Source of the DNA: a virus
Taxonomy: Duplodnaviria > Caudoviricetes
DNA: 41,719 nucleotides
Reading direction: 5' to 3' (one strand)
IMG/VR virus record: IMGVR_UViG_3300020045_018018
Span: 1-41,719 of that record
In this document: in pieces, positions 1-41,719 of the stretch
Numbering within the stretch: the stretch's first letter is position 1
Layout of the letters: each line of letters starts with the position of its first letter
Notes under the pieces: generated by a model
Told to the model about the DNA's origin: nothing
Databases searched by the model: none
The model's input: only the letters and a program-made list of their open reading frames with translations
Made by a program: the position numbers and the translations under genes

Positions 1-159
1 CACCGCGTTGACAGATAACACCAGGTCACTAAACTTTGTGTCGTACTTGCACACGTCAGACTCTAGCCTTGCCAACCTCGACAGCATTTCAGGCAGCCTG
101 CGCCGCTCTTGAAACAATTCCGCTGACTCTGGGTCGTCATTGTGCCTAGGGGGTACCAC
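1..159 (-). CDS. Partial hypothetical protein downstream of lysozyme (runs off window edge)
   Basis: Open frame from GTG at 159 to the edge, overlapping the lysozyme end: MVPPRHNDDPESAELFQERRRLPEMLSRLARLESDVCKYDTKFSDLVLSVNAV; not in ORF track. Confidence 0.5.
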   Translation of the reverse strand, partial: MVPPRHNDDPESAELFQERRRLPEMLSRLARLESDVCKYDTKFSDLVLSVNAV

Positions 160-616
160 TAAACATTCCCGTCCGCATTTGTTCAGCAAGTTCTACTGCG
201 CGGCCTTTGACTTGTTTTGCCCATTTGCTTTGCAGCATGGCGTCACCGGCATTGTCAAAATCACCATGCTCTATAAGTCCGAGCGTGCGCTTAAACTTCA
301 TAAGCCCAGGGATACCCAAATTAAAAGACATGTTAATAAGTACCGCCTGCCTTGCCTCATTAAGCCTGATAATCCAGGGAATACGTTGATAAAGCTCTTT
401 AGTATCATTAGCAACTATCGATTTCAATAACTGTTCGGCTCTAACTTGTGATACGCCAAGCGTTTTCATTGCTTGTAAGTCATGCTCTGAAAGTCTAAGC
501 GGATTAGCGGAAAGTGAATACCCATAACCAATAGTCAATACACCTTCTGAGCAATAATACGGATGCGAGCGGAATCCTTCATGCCGTTTTAGTTGAGCAA
601 TGCCTTCTGGACTCAT
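146..616 (-). CDS. Phage lysozyme/endolysin (GH24, T4-lysozyme-like)
   Basis: LKRHEGFRSHPYYCSEGVLTIGYG catalytic segment, RQAVLINMSFNLG and SKWAKQVKGRA motifs. Confidence 0.93.
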   Translation of the reverse strand: MSPEGIAQLKRHEGFRSHPYYCSEGVLTIGYGYSLSANPLRLSEHDLQAMKTLGVSQVRAEQLLKSIVANDTKELYQRIPWIIRLNEARQAVLINMSFNLGIPGLMKFKRTLGLIEHGDFDNAGDAMLQSKWAKQVKGRAVELAEQMRTGMFSGTP

Positions 617-873
617 AACCCAAGCTTTCCCGTCGATCCGGTTGTAATATAGATATTAATAGCCCCCAGTAATCCTGCTGATGCTTGAATCAAGTCAGGC
701 GTTAATATTGCCGCCAAGCCGGGTACAAACGAAGAAGCTACCCCGGCTCCAGCAACGGCCAAATTCAAATAATTCTGAAAGACCTTCCATGCCTTTGGTT
801 CTGCAAAAGCTTGCCCGGCCTTCAAAACATTAATTATCGACATTATTTTATTCCTTTCTATGGTTTCTGACAT
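613..873 (-). CDS. Small hydrophobic protein, putative holin
   Basis: Two hydrophobic segments; ATGA overlap with the lysozyme start. Confidence 0.55.
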   Translation of the reverse strand: MSETIERNKIMSIINVLKAGQAFAEPKAWKVFQNYLNLAVAGAGVASSFVPGLAAILTPDLIQASAGLLGAINIYITTGSTGKLGL

Positions 874-1073
874 TACAATGTTCCAAATGGATGATACTCT
901 CTTTTAGCTTTGATATAGGCGGCATGTGCATCTTCTTCCGTAATAAAATGACCAAGATTTATTTGCTTACCGTTTAATGTTATTGTAGCCCTAAATTTTT
1001 TCCTGTCTATTCTCCAATCAACCCCTAATAATCTTGAGCTGTTTACTTTTTTTGATTTTTGGTTTTGGTTACC
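873..1073 (-). pseudogene. 5'-truncated HNH-AP2 homing endonuclease (AP2 domain only)
   Basis: Frame reads GNQNQKSKKVNSSRLLGVDWRIDRKKFRATITLNGKQINLGHFITEEDAHAAYIKAKREYHPFGTL*, an AP2-type pattern; TAATG-coupled to the putative holin; no start codon, in-frame TAA at 1076-1074. Confidence 0.8.
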
Positions 1074-1251
1074 TTATATCTCTTGATTTTTTTTGGTAAC
1101 TAAGATATTATATAAAAATGTATTATATTTATTTGACAACCAATATTGTAAAAAGAATTATAAATTTTTATTAACAAAAAAAATAGATTTAGAATATTAT
1201 TCAGAAAAGATAAAATTATGCAGAATAAATATACCTGAGGGGAAAATATAA

Positions 1252-2103
1252 ATGATATTAACCGGTTCGCAATTTGCAAAATTTATGGGAACATCAAGAC
1301 AAAATATTTATAAACTTGTAAGAAATGGAAAATTAACCAAAGATGAAAATAATAATTATTGCATGGACAATGAATTAAATTTGCAATATTGCCTTAAACA
1401 TTCAAAAACCATATCAGAAATAAAAGAGTTTGTCTTGGCCGTGTCGGAAAAGAAAAACAAAAAAGATATAGTTCGCCCAGTGCCGTCTATCGTCCAGGAA
1501 GAAAAAATACAGAAAAAAGAAAAAGTTCTCGAAACGGTCGGAAAAGAAAAAATTAAAAAAAATATTATTTCCGAGAAAAAAAAATCAAAACGAGCAATAC
1601 CAGAACCAACAAATCCCGGAATAGAAATTATCCCTGAAATAACAAACGATGAAAATATTGAAGACATGACCGGAGACCAATTTGAAAATATTACAGGACT
1701 ACCTCAAAAAATGATGAACATGAGTTTGAAAAATTTGATAATACGATATGGGACTCAAACCATGCTTGAAAAATATGTTAAGATTTTAAATATGCTTTTT
1801 CAAAGTGCGGAAAGGGATAATAAAATAAATGAAAGACAAAATCTACTGATCCCAAAGGAATTTACTGAATCAAAGTTGTTTTTTTATCTTGAAATTTTAA
1901 ACAATAGATTACTTGATTATCCAGAAAATATTATTGATAAAATAATTTCCTTCACGTTATCGGATAAGGAAACGGCAAGAATAAAAGCATTGACTCAAAT
2001 GAGAATAGATATTGAAACTTTTATAAATGACACAAAAAATAAAATTGATAACGAAATAAAAAATATAAAAGACAAATATCAAAAAGAGAACGACAATGAT
2101 TAA
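1252..2103 (+). CDS. Terminase small subunit (N-terminal HTH)
   Basis: N-terminal HTH (SQFAKFMGTSRQNIYKLVRNGKL); overlaps start of large terminase. Confidence 0.7.
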   Translation: MILTGSQFAKFMGTSRQNIYKLVRNGKLTKDENNNYCMDNELNLQYCLKHSKTISEIKEFVLAVSEKKNKKDIVRPVPSIVQEEKIQKKEKVLETVGKEKIKKNIISEKKKSKRAIPEPTNPGIEIIPEITNDENIEDMTGDQFENITGLPQKMMNMSLKNLIIRYGTQTMLEKYVKILNMLFQSAERDNKINERQNLLIPKEFTESKLFFYLEILNNRLLDYPENIIDKIISFTLSDKETARIKALTQMRIDIETFINDTKNKIDNEIKNIKDKYQKENDND

Positions 2104-4075
2104 TCCTAATTTAAATCAATTGGAATTTATTCAAAATCAATTTAAAAAATTAACTTCAAAAAAATCAATAATTTTACCGAGTCAATATGTTGAAAGTGTT
2201 AGATATTTGGATAAAGAAATTTCTCCGGCTCTTCCGGGATTTTATCGTTTTGATAATACGCCATACTGGAAAGAACCGCTTGATATGTTAAGTCCCTTAT
2301 CCGATGTTCAGGAAGTTGTTATAGTCAAGGGTGTACAAATAGGATTCAGCACAGGAGTTTTGGAAAATATCATTGCATATAATATTGGCTGTGATCCTAA
2401 GCCGCAATTATTTATAACAACTGATAAAGAATTGATGCAAACAACGATGGAAGTTAAGATTGAAAAAATGATAGACTCTTGCAATCTAAGAGATAAAATA
2501 TTTTCACAAACAAAACAAAAATCAAAAAAAACAGGCGATACGACTTTTAAAAAGCAATATGTCGGCGGGTATTTAACCGGAATCGGATCACAAAATCCAG
2601 GTAAACTTAGATCAATGACGTATCCAGTAATTCTTATGGACGAACTTGACTCATTTCCGCTAAAATTAAAAGGGGAAGGGAATCCTGTAACTATTGCCAG
2701 TCATAGAGCCGATTCAGTCGGAGACAAACGAAAAATATTATATGGATCAACCCCTTTAATTTTACAATCTAGCAAAATATGGGAACTTTTTTTAAAAGGG
2801 GATCAAAGATATTTTTTTGTTCCTTGCAAATTTTGTGGAGAAATGCAAATTCTTAAATGGCATGGCGTTACAGAAGACGGCAAACAATATGGAATTGTTT
2901 TTGAAGTCGAAAAAGGCAAACCAATTCATGAAACTGTCGGGTACAAATGCCCTTATTGTGAAAAAATAATGAAAAATCATGATAAATCAATAATTTTTGA
3001 AAAAGGAGAATGGCGACCTACAAAAAAAAGTGAAAAAAGAGGATTGGTAAGTTATCAAATCTCAACTCTATATTCTTCGCCGGCAATGTTTCCCTGGGAA
3101 AAGATTGTTGAAGAATGGTCGGCTGCATGGGATATTGAAAAAAATAGACTTCGAGATAAAGAAAAATATAGAGAATTCAGAAATTTAATGCAAGGCTTAC
3201 CTTATGAAGAAATGGGGCAATCCATAAAATCCGAGCGTGCGCAATTACATCGGAGAGGAATTTACTTAAAAAATCAGATACCGAATTCAATAATAATCCA
3301 GGAAACCGGATCCCCGATATTATTTACAACAGCAGCAATCGACTGTCAAAAAAATAATATTTTTGCTGATATAAAAGCCTGGGCGCAAAATGGAATTAAC
3401 TATACACTTGATTTTTTTTCTATCGAAGGTGAAGTCGAAAAATATAATTCGGCATTATGGCAGGAACTTGATAAATTATTAACAACAAAAACATGGATTG
3501 CGGACGATGGGAAAATATATAAAATTAATCAAACGGTTATAGATTCTGGGCATTATACAGACTATGTTTATGAATTTTGTAAGCAATATTCCGGTGGTGT
3601 TTATGCCGTTAAAGGGCGCGATTTCCTCGAAGGCGGAATAACCTTTAAAAAATTTTCAAAAGAAACTCTCGACAAAGCAGGGCTTCCGATCGCGTTTCTT
3701 GTTAACACAACAAAATTAAAAGATCATATTGCGGTCATGTTGCAGAAATTACAATGGGATTCAGGACAATTGCAACCTCCATTTTATCCTAATTTTCCTG
3801 AAGACATGCGCGACGATTATTTCAAAATGTTCGAATCTGAAAGCAAAAAAGAAATAATTGACAGTGTTACGAATAAGTGGATTAAAACTATTTGGATTCA
3901 AAAACATGGATCGGAAAATCACGCCTTCGATTCTTTCTGTTATTCATTGAGTAATGTCGAAATTTTAGCCGATGCGGTTTGTAGAAATTACCTTGAATTA
4001 CCGGCATTGGATTGGACTCAATTTTGGGAATTCGCAAAACAAGGATATTTTTATCAAGAGCCAGACAAAAAATAA
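2096..4075 (+). CDS. Terminase large subunit, lambda GpA family
   Basis: TPYWKEPLD, KGVQIGFST Walker A-like, ILMDELD Walker B, YGSTP, GDQRYFFVPCKFCGEMQ, NHAFDSFCY. Confidence 0.95.
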   Translation: MINPNLNQLEFIQNQFKKLTSKKSIILPSQYVESVRYLDKEISPALPGFYRFDNTPYWKEPLDMLSPLSDVQEVVIVKGVQIGFSTGVLENIIAYNIGCDPKPQLFITTDKELMQTTMEVKIEKMIDSCNLRDKIFSQTKQKSKKTGDTTFKKQYVGGYLTGIGSQNPGKLRSMTYPVILMDELDSFPLKLKGEGNPVTIASHRADSVGDKRKILYGSTPLILQSSKIWELFLKGDQRYFFVPCKFCGEMQILKWHGVTEDGKQYGIVFEVEKGKPIHETVGYKCPYCEKIMKNHDKSIIFEKGEWRPTKKSEKRGLVSYQISTLYSSPAMFPWEKIVEEWSAAWDIEKNRLRDKEKYREFRNLMQGLPYEEMGQSIKSERAQLHRRGIYLKNQIPNSIIIQETGSPILFTTAAIDCQKNNIFADIKAWAQNGINYTLDFFSIEGEVEKYNSALWQELDKLLTTKTWIADDGKIYKINQTVIDSGHYTDYVYEFCKQYSGGVYAVKGRDFLEGGITFKKFSKETLDKAGLPIAFLVNTTKLKDHIAVMLQKLQWDSGQLQPPFYPNFPEDMRDDYFKMFESESKKEIIDSVTNKWIKTIWIQKHGSENHAFDSFCYSLSNVEILADAVCRNYLELPALDWTQFWEFAKQGYFYQEPDKK

Positions 4076-4131
4076 AAATAAGTTGTCAAAAAAAAATAAA
4101 TAATATAAAATATCATCGGGGGAATAACTAT

Positions 4132-4428
4132 ATGGCATTAATCGATTCCGATAATGAAACCACAAATCAAACTTCCCTTGAATATTATCAAGATGAACTC
4201 AAAAATTCCCGTGTTCTACTTTTTGAATTAAACAAAGCAATTTTAGCAATTCTCAAAGGCGGGCATCATTCATATCAAATCAATACAGGACAAAATTCTC
4301 AAAACGTAACACGTGAAAATATAAACGATGTTATAAATCAAAGAGACTGCCTATTATATCAAATTTCACAATTAGAAAATATGTTGGGAATCCGTGCGGT
4401 GGTAAAACATGTAGTGCCGGGGTGGTAA
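4132..4428 (+). CDS. Head-tail joining/head completion protein (gpW-like)
   Basis: Between terminase and portal; AILAILKGGHHSYQINTGQNSQNVTR pattern; ATG 4132 preferred over the track start. Confidence 0.7.
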   Translation: MALIDSDNETTNQTSLEYYQDELKNSRVLLFELNKAILAILKGGHHSYQINTGQNSQNVTRENINDVINQRDCLLYQISQLENMLGIRAVVKHVVPGW

Positions 4429-4431
4429 AAA

Positions 4432-6099
4432 TTGGTTCAAATAAATAAAATTGACGGTAAAAATATTATTAAAATAAATCCAGAGTCACGAAGCGAAAGC
4501 ATAAGAACTAATTATTTTGTTCAAGATATTGTTCAATCAATTTTTAATGGCGATAAATTTTATGAAAGTTTTGGGAGTACTCGTGATTTTACTTTCGTGG
4601 ATTATTGGACTTTGCGAAAACGATCAATGCAACTTTTTGATGAAAATTTGTATGCAAAAGGAATAATTGAACGAATTATTCAAAATGAAATTCACAAAGG
4701 GTTAAATTTAGAGGCAAACCCAATTCCAAAAATTATAGGGCTTAACGAAGACGAATCTCTTAATATTGCCGAAGATATAGAGACAGACTGGAATTTATGG
4801 GCGGGCGATCCACTACAAGCAGATTGGCAACAATCAGAAACTCTTGGAGAAATTCAATCAAAAGCGAGAATGACAGCGTTATTATCAGGCGATGCCGTCG
4901 TTGTTTTGAGATCAAATAGAATTACAGGACTCCCGCAAGTCGAAATTATTGACGGCTCAAATGTCCAATCGCCATTAAATTATACTCCACGAAATGGTAA
5001 TAAAATTTGTTATGGCGTCGAAATAGATCAAAATAAGCGCCATGTCGCATATCACGTTCAAATTGAAAATTTAACCGGCGGAGTCGAATTTAAACGGATT
5101 CCTTGTTACGGTGAAAAATCAGGGCGTCGAATTTCCTGGATGATTTATGGCGGAAGAAAAAAAATAGATCAAATTAGAGGTATCCCGATACTTGCGTGCG
5201 TCCTTTATTCTCTCAAAGAAATCGACAGATATCGAGATTCGGAACAAAGGGCAGCCGTCATAAATGCAATGTTACCGTTATTTATTCAAAAAACTGAAAA
5301 AGTTCAAGGAAGTATGCCTTTTGGTCAGGGGGCTATTCAGAAAAAAACAATTGAATTAACAAACCCAGATACGACAAGGCAAACTCTTAATATTACGAAA
5401 AACCTTCCAGGAATGGTCATGGACGATCTGGCCTACGGCGAAGTTCCGACAAGTTTTGACACAAAACGCCCCAATGTAAATTTTAAAGTATTTGAAGAAA
5501 CGATAATTAATGCTGTTTGCTGGGTAATGTCTACTCCGCCCGAAATTATGAGAATGTTATATCAAAATAATTTTTCAGCAAGCCGGCAAGCAAATAATGA
5601 TTTTAATATTTTTCTACAATATCGATTTTGGAAATTTGGAATTGAATTTTTACAACCGATTTACAGAGAATTTTTTATCGCCGAAGTTTTATATGGATTA
5701 ATTAAGGCTCCAGGATTATTAGATGCTATAAATTCAGGAAATTCAAAAATTATAAATGCCTGGCTAAATGCAGAATGGACAGGATTGAGCCGTCCATCTG
5801 TAGACTTACTAAAAGATGTAAACGCAGCCGAAGGAGCATTGAAATTAGGCATAACAACTTTTGATCAACAATGCAGGAAAATTTCAGGCATGCCAGCAAG
5901 AACAATTTTTCAAAAACTGGCAAGCGAAAAAAAGGTCTTAAAAAAATACAACCTTGTTTCAAGCGTTGATGAAAATTCGCTGGGAGAGCCGGTACAAGAA
6001 AGCGATCAAAATATTCAAACGGCAAAAATAAATAATAAATTAAATCAATTGGAATTAAAATTTGATGATATTTTAGGAAATATGACAATGGAGGCGTAA
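4432..6099 (+). CDS. Portal protein, lambda family
   Basis: LRKRSMQLFDENLYAKG, YGVEID, QIRGIP, NNFSASR, W..RPSVDLLKDVNA; TTG start. Confidence 0.93.
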   Translation: MVQINKIDGKNIIKINPESRSESIRTNYFVQDIVQSIFNGDKFYESFGSTRDFTFVDYWTLRKRSMQLFDENLYAKGIIERIIQNEIHKGLNLEANPIPKIIGLNEDESLNIAEDIETDWNLWAGDPLQADWQQSETLGEIQSKARMTALLSGDAVVVLRSNRITGLPQVEIIDGSNVQSPLNYTPRNGNKICYGVEIDQNKRHVAYHVQIENLTGGVEFKRIPCYGEKSGRRISWMIYGGRKKIDQIRGIPILACVLYSLKEIDRYRDSEQRAAVINAMLPLFIQKTEKVQGSMPFGQGAIQKKTIELTNPDTTRQTLNITKNLPGMVMDDLAYGEVPTSFDTKRPNVNFKVFEETIINAVCWVMSTPPEIMRMLYQNNFSASRQANNDFNIFLQYRFWKFGIEFLQPIYREFFIAEVLYGLIKAPGLLDAINSGNSKIINAWLNAEWTGLSRPSVDLLKDVNAAEGALKLGITTFDQQCRKISGMPARTIFQKLASEKKVLKKYNLVSSVDENSLGEPVQESDQNIQTAKINNKLNQLELKFDDILGNMTMEA

Positions 6100-6102
6100 A
6101 TT

Positions 6103-6420
6103 ATGTTGCAAAATTATACATTGACCCAGGGATTTTGGAAAAAAATATCAACGGCAGGTCAAACAGGCACGGCATGGCTAAAATCCGCAAATGGATTTAA
6201 CGCTAAAATATTAATTTCACATACGGCAACGCCACAAAATCCAGACGATGATATTCTGGTCGGCGAAGAAATCGATTTAGATATTGACGCTGCATATTTA
6301 TTACCCTGCAAAGGTATAAGTAATTTTTTAACAGCGGATTCCGAAAACGATATATTTTATGCAACTTTGAGAAACCCAGGGAAAACTTGTATCATAACTG
6401 CCGATTTTGCGGCGTTGTAG
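6103..6420 (+). CDS. Hypothetical protein in head module
   Basis: Clean ORF tightly packed in the late operon. Confidence 0.7.
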   Translation: MLQNYTLTQGFWKKISTAGQTGTAWLKSANGFNAKILISHTATPQNPDDDILVGEEIDLDIDAAYLLPCKGISNFLTADSENDIFYATLRNPGKTCIITADFAAL

Positions 6421-6429
6421 GAGAAAAAA

Positions 6430-6996
6430 ATGGCAATTGGAATAAATAAAAATTATACAGAAGACATGAAATCCGATATTGACGAAAACCTTGACACTAT
6501 TTCAGAAGTTCTTGAAGATGTTGAAGAAATAGACAGACATAATCATCATTTTGAAAAATGGTTTGAAACAGCGGCAAGCGCAAGCGGCGAATTACATGTT
6601 GCTGATAGAATAGGATCAGGCGGTGGAGCATTTCAAATCGACGCAGGGAATGATACCTGGGGCGCATGGGCGCAAATTTTGGGATCAGGCGATACGCCGA
6701 CCGAACTGCAAAAAACAAAATTTGATTTTCATGAATTACAAATTACGGCAGCTGAAAGGACAGCATTATATTATATTCAAATCGCATTCGGAGAGACAGG
6801 GGATTCGGCACTAGCAAATAATCGATATACAGAAACGCCATTCGAGCCTCAATCGGTTGCGGGAAAACCGGATTATATCGAAATCAGGTCGGAACAAATT
6901 AATGTTAAAGAAAAAGTCTGGGCAAGATGCAAATGCCCGGGTCAAAATACAGCAACGCTTAATTTACTTTTTGGAATTCACGAATATTTAGAATAA
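6430..6996 (+). CDS. Hypothetical, probably virion-associated protein
   Basis: RBS GGAG; beta-rich composition; late operon. Confidence 0.7.
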   Translation: MAIGINKNYTEDMKSDIDENLDTISEVLEDVEEIDRHNHHFEKWFETAASASGELHVADRIGSGGGAFQIDAGNDTWGAWAQILGSGDTPTELQKTKFDFHELQITAAERTALYYIQIAFGETGDSALANNRYTETPFEPQSVAGKPDYIEIRSEQINVKEKVWARCKCPGQNTATLNLLFGIHEYLE

Positions 6997-7062
6997 AATT
7001 TCCTGTTTGGGAATAAAAAATAAAAACCGTTTTCAAAGCGGTTAAAAAAAAAGGTGGTTAAT

Positions 7063-8055
7063 ATGGGAATCCGCACACAATTACAAGGCATTGAAAATTT
7101 ACTTTTCAAAGTCGAAGATTTTGGCGTTTCATGGTTTGTCGATGGTACTAATGGCAGCGACACTTATTCAGGACTTGATTGGGATCATGCAAAAGCAACA
7201 ATTCAGGCGGCAGTAACGGCAGCAAGCGCAGGAGACAAAATTTTTATTGCGCCAAAACTTATGGCGGCGGGCGCAACCGATCCAAATTCTTATGCCGAAA
7301 CAATTATAATTCCAGCAACCCATTCAAATCTTGCGCTTATAGGCGTTTCAAGGGGCAGAACTCAAGCGGGACTTCCACAAATAAAAAAAGGATCAGGCTC
7401 AACAGCGCAAATTACTATCAGAGCGTGCGGATGTCTTATCGCAAATCTTGGAATTAACGGCGCAGGTGCGACTGGTGGCGGTATTTTGCTAGACGATGAT
7501 GGAACTACAAAAACCGCGCTCGGCACTACAATTATCGGGTGTCATTTCAAAAATTGTAAAGTTTCGACAACCGATGGACGCACGGGCGGCGCTATAATGT
7601 GGTCTGCAAATGGCGGAGCATGGCAAGTATTAATAAAAGGCAATAGATTCTACAACAATGTTGCGGACGTTGTTCTTATTGGCACGGCGCAAACTGTTCC
7701 TCAAGATGTTGTCATTGAAGATAACGAATTTTCAGGCACTGCAGCAAGTGTTGATGTGAATCTTTACCTTGCCGGCGGATCAGGCATGAACGGAGTTGTT
7801 ATAAGAAATAATGTTTTTGGACAATTACCGGCGGTCGGTTCAGGATCAGTCGTAAGATATGTCGACATGACAGGATGCATTAACGGAATGTTTGTCGATA
7901 ATGTTTTCGGATGCCAAACAAATACCACCGGCGGAACAAAATTAACATTTAAGGCTTCCGGTACGGCTGCAAAAATCCCAGTAACCGTCCATGTCGCAAG
8001 ATGTTACGGACAATCGATCACTACGAGCGAAAGCGGAGAAATCACAATTGCATAA
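7063..8055 (+). CDS. Right-handed beta-helix (pectin-lyase-like) protein, putative head spike/depolymerase
   Basis: WFVDGTNGSDTYSGLDWDHAKATIQAAV...GDKIFI N-cap followed by repeated IxxNxF units. Confidence 0.75.
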   Translation: MGIRTQLQGIENLLFKVEDFGVSWFVDGTNGSDTYSGLDWDHAKATIQAAVTAASAGDKIFIAPKLMAAGATDPNSYAETIIIPATHSNLALIGVSRGRTQAGLPQIKKGSGSTAQITIRACGCLIANLGINGAGATGGGILLDDDGTTKTALGTTIIGCHFKNCKVSTTDGRTGGAIMWSANGGAWQVLIKGNRFYNNVADVVLIGTAQTVPQDVVIEDNEFSGTAASVDVNLYLAGGSGMNGVVIRNNVFGQLPAVGSGSVVRYVDMTGCINGMFVDNVFGCQTNTTGGTKLTFKASGTAAKIPVTVHVARCYGQSITTSESGEITIA

Positions 8056-8641
8056 AAATATATTTATATTAAGCGGGCTTTTAATAGCCTGCTTAATTTC
8101 TATATTTTTATTATTATTTTTTCAAAAACAATATATTTCTCAGATAACAAAAAACAATGACAAGTTATTAGCAGATTTAAGTTCTGATTTAAGCGATAGG
8201 GCAAAAGAAATTGAAGATTTGAAAAACAATCCTATTATAAAAACAGTAACAAAAACAATCACCAAAGAAATTTTAAAAACTATTCCGGACAAAGAAAAAG
8301 ACGAATTAATTATAAAATTCCAGGATGAAAATAATAATTTGCGAATACGGATTGATGTTTTGAATAAAATAATAGATTCAGACACATCAACAATCGAAAC
8401 ATTAAAAGCAAGCCTAGAAAAAACAAATATTATTTTAAAAAATCGATTTATTCCTAATTGGGGCTTCAATTTTGCCATTATGGGTGGCGTGGATCAAAAA
8501 TTGAATATTGATTGTTATGGAATAATTACGGCTCGAAAATATTTTTTTGACGGGCATTTTTATTTTGGTTTTGGAGCCGGTTTAAAATTTTACGACAAAT
8601 GGGGCGGAGCCGGAATTTTGGAAATAGGATTTACTTTTTAA
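8048..8641 (+). CDS. Membrane-anchored coiled-coil protein with C-terminal amphipathic beta-strands (spanin-like candidate)
   Basis: Probable TTG start at 8048 after GGAG; N-terminal TM, heptad-rich middle, ends GAGILEIGFTF. Confidence 0.6.
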   Translation: MHKNIFILSGLLIACLISIFLLLFFQKQYISQITKNNDKLLADLSSDLSDRAKEIEDLKNNPIIKTVTKTITKEILKTIPDKEKDELIIKFQDENNNLRIRIDVLNKIIDSDTSTIETLKASLEKTNIILKNRFIPNWGFNFAIMGGVDQKLNIDCYGIITARKYFFDGHFYFGFGAGLKFYDKWGGAGILEIGFTF

Positions 8642-8664
8642 AAAAAACAAAAAATAAAAATAAG

Positions 8665-8696
8665 TTGACTGAAACTTATAAAAAATGTAATATAAT
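8665..8696 (+). promoter_or_regulatory. Putative sigma70 promoter upstream of head protease
   Basis: TTGACT-17 bp-TAATAT, with an overlapping TATAAT. Confidence 0.45.
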
Positions 8697-8715
8697 TACG
8701 GGAGGGGATTTTTTT

Positions 8716-9795
8716 ATGGCTAAAAAAATTCTCATTGAGGGCATAATTGGCTATGATATTAACGAAAATCAAATCAGAGCACAACTTGAAGAAGCGAACG
8801 GCGAGCCGATTGACTTAGAAATTAATACTCCGGGCGGATTCGTTTTTAATGGCATAACAATTTTTAATCTTATCAAAAATTATTCACAAAATAAAAACAA
8901 TATTACAGCAACGATCACGGGGCTTGCTGCGTCAATGGGTTCTTATATCGCCCTTGCCGCTAATAAGGTAATCGCTTATGATAATGCAATTTACATGATC
9001 CACAATGTCCAATCGATTGCAATTGGCGATTATCGGGAACTTCAAAAAGAAGCCAAAGAAATTGAGTCATTAACAAATCTTTTGGCAAATGCTTATGTTT
9101 CAAAAACCGGAAAAACAAAAAAAGAAATCAGAAAAATGATGGATGATGAGTCATTTTTTCATGGTCAAGAAATGAAAGACGCTGGATTTGTCGATGAAAT
9201 AATAAAAACTACGTCCGAAAATCCAGAAGATAAAAATATAACAATGACTTTAGTTCAAGGCAGAATAAAAGATTGTTTTTCAATTATTTCAGAGTCCAAA
9301 AGAGCGAAAGAGGACATTAAGAAAGCAGCTTCGCTCATAGACATCACTGCACTACAAGATAATCCTGAAAAAAAAGAAGAACAAATTGATAAAAAAACAG
9401 ACATTTTGCCAGAAAACAAAAAAACGGAGGTAAAAAAGAAAATGGAAATTAAAGACTTAAACGAATTTAAAAATTCATACCCTGAGATTTTTCAGGAAGC
9501 CGTAAATCTTGGCATAAGCCAAAATAAAGAGCAAGTAAAAGCGCATATAATTCTCGGAAAACAAACAGGCGCATTTGACAAAATGATTGAATTTATTGAA
9601 ACTGATAAAAATGTTTCTGAGCCGACCGTTATAGCGGAATATATGGCGACCGGAATGAAGAATCAAATGAAAAACGCAAGATTAGAGGATAATGTTGCGC
9701 CTCTAAAAACTCCCGAAAACAATCAGGGCGAAATTACAAAAGAAGACACTGAAAAAGAAACAGCAAAAATGAAAAAAGCATGGGGGGTAAAATAA
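8716..9795 (+). CDS. ClpP-like head maturation protease with C-terminal scaffold region
   Basis: INTPGGFVFNG, GLAASMGSYI (catalytic Ser), YMIHN, GFVDEI; ATG 8716 after GGAGG. Confidence 0.92.
   Translation: MAKKILIEGIIGYDINENQIRAQLEEANGEPIDLEINTPGGFVFNGITIFNLIKNYSQNKNNITATITGLAASMGSYIALAANKVIAYDNAIYMIHNVQSIAIGDYRELQKEAKEIESLTNLLANAYVSKTGKTKKEIRKMMDDESFFHGQEMKDAGFVDEIIKTTSENPEDKNITMTLVQGRIKDCFSIISESKRAKEDIKKAASLIDITALQDNPEKKEEQIDKKTDILPENKKTEVKKKMEIKDLNEFKNSYPEIFQEAVNLGISQNKEQVKAHIILGKQTGAFDKMIEFIETDKNVSEPTVIAEYMATGMKNQMKNARLEDNVAPLKTPENNQGEITKEDTEKETAKMKKAWGVK
9442..9795 (+). CDS. Nested in-frame scaffolding protein (internal start, like lambda Nu3 within C)
   Basis: GGAGGT at 9426-9431 before in-frame ATG 9442, after a charged linker. 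Confidence 0.55.
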   Translation: MEIKDLNEFKNSYPEIFQEAVNLGISQNKEQVKAHIILGKQTGAFDKMIEFIETDKNVSEPTVIAEYMATGMKNQMKNARLEDNVAPLKTPENNQGEITKEDTEKETAKMKKAWGVK

Positions 9796-9796
9796 T

Positions 9797-10201
9797 ATGG
9801 CAAACATGACAGCGACTACTTACACGCCTGGCGATGGAGTTAGAAAAGTTCAACATTCCGAACAAGCACTATTAACAAGCGCGGGAGCGGTAACAACTTA
9901 TAGGCTAACCCTATTAGGGCGCGTTACATCCGGCGGGAAATATTGTCCTTATGCTTCGAATGATAGCCCAACAGGTGCAAATATACCAGTTGCAATTTCA
10001 TTAAGTGAAGTTGTTTCAGACGGTGCAGGCGATGATGTATGTGGAATTCTTTTGGCTGGCGAAGTCGAAGAATCCAAAATCAGAATTCACGGTGGCACTG
10101 TAGGCGCAAATATCACCGAAGCAATCAAAGATCAGTTGAGAACTATGGGTATCATAGTCACGGATTCGGTTGATTGCAACGTTCTTGACAATAATTCATA
10201 A
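9797..10201 (+). CDS. Head decoration protein (lambda gpD-like)
   Basis: Between protease and capsid; TLLGRVTSGGKY..Y, PVAI, LRTMGI pattern. Confidence 0.8.
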   Translation: MANMTATTYTPGDGVRKVQHSEQALLTSAGAVTTYRLTLLGRVTSGGKYCPYASNDSPTGANIPVAISLSEVVSDGAGDDVCGILLAGEVEESKIRIHGGTVGANITEAIKDQLRTMGIIVTDSVDCNVLDNNS

Positions 10202-10220
10202 CAGGAGGAAAAAATAAAAA

Positions 10221-11315
10221 ATGGCAAGTGATAAAAGAACTGCTTATCTTGAAGCATACAAACAATTAGCAAATTTTATACCGTTTTTATCATCTTTTTT
10301 CAGAACAAATCCTCAAGATATTGTTTTTGCAGAAAGCGTAAAAATTGACGTAATGCGCGGGAAAAGAAAAATTGCGCCTGTAATTTCGAATATTACCCAA
10401 AGAGGTGGGAAACTTGAAAAATCTCAATATGTTTCAAAAGAATACACGCCTCCAGTAGTTGCGGTATCAAGCGATTTTGCGGCAAGCGATCTTATAGATA
10501 AGGCTTTTGGAGTGTCAGAATATGACAGCGCGGATCAAGATTATATGTTACAATTGCAGTCAAAAATCAAAGATACCATGGTTGAAATTGAAGGGCAAAT
10601 CAATAGAAATATTGAATATCAAGCTTCACAAATTTTGCAAAACGCTGGCGGAATTTCATTATACGACGATAACGGTCAAATAGCTTATACTATTGACTTT
10701 TTGGCAAAAGATACTCATTTTCCAACAACTTCAATTAGCTGGTCAGACGACGCTTCCGATCCCGATAGCGATTTGAAAGCTCTTTACGACGTTATTAAAA
10801 AAGATGGATTTGTAAGTGCGAGAAATGTTATTTTCGGAAAAACCGCATTGAAAAATTATCTTAGAAATTCTTTTATTCAGGATAAATTTGACATCAGAAA
10901 TATTAATGCCGGAACTATAGCGATTCAGGAAAGAAACCCCGATGTAACATTACTTGGAGAATTTATAGTTGATAATGTTAGAATGGTAGGGTGGACTTAC
11001 GACGGCTATTATAATCATCCTTCGACTGATACTATTACAAGTTTTGTAGGCGATGATAAAGTTATAATGTTACCCGATCCCGGATCAATAAATCTTGATT
11101 TTAGAAAAATATATTGTAAAGTTCCAACTGTTACGGGAGTCGATCCAAGATTTGCGAGCGTAGTTCCTACTAATCTTAATCTTGATAATAGAGCTTATAC
11201 AGCGCGCGTATGGGTAGACGGTAACGCCGACGCTTTGGACGTTGAATTAAAAACAAGACCTTTATTGATACCAGTAAGCATTGACGCTTTTGGATGTCTT
11301 GATACTGAAATATAA
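10221..11315 (+). CDS. Major capsid protein, lambda gpE family
   Basis: FLSSFF, VKIDV...IAPVI, RNIEYQASQIL, WS...DP..DL, RPLLIP. Confidence 0.92.
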   Translation: MASDKRTAYLEAYKQLANFIPFLSSFFRTNPQDIVFAESVKIDVMRGKRKIAPVISNITQRGGKLEKSQYVSKEYTPPVVAVSSDFAASDLIDKAFGVSEYDSADQDYMLQLQSKIKDTMVEIEGQINRNIEYQASQILQNAGGISLYDDNGQIAYTIDFLAKDTHFPTTSISWSDDASDPDSDLKALYDVIKKDGFVSARNVIFGKTALKNYLRNSFIQDKFDIRNINAGTIAIQERNPDVTLLGEFIVDNVRMVGWTYDGYYNHPSTDTITSFVGDDKVIMLPDPGSINLDFRKIYCKVPTVTGVDPRFASVVPTNLNLDNRAYTARVWVDGNADALDVELKTRPLLIPVSIDAFGCLDTEI

Positions 11316-11332
11316 TTTTTAATTTTGAAATC

Positions 11333-11362
11333 AAACGGCTTATTAAATTAAGCCGTTTTCTT
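11333..11362 (+). terminator. Hairpin after capsid gene, probable intrinsic terminator
   Basis: AAACGGCTTA-ttaaat-TAAGCCGTTT followed by a short T-rich run. Confidence 0.6.
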
Positions 11363-11388
11363 GAAAATTAAATCACAGGAGTAAAAAA

Positions 11389-11730
11389 ATGGATGAAAAA
11401 TTATACATTGTGAATAAGAAATCAATTGTTACCCGGAGAGGCATCAAAGGGCATGGTGAGGCAATAACAAAATTTGATATAGGGCAAAATTTTGAATTAC
11501 TTATAGAAAAAGGTTGGATAATTGAAAAACCAGAAATCAAAGAAGAAAAAAAAGAAGATCAATTACCAAAAGAAAATCCGGTAATCATTGAACCAAAAAA
11601 AAATGATTTAAAAAAAGATGTTAAAACTCCAAAAAAAATTGAACTCGGAGCAGTGAAAAAAGAAGAATTTGTAAAACCGATTGAAAATAAAGTTGATGAA
11701 TCAAAATCAAAAAGCGAAAGTATTGAATGA
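11389..11730 (+). CDS. Hypothetical Lys/Glu-rich protein after capsid
   Basis: RBS AGGAG; typical post-capsid position. Confidence 0.7.
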   Translation: MDEKLYIVNKKSIVTRRGIKGHGEAITKFDIGQNFELLIEKGWIIEKPEIKEEKKEDQLPKENPVIIEPKKNDLKKDVKTPKKIELGAVKKEEFVKPIENKVDESKSKSESIE

Positions 11731-12110
11731 ACTTATTAGAAATCGCAGAAAGCGATCTGGCGATAACGATTGAAGACAAGGACAATGGGTTCGGCGTTCA
11801 ATTATCGCTTTTTGATGAAAAAGAAAAAGAATACCCGATTGTCGTGAATGTTTCTGATATTGGATATTTTATCGATCCGCAAACAGGAATTGGAATTATC
11901 GGGCGTCAAGTTGAAATATCGATCCGTATAAGTTCTTTGATAAGTCAAACTCTCGGAGATCAACCCGATGACCGATGGAGTGCAAAATATACCGATAAAT
12001 CAGGCGTTGAATGGACGATGTTTGTTGCAAGTGCGCCAAAAGTTGACAGAACACTTGGAATTTATAATATAACTTTGGAGTCATACAAAAAAAATGATAC
12101 CGAAACTTAA
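11727..12110 (+). CDS. Putative head-tail connector/closure protein
   Basis: Neck position; ATGA overlap; MNLLEIAESDL...DIGYFIDPQTG. Confidence 0.6.
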   Translation: MNLLEIAESDLAITIEDKDNGFGVQLSLFDEKEKEYPIVVNVSDIGYFIDPQTGIGIIGRQVEISIRISSLISQTLGDQPDDRWSAKYTDKSGVEWTMFVASAPKVDRTLGIYNITLESYKKNDTET

Positions 12111-12789
12111 TGTATTAATTGACAAACAGGATAATAACGAAATAATTCGGGATCAAATAGCAGCGATATTGGAACTTGAAAAAAACAATCAAGTTAGTCT
12201 TGCAAATGCAGCCGGTAAAAATATTGAGGATTTTGATTTTGATGTTTATTCTGAAAAATCAAGACCATGGGAAATTTTGACGAGTGAAGATGGCGATGAA
12301 ATAGGGCAAATGCCCCTCGTTAATGTTTGTTTTGATAATGATACGTTTGACAACGTTAACAGCGATCAAACGCAAAGACAGCGGGCAAAGGGAACATTTT
12401 ATATCGATTGTTACGCACATAAAAATCGTACGAAACTTGAAAAAGGCGATTCCTTGACTTCAAAGGAATCCGACCGCATAGCAAGATTAGTACGAAATAT
12501 TATAATGAGCGCAGAATATTTTCAATTAGCGCTAGGGAATAGAGAATTAGGAAATGGCAAAAATATTGTTTGGCGAAGAAATATAACCAAACGTGAAAAA
12601 ATAATGCCGGTTGACCGGGAAGGTCAATATTTTGAATCAGTAATTGCGACTAGATTAACTTTGATAGTTGAATATGATGAATTTTCTCCACAGATTCAGC
12701 TGGTTAATCTTGAATTATTATATTTGACATGCAAAAAAGATGAAACTGAAAAAGTTTATTTTGAAGTAGAAAACGATTTTACAACATAG
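12094..12789 (+). CDS. Putative tail completion/terminator protein
   Basis: Immediately upstream of the sheath gene. Confidence 0.55.
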   Translation: MIPKLNVLIDKQDNNEIIRDQIAAILELEKNNQVSLANAAGKNIEDFDFDVYSEKSRPWEILTSEDGDEIGQMPLVNVCFDNDTFDNVNSDQTQRQRAKGTFYIDCYAHKNRTKLEKGDSLTSKESDRIARLVRNIIMSAEYFQLALGNRELGNGKNIVWRRNITKREKIMPVDREGQYFESVIATRLTLIVEYDEFSPQIQLVNLELLYLTCKKDETEKVYFEVENDFTT

Positions 12790-12801
12790 GAGGAATTAAT
12801 T

Positions 12802-14274
12802 ATGAGTATATCAAGTTCCTGGATAGCGCGTGTAACGGGTGTATCCGTTGAATATGAAAATTTTAATCTTGGTAAGGCGTTAAGCCTTCCAATGAGAATA
12901 GCGGTAATAGGGCAAGGCAATTCTGCCAGCGTATATGACACGACTCCTTTTTTGGCATTAAGCGCAAATCAGGTCGGGGCTGCAGTTGGTTATGGATCAC
13001 CCCTTCATCTTGCTTGCCGTCAATTATTTCCAGATAATGGCGATGGGGTTAATGGAATTCCCGTTACAATTTATCCGCTTGAAGACGATGATTCAGGTGT
13101 TACAGCCGCAGGTGCAATCGAGGCGGTCGGGCAAGCGACCGAAACCGTATCATTTGTGATTGAAATAGGCGGTATTCCTACCGGAAATATCGCCATCGTT
13201 TCAGGCGATTCAGCCGCAACCGCTCTCGGAAAAATAAAAACAGCATTAAACGCAGTAGCGGCAATGCCAATAATCGCAGGCACGGTTGGAGCCGGATCAC
13301 TTCCAATAACTGCAAAATGGGCGGGTGCTTCCGGGAATGACATTGATATTAATATTGATCTTGCAATTTGCGCAGGATTAACTTTTTCAAAATCGGCAAT
13401 GGCAACTGGTGCGGCAAATCCCGATGTTAATGATGCACTTGATTTGATTGTCGAAAAATGGGAAACGATAATACTTAACTGTATGAATTATGATGACACA
13501 ACGACCCTCGATGCTTTTTCAACATGGAACGAAGGACGCTGGGCAGCGGACGTTAAAAAGCCTTGCATAGTTGCAAATGGTTGCGTAGATGATTTTGCTA
13601 CAAGAACCGCAATTTCAGACGCTAGAAAAACCGATAGGACAAATTTCTTAATCGAAAGCGCAGGGTCAAGAGAATTACCATTTTGTATAGCGGCAAGAGG
13701 ACTTGCAAAAGACATTGCGGTAACGGCAAACGATCACCCGGCAATGAATTACACCGGACATCTTACCGGACTTGATGCCGGAGACGATATTGACCAGGAG
13801 GATGGCACTACCCGAAATGCAGCCGTGCTTTTGGGCGCAAGCACAAATAGAAAAGTAGATGGATTTGCAATATTGCAGGACATTGTTACTTTTTATCATC
13901 CAGATTCCGAAGGTCTTTATCCTGCTTTCAGATATGTTTGTGATATCATCAAACTTATGAATGTGGTCTACAATGTTGATATCGTTCAAGAGGCGTATAG
14001 AGCAAGACCCATATTACCAGATTCTGATCCCGTGCCAGTTGATGAAGCAATGGCAATTCAACCAAAAAATATTAAAACAACCTTGATAAATCTTGCTGAA
14101 TCATTGGCAAAAAAAGCAATCATCGCAGACTTGGCGTTTACGAAGGCGAATATTTCAGTTGCGTTTGACGGGAATAATCCAAAAAGAGTAAATACAATTT
14201 TCCCGATTAAGTTATCAGGAAATGTCGAGGTTAATGACACAACTATAAAATTTGGTTTTTATTTACCACAATAA
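12802..14274 (+). CDS. Contractile tail sheath protein (Mu gpL-like)
   Basis: RIAVIGQ, GYGSPLHL, ITAKWAGASGNDI, GAANPDV, DIVTFYH, NPKRVN. Confidence 0.92.
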   Translation: MSISSSWIARVTGVSVEYENFNLGKALSLPMRIAVIGQGNSASVYDTTPFLALSANQVGAAVGYGSPLHLACRQLFPDNGDGVNGIPVTIYPLEDDDSGVTAAGAIEAVGQATETVSFVIEIGGIPTGNIAIVSGDSAATALGKIKTALNAVAAMPIIAGTVGAGSLPITAKWAGASGNDIDINIDLAICAGLTFSKSAMATGAANPDVNDALDLIVEKWETIILNCMNYDDTTTLDAFSTWNEGRWAADVKKPCIVANGCVDDFATRTAISDARKTDRTNFLIESAGSRELPFCIAARGLAKDIAVTANDHPAMNYTGHLTGLDAGDDIDQEDGTTRNAAVLLGASTNRKVDGFAILQDIVTFYHPDSEGLYPAFRYVCDIIKLMNVVYNVDIVQEAYRARPILPDSDPVPVDEAMAIQPKNIKTTLINLAESLAKKAIIADLAFTKANISVAFDGNNPKRVNTIFPIKLSGNVEVNDTTIKFGFYLPQ

Positions 14275-14292
14275 ATAATAAAGGAGTAGATT

Positions 14293-14667
14293 ATGGCAGG
14301 CGGCCCATGTTCAAATATTACAATTAACGGAAGAATTTTCCCGCTCGACGGAGAAAATAACGTTTCAATTCAACTTTCGGGATTCAAAAACGAAGTTAAA
14401 CCTAACGGAGACGGGAAATCATCCCGGCAGGTAAAAACGCCCGTCCCAGGATTATTGGAAAATGTTCCGGTAATTATAGACCCAGCAAGACAAGACCTTG
14501 AATTTCTTCGGGACGTTGCAAATAGTTCTAATTTTGTCGATGTGGATATAACCAAAGTCGACGGTACTGTTTATTCTGGCAACATGCAAATTATTGACGA
14601 CATTAAAGAATCGGCAAAAGAAAGCACTTGCGAACTTAAATTATCCGGGACTTTGGAACAGCAATAA
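14293..14667 (+). CDS. Tail tube protein
   Basis: Follows sheath; 124 aa; ITINGR..., DGTVYSG. Confidence 0.8.
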   Translation: MAGGPCSNITINGRIFPLDGENNVSIQLSGFKNEVKPNGDGKSSRQVKTPVPGLLENVPVIIDPARQDLEFLRDVANSSNFVDVDITKVDGTVYSGNMQIIDDIKESAKESTCELKLSGTLEQQ

Positions 14668-14680
14668 AGGTATTGACAAT

Positions 14681-14712
14681 TGTTAATAACCTGTTAATAA
14701 CCTGTTAATAAC
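14681..14712. repeat. Three tandem TGTTAATAAC(C) repeats, 11-bp period
   Basis: Exact 10-mers at 14681, 14692 and 14703, just after TTGACA. Confidence 0.9.
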
Positions 14713-14748
14713 TATAAAATAATTTTTTGAAGTAAGGAGCAAAATATT

Positions 14749-15240
14749 ATGGGGATGTTTGATAAAAAAGAAGTTCAAAATGAAGAAATTAAAAACGAAA
14801 TAAAAATCAATGACGGTTCTTCAAAGTTCATCATTGACAAAGAAACGGCAGAGGAAGAATTTGGTCGTATTTGCGAAGGATGGGAAACATTTTTAGATTT
14901 TGATTCTTATAATGAAGACGAAAAAGTCGATGTAAAAAAATTAAAATCTCAAATTGTAAACGCCATAAGACTTGGAAGGCTTTCTTATAATCAGGATGAA
15001 ACGATTTCCTATACGATTTCAGAAAAATCAAAAGAACATTCTGGAAAAGAAATTATAATTTCACGCCCAGGCGGCAAGGCATACCTCGGAATAGACCAGT
15101 TCAAGGATCAACAGAATATTCACAAAACTTATGCAGTTTTGGCAATGATGATCAATAAACCAATTGCATTTATAGGACAACTTGACGGAATTGATTTAAA
15201 ACCAATTCAGGCTTTACAATCGCTTTTTTTCGCTGTGTAG
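14749..15240 (+). CDS. Tail assembly chaperone (G-like)
   Basis: Between tube and tape measure; ends in a slippery T run. Confidence 0.8.
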   Translation: MGMFDKKEVQNEEIKNEIKINDGSSKFIIDKETAEEEFGRICEGWETFLDFDSYNEDEKVDVKKLKSQIVNAIRLGRLSYNQDETISYTISEKSKEHSGKEIIISRPGGKAYLGIDQFKDQQNIHKTYAVLAMMINKPIAFIGQLDGIDLKPIQALQSLFFAV

Positions 15241-15437
15241 TCTCGGAAATTGCCAGCCGGGGCGAAAAAATTAAAATGTATGGCATAAGCGGGATTCATA
15301 CGCAAATATTACAAATTTGCACGGAATACCCAGGCTTACCAGACATTAAGGAAATGACTTTAGATGAAATACGATTTTTTTACAATCCGCTTATTGACGG
15401 ATTAATTAAGGCGCAACTTGAATCTATGAAAAAATAG
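15225..15437 (+). CDS. -1 frameshift extension of tail chaperone (GT-like)
   Basis: T TTT TTC heptamer at 15225-15231; -1 frame open to TAG 15437: RCVVSEIASRGEKIKMYGISGIHTQILQICTEYPGLPDIKEMTLDEIRFFYNPLIDGLIKAQLESMKK. Confidence 0.8.
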   Translation, partial: FFRCVVSEIASRGEKIKMYGISGIHTQILQICTEYPGLPDIKEMTLDEIRFFYNPLIDGLIKAQLESMKK

Positions 15438-15449
15438 GAGGCTCTAAAA

Positions 15450-17267
15450 ATGGCAAGTAGATTTTCTATAAGTGCGATTTTTAGGGCAATTGATCAAATG
15501 TCTGCTCCTATTGCGCACATGCAAAAACAATCAAAAATGTTTACAAAGACACTTCAAACTGATTTTGCAAAAGCGCAAAGACAAGCGATGAAATTCAATG
15601 AAAATTTTTCTTCAGGAATAAAAACAGGACTTCTGGTCGGAACTGGACTTGCAATTACCGGAATTGGACTTATAGCAAAAGAAGGATTAAAATTAGCAAG
15701 CGATCTTGTCGAAGTTCAAAACGTTGTAGACACTACATTCAAAGAAAATTCAAAACAAATAGACGCATGGTCAAAAACTGCATTAAATTCGTTTGGCATT
15801 TCAGAATTACAGGCGAAAAAATTCTCAAGTGTTTTGGGCGCAATGATGAAATCATCAGGAATTTCAGGACAGGCATTAGTTGATATGTCAGAAAGTATGG
15901 CAGGTCTTGCCGGAGATTTTGCGTCATTCTATAATTTGAAACCGGAAGAAGCGTTTGAAAAAATTAAATCAGGAATTTCAGGAGAAACCGAACCATTAAA
16001 AGCATTAGGAATCAATATGTCTGTTGCAAATATGGAAGCCTTTGCATTAAGCCAGGGAATAAAAACTTCTTGGAGATCAATGACGCAGGCACAGCAAACT
16101 TTATTAAGATATAATTTTTTGATGAAAGTTTCAAAAGACGCTCAAGGCGATTTTGCAAAAACAAGTCAAACTTTTGCAAACCAACAAAGATTATTAACTG
16201 TTAATTTTCAGCAATTATCGGCAACCATTATGTCAAAAGTTTATCCAATGTTTAATAAATTATTTATTATTGCAAACAAAATGTTATCAAGTATTGACGG
16301 GGAAAAAGTAGGATCACAAATAAAATCGTTTATTGATTTGTTAATAAATATTGCAAAAGCAATTTATAATATTTATAAAATTATAAAGCCGTTTATTCCT
16401 TTAATATTAATATTTATTGCATCATGGATTGCTTATCAAAAAGCAATGTTTTTAGTTGCACTGGCTACCGTTATTTTCTCAAAAGCAAATGTTCAGGCGT
16501 TTATAAGCATGCTTCCTTTAATAATTGCAATCGGTTTATTAATTGGCGTTGTTTATTTAATTATTAAAAACTGGCATAATCTTAATAATGTTCAAAAAGG
16601 ATTAATTATCGGAATAGGAATTTTAGTCGGCGTAATTTTGGGCGTAATTGGGGTTATAAAAATTTGGCAAATAGTACAAATCGCTTTAAATATAATTTTG
16701 ACCGCAAATCCAATCGGTGCAATAGTTGTCGGAATTGCTGCTTTAATCGCTGCAATAATTTTATTAATTGTTTATTGGAATCAAATAATTCCAGTTGTTC
16801 AAAAATTCTGGGATATGCTAAAAGGTATTTTGATGATAATGAGTCCTATTAATGCAGTAATTGTCATAACGATTGAAATTGTAAGGCAGTTAATCGCATC
16901 TTGGGATAAAATTACTGACAAATTTAAATCGGGTGATATTTTGGGTGGCATTATGGAAATCGGAAAGGTAATATTAACAGGTATTTTATCGCCGATTCAA
17001 GCATTATTTGAAATGCTGGGGAAACTTCCTATAATCGGAAAAAGTTTTTCAGGTATAGCCGAAAATATTGGCGGGTTTAGAAATTCATTATCCGGGGAAA
17101 AAACAGTGAACCCGATGAATCCTTCCGAAAGATCTTCGCTGACCCGTGAAGAAAAAACCAGTAAGGCAAATCTTACTATAAAAGATGAAACCGGAAAGGC
17201 AAAACTTGACAATAAAGCAGATAAAAACGCATTTAATTTAAAATTGTTATATTCAGGAAAATTTTAA
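15450..17267 (+). CDS. Tail tape measure protein
   Basis: EVQNVVDTTF, LAGDFASFYN, GETEPLKALGI, ANPIGAIVVGIAALIAAI. Confidence 0.93.
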   Translation: MASRFSISAIFRAIDQMSAPIAHMQKQSKMFTKTLQTDFAKAQRQAMKFNENFSSGIKTGLLVGTGLAITGIGLIAKEGLKLASDLVEVQNVVDTTFKENSKQIDAWSKTALNSFGISELQAKKFSSVLGAMMKSSGISGQALVDMSESMAGLAGDFASFYNLKPEEAFEKIKSGISGETEPLKALGINMSVANMEAFALSQGIKTSWRSMTQAQQTLLRYNFLMKVSKDAQGDFAKTSQTFANQQRLLTVNFQQLSATIMSKVYPMFNKLFIIANKMLSSIDGEKVGSQIKSFIDLLINIAKAIYNIYKIIKPFIPLILIFIASWIAYQKAMFLVALATVIFSKANVQAFISMLPLIIAIGLLIGVVYLIIKNWHNLNNVQKGLIIGIGILVGVILGVIGVIKIWQIVQIALNIILTANPIGAIVVGIAALIAAIILLIVYWNQIIPVVQKFWDMLKGILMIMSPINAVIVITIEIVRQLIASWDKITDKFKSGDILGGIMEIGKVILTGILSPIQALFEMLGKLPIIGKSFSGIAENIGGFRNSLSGEKTVNPMNPSERSSLTREEKTSKANLTIKDETGKAKLDNKADKNAFNLKLLYSGKF

Positions 17268-17268
17268 A

Positions 17269-18498
17269 ATGAGTTGGCTAGATGATTTAAAAGAAATAAA
17301 ATATACTTCACCTTCAGGGCAGGAATTTACATTTTTTTATGACAATTTGTCTGTCGATGTTGATAAAAAAACCGCATCTTTCATTTTTCCTGAAAAAGAT
17401 GGTGCTTATATCCAGGATTTGGGTAGGGCGGGCAGACGCTTTCCCTTTACCTGTTATTTTTCAGGTGAAACATACAACAAAGATGCTGATAATTTTATGC
17501 TTGCGCTCGAAGAGGCAGGAATTGGAAAATTAGACCATCCGCTTTATGGTACTCGAAATGTAGTGCCGACAGGGTCAATTACCCGAAGAGACGATCTTAT
17601 TTCAGAGGCAAATCAGGCTATTTTTTCATTTACATTATCGGAAACATTGAAAGATTTATTTTTTCCAGAAACAAAAGAAAATGCAATTGATAATATATCA
17701 AACTCATTGAATAATTCAACAGACAAAATATCAACAGAATTTTCGGATTCAATTAAATTTGATAATGCAGGCGATAACGTATCGCTTATAACACAAATGA
17801 AACAACAATTAGCAACAATCGATTCAAAGCTAAAAACGGCTGCAAAAACACTTGAAAAAGTCAATTCTGCTTACCAGCAAATAAAAACCGCTTACGAAAA
17901 TAATATTGAAAATATTTTGACTGATGCCGAATCGGTCGCAAGACAAGCAATTGAAATTATAAGATTACCTTCCAGGGTTAATCAAGATGTAAAATTAAAA
18001 CTTCAAACTTACAAAGATTTAATTACTCATTTAAAATCAGATTTTGCGAAAGCGCTTGATGGAGTTCCGAACGCTTTTTATGAAACAAATAAAAATCTAA
18101 TGTCATGCCTTATAGCCTCAAATGAAGCGATTTTATATCAAAATTTTAAAACTCGAAATGAATGTATTGAAGTTAGCGAAATGCTTTTAGATATGTTTGA
18201 CGATTTAAAATTATTTCAAGACGAAAATTATGATTCCTTGGGATTGGTTGATATCGGTTCCGGCTATGAAGCATTATTAAGATCAATGAATTATTCAACA
18301 GGATATTTAATTAACGAGTCATTTTCGCTACCGAGTGAGAAAAAAATAGTTTTGGGTAACTCAAGCGATATTTTTTCGTTGGTTAATTCAATTTACGGGA
18401 ATCTTGATAATCTTGATGATTTTATAATAAATAATGACCTTACAGCGGACGAGATTGAGCAATTGCCGGCAAAACGTGAAATTGTTTATTATCAATAA
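17269..18498 (+). CDS. Mu gpN-like DNA circularization/tail protein
   Basis: FPEKDGAYIQDLGR, GKLDHPLYG. Confidence 0.85.
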   Translation: MSWLDDLKEIKYTSPSGQEFTFFYDNLSVDVDKKTASFIFPEKDGAYIQDLGRAGRRFPFTCYFSGETYNKDADNFMLALEEAGIGKLDHPLYGTRNVVPTGSITRRDDLISEANQAIFSFTLSETLKDLFFPETKENAIDNISNSLNNSTDKISTEFSDSIKFDNAGDNVSLITQMKQQLATIDSKLKTAAKTLEKVNSAYQQIKTAYENNIENILTDAESVARQAIEIIRLPSRVNQDVKLKLQTYKDLITHLKSDFAKALDGVPNAFYETNKNLMSCLIASNEAILYQNFKTRNECIEVSEMLLDMFDDLKLFQDENYDSLGLVDIGSGYEALLRSMNYSTGYLINESFSLPSEKKIVLGNSSDIFSLVNSIYGNLDNLDDFIINNDLTADEIEQLPAKREIVYYQ

Positions 18499-18716
18499 AA
18501 AAAACTTGCATGTATAGACTTAAGGTTGAACGATAGTGTCACGGTATAACAAATTATACTATAAAGGCATATTATCTAACCTTGACGAAATGTAAACAAC
18601 ATGGATAAACAAGGCATTTTAAGGCTTAGTTATTTACATGTTATTGACAAGTTGTTAACTGATTTTGTATATAAATACTATAAAATATACAATATCTATA
18701 GTAAAAAAGGGTAAAA

Positions 18717-19982
18717 ATGAGCAAAACTCATGAAGTTAAATTAAAAGAGACTCTCGGTAAAATTTCTATAAAATATTATGGTCTATTTTCAAAATGGACT
18801 TCCATAAGAAATGCAAACCCTCAATTAGTCGGACGCAATAAGGCAATTGACGGCAGTCCTTTAATTTATCCAGGCGATATTTTAATTATTCCCGATGAAC
18901 AACCGGTAAATAAAATTGCTCTAAAAATACCGGCATTGAATACTGATGAACTTGCTATTATTGTTGATGGAAATAGATTTAATTATTTTACAGAATATTC
19001 ACTTATTCAGGAAATGGATGCATTTGATTCATTTTCTTTTTCAGCGCCTTTTGACGATACGAATGAAACTTTTATAAATTCGTTTAAGCCTTTTTCATAT
19101 AAACAATGTCAAGTTTATTATGGTGGAGATTTGTTTTTTAACGGGATTTTGCTAGCTCCCCAGACAGAGGCAAATTCAACTTCAAAAATATTAACTTTGA
19201 CAGGTTATCCAAAATGTGGAGTTTTGAACGATTGCCCGTTACCGATTTCAATGTTCCCGTGCGAATTTAACAATCAAGATTTAAAACAAATTGCCTCAAA
19301 AATGATACAACCTTTTAATATTGATATTGATTTTTCAGAAAGTCCGGGTAATAAATTTGAAAAAGTCACTCCAAAAATGGAAGAAAAAATATTAAGTTTT
19401 TTGATCAATCTTGCAGAACAGCGGGATTTAATAATATCAAACAATATCGAAGGAAATTTATTATTTTGGAAAACAAAAACCGGATCAACTATTGCGGAAA
19501 TTAAACAAGATGAAACTCCGTTTTTATCTTGCAAACCGACTTTTAATCCTCAAGATTTTTATTCGCATATTACCGGCGTTAATGCTACTTCCGAAAAAAA
19601 ATTAAGTCAAAAATATACTTATGAAAATACCTATCTTACAAAATTGGGAGTTTTTCGCCCTTATATTTTTTTGGTTCAAGATGCAAAAGAAATGGACATA
19701 AAAAAGGCAACTATAACAAAAGCCGGAAAAATGTTTGGAAGTTCATGCGGCTATCAATTAACTTTAGCAGGTCATCGAGATAAAAATAAAAATTTCTGGA
19801 GAAAAAATACACTAATTATGTTAGAATCTCCCGGGGCGATGATTTACAAAAATACAAAATTTATGATAAAAAAAGTTACAACTTCCAGGACTTCGGAAGG
19901 CGGAGATACAACTATTTTAGATTTGGTTTTGCCGGAGTCATATAGCGGAGTGATTCCAAATAATTTTCCCTGGGAAAAATAA
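18717..19982 (+). CDS. LysM-containing baseplate hub protein (Mu gp44/GpP-like)
   Basis: N-terminal LysM (ETLGKISIKYYG...IRNANP...IYPGDILIIP) followed by hub-like region. Confidence 0.85.
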   Translation: MSKTHEVKLKETLGKISIKYYGLFSKWTSIRNANPQLVGRNKAIDGSPLIYPGDILIIPDEQPVNKIALKIPALNTDELAIIVDGNRFNYFTEYSLIQEMDAFDSFSFSAPFDDTNETFINSFKPFSYKQCQVYYGGDLFFNGILLAPQTEANSTSKILTLTGYPKCGVLNDCPLPISMFPCEFNNQDLKQIASKMIQPFNIDIDFSESPGNKFEKVTPKMEEKILSFLINLAEQRDLIISNNIEGNLLFWKTKTGSTIAEIKQDETPFLSCKPTFNPQDFYSHITGVNATSEKKLSQKYTYENTYLTKLGVFRPYIFLVQDAKEMDIKKATITKAGKMFGSSCGYQLTLAGHRDKNKNFWRKNTLIMLESPGAMIYKNTKFMIKKVTTSRTSEGGDTTILDLVLPESYSGVIPNNFPWEK

Positions 19983-19992
19983 AGGTGAAAAT

Positions 19993-20613
19993 ATGGGTAA
20001 AATTGCGAGAATTATTTCAAGTAAAATTGAAGATGATAAAATAATATGCAAATGTGAAATTTATCCTGATTATAACGTTCAGGCTCAATTATATTTGCCG
20101 CCGGGTGAAAGTTCAATGCCATTACCGGACGATAGAACATTATTAGTAGAAATGGAAGGATCAGGAATTTTTATCGCCTGCGGATTATGGTCAACGGCGC
20201 AAACAGTTGAAAAAGGTGAAAAATTATCATTTTCACGGGACGCAAACGGTAATATAAAATCAAGTATTTATCAAAAAAAAGACGGTAAAATTGTTATAAA
20301 TGCCGATAAAGAAATTGATATTTCAGGTGATAAAAAATTGATAATTGACATGATCGAAGATGTTGAAATTAAATCAGATGGTAATTTAAAGTTGATGGAA
20401 GGCACTGACTTTTCCTGTCGGTATAACGAACTAAAATCAAAACTTGATGATTTAAAATTGGCATTAAATAATTTTATATCAGTTTATAATTCGCACACTC
20501 ACACAATACCGACAGGTAATTCAGGGCAACCTAGTGCAACCGGAGTAAGCGCCACAACGGATTTTTCAAATGTAAAAATATCAAATATAAATGTTCCAGG
20601 AGTAGGAGAATGA
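19993..20613 (+). CDS. Baseplate spike (Mu gp45/gpV-like)
   Basis: PPGESSMP; C-terminal YNSHTH metal-binding tip. Confidence 0.8.
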   Translation: MGKIARIISSKIEDDKIICKCEIYPDYNVQAQLYLPPGESSMPLPDDRTLLVEMEGSGIFIACGLWSTAQTVEKGEKLSFSRDANGNIKSSIYQKKDGKIVINADKEIDISGDKKLIIDMIEDVEIKSDGNLKLMEGTDFSCRYNELKSKLDDLKLALNNFISVYNSHTHTIPTGNSGQPSATGVSATTDFSNVKISNINVPGVGE

Positions 20614-21071
20614 GCGATTTTCAAGGCGATCTTTTATTATTTTCAACAAATGACGGCGGAGAGATCGAATTTACCGAAAATAATTGTTTCCAAAATGATA
20701 CAGGATTTGAAACAGCAATTTATCTTTCTTTATTTGGCGGAAATTACAATGACAACGGAACTGAAGCGACAAAAAATGAATCATGGTGGGGAAATAATTT
20801 AGAAAATAATAATCCAGAACGAAAATTAGTTTCAAGATTTCAGAATATTTCAAGAGGATTGCCGTTGACTCCTGGGAATTTGCTTATTTTAAAAGATGCG
20901 ATCAAAGAAGATCTTCAATGGTTTATTGACGAAAAAATTATTGATATCCTGGAAATAAATTTATCAATACCTTCAAAAAACAGATTATTATCAGAAATTA
21001 ACGGAATTAAAGATAAATCAAAATTATTTGGGGTGAAGTATTTTAAAAATTTCTTGTCGAAAATACCATAA
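20610..21071 (+). CDS. Baseplate protein, Mu gp46-like
   Basis: ETAIYLSLFGG, WWG, DLQWFIDE. Confidence 0.85.
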   Translation: MSDFQGDLLLFSTNDGGEIEFTENNCFQNDTGFETAIYLSLFGGNYNDNGTEATKNESWWGNNLENNNPERKLVSRFQNISRGLPLTPGNLLILKDAIKEDLQWFIDEKIIDILEINLSIPSKNRLLSEINGIKDKSKLFGVKYFKNFLSKIP

Positions 21072-21082
21072 AATTATATAAT
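21054..21082 (+). promoter_or_regulatory. Putative sigma70 promoter upstream of baseplate J
   Basis: TTGTCG-17 bp-TATAAT. Confidence 0.45.
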
Positions 21083-21098
21083 AAAATGGGGAATAACA

Positions 21099-22316
21099 AT
21101 GGCATTTGAAAATAAAACCTTAGCCGAAATAAACGATTTAATCATAACTCAATTCGAAAGCCAATTCAGTAAAGTATTTCCTATTTTGCCAAAATCTTTT
21201 TTAAGGGTTTTGTCAAAAGTTTTATCCGCTGTTTTTATTTTACTTTATAAGTCGGCGGGTTGGATTTTTCTTCAAATTTTCGTTTCGACTGCAAGTTTTA
21301 AAGAAATTGAAATTTTAGGAAAAAAATTAACCCCATTGATTGAGTGGGGGAGACTTGTCGGAACTGGTGACCCGATTCCCGCAACACAATTCGAATGTAC
21401 TATATTAATAACTGTTAATTCTGCAGGATCAATCTTATATTCCGGGACTCAATTTCAATCAAGCCTCAATAACGTCTTATATATTACCACAGAAAATTAC
21501 ACATTAACCGGCGCAACAATGTCAATTAATGTTTTGGCGGTCGATGCTGGTACTCAAGGAAATTTAGAAGTTTCCGACATTTTAAGCCTTGTTAATACGA
21601 TTGGCATTATTGAAAATGATGCAACAATTACAACGATTTTGACAACGGCGATTGATACCGAAGATGAGGCAGATTATAGACAACGTGTAAGCGAAAGATT
21701 TCAATTACAACCTCAAGGCGGGGCTTATGCCGATTATAGAATCTGGGCTTCCGAAGTACCGGGCGTGAAACAAACTTATATTTATGCGGGCGATCCTCCT
21801 TCAAATGTTCTTGTTTATGTTGCAGGTGATGAAGAAATTTATCCAGACAGAATCCCAAATTCCGCCTTATTATTAGCGGTTGCAAATGCAATTGAATACG
21901 ATCCTGATACGACATTAGCAACCAGGCGACCTATCGGGGCGGTAATTGATCCTGCCGGTGATGGGTCATATACAAATATTCAGGCAATTTCTATTGTGAT
22001 TTTTGATGTTGAAATCACATCATTATCGGTAGATACGGCATTATTAGCACAGGTAAAAATCGACATTAAAGCAGCATTACAGGCTTATTTCCTTGAAAGA
22101 GAGCCGTACATCGAAGGGCTTTCAATCCCGCCAAAAAAAGGTGATATAACACAATCAAACGTTATCGGAATTGTTAATAATATTGTCCGTACAAATTCAG
22201 GAACTTTTTTAACTTGTTTAAATAGCATTTTGGGCGTTTCGACAACAAATTATTCATTATTACAAGGAGAGCTTGCAAAATTAGGAACTTTGACGATAAA
22301 TGGAGTTGTGGTATGA
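21099..22316 (+). CDS. Baseplate J / Mu gp47-like wedge protein
   Basis: AGTQGN, DTEDEADYRQRV, PQGGAYADYRIWASEVPGV. Confidence 0.92.
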   Translation: MAFENKTLAEINDLIITQFESQFSKVFPILPKSFLRVLSKVLSAVFILLYKSAGWIFLQIFVSTASFKEIEILGKKLTPLIEWGRLVGTGDPIPATQFECTILITVNSAGSILYSGTQFQSSLNNVLYITTENYTLTGATMSINVLAVDAGTQGNLEVSDILSLVNTIGIIENDATITTILTTAIDTEDEADYRQRVSERFQLQPQGGAYADYRIWASEVPGVKQTYIYAGDPPSNVLVYVAGDEEIYPDRIPNSALLLAVANAIEYDPDTTLATRRPIGAVIDPAGDGSYTNIQAISIVIFDVEITSLSVDTALLAQVKIDIKAALQAYFLEREPYIEGLSIPPKKGDITQSNVIGIVNNIVRTNSGTFLTCLNSILGVSTTNYSLLQGELAKLGTLTINGVVV

Positions 22317-22480
22317 AAAAGATAAATTTTAAAGATGGATTTATTGAAATAAATGAAAATAAAAATAATTTTTATCTTGGGGAAGCCGCAAATAAAATAT
22401 TATGTAATTTAATAAAAACTAAAAAAGAACTATCAATAATTAATAATAAAATAAAACTGGTTGAAAGGACATATTGTTAA
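22313..22480 (+). CDS. Small hypothetical protein (55 aa) between baseplate genes
   Basis: ATGA-coupled to baseplate J; stop 1 nt before next ATG; MKKINFKDGFIEINENKNNFYLGEAANKILCNLIKTKKELSIINNKIKLVERTYC. Confidence 0.55.
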   Translation: MKKINFKDGFIEINENKNNFYLGEAANKILCNLIKTKKELSIINNKIKLVERTYC

Positions 22481-22481
22481 A

Positions 22482-23168
22482 ATGGCATTTAATCGGAAAT
22501 ATTTTGATTTATTTAAATCGCTTCTTCCAAAATCAGACGCATTTTCGATTATAATTCAGAAAAATTTAACAAAGTTTTTCGAATCTTTGACGTGTATTCC
22601 AGATGATTTTAGAAATTTTGTTGATAATATTTATATGGATTTGTTTCCAAATTCGACCAGATTTATTGATCTTTGGGAAAAACAATTTGGAATTAGAATC
22701 CCATCTTCAGATACGGCGATTAGAAGATCAACAATCGACCTTGCCTGGAAATTAAAAGGTGGACAATCAGCAAAATATTTGCAAGATAAATTACAATTAT
22801 CCGGGTTTAATGTGCAAGTACATGAAAATAGTCCAAAAAATAATCCTGATATTTTTCTTAATTCGGCTTACATTATGGGTTGCGGAATGACAACGGCGGT
22901 TTGCGGGAACAATCTTGCTTATGCAGGAAGATCCGGCGGTTATATTTTGGTCAATGGATATATAGCAGATTCGTCAGACGTTAGAGATTATTTAGCCGTT
23001 TGTGGCGGAGATGGGATTACAGATGTTTGTTGTGGTCAAGATTTAGCCGTTTGCGGATATTTTGAACAATTTATAATAGTCCCAAAAATATCGATTGAAA
23101 AATTATTAGAAATAGAAAAATTGAATCAAGAAATTGAAATATGTAAAAAAGAGATGTTTGAATCTTAA
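22482..23168 (+). CDS. Baseplate wedge protein (Mu gp48/DUF2313-like), C-terminus apparently replaced
   Basis: LFKSLLP, DLFP, WEKQFG, GGQSAKYLQ, repeated xxCG; abrupt change of character after IIVPK at ~23088. Confidence 0.75.
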   Translation: MAFNRKYFDLFKSLLPKSDAFSIIIQKNLTKFFESLTCIPDDFRNFVDNIYMDLFPNSTRFIDLWEKQFGIRIPSSDTAIRRSTIDLAWKLKGGQSAKYLQDKLQLSGFNVQVHENSPKNNPDIFLNSAYIMGCGMTTAVCGNNLAYAGRSGGYILVNGYIADSSDVRDYLAVCGGDGITDVCCGQDLAVCGYFEQFIIVPKISIEKLLEIEKLNQEIEICKKEMFES

Positions 23169-23200
23169 AGTTATGATATAATAATTTTAAGGCGGTTTAT

Positions 23201-23395
23201 ATGGAATGTGTTTTAAAAAATAGTAATTCTTGTGGTATCTGCCAGGTATCAGGAAAAGATATTTGTAATATTTTTAAAATTGATTATTTGTTAACAAAAC
23301 AGGAAGCAATAGATAGATTAAAATTATTTAATTACGATATAGAAAAAGGCCTAAAGATTATGTATGATAATTTTTTAATTTTTGGAGAATTGTAA
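23201..23395 (+). CDS. Small Cys-containing hypothetical protein
   Basis: RBS AGGCGG; preceded by extended -10 TGaTATAAT. Confidence 0.6.
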   Translation: MECVLKNSNSCGICQVSGKDICNIFKIDYLLTKQEAIDRLKLFNYDIEKGLKIMYDNFLIFGEL

Positions 23396-23550
23396 TGTTT
23401 AATTTAATTATCGCTGAATATGAATGCCTGAAAGGATTACCGGCTTTCAAGAGAAATTGTAAAGGTCTTGAATGCGAAATTATATTTACTGAAGACTTTG
23501 AAAAATGGTTTTCGGAAACACATGAATTAAAATTAAAAAGGAGAGGAAGA

Positions 23551-23985
23551 ATGTATATCCAAAATGATATTAAATGGAAATCTTTTGAAATGACAAAAAA
23601 TGTTACTGTTGGAGAGTTTGGCTGTTTATTAACATCTATTTGTAATATTTTGGTTATTCTAGGATATGATTTTAATCCTTTAACTTTAGCAAAAAAACTT
23701 CAAGAAAATAAAGGATTTGATAACCAGGGTAATATTTTATGGAACGTTATAAATAATCTTTTTGGTTTAAAAGAAAATAAATATTTACCTTCTAGTAAGA
23801 TATTATGGAGTAATTTAAAAAACATAAATTACATTGTTCAACTGTTTTATAAAAATACCGGTCATTTTTGCAATGTTTTGTCAGTATCAGGCGATATTAT
23901 CACATATCACGATTCATTTGATGATAAAACAAAGCAAATTGATATAAAAAGAGTTATTTCTATAAGAGAGGTGATAAAAATATGA
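23551..23985 (+). CDS. C39-like cysteine peptidase, probable endolysin
   Basis: YIQND..W, GEFGCLLTS (catalytic Cys), GHF, HDS; RBS AGGAGAGG before ATG 23551; frame also open from 23395. Confidence 0.75.
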   Translation: MYIQNDIKWKSFEMTKNVTVGEFGCLLTSICNILVILGYDFNPLTLAKKLQENKGFDNQGNILWNVINNLFGLKENKYLPSSKILWSNLKNINYIVQLFYKNTGHFCNVLSVSGDIITYHDSFDDKTKQIDIKRVISIREVIKI

Positions 23986-24344
23986 CAAAAATGACGTTTC
24001 AAGAAATATTTGACATTATAATCAAGTATTATTTTTTATTGGCAGACAAGGGATTTAATGTTATTTCAATTGTTTTAACTATTTTTTTTGTTGATTATTT
24101 GAAAACCAAAGTATTCCCGAAATTTAAATTTTATTCTGTGAAATGGAAAAACGTAATAAATTTAATTACCGGTTTAATTATTTCTTTTTTATTTGCGTTA
24201 GTTTTTTATATATTTCTTCCAGGAAATAAATGGGAAAAAATAATTTATACATCAGTTTCAGGATTTGTCCTTTCTATTGCAAGTCACAATATCATCAAAG
24301 CGATCTGGAATATAATACCTACAAAAAAAGTTTCAGACAAATAA
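23982..24344 (+). CDS. Putative holin (3 TM segments)
   Basis: Three hydrophobic segments, basic C-terminus, ATGA-coupled to the peptidase. Confidence 0.7.
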   Translation: MTKMTFQEIFDIIIKYYFLLADKGFNVISIVLTIFFVDYLKTKVFPKFKFYSVKWKNVINLITGLIISFLFALVFYIFLPGNKWEKIIYTSVSGFVLSIASHNIIKAIWNIIPTKKVSDK

Positions 24345-24369
24345 ATATGCGCTCCTTCATATCTATTTT

Positions 24370-24398
24370 AGCAGGGTTAGTTTTAATCCTGCTTTTTT
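24370..24398 (+). terminator. Intrinsic terminator at convergence of late and early arms
   Basis: AGCAGGGTTA-gttt-TAATCCTGCT followed by a T run. Confidence 0.7.
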
Positions 24399-24541
24399 AA
24401 TCCGCCAAATTTAATTTTATTTTCACATTTAAAGCAAAGTCCTTTGTCTTTTTCGGTTAATTGATAATTTTTACCACAACATTTACATTCAAGAGTAATA
24501 TTATTTTCTGGCATAATATAGATTGGATTTTTATTTAGCAT
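24383..24541 (-). CDS. Small zinc-finger-like protein (52 aa)
   Basis: CKCC...CFKC; ATG 24541 after GGAG. Confidence 0.6.
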   Translation of the reverse strand: MLNKNPIYIMPENNITLECKCCGKNYQLTEKDKGLCFKCENKIKFGGLKKQD

Positions 24542-24542
24542 T

Positions 24543-24713
24543 TTATTCTCCCATATATAATTTATAAATAGAAAAAGTAAAATAAAAAGAAATATATAAA
24601 TCACAATGGCTTTTCCATATACCAAAACCTTTTATGCTTTTTATATAAGTAAATTTAATCCCAAATTTTAAAGGAAATATTTTTATCCCATCCTTGTAAA
24701 TTTTAAATAGCAT
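24543..24713 (-). CDS. Small hypothetical protein (56 aa)
   Basis: MLFKIYKDGIKIFPLKFGIKFTYIKSIKGFGIWKSHCDLYISFYFTFSIYKLYMGE fills the gap exactly; RBS AGGAG. Confidence 0.55.
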   Translation of the reverse strand: MLFKIYKDGIKIFPLKFGIKFTYIKSIKGFGIWKSHCDLYISFYFTFSIYKLYMGE

Positions 24714-24968
24714 TCAGCTTAACTCCTGTTTTTCTAAAGAATAACAACCGTCATCTCTTGTGCAGTCATAAAGACATTCTCCGCCTATATCTCTATCATT
24801 ACATTTTTTGCATTGCTTTTTATATGCAGTATGGCAATCTTCAACACCAAACTCTTCAGAACAAGGCATAAGATCATCAATCCCGCAACCACATTCTATA
24901 TCAGGATTGCACAATCCATCATAGTTATTGTTTTTCAAATAATCCAAAATAATTTCTTTTACTGTCAT
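24714..24968 (-). CDS. Cys-rich hypothetical phage protein
   Basis: YLKNNNYDGLCNPDIECGCGIDDLMPC. Confidence 0.75.
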   Translation of the reverse strand: MTVKEIILDYLKNNNYDGLCNPDIECGCGIDDLMPCSEEFGVEDCHTAYKKQCKKCNDRDIGGECLYDCTRDDGCYSLEKQELS

Positions 24969-25228
24969 TTTCGTAAACTCCTATTATTTATTTCAAACAA
25001 AACTTTTGCTAATTTTTCTTTTTTAACATTTAAAATTTCTTCATCTTCAATAAAATAAAGCATTTTTAATTGTGAAATCATTATTTCGACATCTGCAATT
25101 TCTTCGATGATATTTTTTAAATCATCCCTGGTAATTGCCCTGATAAGTTCGGATAGTTCTTCAATAGCTTTTTTCTTTTGATTTTCAACTCCATAATGAT
25201 TTAAAATTTGTCTTATTTGCAATTGCAT
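24965..25228 (-). CDS. MazG-like nucleotide pyrophosphohydrolase-family protein
   Basis: KAIEELSELIRAI...IIEEIADVEIM. Confidence 0.8.
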   Translation of the reverse strand: MQLQIRQILNHYGVENQKKKAIEELSELIRAITRDDLKNIIEEIADVEIMISQLKMLYFIEDEEILNVKKEKLAKVLFEINNRSLRK

Positions 25229-25230
25229 TT

Positions 25231-25929
25231 TTAAATTATCTCCTTTTGTCTTAATAATTTTCCAATTTGAGAATTATAAATATTCTGCGCATCTTTTACT
25301 GGTTGCTGCAGTGCCGGCTCAAACCATTTTCGTGGATGGATTTTTACTTGAGATTGTTTTGTATTATATATTAAATTTTTAACAAAATGAACGCTATTTT
25401 TTGACTTTGAAAATGATTTTATCTGGAAAATCCCGCCTGAATGATTTAAAAATTTATTTAATTTTTTTGCCATATATGCCCGGGCAACGAGTTTTGAACG
25501 ATAAGTCCCTTTTTGAATTGTATTTTTAACCATATTTCGTTTTATTTTACTCAAATATAATTTTTTTTGAACTAAATTTTTATTGGATCCGCCTCGGGCT
25601 AAATTTTGAGGGATCGCTAATTTATTTCCTTTTTTTGGCTTTTTTGTCCCGCCTTCTTCCTGCAATTGCATATACTCGGCTTTTTCGGATGCGCCTACTT
25701 CAGAAAACATAAAATTTAATGAATCTGAATTAACTTTTTCAACCCGAATTTGTCGCTCGGTAAAATTATTTCGGGTTATAAACTCGGATTTAATATTTTT
25801 GATTGAGTTTTTTCTAACAAGAAAAGCCATTGTATTTAAAGTGTTTTTTGTCGCTATTTCTTGAGCCTTTAATATATCGACAAATCCACGATTTAATTTT
25901 TCAGAATCCAGGGAAAGAGAGATTAACAT
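25231..25929 (-). CDS. Putative neck/minor tail protein (gpZ/HK97 gp10-like)
   Basis: ATKNTLNTMAF, YMQLQEEGGTKKP...LAIP, PRKWFEPA; basic. Confidence 0.55.
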   Translation of the reverse strand: MLISLSLDSEKLNRGFVDILKAQEIATKNTLNTMAFLVRKNSIKNIKSEFITRNNFTERQIRVEKVNSDSLNFMFSEVGASEKAEYMQLQEEGGTKKPKKGNKLAIPQNLARGGSNKNLVQKKLYLSKIKRNMVKNTIQKGTYRSKLVARAYMAKKLNKFLNHSGGIFQIKSFSKSKNSVHFVKNLIYNTKQSQVKIHPRKWFEPALQQPVKDAQNIYNSQIGKLLRQKEII

Positions 25930-25938
25930 ATTTAACCC

Positions 25939-26121
25939 TTAAAATATAAATTTAAAAATCAGTCCTACCAACAATAAAATAGAAATAACAATAAAAATAT
26001 CCCGCTGCCTTGCTACCGATAAGGTTAATTTCTTTGTTCTTTGAAAAACGTCTGTATCGGCAATATTATCAATTCTGGTTCGATACATTTTACGAAATTT
26101 TTTGCTTTGTTTATTTGACAT
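25939..26121 (-). CDS. Small protein with C-terminal TM segment
   Basis: ATG 26121 after AGGAG; hydrophobic C-terminus. Confidence 0.6.
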   Translation of the reverse strand: MSNKQSKKFRKMYRTRIDNIADTDVFQRTKKLTLSVARQRDIFIVISILLLVGLIFKFIF

Positions 26122-26587
26122 TGGCAACAACTCCTTTTAATGATTTGTGAATGTTCGCATGGCATTGCGGACAAACCCATATAACTTCTAATGGTTTTGA
26201 ATAATCAAAATGATGACCTTGAATATTATTTGTTTTATTACATTTAGAACATTGTTTAGGTTTTATTATTTTACCGTCACGAATTGCATTTGATAATTTA
26301 TTTTGTGCAAGCCGTTTATATTTATTGTTATTTTCCCATTTTAATTTATGAATTTTAATCTTTTCAGGGTTATTTAAAGCATAGATTTTGCAATTATTTT
26401 TTCTTTTTAATAATTTCCCTCTTTCCCTATCATAATTTCTGACATAATCTATATTATTATTTCTTTCATTTCTTGACCTTTCTTTTGTACACTCTTTACA
26501 TTCGTTTAAATACCCATCTTTCATCATTGAATGTTTGTAAAAACAATCTTTTGGCTTATTCTTTTTGCATTTAATACAAGTTTTCAT
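26111..26587 (-). CDS. HNH-type endonuclease with Zn fingers
   Basis: CIKC...CKEC; CSKC...GHHFDYSKPLEVIWVCPQCHANIH. Confidence 0.8.
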   Translation of the reverse strand: MKTCIKCKKNKPKDCFYKHSMMKDGYLNECKECTKERSRNERNNNIDYVRNYDRERGKLLKRKNNCKIYALNNPEKIKIHKLKWENNNKYKRLAQNKLSNAIRDGKIIKPKQCSKCNKTNNIQGHHFDYSKPLEVIWVCPQCHANIHKSLKGVVANVK

Positions 26588-26602
26588 TATTTTAATCCTT
26601 GC

Positions 26603-27079
26603 TTAAAAAGGAATAGAATTATCTATATCACTATTTTCATTTTCTTCCGGTTCTGGTTGCGAACTTTGATTTTTAAACGGATTTCCTGATTGACCAGAAT
26701 TATTATTATTCGGCTTATTTTCGGGTTTATTGCCTTGATTTTCTTCGTTTTTAGTATTCAAAAATTGAATATTATTAGCAATAATCATAATTTTTGATTT
26801 TTTATTTCCAGAATCATCCATCCAACGATCTTGTTTTAATTGACCTTCAACGGCAATTTTATTTCCTTTTTTTAGATATTTATTGCAAACTTCAGATAAA
26901 TTATTCCAGCATTGAATATCAAAAAAATTAACTTGTTTTATTTCTTTTCCATCTTTTGAATAATCTTGATTATTTGCAATCGAAAAATTACAAACGGGAG
27001 TCCCATTTTTTGTATATTTTAATTCAACGTCTTTTGTAAGATTTCCTAAAACAAAACAATTATTTATATCTTTGCTCAC
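26603..27079 (-). CDS. ssb: Single-stranded DNA-binding protein
   Basis: LGNLTKDVELKYT, YLKKGNKIAVEGQL, acidic tail ending IPF; GTG start after GGAGG. Confidence 0.95.
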   Translation of the reverse strand: MSKDINNCFVLGNLTKDVELKYTKNGTPVCNFSIANNQDYSKDGKEIKQVNFFDIQCWNNLSEVCNKYLKKGNKIAVEGQLKQDRWMDDSGNKKSKIMIIANNIQFLNTKNEENQGNKPENKPNNNNSGQSGNPFKNQSSQPEPEENENSDIDNSIPF

Positions 27080-27272
27080 AAATTCCTCCAAAAACTAATT
27101 TTACATTATGAATATTTTTCATTGCCTGATTATTTGCATTTTTCAAAATTAACATTTCAGAATCGTTATAATTTACATGATCTTCAAAAACAATTCTTCG
27201 TTCATCGTTTTCAGTGAATTTTATTTTGTAATTTAATCCGAGTTTTTCTGAAAAATAAATTTTATCAGACAT
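27060..27272 (-). CDS. Hypothetical protein
   Basis: RBS AAGGA; FEDHVNY..SE...IHNVKLVFGG. Confidence 0.7.
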   Translation of the reverse strand: MSDKIYFSEKLGLNYKIKFTENDERRIVFEDHVNYNDSEMLILKNANNQAMKNIHNVKLVFGGICEQRYK

Positions 27273-27299
27273 AAAAATAAATCCTTAAAAATATAAAAA

Positions 27300-27440
27300 A
27301 GCAGAGGCAAGAAATTTCATCTTACAATATCGGGTTGATATGGCTAGTAAGGTTTTATTTTTCAACCGATTAACGCTTAGCCGAGGATTTTCACCTCAGC
27401 GATTCCCATACTCAATAATGTTTTATTCCATCACTCTGCT
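27300..27440 (-). ncRNA. tRNA-like structured RNA (element C)
   Basis: AGCAGAG/CTCTGCT acceptor-like stem, TG linker, ATG/CAT D-like arm, GCTGAGG-tgaaaat-CCTCGGC hairpin, 9-bp stem with 23-nt loop, GTAAGA-tgaaatt-TCTTGC T-like arm. Confidence 0.65.
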
Positions 27441-27450
27441 TTTATTTTTT

Positions 27451-28107
27451 TCATTCAACCACAACCCCAGTAACTAGCCATTTTGCCGTGAAAATAAATT
27501 TTGCATATTGATAATCGTGATACCCTGGGCTTGCAAGATGGGTTATAGCATCAAAAGGATTAGAATATCCTTGTTTCCAATCAATTTTGCCTTCATTATC
27601 TGTCAATACCCAAACCAAACCAGGTTGACCGTATTGGCAACTTGCTGATTGCCATTGGTAGGGAGAATTATGAGCTCGTATTTGAAAACTCGCATTTCCA
27701 TGATAACCATCAATAAGACTAAAATCAATAGCGATATAAGCCATACCTCCGCCGGTAATTGAAGACAGGTCTAAGGTGTGAATCACGGAATCAGCATTAT
27801 AAGAATTGTTCCAATAAAACCATCCATTATTAAAATCATCGGCGACATCAACTGGATTAATGTCAAGATACCCATTAGCGCCGTCAGTTGTCAATTCGCT
27901 TGCGACCGGGTCATTTGTAGAAATAGATTTTTGCAAGCCGGATAAACTAATATTTTTTGATGAACTCAAAACTGGATAAATTTGAGTGTTAATAAATTTC
28001 GTCACTGAATTTTCAGTTTTTATAACAGTTTGTGTTTCTTTTACCTCCCCTGCCGGACTACACGAAAAAAATAATAGCGTAATAAATAAAAAAATTAAAT
28101 ATTTCAT
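27451..28107 (-). CDS. Lipoprotein, hypothetical
   Basis: Signal MKYLIFLFITLLFFS-C; RBS GGAGG; beta-rich C-terminal domain. Confidence 0.8.
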   Translation of the reverse strand: MKYLIFLFITLLFFSCSPAGEVKETQTVIKTENSVTKFINTQIYPVLSSSKNISLSGLQKSISTNDPVASELTTDGANGYLDINPVDVADDFNNGWFYWNNSYNADSVIHTLDLSSITGGGMAYIAIDFSLIDGYHGNASFQIRAHNSPYQWQSASCQYGQPGLVWVLTDNEGKIDWKQGYSNPFDAITHLASPGYHDYQYAKFIFTAKWLVTGVVVE

Positions 28108-28140
28108 TTTAAACCTCCGTTTAAATTTTATCTAATAAAA

Positions 28141-28250
28141 CAGTAAAGACAGGATTCGAACCTGCGTGACCTTTCGTCAAACGATTTATAGCAATCGTTC
28201 TACTCAGTCTCTATCTATAATCACCGTTATAACCTCTCCGGCACTTTACT
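28141..28250 (-). ncRNA. Class II tRNA-like RNA with expanded anticodon arm (element A; Ser-like)
   Basis: AGTAAAG/CTTTACT acceptor, G discriminator, CCG-GAGAGGTTATAA-CGG D arm, TGAC-gaaag-GTCA variable arm, GCAGG-TTCGAAT-CCTGT T arm; 110 nt, no encoded CCA. Confidence 0.75.
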
Positions 28251-28261
28251 CATATTATAAA

Positions 28262-28317
28262 AAGCAAGATTAACTTAATTTTCCCTGGGGAGTACAAAAA
28301 TTTTATTAACCTCGCTT
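28262..28317 (-). ncRNA. Hairpin element between tRNA-like RNAs (element D)
   Basis: AAGCGAGGTTAA pairs with TTAATCTTGCTT (12 bp, two G-U pairs favouring the minus strand). Confidence 0.4.
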
Positions 28318-28347
28318 ATTTTTAAAACTTTTAGAACAAATATAAAA

Positions 28348-28471
28348 AGCAGAGACGGGATTTGAACCCGCATATATAGACCCGAATCGATCTATGTGTT
28401 ACCATTTTAAAAATCATTCATAGCCTTGCTAGCAAACCACGCCTTATTTTAAAATATTTCACCACTCTGCT
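28348..28471 (-). ncRNA. tRNA-like RNA with long D-loop insertion (element B)
   Basis: AGCAGAG/CTCTGCT acceptor, GTG-AAAT[insert]GGTAA-CAC D arm, ATAGA/TCTAT stem with non-canonical loop, GCGGG-TTCAAAT-CCCGT T arm. Confidence 0.75.
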
Positions 28472-28476
28472 TATTT

Positions 28477-29448
28477 TTAAAACAATGTTTGTTTTTTCTT
28501 TTCTTCTTTTTTTGGTTCTTTTGCATCCGGGATATTCCCAAATTCTGGCTCTTTTTCTTCAGGGATTTCTTCTTTTACGTTTCTTTTTGCCTCTTTGAAA
28601 TTTTCAATTGATTCGTCGGCAATTTCGCTCGCAATATCTTCCATTGACCTAACATTTTCAGGAATATTTTCTTCACGTTCAGAATAAAAAGCGTTTGCAA
28701 GTTCATCTTTGACATCTGCATAAGGTCGACAAAACGCCTTGATTGCTGTTTTTTCAATCATAGGTATTTCGTCCGTAACCCATGCCGAAGTCGAAACTTT
28801 TTTTGCAAGATAATCCTGATAAGTTTTTGAATGATTATCCCTAATTTCAAAAATTCTTGAAACCGGATAAAATTCGGCTTCTTTTTTGCCGTCTAGATGA
28901 ATTGCTTGTACCCAACATCCGATTGCCTTGCCTCGATCTTCATCAATGAAAATAGGGTGATCCACTTCACCGGTAGCACGGTTTATTTTAATATTATTTT
29001 TTTCTTTTTCGTAAACTACGCCCCAGAGTAAATCTTTGAAAATTGGTTTTTCTCCGCCACACAAAAGGGCGTGGTAGCCTTCACGTTTTATCTGAAAACT
29101 TGCTTCCTTGATCCATATATCTGCATTTCCAGAGCGAACTTTTTTTGAATAAGGGATAGCGTAAGCGTGTTTTTCAAGTTCAAGCCCTGTTTTCAAACAA
29201 TCGTCAATTAACATATAGATTGAAACTTTACCTTGATGAGTATTAAAGCAATCCTTGAGATTGTCGTTTTTGATAATACTTGCAATAGTGCGCATAAGGA
29301 ATTGATCTTGTTTATCTGGGCTTGAATTTCTTAACGAATCGCTTGCACGTTTCATCATTCGATCTTTATAAGTCGAAACCATTGACATTAACGATTTTTC
29401 GTTTGGCTGCAATAATTCAATCGGGGACAGTTCTTTTTTATCGGTCAT
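28477..29448 (-). CDS. RecT-family single-strand annealing protein
   Basis: KTGLELEKHAYAIPY, FQIKREGY, AWVTDEIPMIEKTAIK; near YqaJ exonuclease. Confidence 0.85.
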   Translation of the reverse strand: MTDKKELSPIELLQPNEKSLMSMVSTYKDRMMKRASDSLRNSSPDKQDQFLMRTIASIIKNDNLKDCFNTHQGKVSIYMLIDDCLKTGLELEKHAYAIPYSKKVRSGNADIWIKEASFQIKREGYHALLCGGEKPIFKDLLWGVVYEKEKNNIKINRATGEVDHPIFIDEDRGKAIGCWVQAIHLDGKKEAEFYPVSRIFEIRDNHSKTYQDYLAKKVSTSAWVTDEIPMIEKTAIKAFCRPYADVKDELANAFYSEREENIPENVRSMEDIASEIADESIENFKEAKRNVKEEIPEEKEPEFGNIPDAKEPKKEEKKKQTLF

Positions 29449-29459
29449 CAAAATACTCC

Positions 29460-29636
29460 TTAATTTAAATTAATTTCTTTAGTCTTCCCTATTTTTATTT
29501 TATTGTTTTTTAAATCAATTTTAATTGCGTCTTGAAGAAATAATCTTCGACATTCAGAAATACTATTGCATATTTTTTCTTTTAATAATAAATTTATAAT
29601 TGAATTTTTAACAGAATCAGTTTGTTCTTCGGTCAT
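29460..29636 (-). CDS. 58-aa protein resembling the S4-like C-terminal domain of TyrRS
   Basis: MTEEQTDSVKNSIINLLLKEKICNSISECRRLFLQDAIKIDLKNNKIKIGKTKEINLN; RBS AAGGAG; below ORF-track cutoff. Confidence 0.6.
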   Translation of the reverse strand: MTEEQTDSVKNSIINLLLKEKICNSISECRRLFLQDAIKIDLKNNKIKIGKTKEINLN

Positions 29637-29841
29637 AAATTTTTTTCTCCTTAATTATTGTATTATAAAAAACTCTGCCTTCATCAAAAATAACTTGTTG
29701 CGCAAAATAACAATTATATTTTTACATAACTTCATTAATTTCCTTGGTGCAAATTTGGGCAATGTTTTTTACAGGTTCTTCAAGTTTTATTTCATTTCCA
29801 GCAACATCTTTAATTATATTGCTTAATTTGTCTTTTTTCAA
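29617..29841 (-). pseudogene. Small gene with internal TAA
   Basis: TTG start after AAGGAG; ...CTKEINEVM*KYNCYFAQQVIFDEGRVFYNTIIKEKK...; frame continues 34 codons and overlaps next gene. Confidence 0.55.
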
Positions 29842-29853
29842 GATAGACTCCTT

Positions 29854-30189
29854 TTATTTTTTTATTTCCAGATTTAATTTATTATTTGAATCAAGCAAAT
29901 TTTCATCGGTTTTTAATATTTTATCAATAGTTGACCCTGACCAAAAATATTGATCTGCTGTGTATTCAGTATGATATTTTTGATTGATTATCTTTACTGT
30001 TATTTTCGCTGAATAATAAAAAGGTATCATAATCAACATGATAATTATAACAATCCCAAAAATTACATTTATTATTTGCAACATTAGAGAAATCCCGTCA
30101 TGATCATCGTTGTACAATCTAATCGCAATTACCCATAAAGCAAATGAAAAAATAATTGCCAAAAATAAACCTAAAATAAAAATTAACAT
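29854..30189 (-). CDS. Membrane protein (2 TM), hypothetical
   Basis: Two hydrophobic segments; RBS AAGGAG. Confidence 0.75.
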   Translation of the reverse strand: MLIFILGLFLAIIFSFALWVIAIRLYNDDHDGISLMLQIINVIFGIVIIIMLIMIPFYYSAKITVKIINQKYHTEYTADQYFWSGSTIDKILKTDENLLDSNNKLNLEIKK

Positions 30190-30219
30190 AATAACGCTCC
30201 TTAAATTTAAAATTTCCTT

Positions 30220-30390
30220 TTAATAAATAATTTTTCTTAAAATAACCTGGTTAATATTTTTTTGAATAAATGCTACTTTTTCACCGATATTCCGATCTTG
30301 CTTCAAAAATATTAGCATTGCCTCTGCTTTTTGGTTATCTTTTCTTTGTTCAAGATAATCGACAACTTTTTTGATTTGTTCTTCGGTCAT
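30220..30390 (-). CDS. Small hypothetical protein (56 aa)
   Basis: MTEEQIKKVVDYLEQRKDNQKAEAMLIF...; RBS AGGAG. Confidence 0.6.
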   Translation of the reverse strand: MTEEQIKKVVDYLEQRKDNQKAEAMLIFLKQDRNIGEKVAFIQKNINQVILRKIIY

Positions 30391-30414
30391 AAATTAAACT
30401 CCTATTAAATTATT

Positions 30415-30618
30415 TTAAAAAATATCATCCGGTTCATATAAAATAATACTATTAACTTCATTTACAACTTTATATTCTTTCGCTTCCAAAATAAAAAATT
30501 TAACTTCTTTATTTAACAAAGCAAGTCTTTTCGCTTCTAATGAAGCGGACTCATAATTTTCATGTTTCTTTGCAGTATAACCCGTATTTTCATTCCAGAC
30601 TAGCTAAAATTTATTCAT
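30415..30618 (-). pseudogene. Small phage protein with internal TAG at codon 5
   Basis: MNKF*LVWNENTGYTAKKHENYESASLEAKRLALLNKEVKFFILEA...; RBS GAGG; resembles a phage family recalled as FWxVW...H...A..EAERLA...FFVLEA. Confidence 0.65.
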
Positions 30619-30624
30619 ATTAAT

Positions 30625-31662
30625 TCACCTCACATATCTTACAACGTTTTTTTCAATAATTCCATCATTTTTTAAATTTTCATAAATATCTGGTTTTTTT
30701 TCTTTTAAATCTTTTAAAGAAATCGATTCTTTTTCAAACATGGTTTGTGAGCACACTTTTTGATTGTTTTCGTCAAATAAGTAGCGATTTTCGCCAATCA
30801 AAACCATAAGGCTGTTGTTAATATCCTCGATCTCATCCTGATATTTTTTAACTTTGCCAGATAAAAACGATTTTCGTTCTTTCATTTTATTTGCGAACTC
30901 GGATTCACTTCCCAAAAGATAAGCAGTTTTTTCCTGGACATCGGGAAATAATTTTTTTACATCATCAGAATTTATCGGCATCGGACTTTTATCTTTTTTG
31001 ATACAAAACATAAATCTTGATCCAATATCAATAAGTTTTTCCTGAATTTTCTTACTTGCCTTTATTTCGTAAGAAAGTTCTTCGTTCGTATCAATGAGTG
31101 CTCTCAAAATCGCTTTGTCAAGTCCCGTGCATAATAATTGCCACTGTGTCTGAATATAATATTTTAAAGGGATCCCATTTTCATTATTAACGTCCGGGTC
31201 GAACCCGTCCATTTCATTTCGTCTGATATTTGCAAATCTACGCCCGGACTTTGCCTCTATATTTAAATGTTCTTCCATATCAATTAAGTCTGGATGAGCG
31301 ATTGCAAAATGATAATCTGGATGCTGAAATTCTGTAAAAGGAAAAAATCTTGTAGCGGGTTTGTAACCTGGTTTTCTTGCTTTTTTGTGTGTTATATAAT
31401 CAAGTTCAAATTCGTAAGCCGTTTGGGAATCTGAAACCGATTCTATATATGAAGCCAAAATATTCGGCTCGTGTCTATGCCCCCATGTTGTTGAATTATT
31501 CCCTTGAAACGCTTCCTGTTTGCCGGTTTTTATTCTCCAAAGTTCGTAGGGAGTGCAAAAGTTAGACAATCCCAATAAAATTGGCATATCCGACGCACCT
31601 ATTGTTTTATGCCTGGATTTATGGAAAGACTCTTCGTCAAGGATAAATTTAAAATGATTCAT
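30625..31662 (-). CDS. YqaJ-family (lambda exonuclease-like) recombinase
   Basis: RHKTIGASDMPILLGLS, TPYELW, WGHRHEP, AHPD, IEAK, IPLKYYIQTQWQL. Confidence 0.92.
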   Translation of the reverse strand: MNHFKFILDEESFHKSRHKTIGASDMPILLGLSNFCTPYELWRIKTGKQEAFQGNNSTTWGHRHEPNILASYIESVSDSQTAYEFELDYITHKKARKPGYKPATRFFPFTEFQHPDYHFAIAHPDLIDMEEHLNIEAKSGRRFANIRRNEMDGFDPDVNNENGIPLKYYIQTQWQLLCTGLDKAILRALIDTNEELSYEIKASKKIQEKLIDIGSRFMFCIKKDKSPMPINSDDVKKLFPDVQEKTAYLLGSESEFANKMKERKSFLSGKVKKYQDEIEDINNSLMVLIGENRYLFDENNQKVCSQTMFEKESISLKDLKEKKPDIYENLKNDGIIEKNVVRYVR

Positions 31663-31922
31663 TAATTTTCTCCGATTGTGCAGGCTATTATATTAAAACA
31701 AAAATCGATAAATTCTCTTTTACAATAAATTTCAACTTGGTCAATTGAAGATATGTTACAATTAAAAAGTTTTTTAAAAATAACAGTCCCGTGACAATAA
31801 TGAATAATTATTCCATATTCTTCGGAAGAAAAACCTATTTCAAATTTACCGATTAATACCGATTCTTTGCATAGATTTTTTAATATTTTTTCTGCCTCAA
31901 TAAAAACATCATTATTTTGCAT
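31662..31922 (-). CDS. Hypothetical protein
   Basis: RBS GGGGAG; coupled to YqaJ. Confidence 0.65.
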   Translation of the reverse strand: MQNNDVFIEAEKILKNLCKESVLIGKFEIGFSSEEYGIIIHYCHGTVIFKKLFNCNISSIDQVEIYCKREFIDFCFNIIACTIGEN

Positions 31923-31943
31923 AAAAATAACTCCCCTAAAATA

Positions 31944-32111
31944 TTATTTTTTAAAATCCCTTTCAATTTTTTCATCAACGGCATCCGACACAAATTCCGT
32001 AAGATTATCAACGCCATAAAGTAACATTTTTTCATAAGCAGGTTCAAAAATTCTTGCCATATGGGTCGGCGGTTTTCGTTTATTTTTTTTTATATTTTTT
32101 GAATTAAGCAT
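31944..32111 (-). CDS. Small ribbon-helix-helix-like DNA-binding protein (55 aa)
   Basis: ...THMARIFEPAYEKMLLYGVDNLTEFVSDAVDEKIERDFKK; TAATG-coupled to YopX. Confidence 0.5.
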   Translation of the reverse strand: MLNSKNIKKNKRKPPTHMARIFEPAYEKMLLYGVDNLTEFVSDAVDEKIERDFKK

Positions 32112-32491
32112 TATTTTGACTCCAATAATTCAGGATTTTCATAAATATTGCCGATGATTTCAACAATACATCCGGTAGAAGGGTAAAAATGATTTATATC
32201 AATTGGAATTAAATTTTTATTTGTGGCACAAAAGCCACCCTCAATGAATTTTATTTGATAGTTTTGAGGGCTATAATCAATTGCTTTTATAATATCTCCT
32301 TCATAAATTTCTTTTCCGTTTTTATCTTTCAATCCTGTGTATTGCATTATTTTGCATTCAACAAGTTCAATATATTCATCAATATTTCCATAAAAGAATA
32401 TTCCAAAATCAATATTTAATAAGTTAATATTGTTTATAATTTTTTTAATTGCTTTATCCCATGCCCTAAATTTTATCTCTCTCATATCCAT
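32111..32491 (-). CDS. YopX-family protein
   Basis: REIKFRAWDK, MQYTGLKDKNGKEIYEGDII, EIIGNIYENPELL. Confidence 0.95.
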   Translation of the reverse strand: MDMREIKFRAWDKAIKKIINNINLLNIDFGIFFYGNIDEYIELVECKIMQYTGLKDKNGKEIYEGDIIKAIDYSPQNYQIKFIEGGFCATNKNLIPIDINHFYPSTGCIVEIIGNIYENPELLESK

Positions 32492-32503
32492 CCTTTCCTT
32501 ATA

Positions 32504-32532
32504 ATTTTAATTAAATATTTACGATTTGTCAA
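32504..32532 (-). promoter_or_regulatory. Near-consensus sigma70 promoter (leftward)
   Basis: TTGACA-17 bp-TAAAAT upstream of yopX-family gene. Confidence 0.8.
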
Positions 32533-32553
32533 GTAAAATGTTTAATTTTTAAA

Positions 32554-33399
32554 TTATTTTAATAAATTTGTAAATATTTTTTCAAGAACATTGACTACGA
32601 TTGAATTTCCTGCTATATAATATATATTTTTATCTGGAATATTTTTAATTTTATTTATTTCGTTATTAAAACCCATTAATTTTAGACATTCTGTCGGAGT
32701 TATTTTGCGTTCGTTATTTATATATAATTGATTTGTAGTCATTATTGTCGGACAACATTTAAAATATTTGCGAATGTCATTTAGTTTTAATCTTGATTTA
32801 AGATAGTTTCTATCGTATATAAAAATACAGTCCGGTATTATTTCATTTAATTTTTTCATTTTTATTTTATTTGGTATCCAAAAATATTTATCAACATCTT
32901 TTCGTATTGAGACACAAAAAACACGTTCCCCATTTTGTGGTATATCGTAATCTTTTGCATTTAATAACATCGAATAATTAACATATCCAAAACCACTTAA
33001 TTTATTTAGCCATTCTTGATATTGACTATAAAACTTTTCACTTATTAAGTTTTTGACATTTTCTAATAATAAATATTTAGGTTTTTCAGTCATTCCGTTT
33101 AATAGTCTTTCAACTTCAAATAATAAACCTGACCGAGTGCCTTCTTTTATACCTTGTTGTTTACCTGCAATTGATAAATCTTGACACGGGAAACTATAAG
33201 TCAACAAATCACAATAAAACAAACTTTCAATTTTAGTTATATCACCAAAATTATTTACTTTTCCGTGTAATTGTTCATAGGCTTTTATTGTCCATTTGTC
33301 TATTTCTGAAATACCAATTACTTCATGTTCTATTCCTATGTTTTTTAGTGCTTGTGTTTGACTTCCAATTCCTGCAAACAATTCTATAACTTTTAACAT
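32554..33399 (-). CDS. C5 cytosine DNA methyltransferase
   Basis: ELFAGIG, SFPCQDLS, LENV, PQNGERVF, AGNSIVV. Confidence 0.95.
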   Translation of the reverse strand: MLKVIELFAGIGSQTQALKNIGIEHEVIGISEIDKWTIKAYEQLHGKVNNFGDITKIESLFYCDLLTYSFPCQDLSIAGKQQGIKEGTRSGLLFEVERLLNGMTEKPKYLLLENVKNLISEKFYSQYQEWLNKLSGFGYVNYSMLLNAKDYDIPQNGERVFCVSIRKDVDKYFWIPNKIKMKKLNEIIPDCIFIYDRNYLKSRLKLNDIRKYFKCCPTIMTTNQLYINNERKITPTECLKLMGFNNEINKIKNIPDKNIYYIAGNSIVVNVLEKIFTNLLK

Positions 33400-34869
33400 T
33401 TAATTTTTATCCTTAAAATATAAATCCCATGTTTCCTGCATCCATTTTTGATTTTTGCCAAAAGCCTTACAAATCATAGCAAGTCGATCTTTTGTATCAT
33501 AATCTTGATTTTCTTTTAACATTTTTAGCCGTTTTATAATTTCGGTGTCAATATCTTCTTCCTGGAATTCCATGATTTCGGCTTCATCCATTGCAAAAAT
33601 ACCGGTTTGAATTTCGGGTGGTTCAACCATAAATAAAGGTGCATTAATTATTTTTATATTTTCTGGTTTTTCAGGCTTAATCAAAGTCATATCATTTCCG
33701 CAATAAGGACATATTTTTTCAAAACGCATAACCCAGGCTGCGCAATTCGGGCATTGCCTAATTTGAATTTCATCTTCTTTTGGGTCTTTAATTTTGCCTT
33801 CGAGCGTCCATTCCCGCCGTAATAACGGATGACCTAATTTTGTGAAACAATTACCAGCCTGGTCTATTACAATTGCATGTTTTTTTCCTGGGCAGCGTCT
33901 TAATGCTCGTCCGATTTGTTGAAGATAGACTATTATTGACATGGTTAACCGTCTTATGATACACCCAGCCAGAATTGGTATATCGATTCCTTCCGACAAC
34001 AAGTTATAAGAACAAACCGCATTCATTGTCCCGTTTGACAATCCGCCGATAAATTTAGTTCGATCTTCAATATTTAATTCGTCATAGACCGCTTCACATT
34101 TCCAGCCTGCCGAGCGCATAAGGCTTGCAATTAATTTGCAATCCTCAACAGAACAACAAAATATAATGCAGGGAGCCCCGTTAAAATATTTTTTATAACA
34201 ATTTACGGTATCGTATACAATCGCTTTTTGTTTTGTGAATTCGAATTGGCTTTCTTTTTCAAAATCTCCATTTTTTACTTTAAATTTTTGCTTTCTAAAT
34301 AATTCAGTTGTTTCCGAAGACAATAAAACAAGGGGTGTCAAATAACCAGTATTTATGAGATCAATCGTTTGAACACTTTGAATTAACGCCGTATATCCTG
34401 CCAGATTTAATCCCTGTCCATCGGTTCTGGCAGGAGTAGCCGAAAATCCAATTGCCCTGCAATCTTCCCATTTATTTAATATAGTTGCATTTGTTTTTGA
34501 TACCGACCTATGACATTCATCTAATTGAATTAATTCAGGTCTTATTTTGTCAAAATATTTTAATTTGTTGAAAATTGTTTGCGTCATACCGACTTGCGTA
34601 TAATTTGAAGTCATTCTCTGCCCTGATAAAATTTGTCCTGGGTAAACATCATTTTTTATGCAATGCCCGACTAATTGTTTATGAATTTCAATTCTATGCG
34701 ATAATAACCAATTACGCTTTTTTTGTTCTGCCATGATTTTTGCGATATATCCGATGAGTACTCCCTTCCCTGATCCTGTCGGCGCCTGAACTAATATCAT
34801 TCGATGTTTTTTTTCAAATAATTCTCGAATTTTATTAAAAATATCTTGTTGATATGGGCGAAGTTGCAT
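33400..34869 (-). CDS. SF2 DEAD/DEAH-box helicase with C-terminal Zn ribbon
   Basis: LRPYQ, APTGSGK, DECH, SATPARTDG, SEGIDIP, QQIGRALR, CPNC..CPYC. Confidence 0.95.
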   Translation of the reverse strand: MQLRPYQQDIFNKIRELFEKKHRMILVQAPTGSGKGVLIGYIAKIMAEQKKRNWLLSHRIEIHKQLVGHCIKNDVYPGQILSGQRMTSNYTQVGMTQTIFNKLKYFDKIRPELIQLDECHRSVSKTNATILNKWEDCRAIGFSATPARTDGQGLNLAGYTALIQSVQTIDLINTGYLTPLVLLSSETTELFRKQKFKVKNGDFEKESQFEFTKQKAIVYDTVNCYKKYFNGAPCIIFCCSVEDCKLIASLMRSAGWKCEAVYDELNIEDRTKFIGGLSNGTMNAVCSYNLLSEGIDIPILAGCIIRRLTMSIIVYLQQIGRALRRCPGKKHAIVIDQAGNCFTKLGHPLLRREWTLEGKIKDPKEDEIQIRQCPNCAAWVMRFEKICPYCGNDMTLIKPEKPENIKIINAPLFMVEPPEIQTGIFAMDEAEIMEFQEEDIDTEIIKRLKMLKENQDYDTKDRLAMICKAFGKNQKWMQETWDLYFKDKN

Positions 34870-35049
34870 TTATTTACAATCCTCATTTAATGTAAATTCT
34901 TCAGTTGAGTACCCGTCGGCTTTAAAATACTCATCTTCATTTTTTTTAATTGTTTTAATTCTATTTTCTGCTTTTTCTTTTGAATCATAAATTCCCATAA
35001 TATTAAAGCCTTCGTAGTCAATTTCTTGTTTGCATACAAATAATTTCAT
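34870..35049 (-). CDS. Small hypothetical protein (59 aa)
   Basis: MKLFVCKQEIDYEGFNIMGIYDSKEKAE...; RBS GGAGG. Confidence 0.7.
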   Translation of the reverse strand: MKLFVCKQEIDYEGFNIMGIYDSKEKAENRIKTIKKNEDEYFKADGYSTEEFTLNEDCK

Positions 35050-35147
35050 TTAATTTCCTCCATCAATTTTATAATAACCCATGCAGAAAAAATTAACATT
35101 AAAATAAATGCGATTAAATTTTGTTTGATGATTTTAAATAGTTTCAT
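35046..35147 (-). CDS. Small TM peptide (33 aa)
   Basis: MKLFKIIKQNLIAFILMLIFSAWVIIKLMEEIK; ATGA overlaps at both ends. Confidence 0.55.
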   Translation of the reverse strand: MKLFKIIKQNLIAFILMLIFSAWVIIKLMEEIK

Positions 35148-35422
35148 TTTTTTTCCCATAAAGGATTTTCTATTTTCCAATTTAAAAAAAGATCTAATTC
35201 TGCAAATCCTGAAACTGAATATCCTAAATCCATATAAAATTTTGCATATTCAATTTTAGAAAATTTATTATCATTAAAATCAATTCTTAGATGATTTAAA
35301 TCAATTTTCCCTGAATCAACTAAAAAACAAATTAAATTATTTTTGATAAACCTTTGAATTCCTTTTTCATCGATAATAGTATTATATTCTTTACCACTGA
35401 TTTTTATTTTTATTCTTTTCAT
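35144..35422 (-). CDS. Hypothetical phage protein
   Basis: IDEKGIQRF..N...IDLN..., LGYSVSGFAEL; ATG after GGAG. Confidence 0.75.
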   Translation of the reverse strand: MKRIKIKISGKEYNTIIDEKGIQRFIKNNLICFLVDSGKIDLNHLRIDFNDNKFSKIEYAKFYMDLGYSVSGFAELDLFLNWKIENPLWEKK

Positions 35423-35865
35423 ATTAAACTCCATTTTTCTAAATAAAATCCGTGTTTTATTACAAAATTAGGACTTTCGGGATTATCTCTTTTATTGTTT
35501 AGCACACAATCAAGACTTTCAATAGTTCTCATTTTAGATTTATTTTTAATATTTATCTCATGTACTATAAAATAATTCCCGCCCATTTCAGCAATCATAT
35601 TTGCAAAGCCAATTTGATCTTTTGACATTTTATCTTTAGCGGTTTTTATTTCGTAGAATTCAACAGATAAGAATTTAGATTTTCCAAAATAATTTTTTTT
35701 TGGAACAAAAGCAATCCAATCCGCCCCGCCTTTATTCGGAATTCCATATCTCACAAATCCTTTTTCGGTTTTTACACAACCGGCATTGTTGCGGTAAATT
35801 TTTGCTTCCGGGTTATTTTGCTGGAACCAAATAAGGAAACGTTTTGATAATTCATTTGCTGTCAT
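35419..35865 (-). CDS. VRR-NUC domain nuclease
   Basis: YRNNAG, GGADWI, EIKT, SKDQ..F....EMGG. Confidence 0.85.
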   Translation of the reverse strand: MTANELSKRFLIWFQQNNPEAKIYRNNAGCVKTEKGFVRYGIPNKGGADWIAFVPKKNYFGKSKFLSVEFYEIKTAKDKMSKDQIGFANMIAEMGGNYFIVHEINIKNKSKMRTIESLDCVLNNKRDNPESPNFVIKHGFYLEKWSLI

Positions 35866-35870
35866 TTTTT

Positions 35871-36059
35871 TTACCTTAAACTTTCTATTATTTTTTTAAC
35901 TCTTTGCCTAAATGAATAATCAGATTCTTCATAATACAATAACTTAACATTTTCATTTTCATCTTCAAAATAAACAGGATTACAACATTGATCTGTTTCT
36001 ATATCTGAAATCATTCTGTCAATTTTTGGCATATTTATTATTATTTCATTTGCCGTCAT
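35871..36059 (-). CDS. Hypothetical protein
   Basis: RBS GAGG; packed in operon. Confidence 0.65.
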   Translation of the reverse strand: MTANEIIINMPKIDRMISDIETDQCCNPVYFEDENENVKLLYYEESDYSFRQRVKKIIESLR

Positions 36060-36232
36060 TTTAATTCCTCGATTGCCTTGATTAAATTATGTAGTCTATA
36101 TTTTCGTCCGTTAAATTTAAAATCAAAACTTATAACGGTATCCGTCTCTATAATTAAATCTTCGTCTTTGCCAAAATTTTCTACAACCTGACAACCTATT
36201 ATCAAGTTTTTTATTTTATAATTTTTACTCAT
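36056..36232 (-). CDS. Small hypothetical protein (58 aa)
   Basis: MSKNYKIKNLIIGCQVVENFGKDEDLII...; ATGA overlaps at both ends. Confidence 0.65.
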   Translation of the reverse strand: MSKNYKIKNLIIGCQVVENFGKDEDLIIETDTVISFDFKFNGRKYRLHNLIKAIEELK

Positions 36233-36573
36233 ATAGTTTCACCCCATTTTTTACCCGTTGCTTTTTCGATAAGTTTTATATACCTGCAATTCTGGCAATT
36301 TATATCTTCGCATTTTATAGAATATTTAAAAAGTTCTTCTGAACAATATTGACATTTTTCACCTGTTAATTCAATTAAAGCCATTAACATTTCAGGTGCG
36401 TAAGAAATTAAACGAGCGTTTCTTGCTATTTCTATTTCTTGTATATGAAAAGGAATTATTGCAATTGTTTTTTTATTTTTATTACAAATTTTAAAATAAG
36501 TATTAATAATTTTTTGATCTTCTTCTTGAGACAAATTCCATTCGCCATTTGTAAAATCAAACTTATTTATCAT
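36229..36573 (-). CDS. Hypothetical phage protein
   Basis: FTNGEW...NARLISYAPEMLMAL...IEKATG, a common phage small-protein pattern. Confidence 0.8.
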   Translation of the reverse strand: MINKFDFTNGEWNLSQEEDQKIINTYFKICNKNKKTIAIIPFHIQEIEIARNARLISYAPEMLMALIELTGEKCQYCSEELFKYSIKCEDINCQNCRYIKLIEKATGKKWGETI

Positions 36574-36880
36574 AATCTTCCTCCATTTTATTTAATTGCA
36601 TTTCAACTTTTTTGCATGAAAAAATACAATGCCTGCCGTATTTTGAATTACATGATTTACATTTTTGTTTGTCTTTGCTTTTTAATCGGGCGTCAATAAT
36701 AATTCCGATAAAAATAAAAATTAAAACAATAGTAAAAATAATAAGTTGAATGTAAATTTTCAGAATGAACTCCTTTTATTAAAATTTAAAATAAGTCCAA
36801 TAATTATAATTAAAAATAAAATAGGAAATAAAATTATACAAATAAATATTTTCATTTTTAAATTACTCTATTAAAAATAT

Positions 36881-36940
36881 GCCCGTCTATTTCCGAGCTG
36901 TCAACCTGCCCAGCGCAGGATTTTTTACCTGGAGGAGTAA
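36881..36940 (-). other. GC-rich double-hairpin intergenic element
   Basis: CCTGC-gctgg-GCAGG, TTGACA, then GCTCG-gaaataga-CGGGC. Confidence 0.55.
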
Positions 36941-36941
36941 T

Positions 36942-37226
36942 TTATGAAAAAATCGGAGTAGTTTTATTAATATTTTCATTTAGTCTTACGTTTATAATTT
37001 CCGGTGGATTAATTTCTTGTAATTTTCCTGTAAAATAAGAATCGTAATAAAATTCTCTTAATCTTCGATGTTGACCAAGGGAAACTCTTGTCAAGGCGCA
37101 TTTTTTGCCGTCATTTGACCTATGAAGCGTAATTTTATCATCATTCCATTTTACAAGATCAATAGACTCGTCCGGTTTTATAATTTGCATAACTTCATTC
37201 AAAGTATTAGTTTTAATTTCAAACAT
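36942..37226 (-). CDS. Hypothetical protein
   Basis: RBS GGGGAG. Confidence 0.7.
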   Translation of the reverse strand: MFEIKTNTLNEVMQIIKPDESIDLVKWNDDKITLHRSNDGKKCALTRVSLGQHRRLREFYYDSYFTGKLQEINPPEIINVRLNENINKTTPIFS

Positions 37227-37259
37227 AAAACTCCCCTTATCAAAATAGTCCTTAAAGAC

Positions 37260-37284
37260 GCCGGGAGATTAACAGGCTCCCGGC
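37260..37284. other. Strong intergenic hairpin
   Basis: GCCGGGAG-9 nt-CTCCCGGC perfect 8-bp inverted repeat, no U tract. Confidence 0.6.
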
Positions 37285-37400
37285 ATAGATTACTTAAATC
37301 AAAAAAACACTTTACTATTGTATTATCTCAAAATTTTCACTCACACGAAGTTACTTTTTTGAGTTTTGACCAAAATTAAATTAATAACTTTTTAAATAAA

Positions 37401-37577
37401 TTAATCACTTGAATCAACCTTATAAACATATCCGCAAATTTCGCAGGAATATTCAGTTAAACATTTCCCGATTTCCTTAATGTTTCTTTCGTGTTTTAAT
37501 TCTCTACATTTTAAAACCTCATCCGGTACATGATCCCAGCCATTTTGATAACCGAGATCAAGATAAATATTTTCCAT
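37401..37577 (-). CDS. Small Zn-ribbon-like protein (58 aa)
   Basis: MENIYLDLGYQNGW...KC...H...CEICGYVYKVDSSD; RBS AAGGAG. Confidence 0.7.
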   Translation of the reverse strand: MENIYLDLGYQNGWDHVPDEVLKCRELKHERNIKEIGKCLTEYSCEICGYVYKVDSSD

Positions 37578-37593
37578 AAACTATTACTCCTTA

Positions 37594-37923
37594 TTAAAAT
37601 ATTTTATTTAAAATTTCATCAAATGCTTTATTATGCTGGTCAATCATATAAAGAAAATTATTTATGCTTATTTCTACTCTACCGACAAAAAAACCGTATG
37701 CTAATAGTTTAACAGAATTAAGATATATTCTTTCTTTTTCAGCATGCTCCTTTACCCAGTCAAGACCATCTTTACCAGAGCAATATGTATGTATTTCCAT
37801 TTCTTTCTTTTGGATTTCATTATCAATCGAATAAATATTTTTCCCTTCACTAAAATTTGAAAAATATAAACATAAATGCTCATAAGTTTTTCCCTCCTTT
37901 TCTAACTTACAAAATTTTTCCAT
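37594..37923 (-). CDS. Hypothetical protein
   Basis: RBS GGGAG. Confidence 0.7.
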   Translation of the reverse strand: MEKFCKLEKEGKTYEHLCLYFSNFSEGKNIYSIDNEIQKKEMEIHTYCSGKDGLDWVKEHAEKERIYLNSVKLLAYGFFVGRVEISINNFLYMIDQHNKAFDEILNKIF

Positions 37924-37988
37924 ATAACTCCCTTAATTACATAAATTATTTTGTACTTTTTATTATTATACTTTTTACTTTTTTTTAA

Positions 37989-38130
37989 TTAAATAGTTAA
38001 GTTCTAATAATGCCATCACATTATAACCGTTAGTTACTGGAGATTCCCTTACGGTACTCTGTCTCAAGTATAACGCCAGTTTTGAACTGGTTAATCGACT
38101 TTATTTCTAAAGCCTAACTTTCTATTTCAA
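37989..38130 (-). ncRNA. Multibranched structured RNA immediately 3' of the hammerhead
   Basis: Closing stem plus four hairpins, including GAAA and GUAA tetraloops and an AGUA/GAA loop-E motif. Confidence 0.65.
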
Positions 38131-38217
38131 TCAGCGATCTGGTCGGCAGGCGTGGAGAGATATTCCGAGATTCTCACGTCTAACCAGATTTCGTCCTTAT
38201 AGACTCATCAGGCTGAT
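38130..38217 (-). ncRNA. Type I hammerhead ribozyme
   Basis: AUCAGC-CUGAUGA-GUCU(AUAA)GGAC-GAAA-UCUGGUU...GACCAGA-UC-GCUGAU; all core nucleotides and three stems present; AUC triplet, predicted cut 38136/38135. Confidence 0.93.
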
Positions 38218-38312
38218 GTTTCTTTTTTTATCTTTTTGATAATAAAAATAAATACTACTACTGCGATAATAATTGCTAAACCAATCGCAATAAATAATCC
38301 ATATTCATTCAT
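38208..38312 (-). CDS. Small single-TM peptide (34 aa) ending in the hammerhead core
   Basis: MNEYGLFIAIGLAIIIAVVVFIFIIKKIKKETSA; RBS AAGGAG. Confidence 0.7.
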   Translation of the reverse strand: MNEYGLFIAIGLAIIIAVVVFIFIIKKIKKETSA

Positions 38313-38334
38313 AATTACTCCTTTATATGATTTA

Positions 38335-38589
38335 TTATTTTAATCCAGTTACTTTAAAATTTCTTCTTGTAAAATAATTAACTAATATATTTTTTGAATT
38401 ATTAGGTATCCATTTATCATTTATTAAAGAAGAACCAACATCTTTCTTAAAGAAAAAAAGACCTTTTTCTTTATTATATGCTGCATATTTAATAACATAT
38501 TCAAACTCATGTTTTGTTAAACGTCCAGATACATAGAAGCAGTCTTGAGTATCTTGTATCGTTACAGTTAAACTATTGTTTGTTTTCAT
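38335..38589 (-). CDS. Hypothetical protein
   Basis: AAGGAGTTGAAA before ATG 38589. Confidence 0.7.
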   Translation of the reverse strand: MKTNNSLTVTIQDTQDCFYVSGRLTKHEFEYVIKYAAYNKEKGLFFFKKDVGSSLINDKWIPNNSKNILVNYFTRRNFKVTGLK

Positions 38590-38617
38590 TTTCAACTCCT
38601 TTATATAGTTTTTTATA

Positions 38618-38890
38618 TTATCCAAAAATTAAAAAACTTAAACTTTCATTGTTTTTAATACTTTTTAAAACACGTATAAGAGTATGTTTGCCCAATCTTC
38701 TTATATGACCATCATAGGCATCATCAATTTCTATTATATTCCATCTATTTCTTGTATGATAAAAATGTAATTTTTCGTACCATTCACTGTGACCTTCAAA
38801 ATATTTGTTAGTTATATCATAATGTGTAGAAGGCAATTCATCCCTTATCAAATCACTTAAATTTGTAGAACTTAATTTACTATAATTCAT
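38618..38890 (-). CDS. Hypothetical protein, first gene after a strong early promoter
   Basis: AAGGAGTTGAAA before ATG 38890. Confidence 0.7.
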   Translation of the reverse strand: MNYSKLSSTNLSDLIRDELPSTHYDITNKYFEGHSEWYEKLHFYHTRNRWNIIEIDDAYDGHIRRLGKHTLIRVLKSIKNNESLSFLIFG

Positions 38891-38928
38891 TTTCAACTCC
38901 TTTGGATAATTTCTTATCCTTATAATTA

Positions 38929-38957
38929 AGTATAGTTCTTTATTTACATTTTGTCAA
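38929..38957 (-). promoter_or_regulatory. Near-consensus sigma70 promoter (leftward)
   Basis: TTGACA-17 bp-TATACT. Confidence 0.8.
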
Positions 38958-39017
38958 CAAAATAATAAATTATTCAAATTGTGTTTGTGATTGATTTCAC
39001 ATTATCTGTGTGTTTTA

Positions 39018-39206
39018 TCACAATAAATCTTTAAATTTTTTCCCTGGTTTTTCTGGATTTTCTTCCCAAAGTTTAGCTTTTAGTTCCAATTCTGCAAATT
39101 CTTTTTGAAGTTCGGCAAAATTTATACCTTCAAATGTAACTTTTTGTTTGTTTTTGGTTAATTCTGGTTCAGGGGATTCATCGATGTTATCAAATAATGT
39201 TTTCAT
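39018..39206 (-). CDS. Hypothetical protein
   Basis: Follows the MTase gene directly. Confidence 0.6.
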   Translation of the reverse strand: MKTLFDNIDESPEPELTKNKQKVTFEGINFAELQKEFAELELKAKLWEENPEKPGKKFKDLL

Positions 39207-39208
39207 AT

Positions 39209-39940
39209 TTATAAATCCTTAAATAGTAAATTTGAATTATCTGGAATGTAAAATTCGTTTTTTAATTCTGCTTCTTTTTGTTTAATGCGTTCTATAGAAA
39301 TGTCACAATATTTTTTTTCTTTTTCAATCAGAATACATTGTCTATTTAATTCTAAGCAAGAAATTCCAGTTGTTCCGCTTCCAGAAAAACAATCCAATAT
39401 AATTCCTGATTTTGAATATTTTTTTATCAATTTTTCAAATAATTTTTTTGGCTTTTGAGTGGGATGATAATTTGATCTCTCCGATGGATCATCTTTAAAC
39501 GCCCCACACCATCTTTGTGTAAATTTCCTGCAAGTCCCATAAAAAGAAGACCACGCCAATTCGCAATCGGCAAAATAATTTTCTCCTGTTAATTTATCCC
39601 AAACTATTGGCTCTTTTGTGTTCCCCAAAAAATCGGCATAATAATTAAATCCAAAAATTATTTGATTCTTTGAAATTTGTTTTATTTTATCAAAATATAT
39701 TTTTGGAATTCTTTCCAAATCCCATTCTTGAGATTCTCCAAAATTTTTAAAATTTTTATTCATAAATCCTGTTATTTTTTTCCCACAAATACCATAAGGA
39801 GGATCGGTTAGAATTAAATCAATTGCTTTTTTTGGTATTTGCTGCATAATTTCAAAACAATCATTATTATACAAAACAATATTTTCAGTTTCAAAATATG
39901 GTTTTTCTTTAATTCTATTTTTTATTTCTTGTAATTCCAA
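39209..39940 (-). CDS. N6-adenine/N4-cytosine DNA methyltransferase (beta class)
   Basis: TDPPYG, HPTQKP, DCFSGSGTT. Confidence 0.93.
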   Translation of the reverse strand: MELQEIKNRIKEKPYFETENIVLYNNDCFEIMQQIPKKAIDLILTDPPYGICGKKITGFMNKNFKNFGESQEWDLERIPKIYFDKIKQISKNQIIFGFNYYADFLGNTKEPIVWDKLTGENYFADCELAWSSFYGTCRKFTQRWCGAFKDDPSERSNYHPTQKPKKLFEKLIKKYSKSGIILDCFSGSGTTGISCLELNRQCILIEKEKKYCDISIERIKQKEAELKNEFYIPDNSNLLFKDL

Positions 39941-39943
39941 AAT

Positions 39944-40630
39944 TTAATCCTTAAATAGTAAATTTTCTGAATCCGGTAAATGGTATTTACCGTCAATACG
40001 TGCCTTTTCTAATTCAAAACGTTTTTCTTGAGCTTCAAAATAATCTTTGTCAATTTCGCAACCTGTAAAATCAAAGCCAAGTTCATAACAAGCGATTCGA
40101 CTACTTCCTGAGCCTAAATGGCTGTCAAATATTTTGTCATTAGGTTTTGCGTAGTTTTGTAATAACCAGCGGTATAATGCAACTGGTTTTTGGGTGGGGT
40201 GAATTTTTTTATCATTAAAATTAGACAGGCTTCTTGAATATTCAAAAACTCTCAATGCCTTATTAAAAGATGTATATGCCAGTTCGCCATCTGCCAGACT
40301 AAAATCTCTTTGACCCTTATCCCAAAAAATCCATCCAGATGATCCGGAAAGAAATTGAACAAAATAATTTCCACCCCAAATTATTTGATCCTTGCTTATA
40401 CGAAATAACTCATCAAAATATTTTTTATCGGGTGTTTTATTATTCCATCCTTTACTTGCTTTGTCCCAAAAATCGCCGCTATTCCAACCATTCTGTTTTG
40501 ATCTTCCGCCTTCGAGTCGGCATAATTCGCCATATTCGGGATCGCAAATCGCTAACTCAAAGTATTTATCAGGAATTTTTTTCATGAATTCCATACAATC
40601 GCAATTATAAGCAACATTCCCCATTTTCAA
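39944..40630 (-). CDS. N6-adenine/N4-cytosine DNA methyltransferase (beta class, DPEY variant)
   Basis: CDPEYG, QIIWGGNYF, HPTQKP, DSHLGSGS. Confidence 0.9.
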   Translation of the reverse strand: MKMGNVAYNCDCMEFMKKIPDKYFELAICDPEYGELCRLEGGRSKQNGWNSGDFWDKASKGWNNKTPDKKYFDELFRISKDQIIWGGNYFVQFLSGSSGWIFWDKGQRDFSLADGELAYTSFNKALRVFEYSRSLSNFNDKKIHPTQKPVALYRWLLQNYAKPNDKIFDSHLGSGSSRIACYELGFDFTGCEIDKDYFEAQEKRFELEKARIDGKYHLPDSENLLFKD

Positions 40631-41719
40631 TACTCCATATTTTCAGTTATTACTCTCTTCCCAATACCTATTAAAATTCTCGTTGTCTTCAGATTACCCA
40701 AATCATCTTGAATATTTTTTACACCTTTTTTTAATTTATATCGGTCAATAAATTTTTTTAAAAACGCTGATTTTGAAAAACTCCCAAAATAATCAAGATA
40801 AGTTTGTTTAAAATTTTCTGTTGTTATCCAGGATTTTTCTGATTTTTCAAAATTATCATGAAAAAATTGATCCATCGTGTCGTTATCTTCGATATACATT
40901 TTTTTCGCTTCTTTGCATTCCTTTGATTCAGGAATTTTGTTATTACAGCGATCTCGAAGATCAACATATACTTTAATTAATAATTTTATAATTCCTGCGC
41001 CTTCTTTTTTCAAATCTTCGAGTAATTTTGCTTTGTCTTTCTCTTGATGAAGATTTTCAGGCAAAACACCCATTCTTATATATTCTTCTTTTTTTTCTTC
41101 GTCCGGGTAATAAACTGCCGAGAAAGGCAAAGTCAACAACCTATTCAAAAATGCCGCGTCATTTGCAGGAAAAAATCTAGGTAATTCATTTGTCAATAAT
41201 ATAAGTACCCACGTTTGACGAAAAGATACCATTTTTTCGCCTTTATTCTCTGCTTGAACTTCCGACAGGCTCGTAAGATTTTTAATGTAATTAATCGCAA
41301 GTTCTTCCGCCTCTGCAGACTCGTCAATAATCCCGGCGGTTGAATTTTTCAATTCAATGGTACCGAATCTTCGTTCGGATTTATCACCGTTTCGCATTAT
41401 TACGGCAGGTTTTAGCATGACCGCTCGTTTCGCAAGTAGCCATATAAAAAAATCAGTTAAAGTATTTTTTCCATTATTGCCGAATTTTGAGTACCATATT
41501 TGAAAAGTCTTGAATCCTTTATTTGCAATCATTTGCGAAAAACAATACAACGCCGTTTGTCTTGAGTCTGGGTCAGGAAACATTTGTTTTAATATGCTAT
41601 CAAATAATTTAAGGTCATCGTTTCCATTTTTTATATCGTCAACCGTGAATTAAAACGGGTTTTTAAAATATTCTTTTTCTTCCGGTTCTCGCCTGATAAT
41701 ATTTTCACCAGAAAAATCT
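40627..41719 (-). CDS. D5/P4-family primase-helicase (SF3), 5'-partial, with an internal TAA at 41652-41650
   Basis: GNNGKNT Walker A, IDE Walker B, LTNELP, AFLNRLLTLPF; frame otherwise open to the window edge. Confidence 0.85.

What the first reader, a model, noticed from the sequence alone, without database searches (positions are those of the whole stretch)
27300..28471. Cluster of tRNA-shaped RNAs carrying large inserted loops: candidate tRNA-scaffold antisense/decoy system
Seen: three minus-strand intergenic elements (C 27300-27440, A 28141-28250, B 28348-28471) plus a hairpin (D). Each has a perfect 7-bp acceptor-like stem followed by TG, a D-like arm and a T-like arm, but none has a normal 7-nt anticodon loop or encoded CCA. 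B and C share the acceptor AGCAGAG/CTCTGCT although their interiors are unrelated. B and C begin 5 and 10 nt after upstream stop codons. Known: RNase P reads the acceptor/T-arm, and the P1 C4 and P4 CI antisense RNAs are matured by RNase P. Inference: intact stems argue against simple decay; these may be scaffolds excised by host tRNA-processing enzymes to deliver antisense loops, or decoys against anticodon nucleases and other tRNA-sensing defences.
Basis: partly seen in the sequence, partly recalled or inferred. Interest (0 to 1): 0.88.

Follow-up and report, generated by a model that had tools for sequence, protein, structure and literature searches.

The report
Three non-decoding tRNA look-alikes in phage
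A small uncultured bacterial virus carries three tRNA-shaped genes, each swollen by a different insert and lacking a normal anticodon loop; one is laid out like the unexplained small RNA C of phage T4, and all three are likely cut out of the phage's early message by host tRNA-trimming enzymes instead of reading codons.

Summary
Three minus-strand cloverleaves (A, B, C) with perfect 7-bp acceptor stems and no encoded CCA, plus hairpin D, lie after recT in a 41.7-kb myovirus-like phage. Rfam and default ARAGORN miss them. All look tRNA-derived. A is serine-type with a 23-nt insert in front of a retained GCT anticodon. B carries the acceptor typical of phage tRNA-Met, a 52-nt rod in its D loop and a closed hairpin instead of an anticodon loop; this is T4 RNA C's layout, but B is not a family member. 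C has a branched insert and two UGAAA loops. Of 8 related contigs holding both flanking genes, one has an ordinary tRNA-Met in this slot and one another insert-bearing tRNA; the closest has only a terminator. No homolog of A, B or C was found, so covariation is untested. No antisense target was found in the phage genome. Best reading: non-decoding tRNA look-alikes likely cut out by RNase P, which would also split the early mRNA. Similar phage tRNA bodies with inserts are in print (T4, Lak) and this scan noted them before on other DNA.

The parts
28477..29451 (-). recT-like ssDNA annealing protein gene; its stop lies 5 nt before B
   Evidence: PHROG 148, E 2.6e-16; Pfam PF03837
28347..28471 (-). 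Element B: tRNA-shaped, Met-type acceptor AGCAGAG/CTCTGCT, T at position 73, followed by a T-run; no CCA
   Evidence: acceptor type
28404..28455 (-). 52-nt rod (imperfect hairpin) inserted in B's D loop before GG, flanked by a 4-nt direct repeat
   Evidence: fold; its removal restores tRNA length but gives no anticodon
28376..28395 (-). B's closed 7-bp hairpin with a 6-nt loop in the anticodon position; no U33
28262..28317 (-). Hairpin D: long terminator-like hairpin with AAGC...GCTT outer stem and T-run; shares a 14-nt 5' flank with B
28141..28250 (-). Element A: serine-type tRNA body (GG in D loop, long variable arm, TTCGA T loop, G73); no CCA
28196..28218 (-). 23-nt insert at the front of A's anticodon loop (junction can slide by 1-2 nt); GCT triplet retained at 28192-28190
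   Evidence: ARAGORN calls Ser(GCT), score 105.8, after removal; register check
27451..28107 (-). 218-aa orphan ORF with a lipoprotein-like signal (hydrophobic stretch ending FFSC), bracketed by A and C
   Evidence: no family or homolog; lipobox read from the sequence
27299..27440 (-). Element C: tRNA-shaped, same acceptor as B, branched insert in the anticodon arm, D loop without GG, T-run after the stem; no CCA
   Evidence: 0 of 1386 single deletions called a tRNA
27380..27400 (-). 7-bp hairpin in C's insert with loop UGAAAAU
27307..27325 (-). C's T-position arm: 6-bp stem with loop UGAAAUU (riboswitch-type T-loop consensus, not tRNA-type)
   Evidence: consensus from bioRxiv 2022.12.26.521914
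27060..27272 (-). 70-aa ORF marking the far end of the inserted block; its homolog follows recT directly in relative L001

Best explanation
A, B and C are tRNA-shaped genes with intact stems and no normal anticodon loop, likely descended from phage tRNA genes picked up after recT, and they likely serve as cut-out signals: host RNase P and 3' trimming would release them as small non-decoding RNAs and would split the early message around the lipoprotein-like gene. Shown: shape, position, tRNA-type identity features, absence of a readable anticodon as encoded, and the contents of the same slot in relatives. Inferred: co-transcription with recT (promoter-like sites in the region are near chance level); RNase P cleavage at the 5' base of each acceptor; 3' ends made at the T-runs by termination or trimming, then CCA addition; a consequent effect on the stability of the recT, lipoprotein and ssb messages. 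The three read like stages of one process: insert with anticodon kept (A), anticodon arm closed (B), tRNA elbow consensus replaced (C). Any second role of the freed RNAs as decoys for proteins that read the acceptor/T-arm face is untested.
For: Non-random cloverleaves. tRNA ancestry: B's 3' end pattern retrieves tRNA-Met(CAT) in 38 of 52 viral loci; A has the long variable arm and G73 named as SerRS determinants in PMC5389517 (passage) plus GCT in register. Slot history: of 8 distinct related contigs holding both recT and the minor-tail-like gene, L006/L244 has an ordinary tRNA-Met 32 nt after the recT stop and L255 has a 105-nt insert-bearing Leu-type cloverleaf; the closest relative has a terminator-like hairpin exactly where B starts. 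Selection on shape after loss of decoding, read from the sequence: B's anticodon-position arm is a fully paired 7-bp hairpin without U33, and B versus C differ at one D-stem pair and four T-stem pairs with every pair kept. Precedent: T4 rnaC has the same rod-in-D-loop layout and no encoded CCA, its fold covaries across 9 phages (27 of 41 pairs changed on both sides), and it is a real transcript of unknown function (PMC9697503 passage). [quoted passage not shown]
Against: No homolog of A, B or C was found, so conservation and covariation of these very elements are untested; one genome cannot exclude recent decay. C lacks the D-loop GG and T-loop TTC that form the elbow RNase P clamps (PMC4810234 passages). 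Six of the 8 related contigs have no tRNA-type element in the slot, so the phage family does without. L255's element folds no better than shuffles (z -0.52). The B-versus-C compensation argument fails if they came from two independent tRNA genes. T-runs after tRNA genes are common in AT-rich phages.
Confidence: 0.42

Rival explanations
1. They are decaying tRNA pseudogenes, recently disabled by insertions and not yet eroded.
For: No homologs anywhere searched; the slot is variable and usually empty of tRNA (6 of 8 contigs); A has an A-A mismatch at 31-39; C has lost GG and TTC; B's rod has AT-rich inverted ends and a 4-nt direct repeat, like a small insertion footprint.
Against: All three acceptor stems are 7/7 and all T stems fully paired although loops and interiors have changed heavily; B's anticodon arm is a new well-paired hairpin; folding z -2.2 to -3.75; enlarged cloverleaves of the same acceptor type recur in other phages (9 of 15 loci, 7 distinct sequences).
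Confidence: 0.2
2. A is a serine tRNA gene with a short intron (Lak-type) that is spliced out to give a working tRNA-Ser(GCU); B and C are something else.
For: Removing 23 nt gives an ARAGORN Ser(GCT) call at 105.8, and the anticodon fits the serine body; Lak tRNA introns are listed from 23 nt upward (PMC6784885 Table S6 rows); 7 of 16 enlarged cloverleaves examined can be restored to a normal-looking loop by one excision, by my reading.
Against: The product keeps an A31-A39 mismatch; other deletions score higher with other anticodons (108.4), so the score is not specific; no bulge-helix-bulge; too short for a group I intron; no RNA ligase or splicing nuclease among 46 proteins scanned; it cannot apply to B (no anticodon after rod removal) or C.
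Confidence: 0.14
3. B, C and D are simply intrinsic terminators or 3' protective folds built from old tRNA genes, with no role for tRNA enzymes.
For: Each ends in a GC-rich strand followed by 5-6 T; B replaces a scored terminator in the closest relative; the lineage's terminator-like hairpins share AGC...GCT outer stems (window 8072-8093, 24370-24393; L246); C has lost the elbow consensus but kept its helices.
Against: A and B keep the full D-loop GG and TTCRA, which a terminator does not need; several strong stops in a row would cut off ssb and downstream genes, for which no promoter stands out (61 sites versus 44.4 +/- 7.0 in shuffles over 8 kb).
Confidence: 0.1
4. The main purpose is trans-acting: the freed RNAs are decoys or handles for host proteins that read tRNA shape (defence sensors or nucleases, SerRS/EF-Tu for A), and the mRNA cutting is incidental.
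For: A keeps the SerRS determinants outside the anticodon; T4 rnaC is conserved with covariation inside tRNA clusters, where no mRNA needs cutting; C has two hairpin loops of T-loop type (2 of only 6 in the window; at least one in 0.15% of 20,000 shuffles of C).
Against: No partner protein or target identified; B and C display no anticodon loop for anticodon nucleases; the UGAAA test was made after seeing the motif and the auxiliary-helix rule is not met.
Confidence: 0.1
5. They are C4/CI-like antisense RNAs whose loops silence a phage or host message.
For: C4 precursor is an RNase P substrate (reference title seen in PMC11143913); A's insert could be single-stranded in the cloverleaf fold.
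Against: No complementary target in the phage genome above shuffle level; no Rfam C4-type hit; B's and C's inserts are paired, not open loops.
Confidence: 0.04

Closest known systems
Phage T4 species 1 RNA (rnaC; NC_000866.4 70908-71046)
   Same: B has the same layout: acceptor, long rod closing on a 3-bp D stem, a closed hairpin, TTCRA T arm, no encoded CCA, similar size (124 vs 139 nt).
   Different: B lacks rnaC's conserved motifs and mismatched acceptor; it scores 12.5 bits with an rnaC model (T4 145.3; next chance hit 10.4), from the T arm and ends only. rnaC sits in tRNA clusters of large T4-like phages; B sits in an early operon of a small phage with no ordinary tRNA.
'Enigmatic' introns in tRNA genes of Lak megaphages (Devoto et al. 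2019, PMC6784885)
   Same: A is a whole tRNA body with a short anticodon-loop insert; 23 nt is within the listed range.
   Different: Lak inserts are listed as starting at positions 37-41 (predicted with eukaryotic settings) and are identical across cohorts; A's lies in front of the anticodon, has no known second copy, and leaves a 31-39 mismatch.
Ordinary phage tRNA-Met(CAT) and tRNA-Ser (Rfam RF00005)
   Same: B/C acceptor and B's T arm match phage tRNA-Met; A has a serine body; a relative has a true tRNA-Met in the same slot.
   Different: No normal anticodon loop; below the gathering score (B 14 bits, A 12.6 bits for the T arm only, cut-off 29).
C4 antisense RNA of P1/P7 and CI RNA of P4
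   Same: Small phage RNAs matured by RNase P (C4: reference title seen; CI: recalled).
   Different: No Rfam hit and no complementary target in this genome.
YrlA-type Y RNAs (PMC4201824)
   Same: Non-decoding RNAs with tRNA D/T arms, also found in phages; one is cut by RNase P and gets CCA.
   Different: No Ro60 gene among the proteins scanned and no Rfam hit; here the acceptor is formed by the two ends of the RNA.

Membership tests
Canonical decoding tRNA (RF00005) | 7-bp acceptor, D arm, 5-bp T stem | tested here: met
   (C's T stem has 6 bp)
Canonical decoding tRNA (RF00005) | 7-nt anticodon loop with U33 | tested here: not met
   A loop about 30 nt, B 6-8 nt without U33, C branched
Canonical decoding tRNA (RF00005) | D-loop GG and T-loop TTCRA | tested here: inconclusive
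   met in A and B, not in C
Canonical decoding tRNA (RF00005) | Score above Rfam gathering cut-off or default ARAGORN call | tested here: not met
T4 species 1 RNA (rnaC) | Rod inside the D arm, closed hairpin, T arm, no CCA | tested here: met
   B only
T4 species 1 RNA (rnaC) | Family sequence/structure profile | tested here: not met
   12.5 bits versus 145.3, model from 9 phages
T4 species 1 RNA (rnaC) | Accumulates as a stable RNA | not testable with these tools
   no run was listed
Lak-type tRNA intron | One excision restores a canonical tRNA | tested here: inconclusive
   A: Ser(GCT) 105.8 with a 31-39 mismatch; B and C: no
Lak-type tRNA intron | Insert-less and insert-bearing alleles of the same gene; conserved insert | tested here: inconclusive
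   no second copy of A found
Group I intron in tRNA | Catalytic core of roughly 200 nt or more (recalled) | tested here: not met
   inserts 23 to about 65 nt; no Rfam hit
Archaeal-type tRNA intron | Bulge-helix-bulge at the junctions (recalled motif) | tested here: not met
   read from predicted folds; no 3-nt bulges around a 4-bp helix
C4/CI antisense RNA | Loops complementary to targets in the same genome | tested here: not met
C4/CI antisense RNA | Maturation by RNase P | not testable with these tools
   inferred from structure only
YrlA Y RNA | Adjacent Ro60 gene | tested here: not met
   46 proteins against PHROGs, 20 against Pfam; record about 90% complete
Allo-tRNA (8/4 or 9/3 branch, PMC5389517) | 8/4 or 9/3 acceptor/T-stem | tested here: not met
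   A and B are 7/5
FMN/cobalamin-type T-loop/receptor contact (element C) | 7-nt loops fitting (YGNRA)NY and UNANA | tested here: met
   UGAAAUU and UGAAAAU
FMN/cobalamin-type T-loop/receptor contact (element C) | 2-bp auxiliary helix between receptor loop and the bases 3' of the T-loop stem | tested here: not met
   at best 1 of 2 pairs in register, read by eye (rule)

The most novel reading that the evidence does not exclude
Small phages keep a dedicated slot after recT for tRNA-scaffolded RNAs that evolve stepwise into new folded RNAs. Here three different ones are made from one transcript: a serine-chargeable RNA whose anticodon is locked by its own insert (A), a T4 RNA C-like rod RNA that arose independently (B), and an RNA that has traded the tRNA elbow for a riboswitch-type T-loop docking module (C). 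They would act as ligands for host tRNA-reading proteins or defence systems.
Probability: 0.12. Interest if true: 0.85.

Novelty: new variant of a known kind. Interest (0 to 1): 0.52.

Why it matters
T4's RNA C has been known for decades without a function, and the Lak tRNA inserts have no known splicing route. This locus puts three architectures of the same problem (insert before a kept anticodon, rod in the D loop, branched insert with changed elbow) into a 1.2-kb block of a small phage, and relatives supply natural comparisons for the slot: empty, ordinary tRNA-Met, and another insert-bearing tRNA. The block can be tested in one plasmid for RNase P cutting, CCA addition, splicing, serine charging and effects on the neighbouring messages. 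Such genes are missed by Rfam and default ARAGORN, so they are probably under-counted. The limits are that no homolog, host or transcript is in hand.

Tried and rejected
Rfam: nothing at gathering score in the whole window; at E up to 5 in 24-32 kb only chance-level hits and a tmRNA T-arm fragment. ARAGORN default: 0 genes; low thresholds flood the window with false calls; with introns allowed A is called Tyr(ATA), which I reject because the D stem is mis-drawn and the anticodon does not fit the body. BLASTN of the block against 50,697 phage records: only matches covering up to 4% of the query. A-type acceptor pattern: 22 loci, mostly ordinary Tyr/Ser/Cys/Asn tRNAs, one clear insert-bearing element (L107), no A homolog. 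RecT profile in genome contigs: none. Lipoprotein-like ORF: no relative in viral contigs or 5.8 billion proteins (near lengths only), Atlas hits under the bar. Prophage-like loci in 401 + 301 genomes: 15 loci read, none with a new element within about 1.5 kb of the marker gene. Sequencing runs: none was listed, no RNA holder listed; this is no evidence on expression. Antisense targets in the phage: none. A match of A's 3' end in L253 is a chance hit inside a coding region. Integron attC-like cassette sites: considered because B and C follow stop codons; rejected, since the recalled attC end motifs are not present and no integrase was among the 46 proteins scanned. A window-wide folding scan at 40-nt steps did not rank A, B or C at the top; the windows were not aligned to the element ends. 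Paper searches that found no description of these elements: (library lacks most subscription and older papers, including the original T4 RNA work); bioRxiv supplements were not seen.

Full report
Setting. The window is a whole 41,719-bp virus record, linear and about 90% complete by CheckV, 32% G+C. It encodes a lambda-type terminase and portal, a tail sheath and baseplate on the plus strand, and recE, recT, ssb, helicase, primase and three methyltransferases on the minus strand. It has no ordinary tRNA. A marker gene of this phage family occurs in 13 of 401 genomes of the phylum of a Treponema-labelled genome and in 1 of 301 (the centre itself) of the Omnitrophota-labelled one, so a spirochaete host is likely but not shown.

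Observation. The order on the minus strand is recT stop, B (28471-28348), hairpin D (28317-28262), A (28250-28142), a 218-aa orphan ORF with a lipoprotein-like signal, C (27440-27300), a 70-aa ORF and ssb. All three acceptor stems are 7/7, each is followed by TG, and none has CCA. A generic tRNA-end descriptor finds A and B and nothing else in the window, against 2 hits in 40 shuffled windows. Folding z-scores are -3.75 (B), -3.12 (C) and -2.20 (A). Rfam's tRNA model gives B 14 bits and A's T arm 12.6 bits, below the cut-off of 29.

Element A has a serine-type body: GG in the D loop, a long variable arm, a TTCGA T loop and G73. A long V arm and G73/U73 are named as SerRS determinants in PMC5389517 (passages seen). 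The anticodon loop is about 30 nt, and its last seven bases read TT-GCT-AT, a serine anticodon in register with the 3' stem strand. Removing 23 nt in front of it gives an ARAGORN Ser(GCT) call at 105.8. Against over-reading this: 1276 of 1386 single deletions are called at 90 or more, the best score (108.4) goes to other anticodons, and the product keeps an A31-A39 mismatch. As encoded, the anticodon is paired away in both folds examined, and the non-cloverleaf fold is 7.6 kcal/mol lower.

Element B carries a 52-nt rod in the D loop, before the GG, then a closed 7-bp hairpin with a 6-nt loop where the anticodon arm belongs, a short variable loop and a normal T arm. Removing the rod restores tRNA length, but ARAGORN finds no anticodon (score 104.4, type unknown; the Phe and Leu calls use the rod itself as the arm). 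A pattern for B's 3' end retrieves 52 viral loci, 38 of them tRNA-Met(CAT), 8 Met-like bodies called Arg(CCT), 1 Leu, 2 enlarged cloverleaves and 3 unclear. So the acceptor shared by B and C is the usual one of phage tRNA-Met. T4 rnaC has the same layout and also no encoded CCA. Its fold covaries across 9 T4-like phages (27 of 41 pairs changed on both sides, 94.6% of cells paired; the structure was derived from that alignment), and it is a late transcript of unknown function (PMC9697503 and PMC12685909, passages). B is not a member: 12.5 bits against 145.3 for T4, with a chance hit at 10.4.

Element C has B's acceptor and a related D arm, but the D loop lacks GG, the T position holds a 6-bp stem with loop UGAAAUU, and the anticodon arm is branched. 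None of 1386 deletions is called a tRNA. Between B and C one D-stem pair and four T-stem pairs differ and all stay paired (read); this shows selection only if they share an ancestor. C holds 2 of the 6 hairpins in the window that have six or more pairs and a 7-nt loop starting UGARA; shuffles of C give one in 0.15% and two in 0 of 20,000 (test made after seeing the motif). Both loops fit the FMN/cobalamin T-loop and receptor consensus (bioRxiv 2022.12.26.521914, introduction and passages), but the auxiliary helix required there is not in register. This is a lead, not a result.

The slot in relatives. In the closest relative (RecT 65%), recT is followed by one terminator-like hairpin and then the homolog of the 70-aa ORF, so the 1.2-kb block is an insertion relative to it. 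Eight distinct contigs hold both recT and the minor-tail-like gene. L006/L244 has an ordinary tRNA-Met 32 nt after the recT stop. L255 has a 105-nt Leu-type cloverleaf that ARAGORN reads as Leu(CAA) with a 27-nt insert; it is not homologous in its interior and folds no better than shuffles. The other six have hairpins or short ORFs only. L251, which lacks recT, begins with a T arm cut by the contig end. No homolog of A, B or C was found in viral contigs, metagenome loci, GTDB loci or 50,697 phage records.

The wider class. Asking for the B/C acceptor at 90-150 nt gave 15 loci, of which 9 (7 distinct sequences) are enlarged cloverleaves with unrelated interiors; the other 6 are one ordinary Ser tRNA, three tRNA dimers or duplicated 5' ends, one chance match and one unclear case. 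Among 215 distinct cloverleaf-like sequences in the loci fetched (a biased set), 19 were 98 nt or longer. Of 16 examined, 7 can by my reading be restored to a normal-looking anticodon loop by one excision. Short tRNA inserts are in print for Lak phages, 23-141 nt in the Table S6 rows seen (PMC6784885, passages and supplement rows). Earlier notes of this scan describe many such elements on other DNA; none matches this sequence. They were leads, not support.

Antisense test. The four insert or loop regions have no exact match in the rest of the genome above shuffle level except a 14-mer of the same sense as the mRNA (P=0.035), and their best duplexes with 58 start regions are no better than shuffles. 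Host targets are untested.

Terminator reading. B, C and D each end in a GC-rich strand followed by 5-6 T, and the ordinary terminator-like hairpins of this phage and its relatives share AGC...GCT outer stems. This explains the similar flanks of B, C and D without a common ancestor, and suggests that B and C also do the job of the hairpin they replace. It does not explain why A and B keep the elbow bases.

Mechanism. Shown: shape, position, identity features, lack of a readable anticodon, slot contents. Inferred: the block is read through from recT; RNase P, which clamps the elbow (PMC4810234, passages) and accepts a non-tRNA with a 7-bp acceptor-like stem (PMC4201824, passages), cuts at the first base of A and B and perhaps C; 3' ends form at the T-runs and receive CCA, as CCA-less T4 tRNAs need (PMC11143913, passage). 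This frees three small RNAs and separates the recT, lipoprotein and ssb messages. I give this 0.42; decay 0.20; splicing of A 0.14; plain terminators 0.10; a mainly trans-acting decoy 0.10; antisense 0.04.

Verdict. Real and unannotated, but a new variant of a known kind: tRNA bodies with inserts in phages. What is particular is three different architectures in one short block of a small phage, a slot that relatives fill with an ordinary or an insert-bearing tRNA, and C's paired T-loop-type hairpins. Without homologs, host or transcripts the function stays inferred. Interest 0.52.

Noticed in passing
L255 7611-7716 (= G011:C13): 105-nt Leu-type cloverleaf with a 27-nt anticodon-loop insert, 26 nt before the minor-tail-like gene of a related phage contig; the contig sits in an Omnitrophota-labelled genome but no other of 301 genomes of that phylum had the marker, so it may be a mis-binned phage.
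   Followed up: partly
L033, L039, L042, L044, L057, L058, L062, L069 (match at 601-621 or as listed): Eight viral loci carry a Met-like tRNA body with a CCT triplet followed by T at 37 instead of CAT-A; ARAGORN calls them Arg.
   Followed up: no
L074/L087, L075, L080/L086, L083, L084, L085, L088, L107, L027, L096, L097, L099, L156: Further enlarged tRNA-shaped elements in other phages, several with encoded CCA; some keep a fitting anticodon behind the insert, others do not.
   Followed up: partly
L078 1000-1141; L082 1000-1141: Ordinary tRNA-Met preceded about 70 nt upstream by a second copy of its own 5' acceptor strand.
   Followed up: no
L004, L005, L006 between recT and the minor-tail-like gene: A ribosome-binding site, a very short ORF (5-8 codons) and a strong terminator-like hairpin occupy the slot in three relatives.
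   Followed up: no
L008 2249-2333; L067 (65 nt): Divergent cloverleaf-like elements not called by ARAGORN, one of 85 nt in a distant relative and one of 65 nt with the B/C acceptor.
   Followed up: no
L111, L257-L264 (rnaC family): Just after the D stem the rnaC family keeps a short conserved loop-like motif resembling a Ser/Leu anticodon loop without its stem, so the hairpin before the T arm may be a former variable arm. Rfam 15 has no model for rnaC or rnaD.
   Followed up: partly
window 27451-28107: Orphan 218-aa lipoprotein-like ORF; its ribosome-binding region and first codons resemble those of a short lipoprotein-like ORF elsewhere in relative G001.
   Followed up: partly
window 8072-8093 and 24370-24393: Terminator-like hairpins with AGC...GCT outer stems; the second lies between the convergent late and early gene blocks. 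The first falls inside the listed ORF 7991-8641, whose start may be mis-called.
   Followed up: partly
window 32554-33399, 39209-39940, 39944-40630: Three DNA methyltransferase genes in a 42-kb phage.
   Followed up: no
L236 about 6550-7190: Tandem repeats of about 138 nt inside a coding region of a related phage.
   Followed up: no

Follow-up and report, generated by a model that had tools for sequence, protein, structure and literature searches.

Element C, a tRNA-shaped RNA encoded on the minus strand of a myovirus (27299..27440), appears from its sequence, by a narrow balance of probability, to be an antisense RNA, probably released by RNase P, which would block translation of the next gene, ORF70, by pairing with its ribosome-binding site (RBS). 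This reading is based on the tRNA frame of C, on two matches between a 23-nt segment within it, loop C (27339..27361, minus strand), and the sequences on either side of the element, and on the statistics of these matches; from them we infer the steps of the mechanism. Both target sites of loop C are defined to the base.

Anatomy of the cassette behind recT

The window, by which we mean the whole stretch of DNA analysed (a virus record of 41,719 bases), carries myovirus head and tail genes on its plus strand and recE/recT, ssb, a helicase, a primase and methylases on its minus strand. The SSB and the lipobox of this phage have what we take to be a spirochaete-like look; a RecT profile search of species genomes found no prophage. 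Between the stop of recT (28477) and the start of ORF70 (27272) lie, in minus-strand order, element B, hairpin D, element A, a gene for a predicted lipoprotein, and element C. In the closest relative (L001, whose RecT is 65% identical), a short hairpin and then ORF70 follow directly after recT, and in another (L018) ORF70 is present without a tRNA frame ahead of it; the 1.2-kb cassette is thus accessory. A blastn search with the cassette against 50,697 phage records gave just three short matches, at chance level. ARAGORN and Rfam (at gathering score) made no call anywhere in the window; ARAGORN at a lowered threshold returned noise only, and Rfam at E ≤ 10 gave eight matches between 27200 and 28600, no C4 model among them. 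The genes downstream of C are ORF70 (27060..27272, minus strand; 70 aa, no family), which overlaps the start of ssb and is the predicted regulated gene, followed by ssb and an endonuclease; no antirepressor was called there, and an Atlas search with ORF70 gave no usable match.

None of A, B and C has a normal anticodon arm. C has an acceptor stem of 7 bp identical to that of B, a short D arm without the GG pair, a T arm in which a 6-bp stem carries a T-type but non-canonical loop of 7 nt, a swollen centre, no encoded CCA and a U run behind it; it folds at z = -3.5 (1 of 200 shuffles). Because its D and T loops are non-canonical, cleavage by RNase P is not assured. The most stable part of its centre is an internal hairpin with a second T-type 7-nt loop (27381..27399, minus strand). 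The two T-type loops of C (27381-27399 and 27307-27325) could dock together or bind a tRNA elbow; T-type loops occur in riboswitches and RNase P. Neither blastn of the 50,697 phage records nor a C-like pattern search (0 loci) turned up an ortholog of C that could show covariation.

B (28347..28471, minus strand) folds at z = -4.2 (0 of 200 shuffles). It has a 7-bp acceptor, a canonical T arm, a U run behind and no encoded CCA; its D loop carries an inserted stem-loop of 52 nt (28455-28404), and its anticodon arm is non-canonical. The insert has no target above shuffles in the genome, the gene starts, the flanks or the relatives. A search with a B-like pattern found no locus, and one with a B/L029-type pattern a single locus. 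Hairpin D, between B and A (28262..28317, minus strand), has a 12-bp terminator-like stem and a loop of about 32 nt; a perfect 14-nt antisense match of this loop to 19961-19974, which adjoins the RBS of the gene at 19993, is borderline (3/100 shuffles by energy, 7/100 by length, 27/100 for the best of all starts) and was not accepted. An AT-rich short palindrome followed by the same four bases occurs before B (28484-28470), at the start of the B insert (28455-28443) and before D (28327-28314), and may mark cassette junctions.

The predicted lipoprotein, between A and C (27451..28107, minus strand; 218 aa), has 23 remote homologs, with which it forms an uncharacterised family of 24 members; Cys16 is kept in at least 90% of the 24 aligned rows. 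Its model is beta-rich (pLDDT 78), with only weak, jelly-roll-type Foldseek matches and no PDB match at E ≤ 0.001; single-sequence folding is poor (pLDDT 43). Searches with it found no locus and no usable Atlas match, and five related records contained no full-length homolog; in G001, a 38-aa stub shares the leader and matches the lipoprotein over the size of a signal peptide. One of the lipoprotein homologs, P0042, and the ORF70 homolog P0063 are each encoded on a JGI contig of 2,641 bases, and the two may belong to a single cassette.

Sixteen metagenome loci were scanned, and one of them (L029) has another anticodon-less tRNA frame in the same place. This frame (L029:999-1088), with D and T arms like those of B, lies directly before a minor tail gene and passes the Rfam tRNA model at 40.8 bits. 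A different intergenic module recurs after recT in seven related phage loci (L023:6920-7170, L024:3400-3700, L028:6890-7100, L029:600-1000, L051:2830-3000, L054:1890-2090 and L055:9800-10000); it is composed of a promoter-like motif, a similar-ended hairpin, mostly a Shine-Dalgarno (SD) sequence with a tiny ORF, and a terminator-like stem. By its sequence it looks like a conserved small RNA or a toxin-antitoxin-like leader; it was not seen in the cassette of the window.

Predicted pairing of loop C with its flanks

Compared with its own 60-nt flanks, loop C shows a two-piece match of 21/23, a score that 2 of 8,000 loop shuffles attained (5 of the 8,000 when either order of the pieces was allowed) and none of 3,000 flank shuffles did; this two-piece (split) test was devised once the matches were known, and about 20 segment-target pairs were tried. 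Among 16,568 native 23-mers in the same geometry, taken every 5 bases on both strands, one reached 21, and it is loop C itself. When all 23-mers in the 93-nt centre of C are scanned, the best (27362-27340, 22/23; 0 of 400 shuffles) falls one base off the loop that an initial annotation had drawn from the sequence and had proposed to be a guide-like segment; as a pairing segment, this loop is borne out. The segment divides into 27362-27348, which matches the RBS of ORF70, and 27348-27340, which matches a site upstream of C, so that the two halves abut, and they match in collinear order (21-22/23, vs 17-18/23 for the reverse order). No such own-flank match was found in A (136/150 shuffles), in B (55/150) or in 12 other tRNA-frame RNAs (none below 2/40).

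The downstream target (27273..27287, minus strand) covers the SD site and the spacer directly before the ORF70 start codon (27272) and is complementary at 14/15 positions (12 of 2,000 shuffles, p 0.006, for this match alone). As it begins just 12 nt past the acceptor stem of C, pairing with the RBS would more likely be in trans. In a second register, loop C matches the start codon and the first eight codons of ORF70 (27249..27273, minus strand; 20/26 columns), as did 10 of 2,000 shuffles; both registers together were reached by 1 of 2,000. By alignment score, ORF70 ranks first of 56 gene starts, which were hand-picked from 96 ORFs, and by energy it lies outside the top 4. Of 100 shuffles, 16-18 equalled the best alignment score of loop C over all starts. 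The duplex with the RBS, rich in A-U pairs and interrupted by a central mismatch, has a modest net energy of -8.2 kcal/mol. The ORF70 starts of two relatives without C score 10, vs 13 here.

The upstream target (27463..27481, minus strand) lies within the final codons of the lipoprotein gene, 22-41 nt ahead of C; it pairs at 9/9 positions at 27481-27473 and with six further pairs (two of them G-U) at 27468-27463, which would cover the anti-SD bases of loop C. It forms the best loop C duplex genome-wide (both strands, elements masked), at -19.0 kcal/mol (equalled by 3 of 100 shuffles over the genome and by 1 of 150 in the local test); for the upstream match alone, with the whole 42-nt stem-loop, p is 0.13 by alignment and 0.042 by energy. 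In one calculation, 1.5 kcal/mol is needed to free the bases of C that pair, leaving a net -11.5 kcal/mol upstream vs -8.2 at the RBS. The upstream codons are conserved in the homolog P0039, so they need not be kept for pairing.

The target search compared seven segments with both genome strands (elements masked), with 300-nt flanks and with the 56 gene starts. The initial annotation had seen no target in the window; this holds for A, where none lies above chance, and not for C, whose two targets are both inside it. A search of 204,600 bases of related phages gave best matches of 16/23 and 17/23 for the two loops, the same as for shuffles. Loop C also has a 14-nt same-sense match at a baseplate gene start (21109-21122; 2 of 100 shuffles by length), which scores equally high; it was treated as chance, and it indicates that AT-rich matches arise easily.

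If C acts in this way, it would be transcribed within the leftward operon behind recT and cut by host RNase P at its acceptor stem, its other end being set by the U run or by 3' trimming; the product would be a stable RNA of about 142 nt. Loop C would then pair with the ORF70 RBS on read-through transcripts, giving less ORF70, and ssb, which overlaps ORF70, would be lowered too through coupling (polarity). In the uncut precursor, the upstream site would hold the anti-SD bases and keep C inactive, since the upstream duplex is predicted to be the stronger and includes these bases; C would be turned on either by processing, or by ribosomes that strip the upstream site as they finish the lipoprotein gene.

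An alternative that we consider possible but unlikely holds that all three elements mimic tRNAs without decoding and are kept for their frame alone, and that loop C is an old and now inert inverted copy of the ORF70 start. The frames could flank the lipoprotein gene as terminators and as punctuation for RNase P, or serve as decoys for defence toxins that attack tRNAs. The acceptor, D and T stems are intact and the centres unrelated, as such a role would have it, and B and C lie directly past stop codons and end in U runs, in places where relatives have plain terminator-like hairpins; no targets were found for other A-like RNAs either, and the complement of loop C resembles the first eight codons of ORF70 (20/26). 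However, an inverted copy leaves the 9/9 upstream match unexplained, and likewise the abutting of the two matches, which fill loop C; moreover, the ORF70 start of this phage fits C better than the starts of the two relatives do.

Element A and the geometry proposed to be shared with C

A (28141..28250, minus strand) has a tRNA-Ser-like frame, with a 7-bp acceptor, a G discriminator, a class II D arm, a long variable arm (28179-28167), a canonical T arm (28165-28149) and no encoded CCA. Its fold does not stand out from shuffles (z -0.9), for a slice with part of the acceptor cut off. Our best guess is that it is a stable non-decoding tRNA-Ser mimic, given that SerRS reads the variable arm and G73 (PMC7609411).

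The initial annotation had proposed that A and C present loops of the same length on stems of the same shape, as fixed-length guide-like segments, and that A may switch to a competing fold. Coordinates and sequence of both shapes are right, and both loops measure 23 nt by ruler and by shape finder. The stems of A (28223-28215 / 28191-28182, minus strand) and of C (27370-27362 / 27338-27329, minus strand) can both be drawn as 5 bp, a 3' bulge and 4 bp, but are not identical, maximal extension giving six outer pairs in A and five in C. They also occupy non-equivalent positions: in A the pairing is distal and comes straight after the D arm, at exactly the position of an anticodon stem, whereas in C it is proximal, a local pairing just before the T arm.

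In neither element is this shape the favoured fold. Loop A (28192..28214, minus strand) requires a fold that lies 8-10 kcal/mol above the ensemble, with ensemble probabilities of 1.4e-7 for the open loop and 3.3e-6 for the stem alone, and is thus not predicted to form. The competing fold of A, also described in the initial annotation, is a local hairpin (28180..28199, minus strand) whose pairs form at 0.97-1.0 and which shows a serine-like triplet in a loop of non-canonical size; it leaves about 23 purine-rich bases after the D arm (28223-28200) mostly unpaired. A two-state switch can be drawn for A on the predicted folds. Neither loop A nor the unpaired segment has a target above shuffles in the genome, the gene starts, the flanks or the relatives; A may have one in the host. 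The C shape is a minor predicted fold (0.015-0.022), with a local 4-bp hairpin (0.63) and a helix at the anticodon-stem position (27415-27406 with 27343-27335; 0.05-0.13) as its rivals; the 5' strand of its stem could form five extra pairs with codons 2-3 of ORF70.

How readily the likeness between A and C arises by chance, a caveat already raised with the proposal, depends on the definition. Two random 120-nt windows have exact shape and loop length in common 1.6% of the time. For shuffled centres and 9-bp one-bulge shapes, p is 0.0014 for A-C, and 0.010 if any two of A, B and C may be alike; for a wider shape family it rises to 0.011-0.021 and 0.078-0.145, respectively, and with the whole elements shuffled this wider family gives p 0.13-0.70.

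A motif search with the D arm and T loop of A and an enlarged centre found 15 viral and 5 genome loci, with 17 distinct centres; such frames in many records indicate that the class is widespread, the loci not being orthologs of A. As to the expectation that homologs keep the loop length, none of the 17 centres of these motif-level relatives has a 23-nt loop on such a stem; the searches turned up no true ortholog of A. None of 21 centres matches its own record at p < 0.05 (some records being partial), and 2 of 19 pair with the next start at p = 0.015 by energy, on crude ORF calls, two more having no downstream ORF. Nine of the 17 A-like centres (among L002-L016 and L035-L039) share with A the first three bases that follow the D stem, three of the nine having come from a pattern that required these bases. 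Swollen tRNA frames, at least four in number, also occur in a 168-kb phage (L040:2243-2425 and 2995-3095, L111:10063-10194, L113:744-848); one of them has a B-like D-loop stem with a nested T arm, and a sense SD and start codon in its centre, and another a C-like internal T-type hairpin.

Like C, A and B resemble tRNAs; they are likely processed but do not decode, as members of the one cassette, and the equal 23-nt length in A is most likely a coincidence. A broader reading, which we regard as rather improbable, would make the whole cassette a tRNA-scaffolded antisense array that uses host tRNA processing and shows about 23 nt per RNA; C would gate its own operon and A would be a toehold switch, whose unpaired segment captures the mRNA of the host or of a rival phage and snaps into the C-like long stem.

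Less credible still is a single fixed-length guide system of A and C, in which the bulged stem would offer 23 nt to a protein partner acting on nucleic acid of the host or of rival phages. The A-C shape coincidence (p 0.0014 to 0.021), the 23-nt length of the C pairing segment, coincident with the loop within one base, and the placing of the distal stem of A at the anticodon-stem position all speak for it. Against it are the energetic cost of the A fold, the non-equivalent stem positions, the absence of the loop from all 17 A-like centres and the shuffle-level matches in related phages; nor is there a candidate for an effector protein, the predicted lipoprotein being the only gene inside the cassette and the nearby endonuclease (26111-26587) belonging to a common phage family.

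We give equally little credence to the elements being functionless decayed tRNA genes or integration scars, with the matches of loop C due to chance in an AT-rich genome. The lack of ARAGORN and Rfam matches and of an encoded CCA, the close relatives without the cassette, and the equally high-scoring same-sense match at the baseplate gene start would fit decay; however, the stems are perfect and change is confined to the centre, similar frames occur in 17 other records, once at the same locus in a relative, and the flank match is unique among the 23-mers sampled. That loop C is a splint, aligning a joint that removes the 185 bases between the sites, C included, and swaps the last six lipoprotein residues, is barely credible: the halves do match in transcript order and the joined frame, read by eye, stops at the same length of 218 aa, but there is no splicing motif (the bulge is 1 nt, not 3) and no recombinase in the cassette, and the lipoprotein C-terminus matches that of the homolog P0039, so the joint is not an ancestral empty site.

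Comparison with known systems

The cassette elements differ from known tRNAs and tRNA-like RNAs. Acceptor, D and T arms of the canonical kind are found in A and B, and C deviates from them in its 6-bp T stem and non-canonical loop; a 5-bp anticodon stem with a 7-nt loop, and a call by ARAGORN or RF00005, are found for none. Intron-containing tRNAs have a 4-bp helix between two 3-nt bulges, and removal of the intron restores the 7-nt anticodon loop; in the cassette the bulges are 1 nt, and by inspection there is no way of cutting A that would bring back a canonical loop. YrlA Y RNAs have a permuted tRNA-like domain and Ro60 as partner; the elements here have their ends at the acceptor stem, with no Rfam match and no Ro60 among the window proteins scanned (52 in PHROGs, 22 in Pfam). 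A resembles class II tRNA-Ser (PMC7609411) in its 7/5 branch, class II D arm, long variable arm, G73 and serine-like triplet; it differs in having about 23 extra bases after the D arm and neither a 7-nt anticodon loop nor an encoded CCA. Allo-tRNAs have an 8/4 or 9/3 acceptor branch, and the irregular tRNA clusters described with them include members with an extra loop or a five-stem junction and members that are charged yet unused in translation (PMC5389517). The cassette is likewise a cluster of irregular tRNA-like genes; however, its branches (7/5 in A and B, 7/6 in C) rule out allo-tRNA identity on anatomy, it has no normal anticodon loop, and the main-text parts of PMC5389517 available hold no antisense role.

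The closest parallels to the proposed action of C are in phage regulatory RNAs. The CI RNA of the satellite phage P4 is processed out of a leader transcript, and its partners are seqA, upstream of it, and seqC, downstream (PMC4825925). C, alone among the cassette elements, similarly finds complementary sites on either side of itself within one transcript, but it has a tRNA-type acceptor/D/T frame, is about 142 nt long and lies mid-operon behind a lipoprotein gene in a myovirus, with no Rfam match. In P1, icd is about 70 aa long. The C4 RNA of this phage is cut by RNase P, one of its loops occluding an RBS and the other binding upstream (PMC5320573 and PMC8546580). Like the C4 RNA of P1/P7, C is a predicted RNase P substrate, has a loop that would occlude an RBS and is followed by a short ORF (icd in P1); C4 is 77 nt long with two separate loops, whereas C approaches twice that length and would pair through abutting halves of a single loop. 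C does not match the Rfam covariance models of the C4 family. Like a regulator of the CI/C4 type, it has a loop that would cover the RBS of the downstream gene (14/15, p 0.006; weak by energy rank). No description of tRNA-framed anti-RBS phage RNAs was found in the open-access literature, supplements aside. If the antisense reading of C is true, it would supply a role for a class of phage RNAs that have no anticodon and that escaped tRNA finders and Rfam here, and C would be a natural counterpart of engineered tRNA scaffolds: a phage would have rebuilt a tRNA body as an antisense regulator that follows the logic of P4 CI and P1 C4 but does not share their structure.

Follow-up and report, generated by a model that had tools for sequence, protein, structure and literature searches.

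Hammerhead ribozymes have been described flanking single genes in prophages, with the identity of the gene varying, and arrays of phage hammerheads cleave in vitro and in E. coli; the accessible text of the same study proposes that long transcripts are processed into gene-length messages (Perreault 2011; PMC3088659). The term 'stop codon' does not occur in its main text. According to the available part of another account (PMC6765202), the chemistry of the product ends is established for the hammerhead class and the cellular role of phage hammerheads is still open. The locus analysed here resembles the hammerheads of Perreault 2011 in its consensus core, its three stems, its phage setting and its position between small genes. 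Unlike the clusters of that study, it holds a single motif, which is of type I, has a 52-nt stem III and carries an AUC cleavage site. Its type I order also distinguishes it from RF00008, among the Rfam hammerhead families (clan CL00010), whose model is of type III. A short reading frame ends in the ribozyme core, and its product shares a short hydrophobic helix and a basic C-terminus with type I toxin–antitoxin peptides, as these are outlined in the accessible portion of PMC8309996; unlike those systems, the locus shows no antisense RNA signals and no family match, and the ribosome site is open and lies within an operon. What is new is a clean hammerhead locus that belongs to an already known class.

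The hammerhead locus and its setting

The window (by which we mean the whole stretch of DNA analysed) is a virus record of 41,719 bases. It encodes a terminase, a major head protein and a primase, and its completeness is estimated at 90%. Relatives of its terminase, at 44–56% identity, come chiefly from Brachyspira, Treponema and other spirochaete records, and 23 of the 28 genome loci related by terminase bear spirochaete-type names. Because these relatives lie mostly in spirochaete records, we infer that the host of the phage is likely to be a spirochaete. Small minus-strand genes in a row surround the hammerhead. Judged from its sequence, the promoter-like site upstream, the highest-scoring within 37300–39100, is probably where the transcript through the locus begins, with the reservation that such sites occur overall at chance level (12 found versus 12.4 expected). 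The gene that follows the locus gave no homologs, no family matches and no usable Atlas match. The features are as follows.

38929..38957, minus strand: sigma70-like promoter, TTGACA-17-TATACT, 11/12 matches
38318..38324, minus strand: Shine–Dalgarno sequence AAAGGAG, 5 nt before the ATG; predicted unpaired with probability 0.79–0.97
38208..38312, minus strand: 34-aa ORF; its stop UGA (38210–38208) is core positions 4–6
38205..38207, minus strand: second in-frame UGA in the sequence, core positions 7–9
38212..38217, minus strand: stem I 5' strand AUCAGC, inside the Thr-Ser-Ala codons; pairs with GCUGAU over 6 bp
38189..38211, minus strand: hammerhead core, comprising CUGAUGA (38211–38205), stem II and GAAA (38192–38189)
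38193..38204, minus strand: stem II GUCU/GGAC, 4 bp including one G-U; loop AUAA
38137..38189, minus strand: stem III, span 52 nt, -15.2 kcal/mol; would remain attached to the upstream product as its 3' end
38135..38136, minus strand: predicted cleavage site between 38136 and 38135, after AUC; U16.1 is 38137 and C17 is 38136
38130..38135, minus strand: stem I 3' strand GCUGAU, the opening six bases of the 3' product
37594..37934, minus strand: 109-aa ORF of unknown function, the next gene, with Shine–Dalgarno sequence AAGGGAG (37934–37928)

The minus strand contains a complete type I hammerhead with stems I, II and III of 6, 4 and 8 bp. It has the CUGANGA...GAAA...NUH core with intact core-adjacent pairs, and helix I is open. 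The proximal helix of stem III pairs AUCUGGUU with GACCAGAU over 8 bp, and the distal helices (AGACGUG/CACGCCU and GAGA/UCUC) contain one A-C mismatch and one bulge. The cleavage triplet AUC (38138–38136) fits NUH and differs from the usual GUC. The hammerhead is both the minimum-energy and the centroid fold of 38225–38125, its region has a G+C content of 0.49 against 0.32 for the genome, and it is the only type I match in the 41.7-kb record; none of 300 dinucleotide-shuffled windows gave a match with stems of at least 6/4/5. These results bear out the preliminary description, which had reported a complete type I hammerhead with an extended stem III, and the U16.1/C17 assignment places the predicted cut at the same position as was expected there. 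Rfam yielded no matches in the window at the gathering score. The best match, to RF00008 (Hammerhead_3), reached 18 bits where the cut-off is 48.5 (E 2.8), with the core, stem II and GAAA aligned, and the miss is likely due to the type I order and the long stem III. No Watson–Crick pseudoknot helix of at least 6 bp was found for loop II; by analogy with the contact described in the available part of PMC6155905, the U at 1.7 and the A-rich loop II could form a reverse Hoogsteen pair. Judged by its sequence, the motif is a consensus hammerhead that likely self-cleaves.

Searches with the locus against 50,697 phage records by blastn returned only short chance matches, none covering more than 13% of the query, and blastn against five spirochaete genomes only short AT-rich matches. 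The exact pattern of core and stem III had no match in viral contigs, and homolog searches with the peptide and the neighbouring genes found only the queries themselves. The terminase-related set comprises 38 viral and 28 genome loci (66 in all), which are distant (44–56% identity) and many of them fragments. The core pattern was absent from all 29 records searched for the 38 viral loci, and a structural scan of the 66 gave three weak variant-core matches that are not convincing. A loose core pattern in 301 spirochaete-phylum genomes matched at a rate near that of its reversed control and is uninformative. No homolog was found in these searches, so purifying selection on the locus is unsupported.

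Several other elements of the window were noted in passing. Downstream of the locus, G+C-rich hairpins at 37284–37260 and about 36897–36880 (minus strand) lie in gaps between the small genes and are possibly weak terminators or processing sites. A 66-codon hydrophobic ORF (36763–36563, minus strand), led by AAAGGAG, comes after a 31-aa hydrophobic ORF (36855–36760); it starts with CTG and is overlooked with standard start codons. Towards the left end, an ORF that we take to be lysozyme-like and its small neighbour (146–873, minus strand) have a codon use of higher G+C than the remaining record and may be a foreign or misjoined piece. Three tRNA-like elements occur on the minus strand (28471–28348, 28250–28142 and 27440–27297), with 7-bp acceptor-like stems, long inserted arms, non-standard anticodon regions and a U run after each; the first two have a canonical-looking T arm, and a plain long hairpin lies at about 28320–28258 (minus strand). 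ARAGORN and Rfam at the gathering score did not call these elements, and the first T arm resembled tmRNA weakly (E 0.021).

Stop codons in the cores of phage hammerheads

The 34-aa ORF is a gene call in the source collection, where its cluster has one member, and its ribosome site lies 22 nt past the stop of the preceding gene. Its end reads ACA UCA GCC UGA UGA, so that the frame from 38312 to 38208 runs through stem I and stops inside the core, as the preliminary description had stated. The core motif carries UGA in one of the three frames, and UGA UGA when position 7 is U; an ORF that runs into a U7 core in this frame therefore acquires a double stop. For the same reason the overlap, while real, is not independent evidence.

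How often such an overlap arises was estimated in IMG/VR with one fixed core pattern, which gave 126 matches in 123 loci from about 730 stretches. Sixteen matches were excluded because their structure was incomplete or too little sequence lay upstream, and a further 11 as redundant, leaving a non-redundant set of 75 type I and 24 type III motifs. Upstream ORFs were called heuristically, by a start codon, a ribosome site and 30 aa, or by 60 open codons. The nearest upstream ORF stopped at the core UGA in 13 of the 75 type I motifs and at most 9 nt before the core, in the 5' arm, in another 23, so that the stop lay in the core or 5' arm in 36/75. It lay 10–30 nt before the core in 7, farther away in 18, and no ORF was found for 14. 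Among the type III motifs the stop was in the core in 3/24. The stop offsets pile up at -9, -8, -3 and +1, a distribution in which the core is not singled out. Where an ORF with a ribosome site entered the core, it was in the stop frame in 10 cases and in each of the two open frames once; this comparison is biased because the open frames would place the ribozyme inside the gene. The frame counts thus say no more than that genes stop in the core or ahead of it, which is what avoidance of cuts within genes would predict.

The window's motif has the 6-bp stem I, the 4-bp stem II and the upstream ORF ending in the core that are found among the surveyed type I motifs, and in one of them (locus L160) the ORF ends with the same Ser-Ala-stop codons. 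It differs from them in its strongly hydrophobic upstream product, in its longer stem III (it spans 52 nt, where the survey median is 15 and 4/75 reach at least 40) and in its triplet (AUC in 3/75, GUC in 63/75), and none of them is followed by the fold predicted here downstream of the cut. The 13 proteins that end in the core are mutually unrelated and mostly soluble; none reached a hydropathy of 2.5 (highest 2.41). Since the in-core stop is common in the survey and is not tied to membrane peptides there, neither the stop nor its pairing with such a peptide points to a special device, and the impression first formed, that the three-part arrangement is unusual, is not supported. In the titles and abstracts of the open-access literature searched, no natural phage hammerhead is described as having a stop codon in its core, and the accessible parts of bioRxiv 10.1101/2025.04.24.650125, PMC5737381 and PMC8637638 contain nothing that bears on it. 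The overlap is absent from the titles and abstracts searched yet common in phage contigs, and it is best explained by tight packing. Two further features of surveyed type I hammerheads were seen by eye: in L146 and L153 the 3' product opens with tRNA-like sequence, and in L044, L085 and L110 it opens with a hairpin that reuses the 3' strand of stem I.

We favour, with a probability of about 0.62, a reading in which the ribozyme punctuates a phage operon in the ordinary way, from a position as near to the stop codon as possible. Transcription from the promoter near 38930 would run through the small genes, and the long minus-strand message would be cut once, 72 nt past the stop codon, while it is being made or shortly afterwards. 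The upstream piece would retain the whole ORF with its stop, so that no non-stop message would arise, and would end in the -15 kcal/mol hairpin of stem III with a cyclic phosphate. The downstream piece would open with the closed five-way fold, its first base bearing a 5' hydroxyl, and continue into the 109-aa gene and its followers. Both pieces would thus end or begin in a stable fold, and both product ends would probably be protected by these folds. Such a cut would part the peptide message from the folded region and the genes that lie downstream, as had been proposed from the start, and this much of the first proposal is supported. The ribozyme must follow the end of the gene, and stop codons come free with its core and 5' arm; this would account for the stop in the core, which is the tightest packing possible. 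Several features speak against simple punctuation: the downstream fold is more complex than the protection of an end would call for, the motif is single, unlike the clustered classic cases, the locus has no homolog in the searches above, AUC sites may cut less well during transcription, and stem I is predicted to be improbable in longer transcripts.

The predicted fold downstream of the putative cut

The region that would form the start of the downstream piece is predicted to fold as follows.

37986..38133, minus strand: predicted closed five-way-junction RNA, about 150 nt, -35.2 kcal/mol, z -3.0 (opposite strand z -1.7)
from the third base past the cut, minus strand: predicted outer helix of the five-way junction
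38114–38097, minus strand: predicted hairpin with a GAAA loop
38090–38076, minus strand: predicted hairpin, which we take to be T-loop-like
38075–38028, minus strand: predicted long helix
38044..38058, minus strand: predicted AGUA/GAA internal loop with a 2-bp stem and a GUAA tetraloop, presumably a bulged-G or loop E module
38024–38007, minus strand: predicted hairpin

This predicted fold is uncatalogued and an orphan, and it is the part of the locus that deserves a second look. Rfam gave no matches over 38135–37986 at E values up to 10, ARAGORN found no tRNA or tmRNA in it, and no terminator closing its 3' end was found. The hairpin 38090–38076 scores as terminator-like; its tail is interrupted (CGUUAUACUU) and serves as the 5' strand of the long helix. 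The AGUA/GAA module occurs as a paired instance only once in the window and once more in the 66 related loci (797 kb). It is also present in group I introns and in two other phage RNAs, and this recurrence suggests a real tertiary element, to which we do not assign a family.

Pattern searches did not extend the family. Six matches to an 18-nt pattern from the fold have different folds, are mostly coding and look like chance. Patterns combining a hammerhead with the module matched 127 times in 6 viral and 120 metagenome loci, 26 of the matches being hammerhead-like, and the module was paired only in the window's own match. A pattern with shorter spacing found three loci, two with a paired module and otherwise not homologous; the T-loop-plus-module pattern found 41 loci that belong to other RNA classes, and the module combined with the downstream junction found none. 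A model built on the single window sequence (R1), whose reach is accordingly low, had no match in 150 spirochaete-phylum genomes or in 100 hammerhead loci, and among 71 sources recovered only itself. Because no homolog was found to align, the fold is without covariation support.

The searches also turned up conserved RNA-like sequences of other kinds. A motif of about 70 nt recurs between phage tRNA genes (L300, L303, L304, L306, L309, L315, L332, L333, L337 and L338, around positions 800–900); it directly follows the 3' end of a tRNA and contains the AGUA/GAA module and a likely pseudoknot. A stretch of about 170 nt, also with the module, is conserved in L299, L302, L312, L314, L325, L326 and L330 (around 800–960) and begins just past a promoter-like TATAAT or TATACT. 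Rfam made no call on either in the 20 of 41 loci scanned. A pistol ribozyme lies further along in L312 and L323.

An alternative to punctuation, although compatible with it, is that the main job of the hammerhead is to make the exact 5' end of this uncatalogued RNA of about 150 nt (38135–37986), which would act alone or as a leader that regulates the 109-aa gene, the overlap with the peptide being incidental. We regard this as a tentative and on balance unlikely reading. It is favoured by the predicted outer helix, which begins so close to the cut, by the strand specificity of the fold and by its G+C content of 0.33, against 0.15–0.26 in the flanking spacer and genes. The two GNRA loops and the bulged-G-type module, the latter found also in structured phage RNAs such as group I introns, point the same way. 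So does the layout of two other loci, L405 and L406 (400–660 in each, minus strand), where a type I hammerhead with a long stem III, showing paired changes, is followed by a conserved structured region of more than 150 nt with an AGUA/GAA-GNRA module. That region gave no useful Rfam match, and we take parts of it to be group II intron domain-like; R1 matched only the 15-nt module there (E 1.5). The lack of homologs, and hence of covariation, weighs against a dedicated maturation role, as does the lack of a terminator at the 3' end. Moreover, the borders of the fold were picked by hand, and among 115 fixed 150-nt tiles from other parts of the same strand, 4 have a z of -3 or lower.

Ribosomes, folding and the rate of cutting

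The peptide has one hydrophobic segment (residues 6–25) and a lysine-rich tail (KKIKK), and its highest 19-residue hydropathy is 3.46, which fits a small hydrophobic peptide with a predicted membrane helix. No relatives were found among 1.84 billion representatives, and its first Atlas match (0.80) is at chance level. Searches of PHROGs, Pfam and NCBIfam gave weak generic membrane-segment matches, with no toxin family and nothing near a curated cut-off. Consensus scans, which address cis-encoded and not trans-encoded antisense RNA, turned up neither promoter-like sites (37640–38790) nor terminators (37300–39100) on the plus strand, and the ribosome site is predicted to be open. The peptide has the shape of a type I toxin; a toxin family match, antisense signals and a hidden ribosome site were not seen. 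Three further hydrophobic small ORFs on the same strand are led by ribosome sites and have no ribozyme. The 34-aa product probably belongs to a set of small membrane proteins encoded along this gene run and has no particular link with the ribozyme, and a peptide-controlled toxin switch is unlikely.

In equilibrium folding, which leaves out Mg2+ and tertiary contacts, stem I has a probability of 0.91 for the motif alone, 0.60–0.65 in nascent transcripts ending at 38130–38120 and 0.00–0.28 in longer transcripts, for which a second calculation gave 0.07–0.13. By this model the active fold may be confined to a short co-transcriptional window. An 8-bp alternative helix pairs the 5' strand of stem III with 38094–38087, direct pairing of the AUC with the core has a probability of at most 0.03, and forcing 38222–38193 to remain unpaired abolishes stems I and II (by construction). 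A designed fold switch was considered and rejected. The downstream sequence lowers stem I no further than 24 of 30 shuffled versions of it; across the survey, where 71 of the 75 motifs had enough flank and 29 of these a stem I probability of at least 0.5 alone, stem I was lowered by 16/29 real and 50/87 shuffled downstream regions. A hairpin over the core was likewise rejected as a device, since 5-bp hairpins of this kind are ordinary (22/75 surveyed motifs).

By geometry, a ribosome terminating at the stop of the 34-aa ORF would sit over stem I and the core and reach into stem II. It had been proposed on this basis that translation gates the ribozyme: the in-core stop would have been selected, and ribosomes translating the peptide would set how often the message is cut, coupling a toxin-like peptide to downstream release. 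The overlap is real, the ribosome site is strong and predicted to be open, and the short predicted co-transcriptional window, together with a possibly slow AUC site, would widen the effect of a ribosome. A viroid hammerhead with an AUC site cleaves well after folding and more poorly early in transcription, according to the available part of PMC1636495, and type I toxins, in the accessible text of PMC8309996, commonly combine a hydrophobic helix with a basic C-terminus. We nevertheless consider such gating quite unlikely. The layout is generic in phage hammerheads and is not linked to membrane peptides (0/13); the toxin family match, the antisense promoter or terminator and the hidden ribosome site were all lacking; and the competing folds are ordinary. 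A combined version, in which a new class of five-way RNA of about 150 nt is matured by the hammerhead and peptide-ORF ribosomes gate release of this RNA and of the downstream genes within a few seconds of transcription, because the core is the peptide's stop codon and the AUC site is slow, appears very unlikely. A recently inserted or slow hammerhead of little effect, or one that only trims 3' ends because transcripts mostly end at 38090–38076, would agree with the lack of a convincing hammerhead in related loci, the rare AUC and the terminator-like score of that hairpin, but the whole motif, core and three stems, is intact within a G+C-rich island, the related loci are distant and many are fragments, and the interrupted tail (CGUUAUACUU) is taken up by the long helix, so that we hold this reading to be highly improbable.

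With operon punctuation as the preferred reading, ribosomes finishing the peptide would briefly unfold stem I and the core and might delay the cut. Because their occupancy would be brief and the cut effectively one-way, a delay is likelier than a block, and likely a side effect, not a switch. The locus itself is no special evidence for ribosome control of cutting. Since nearly half of the surveyed type I motifs overlap an upstream stop, the effect of ribosomes on the cutting rate is a general question for phage hammerheads, and this compact locus, with its 34 codons, open ribosome site and rare AUC, is a convenient test piece for it. If the downstream fold is a functional RNA with a ribozyme-made 5' end, it would be a new orphan phage RNA.
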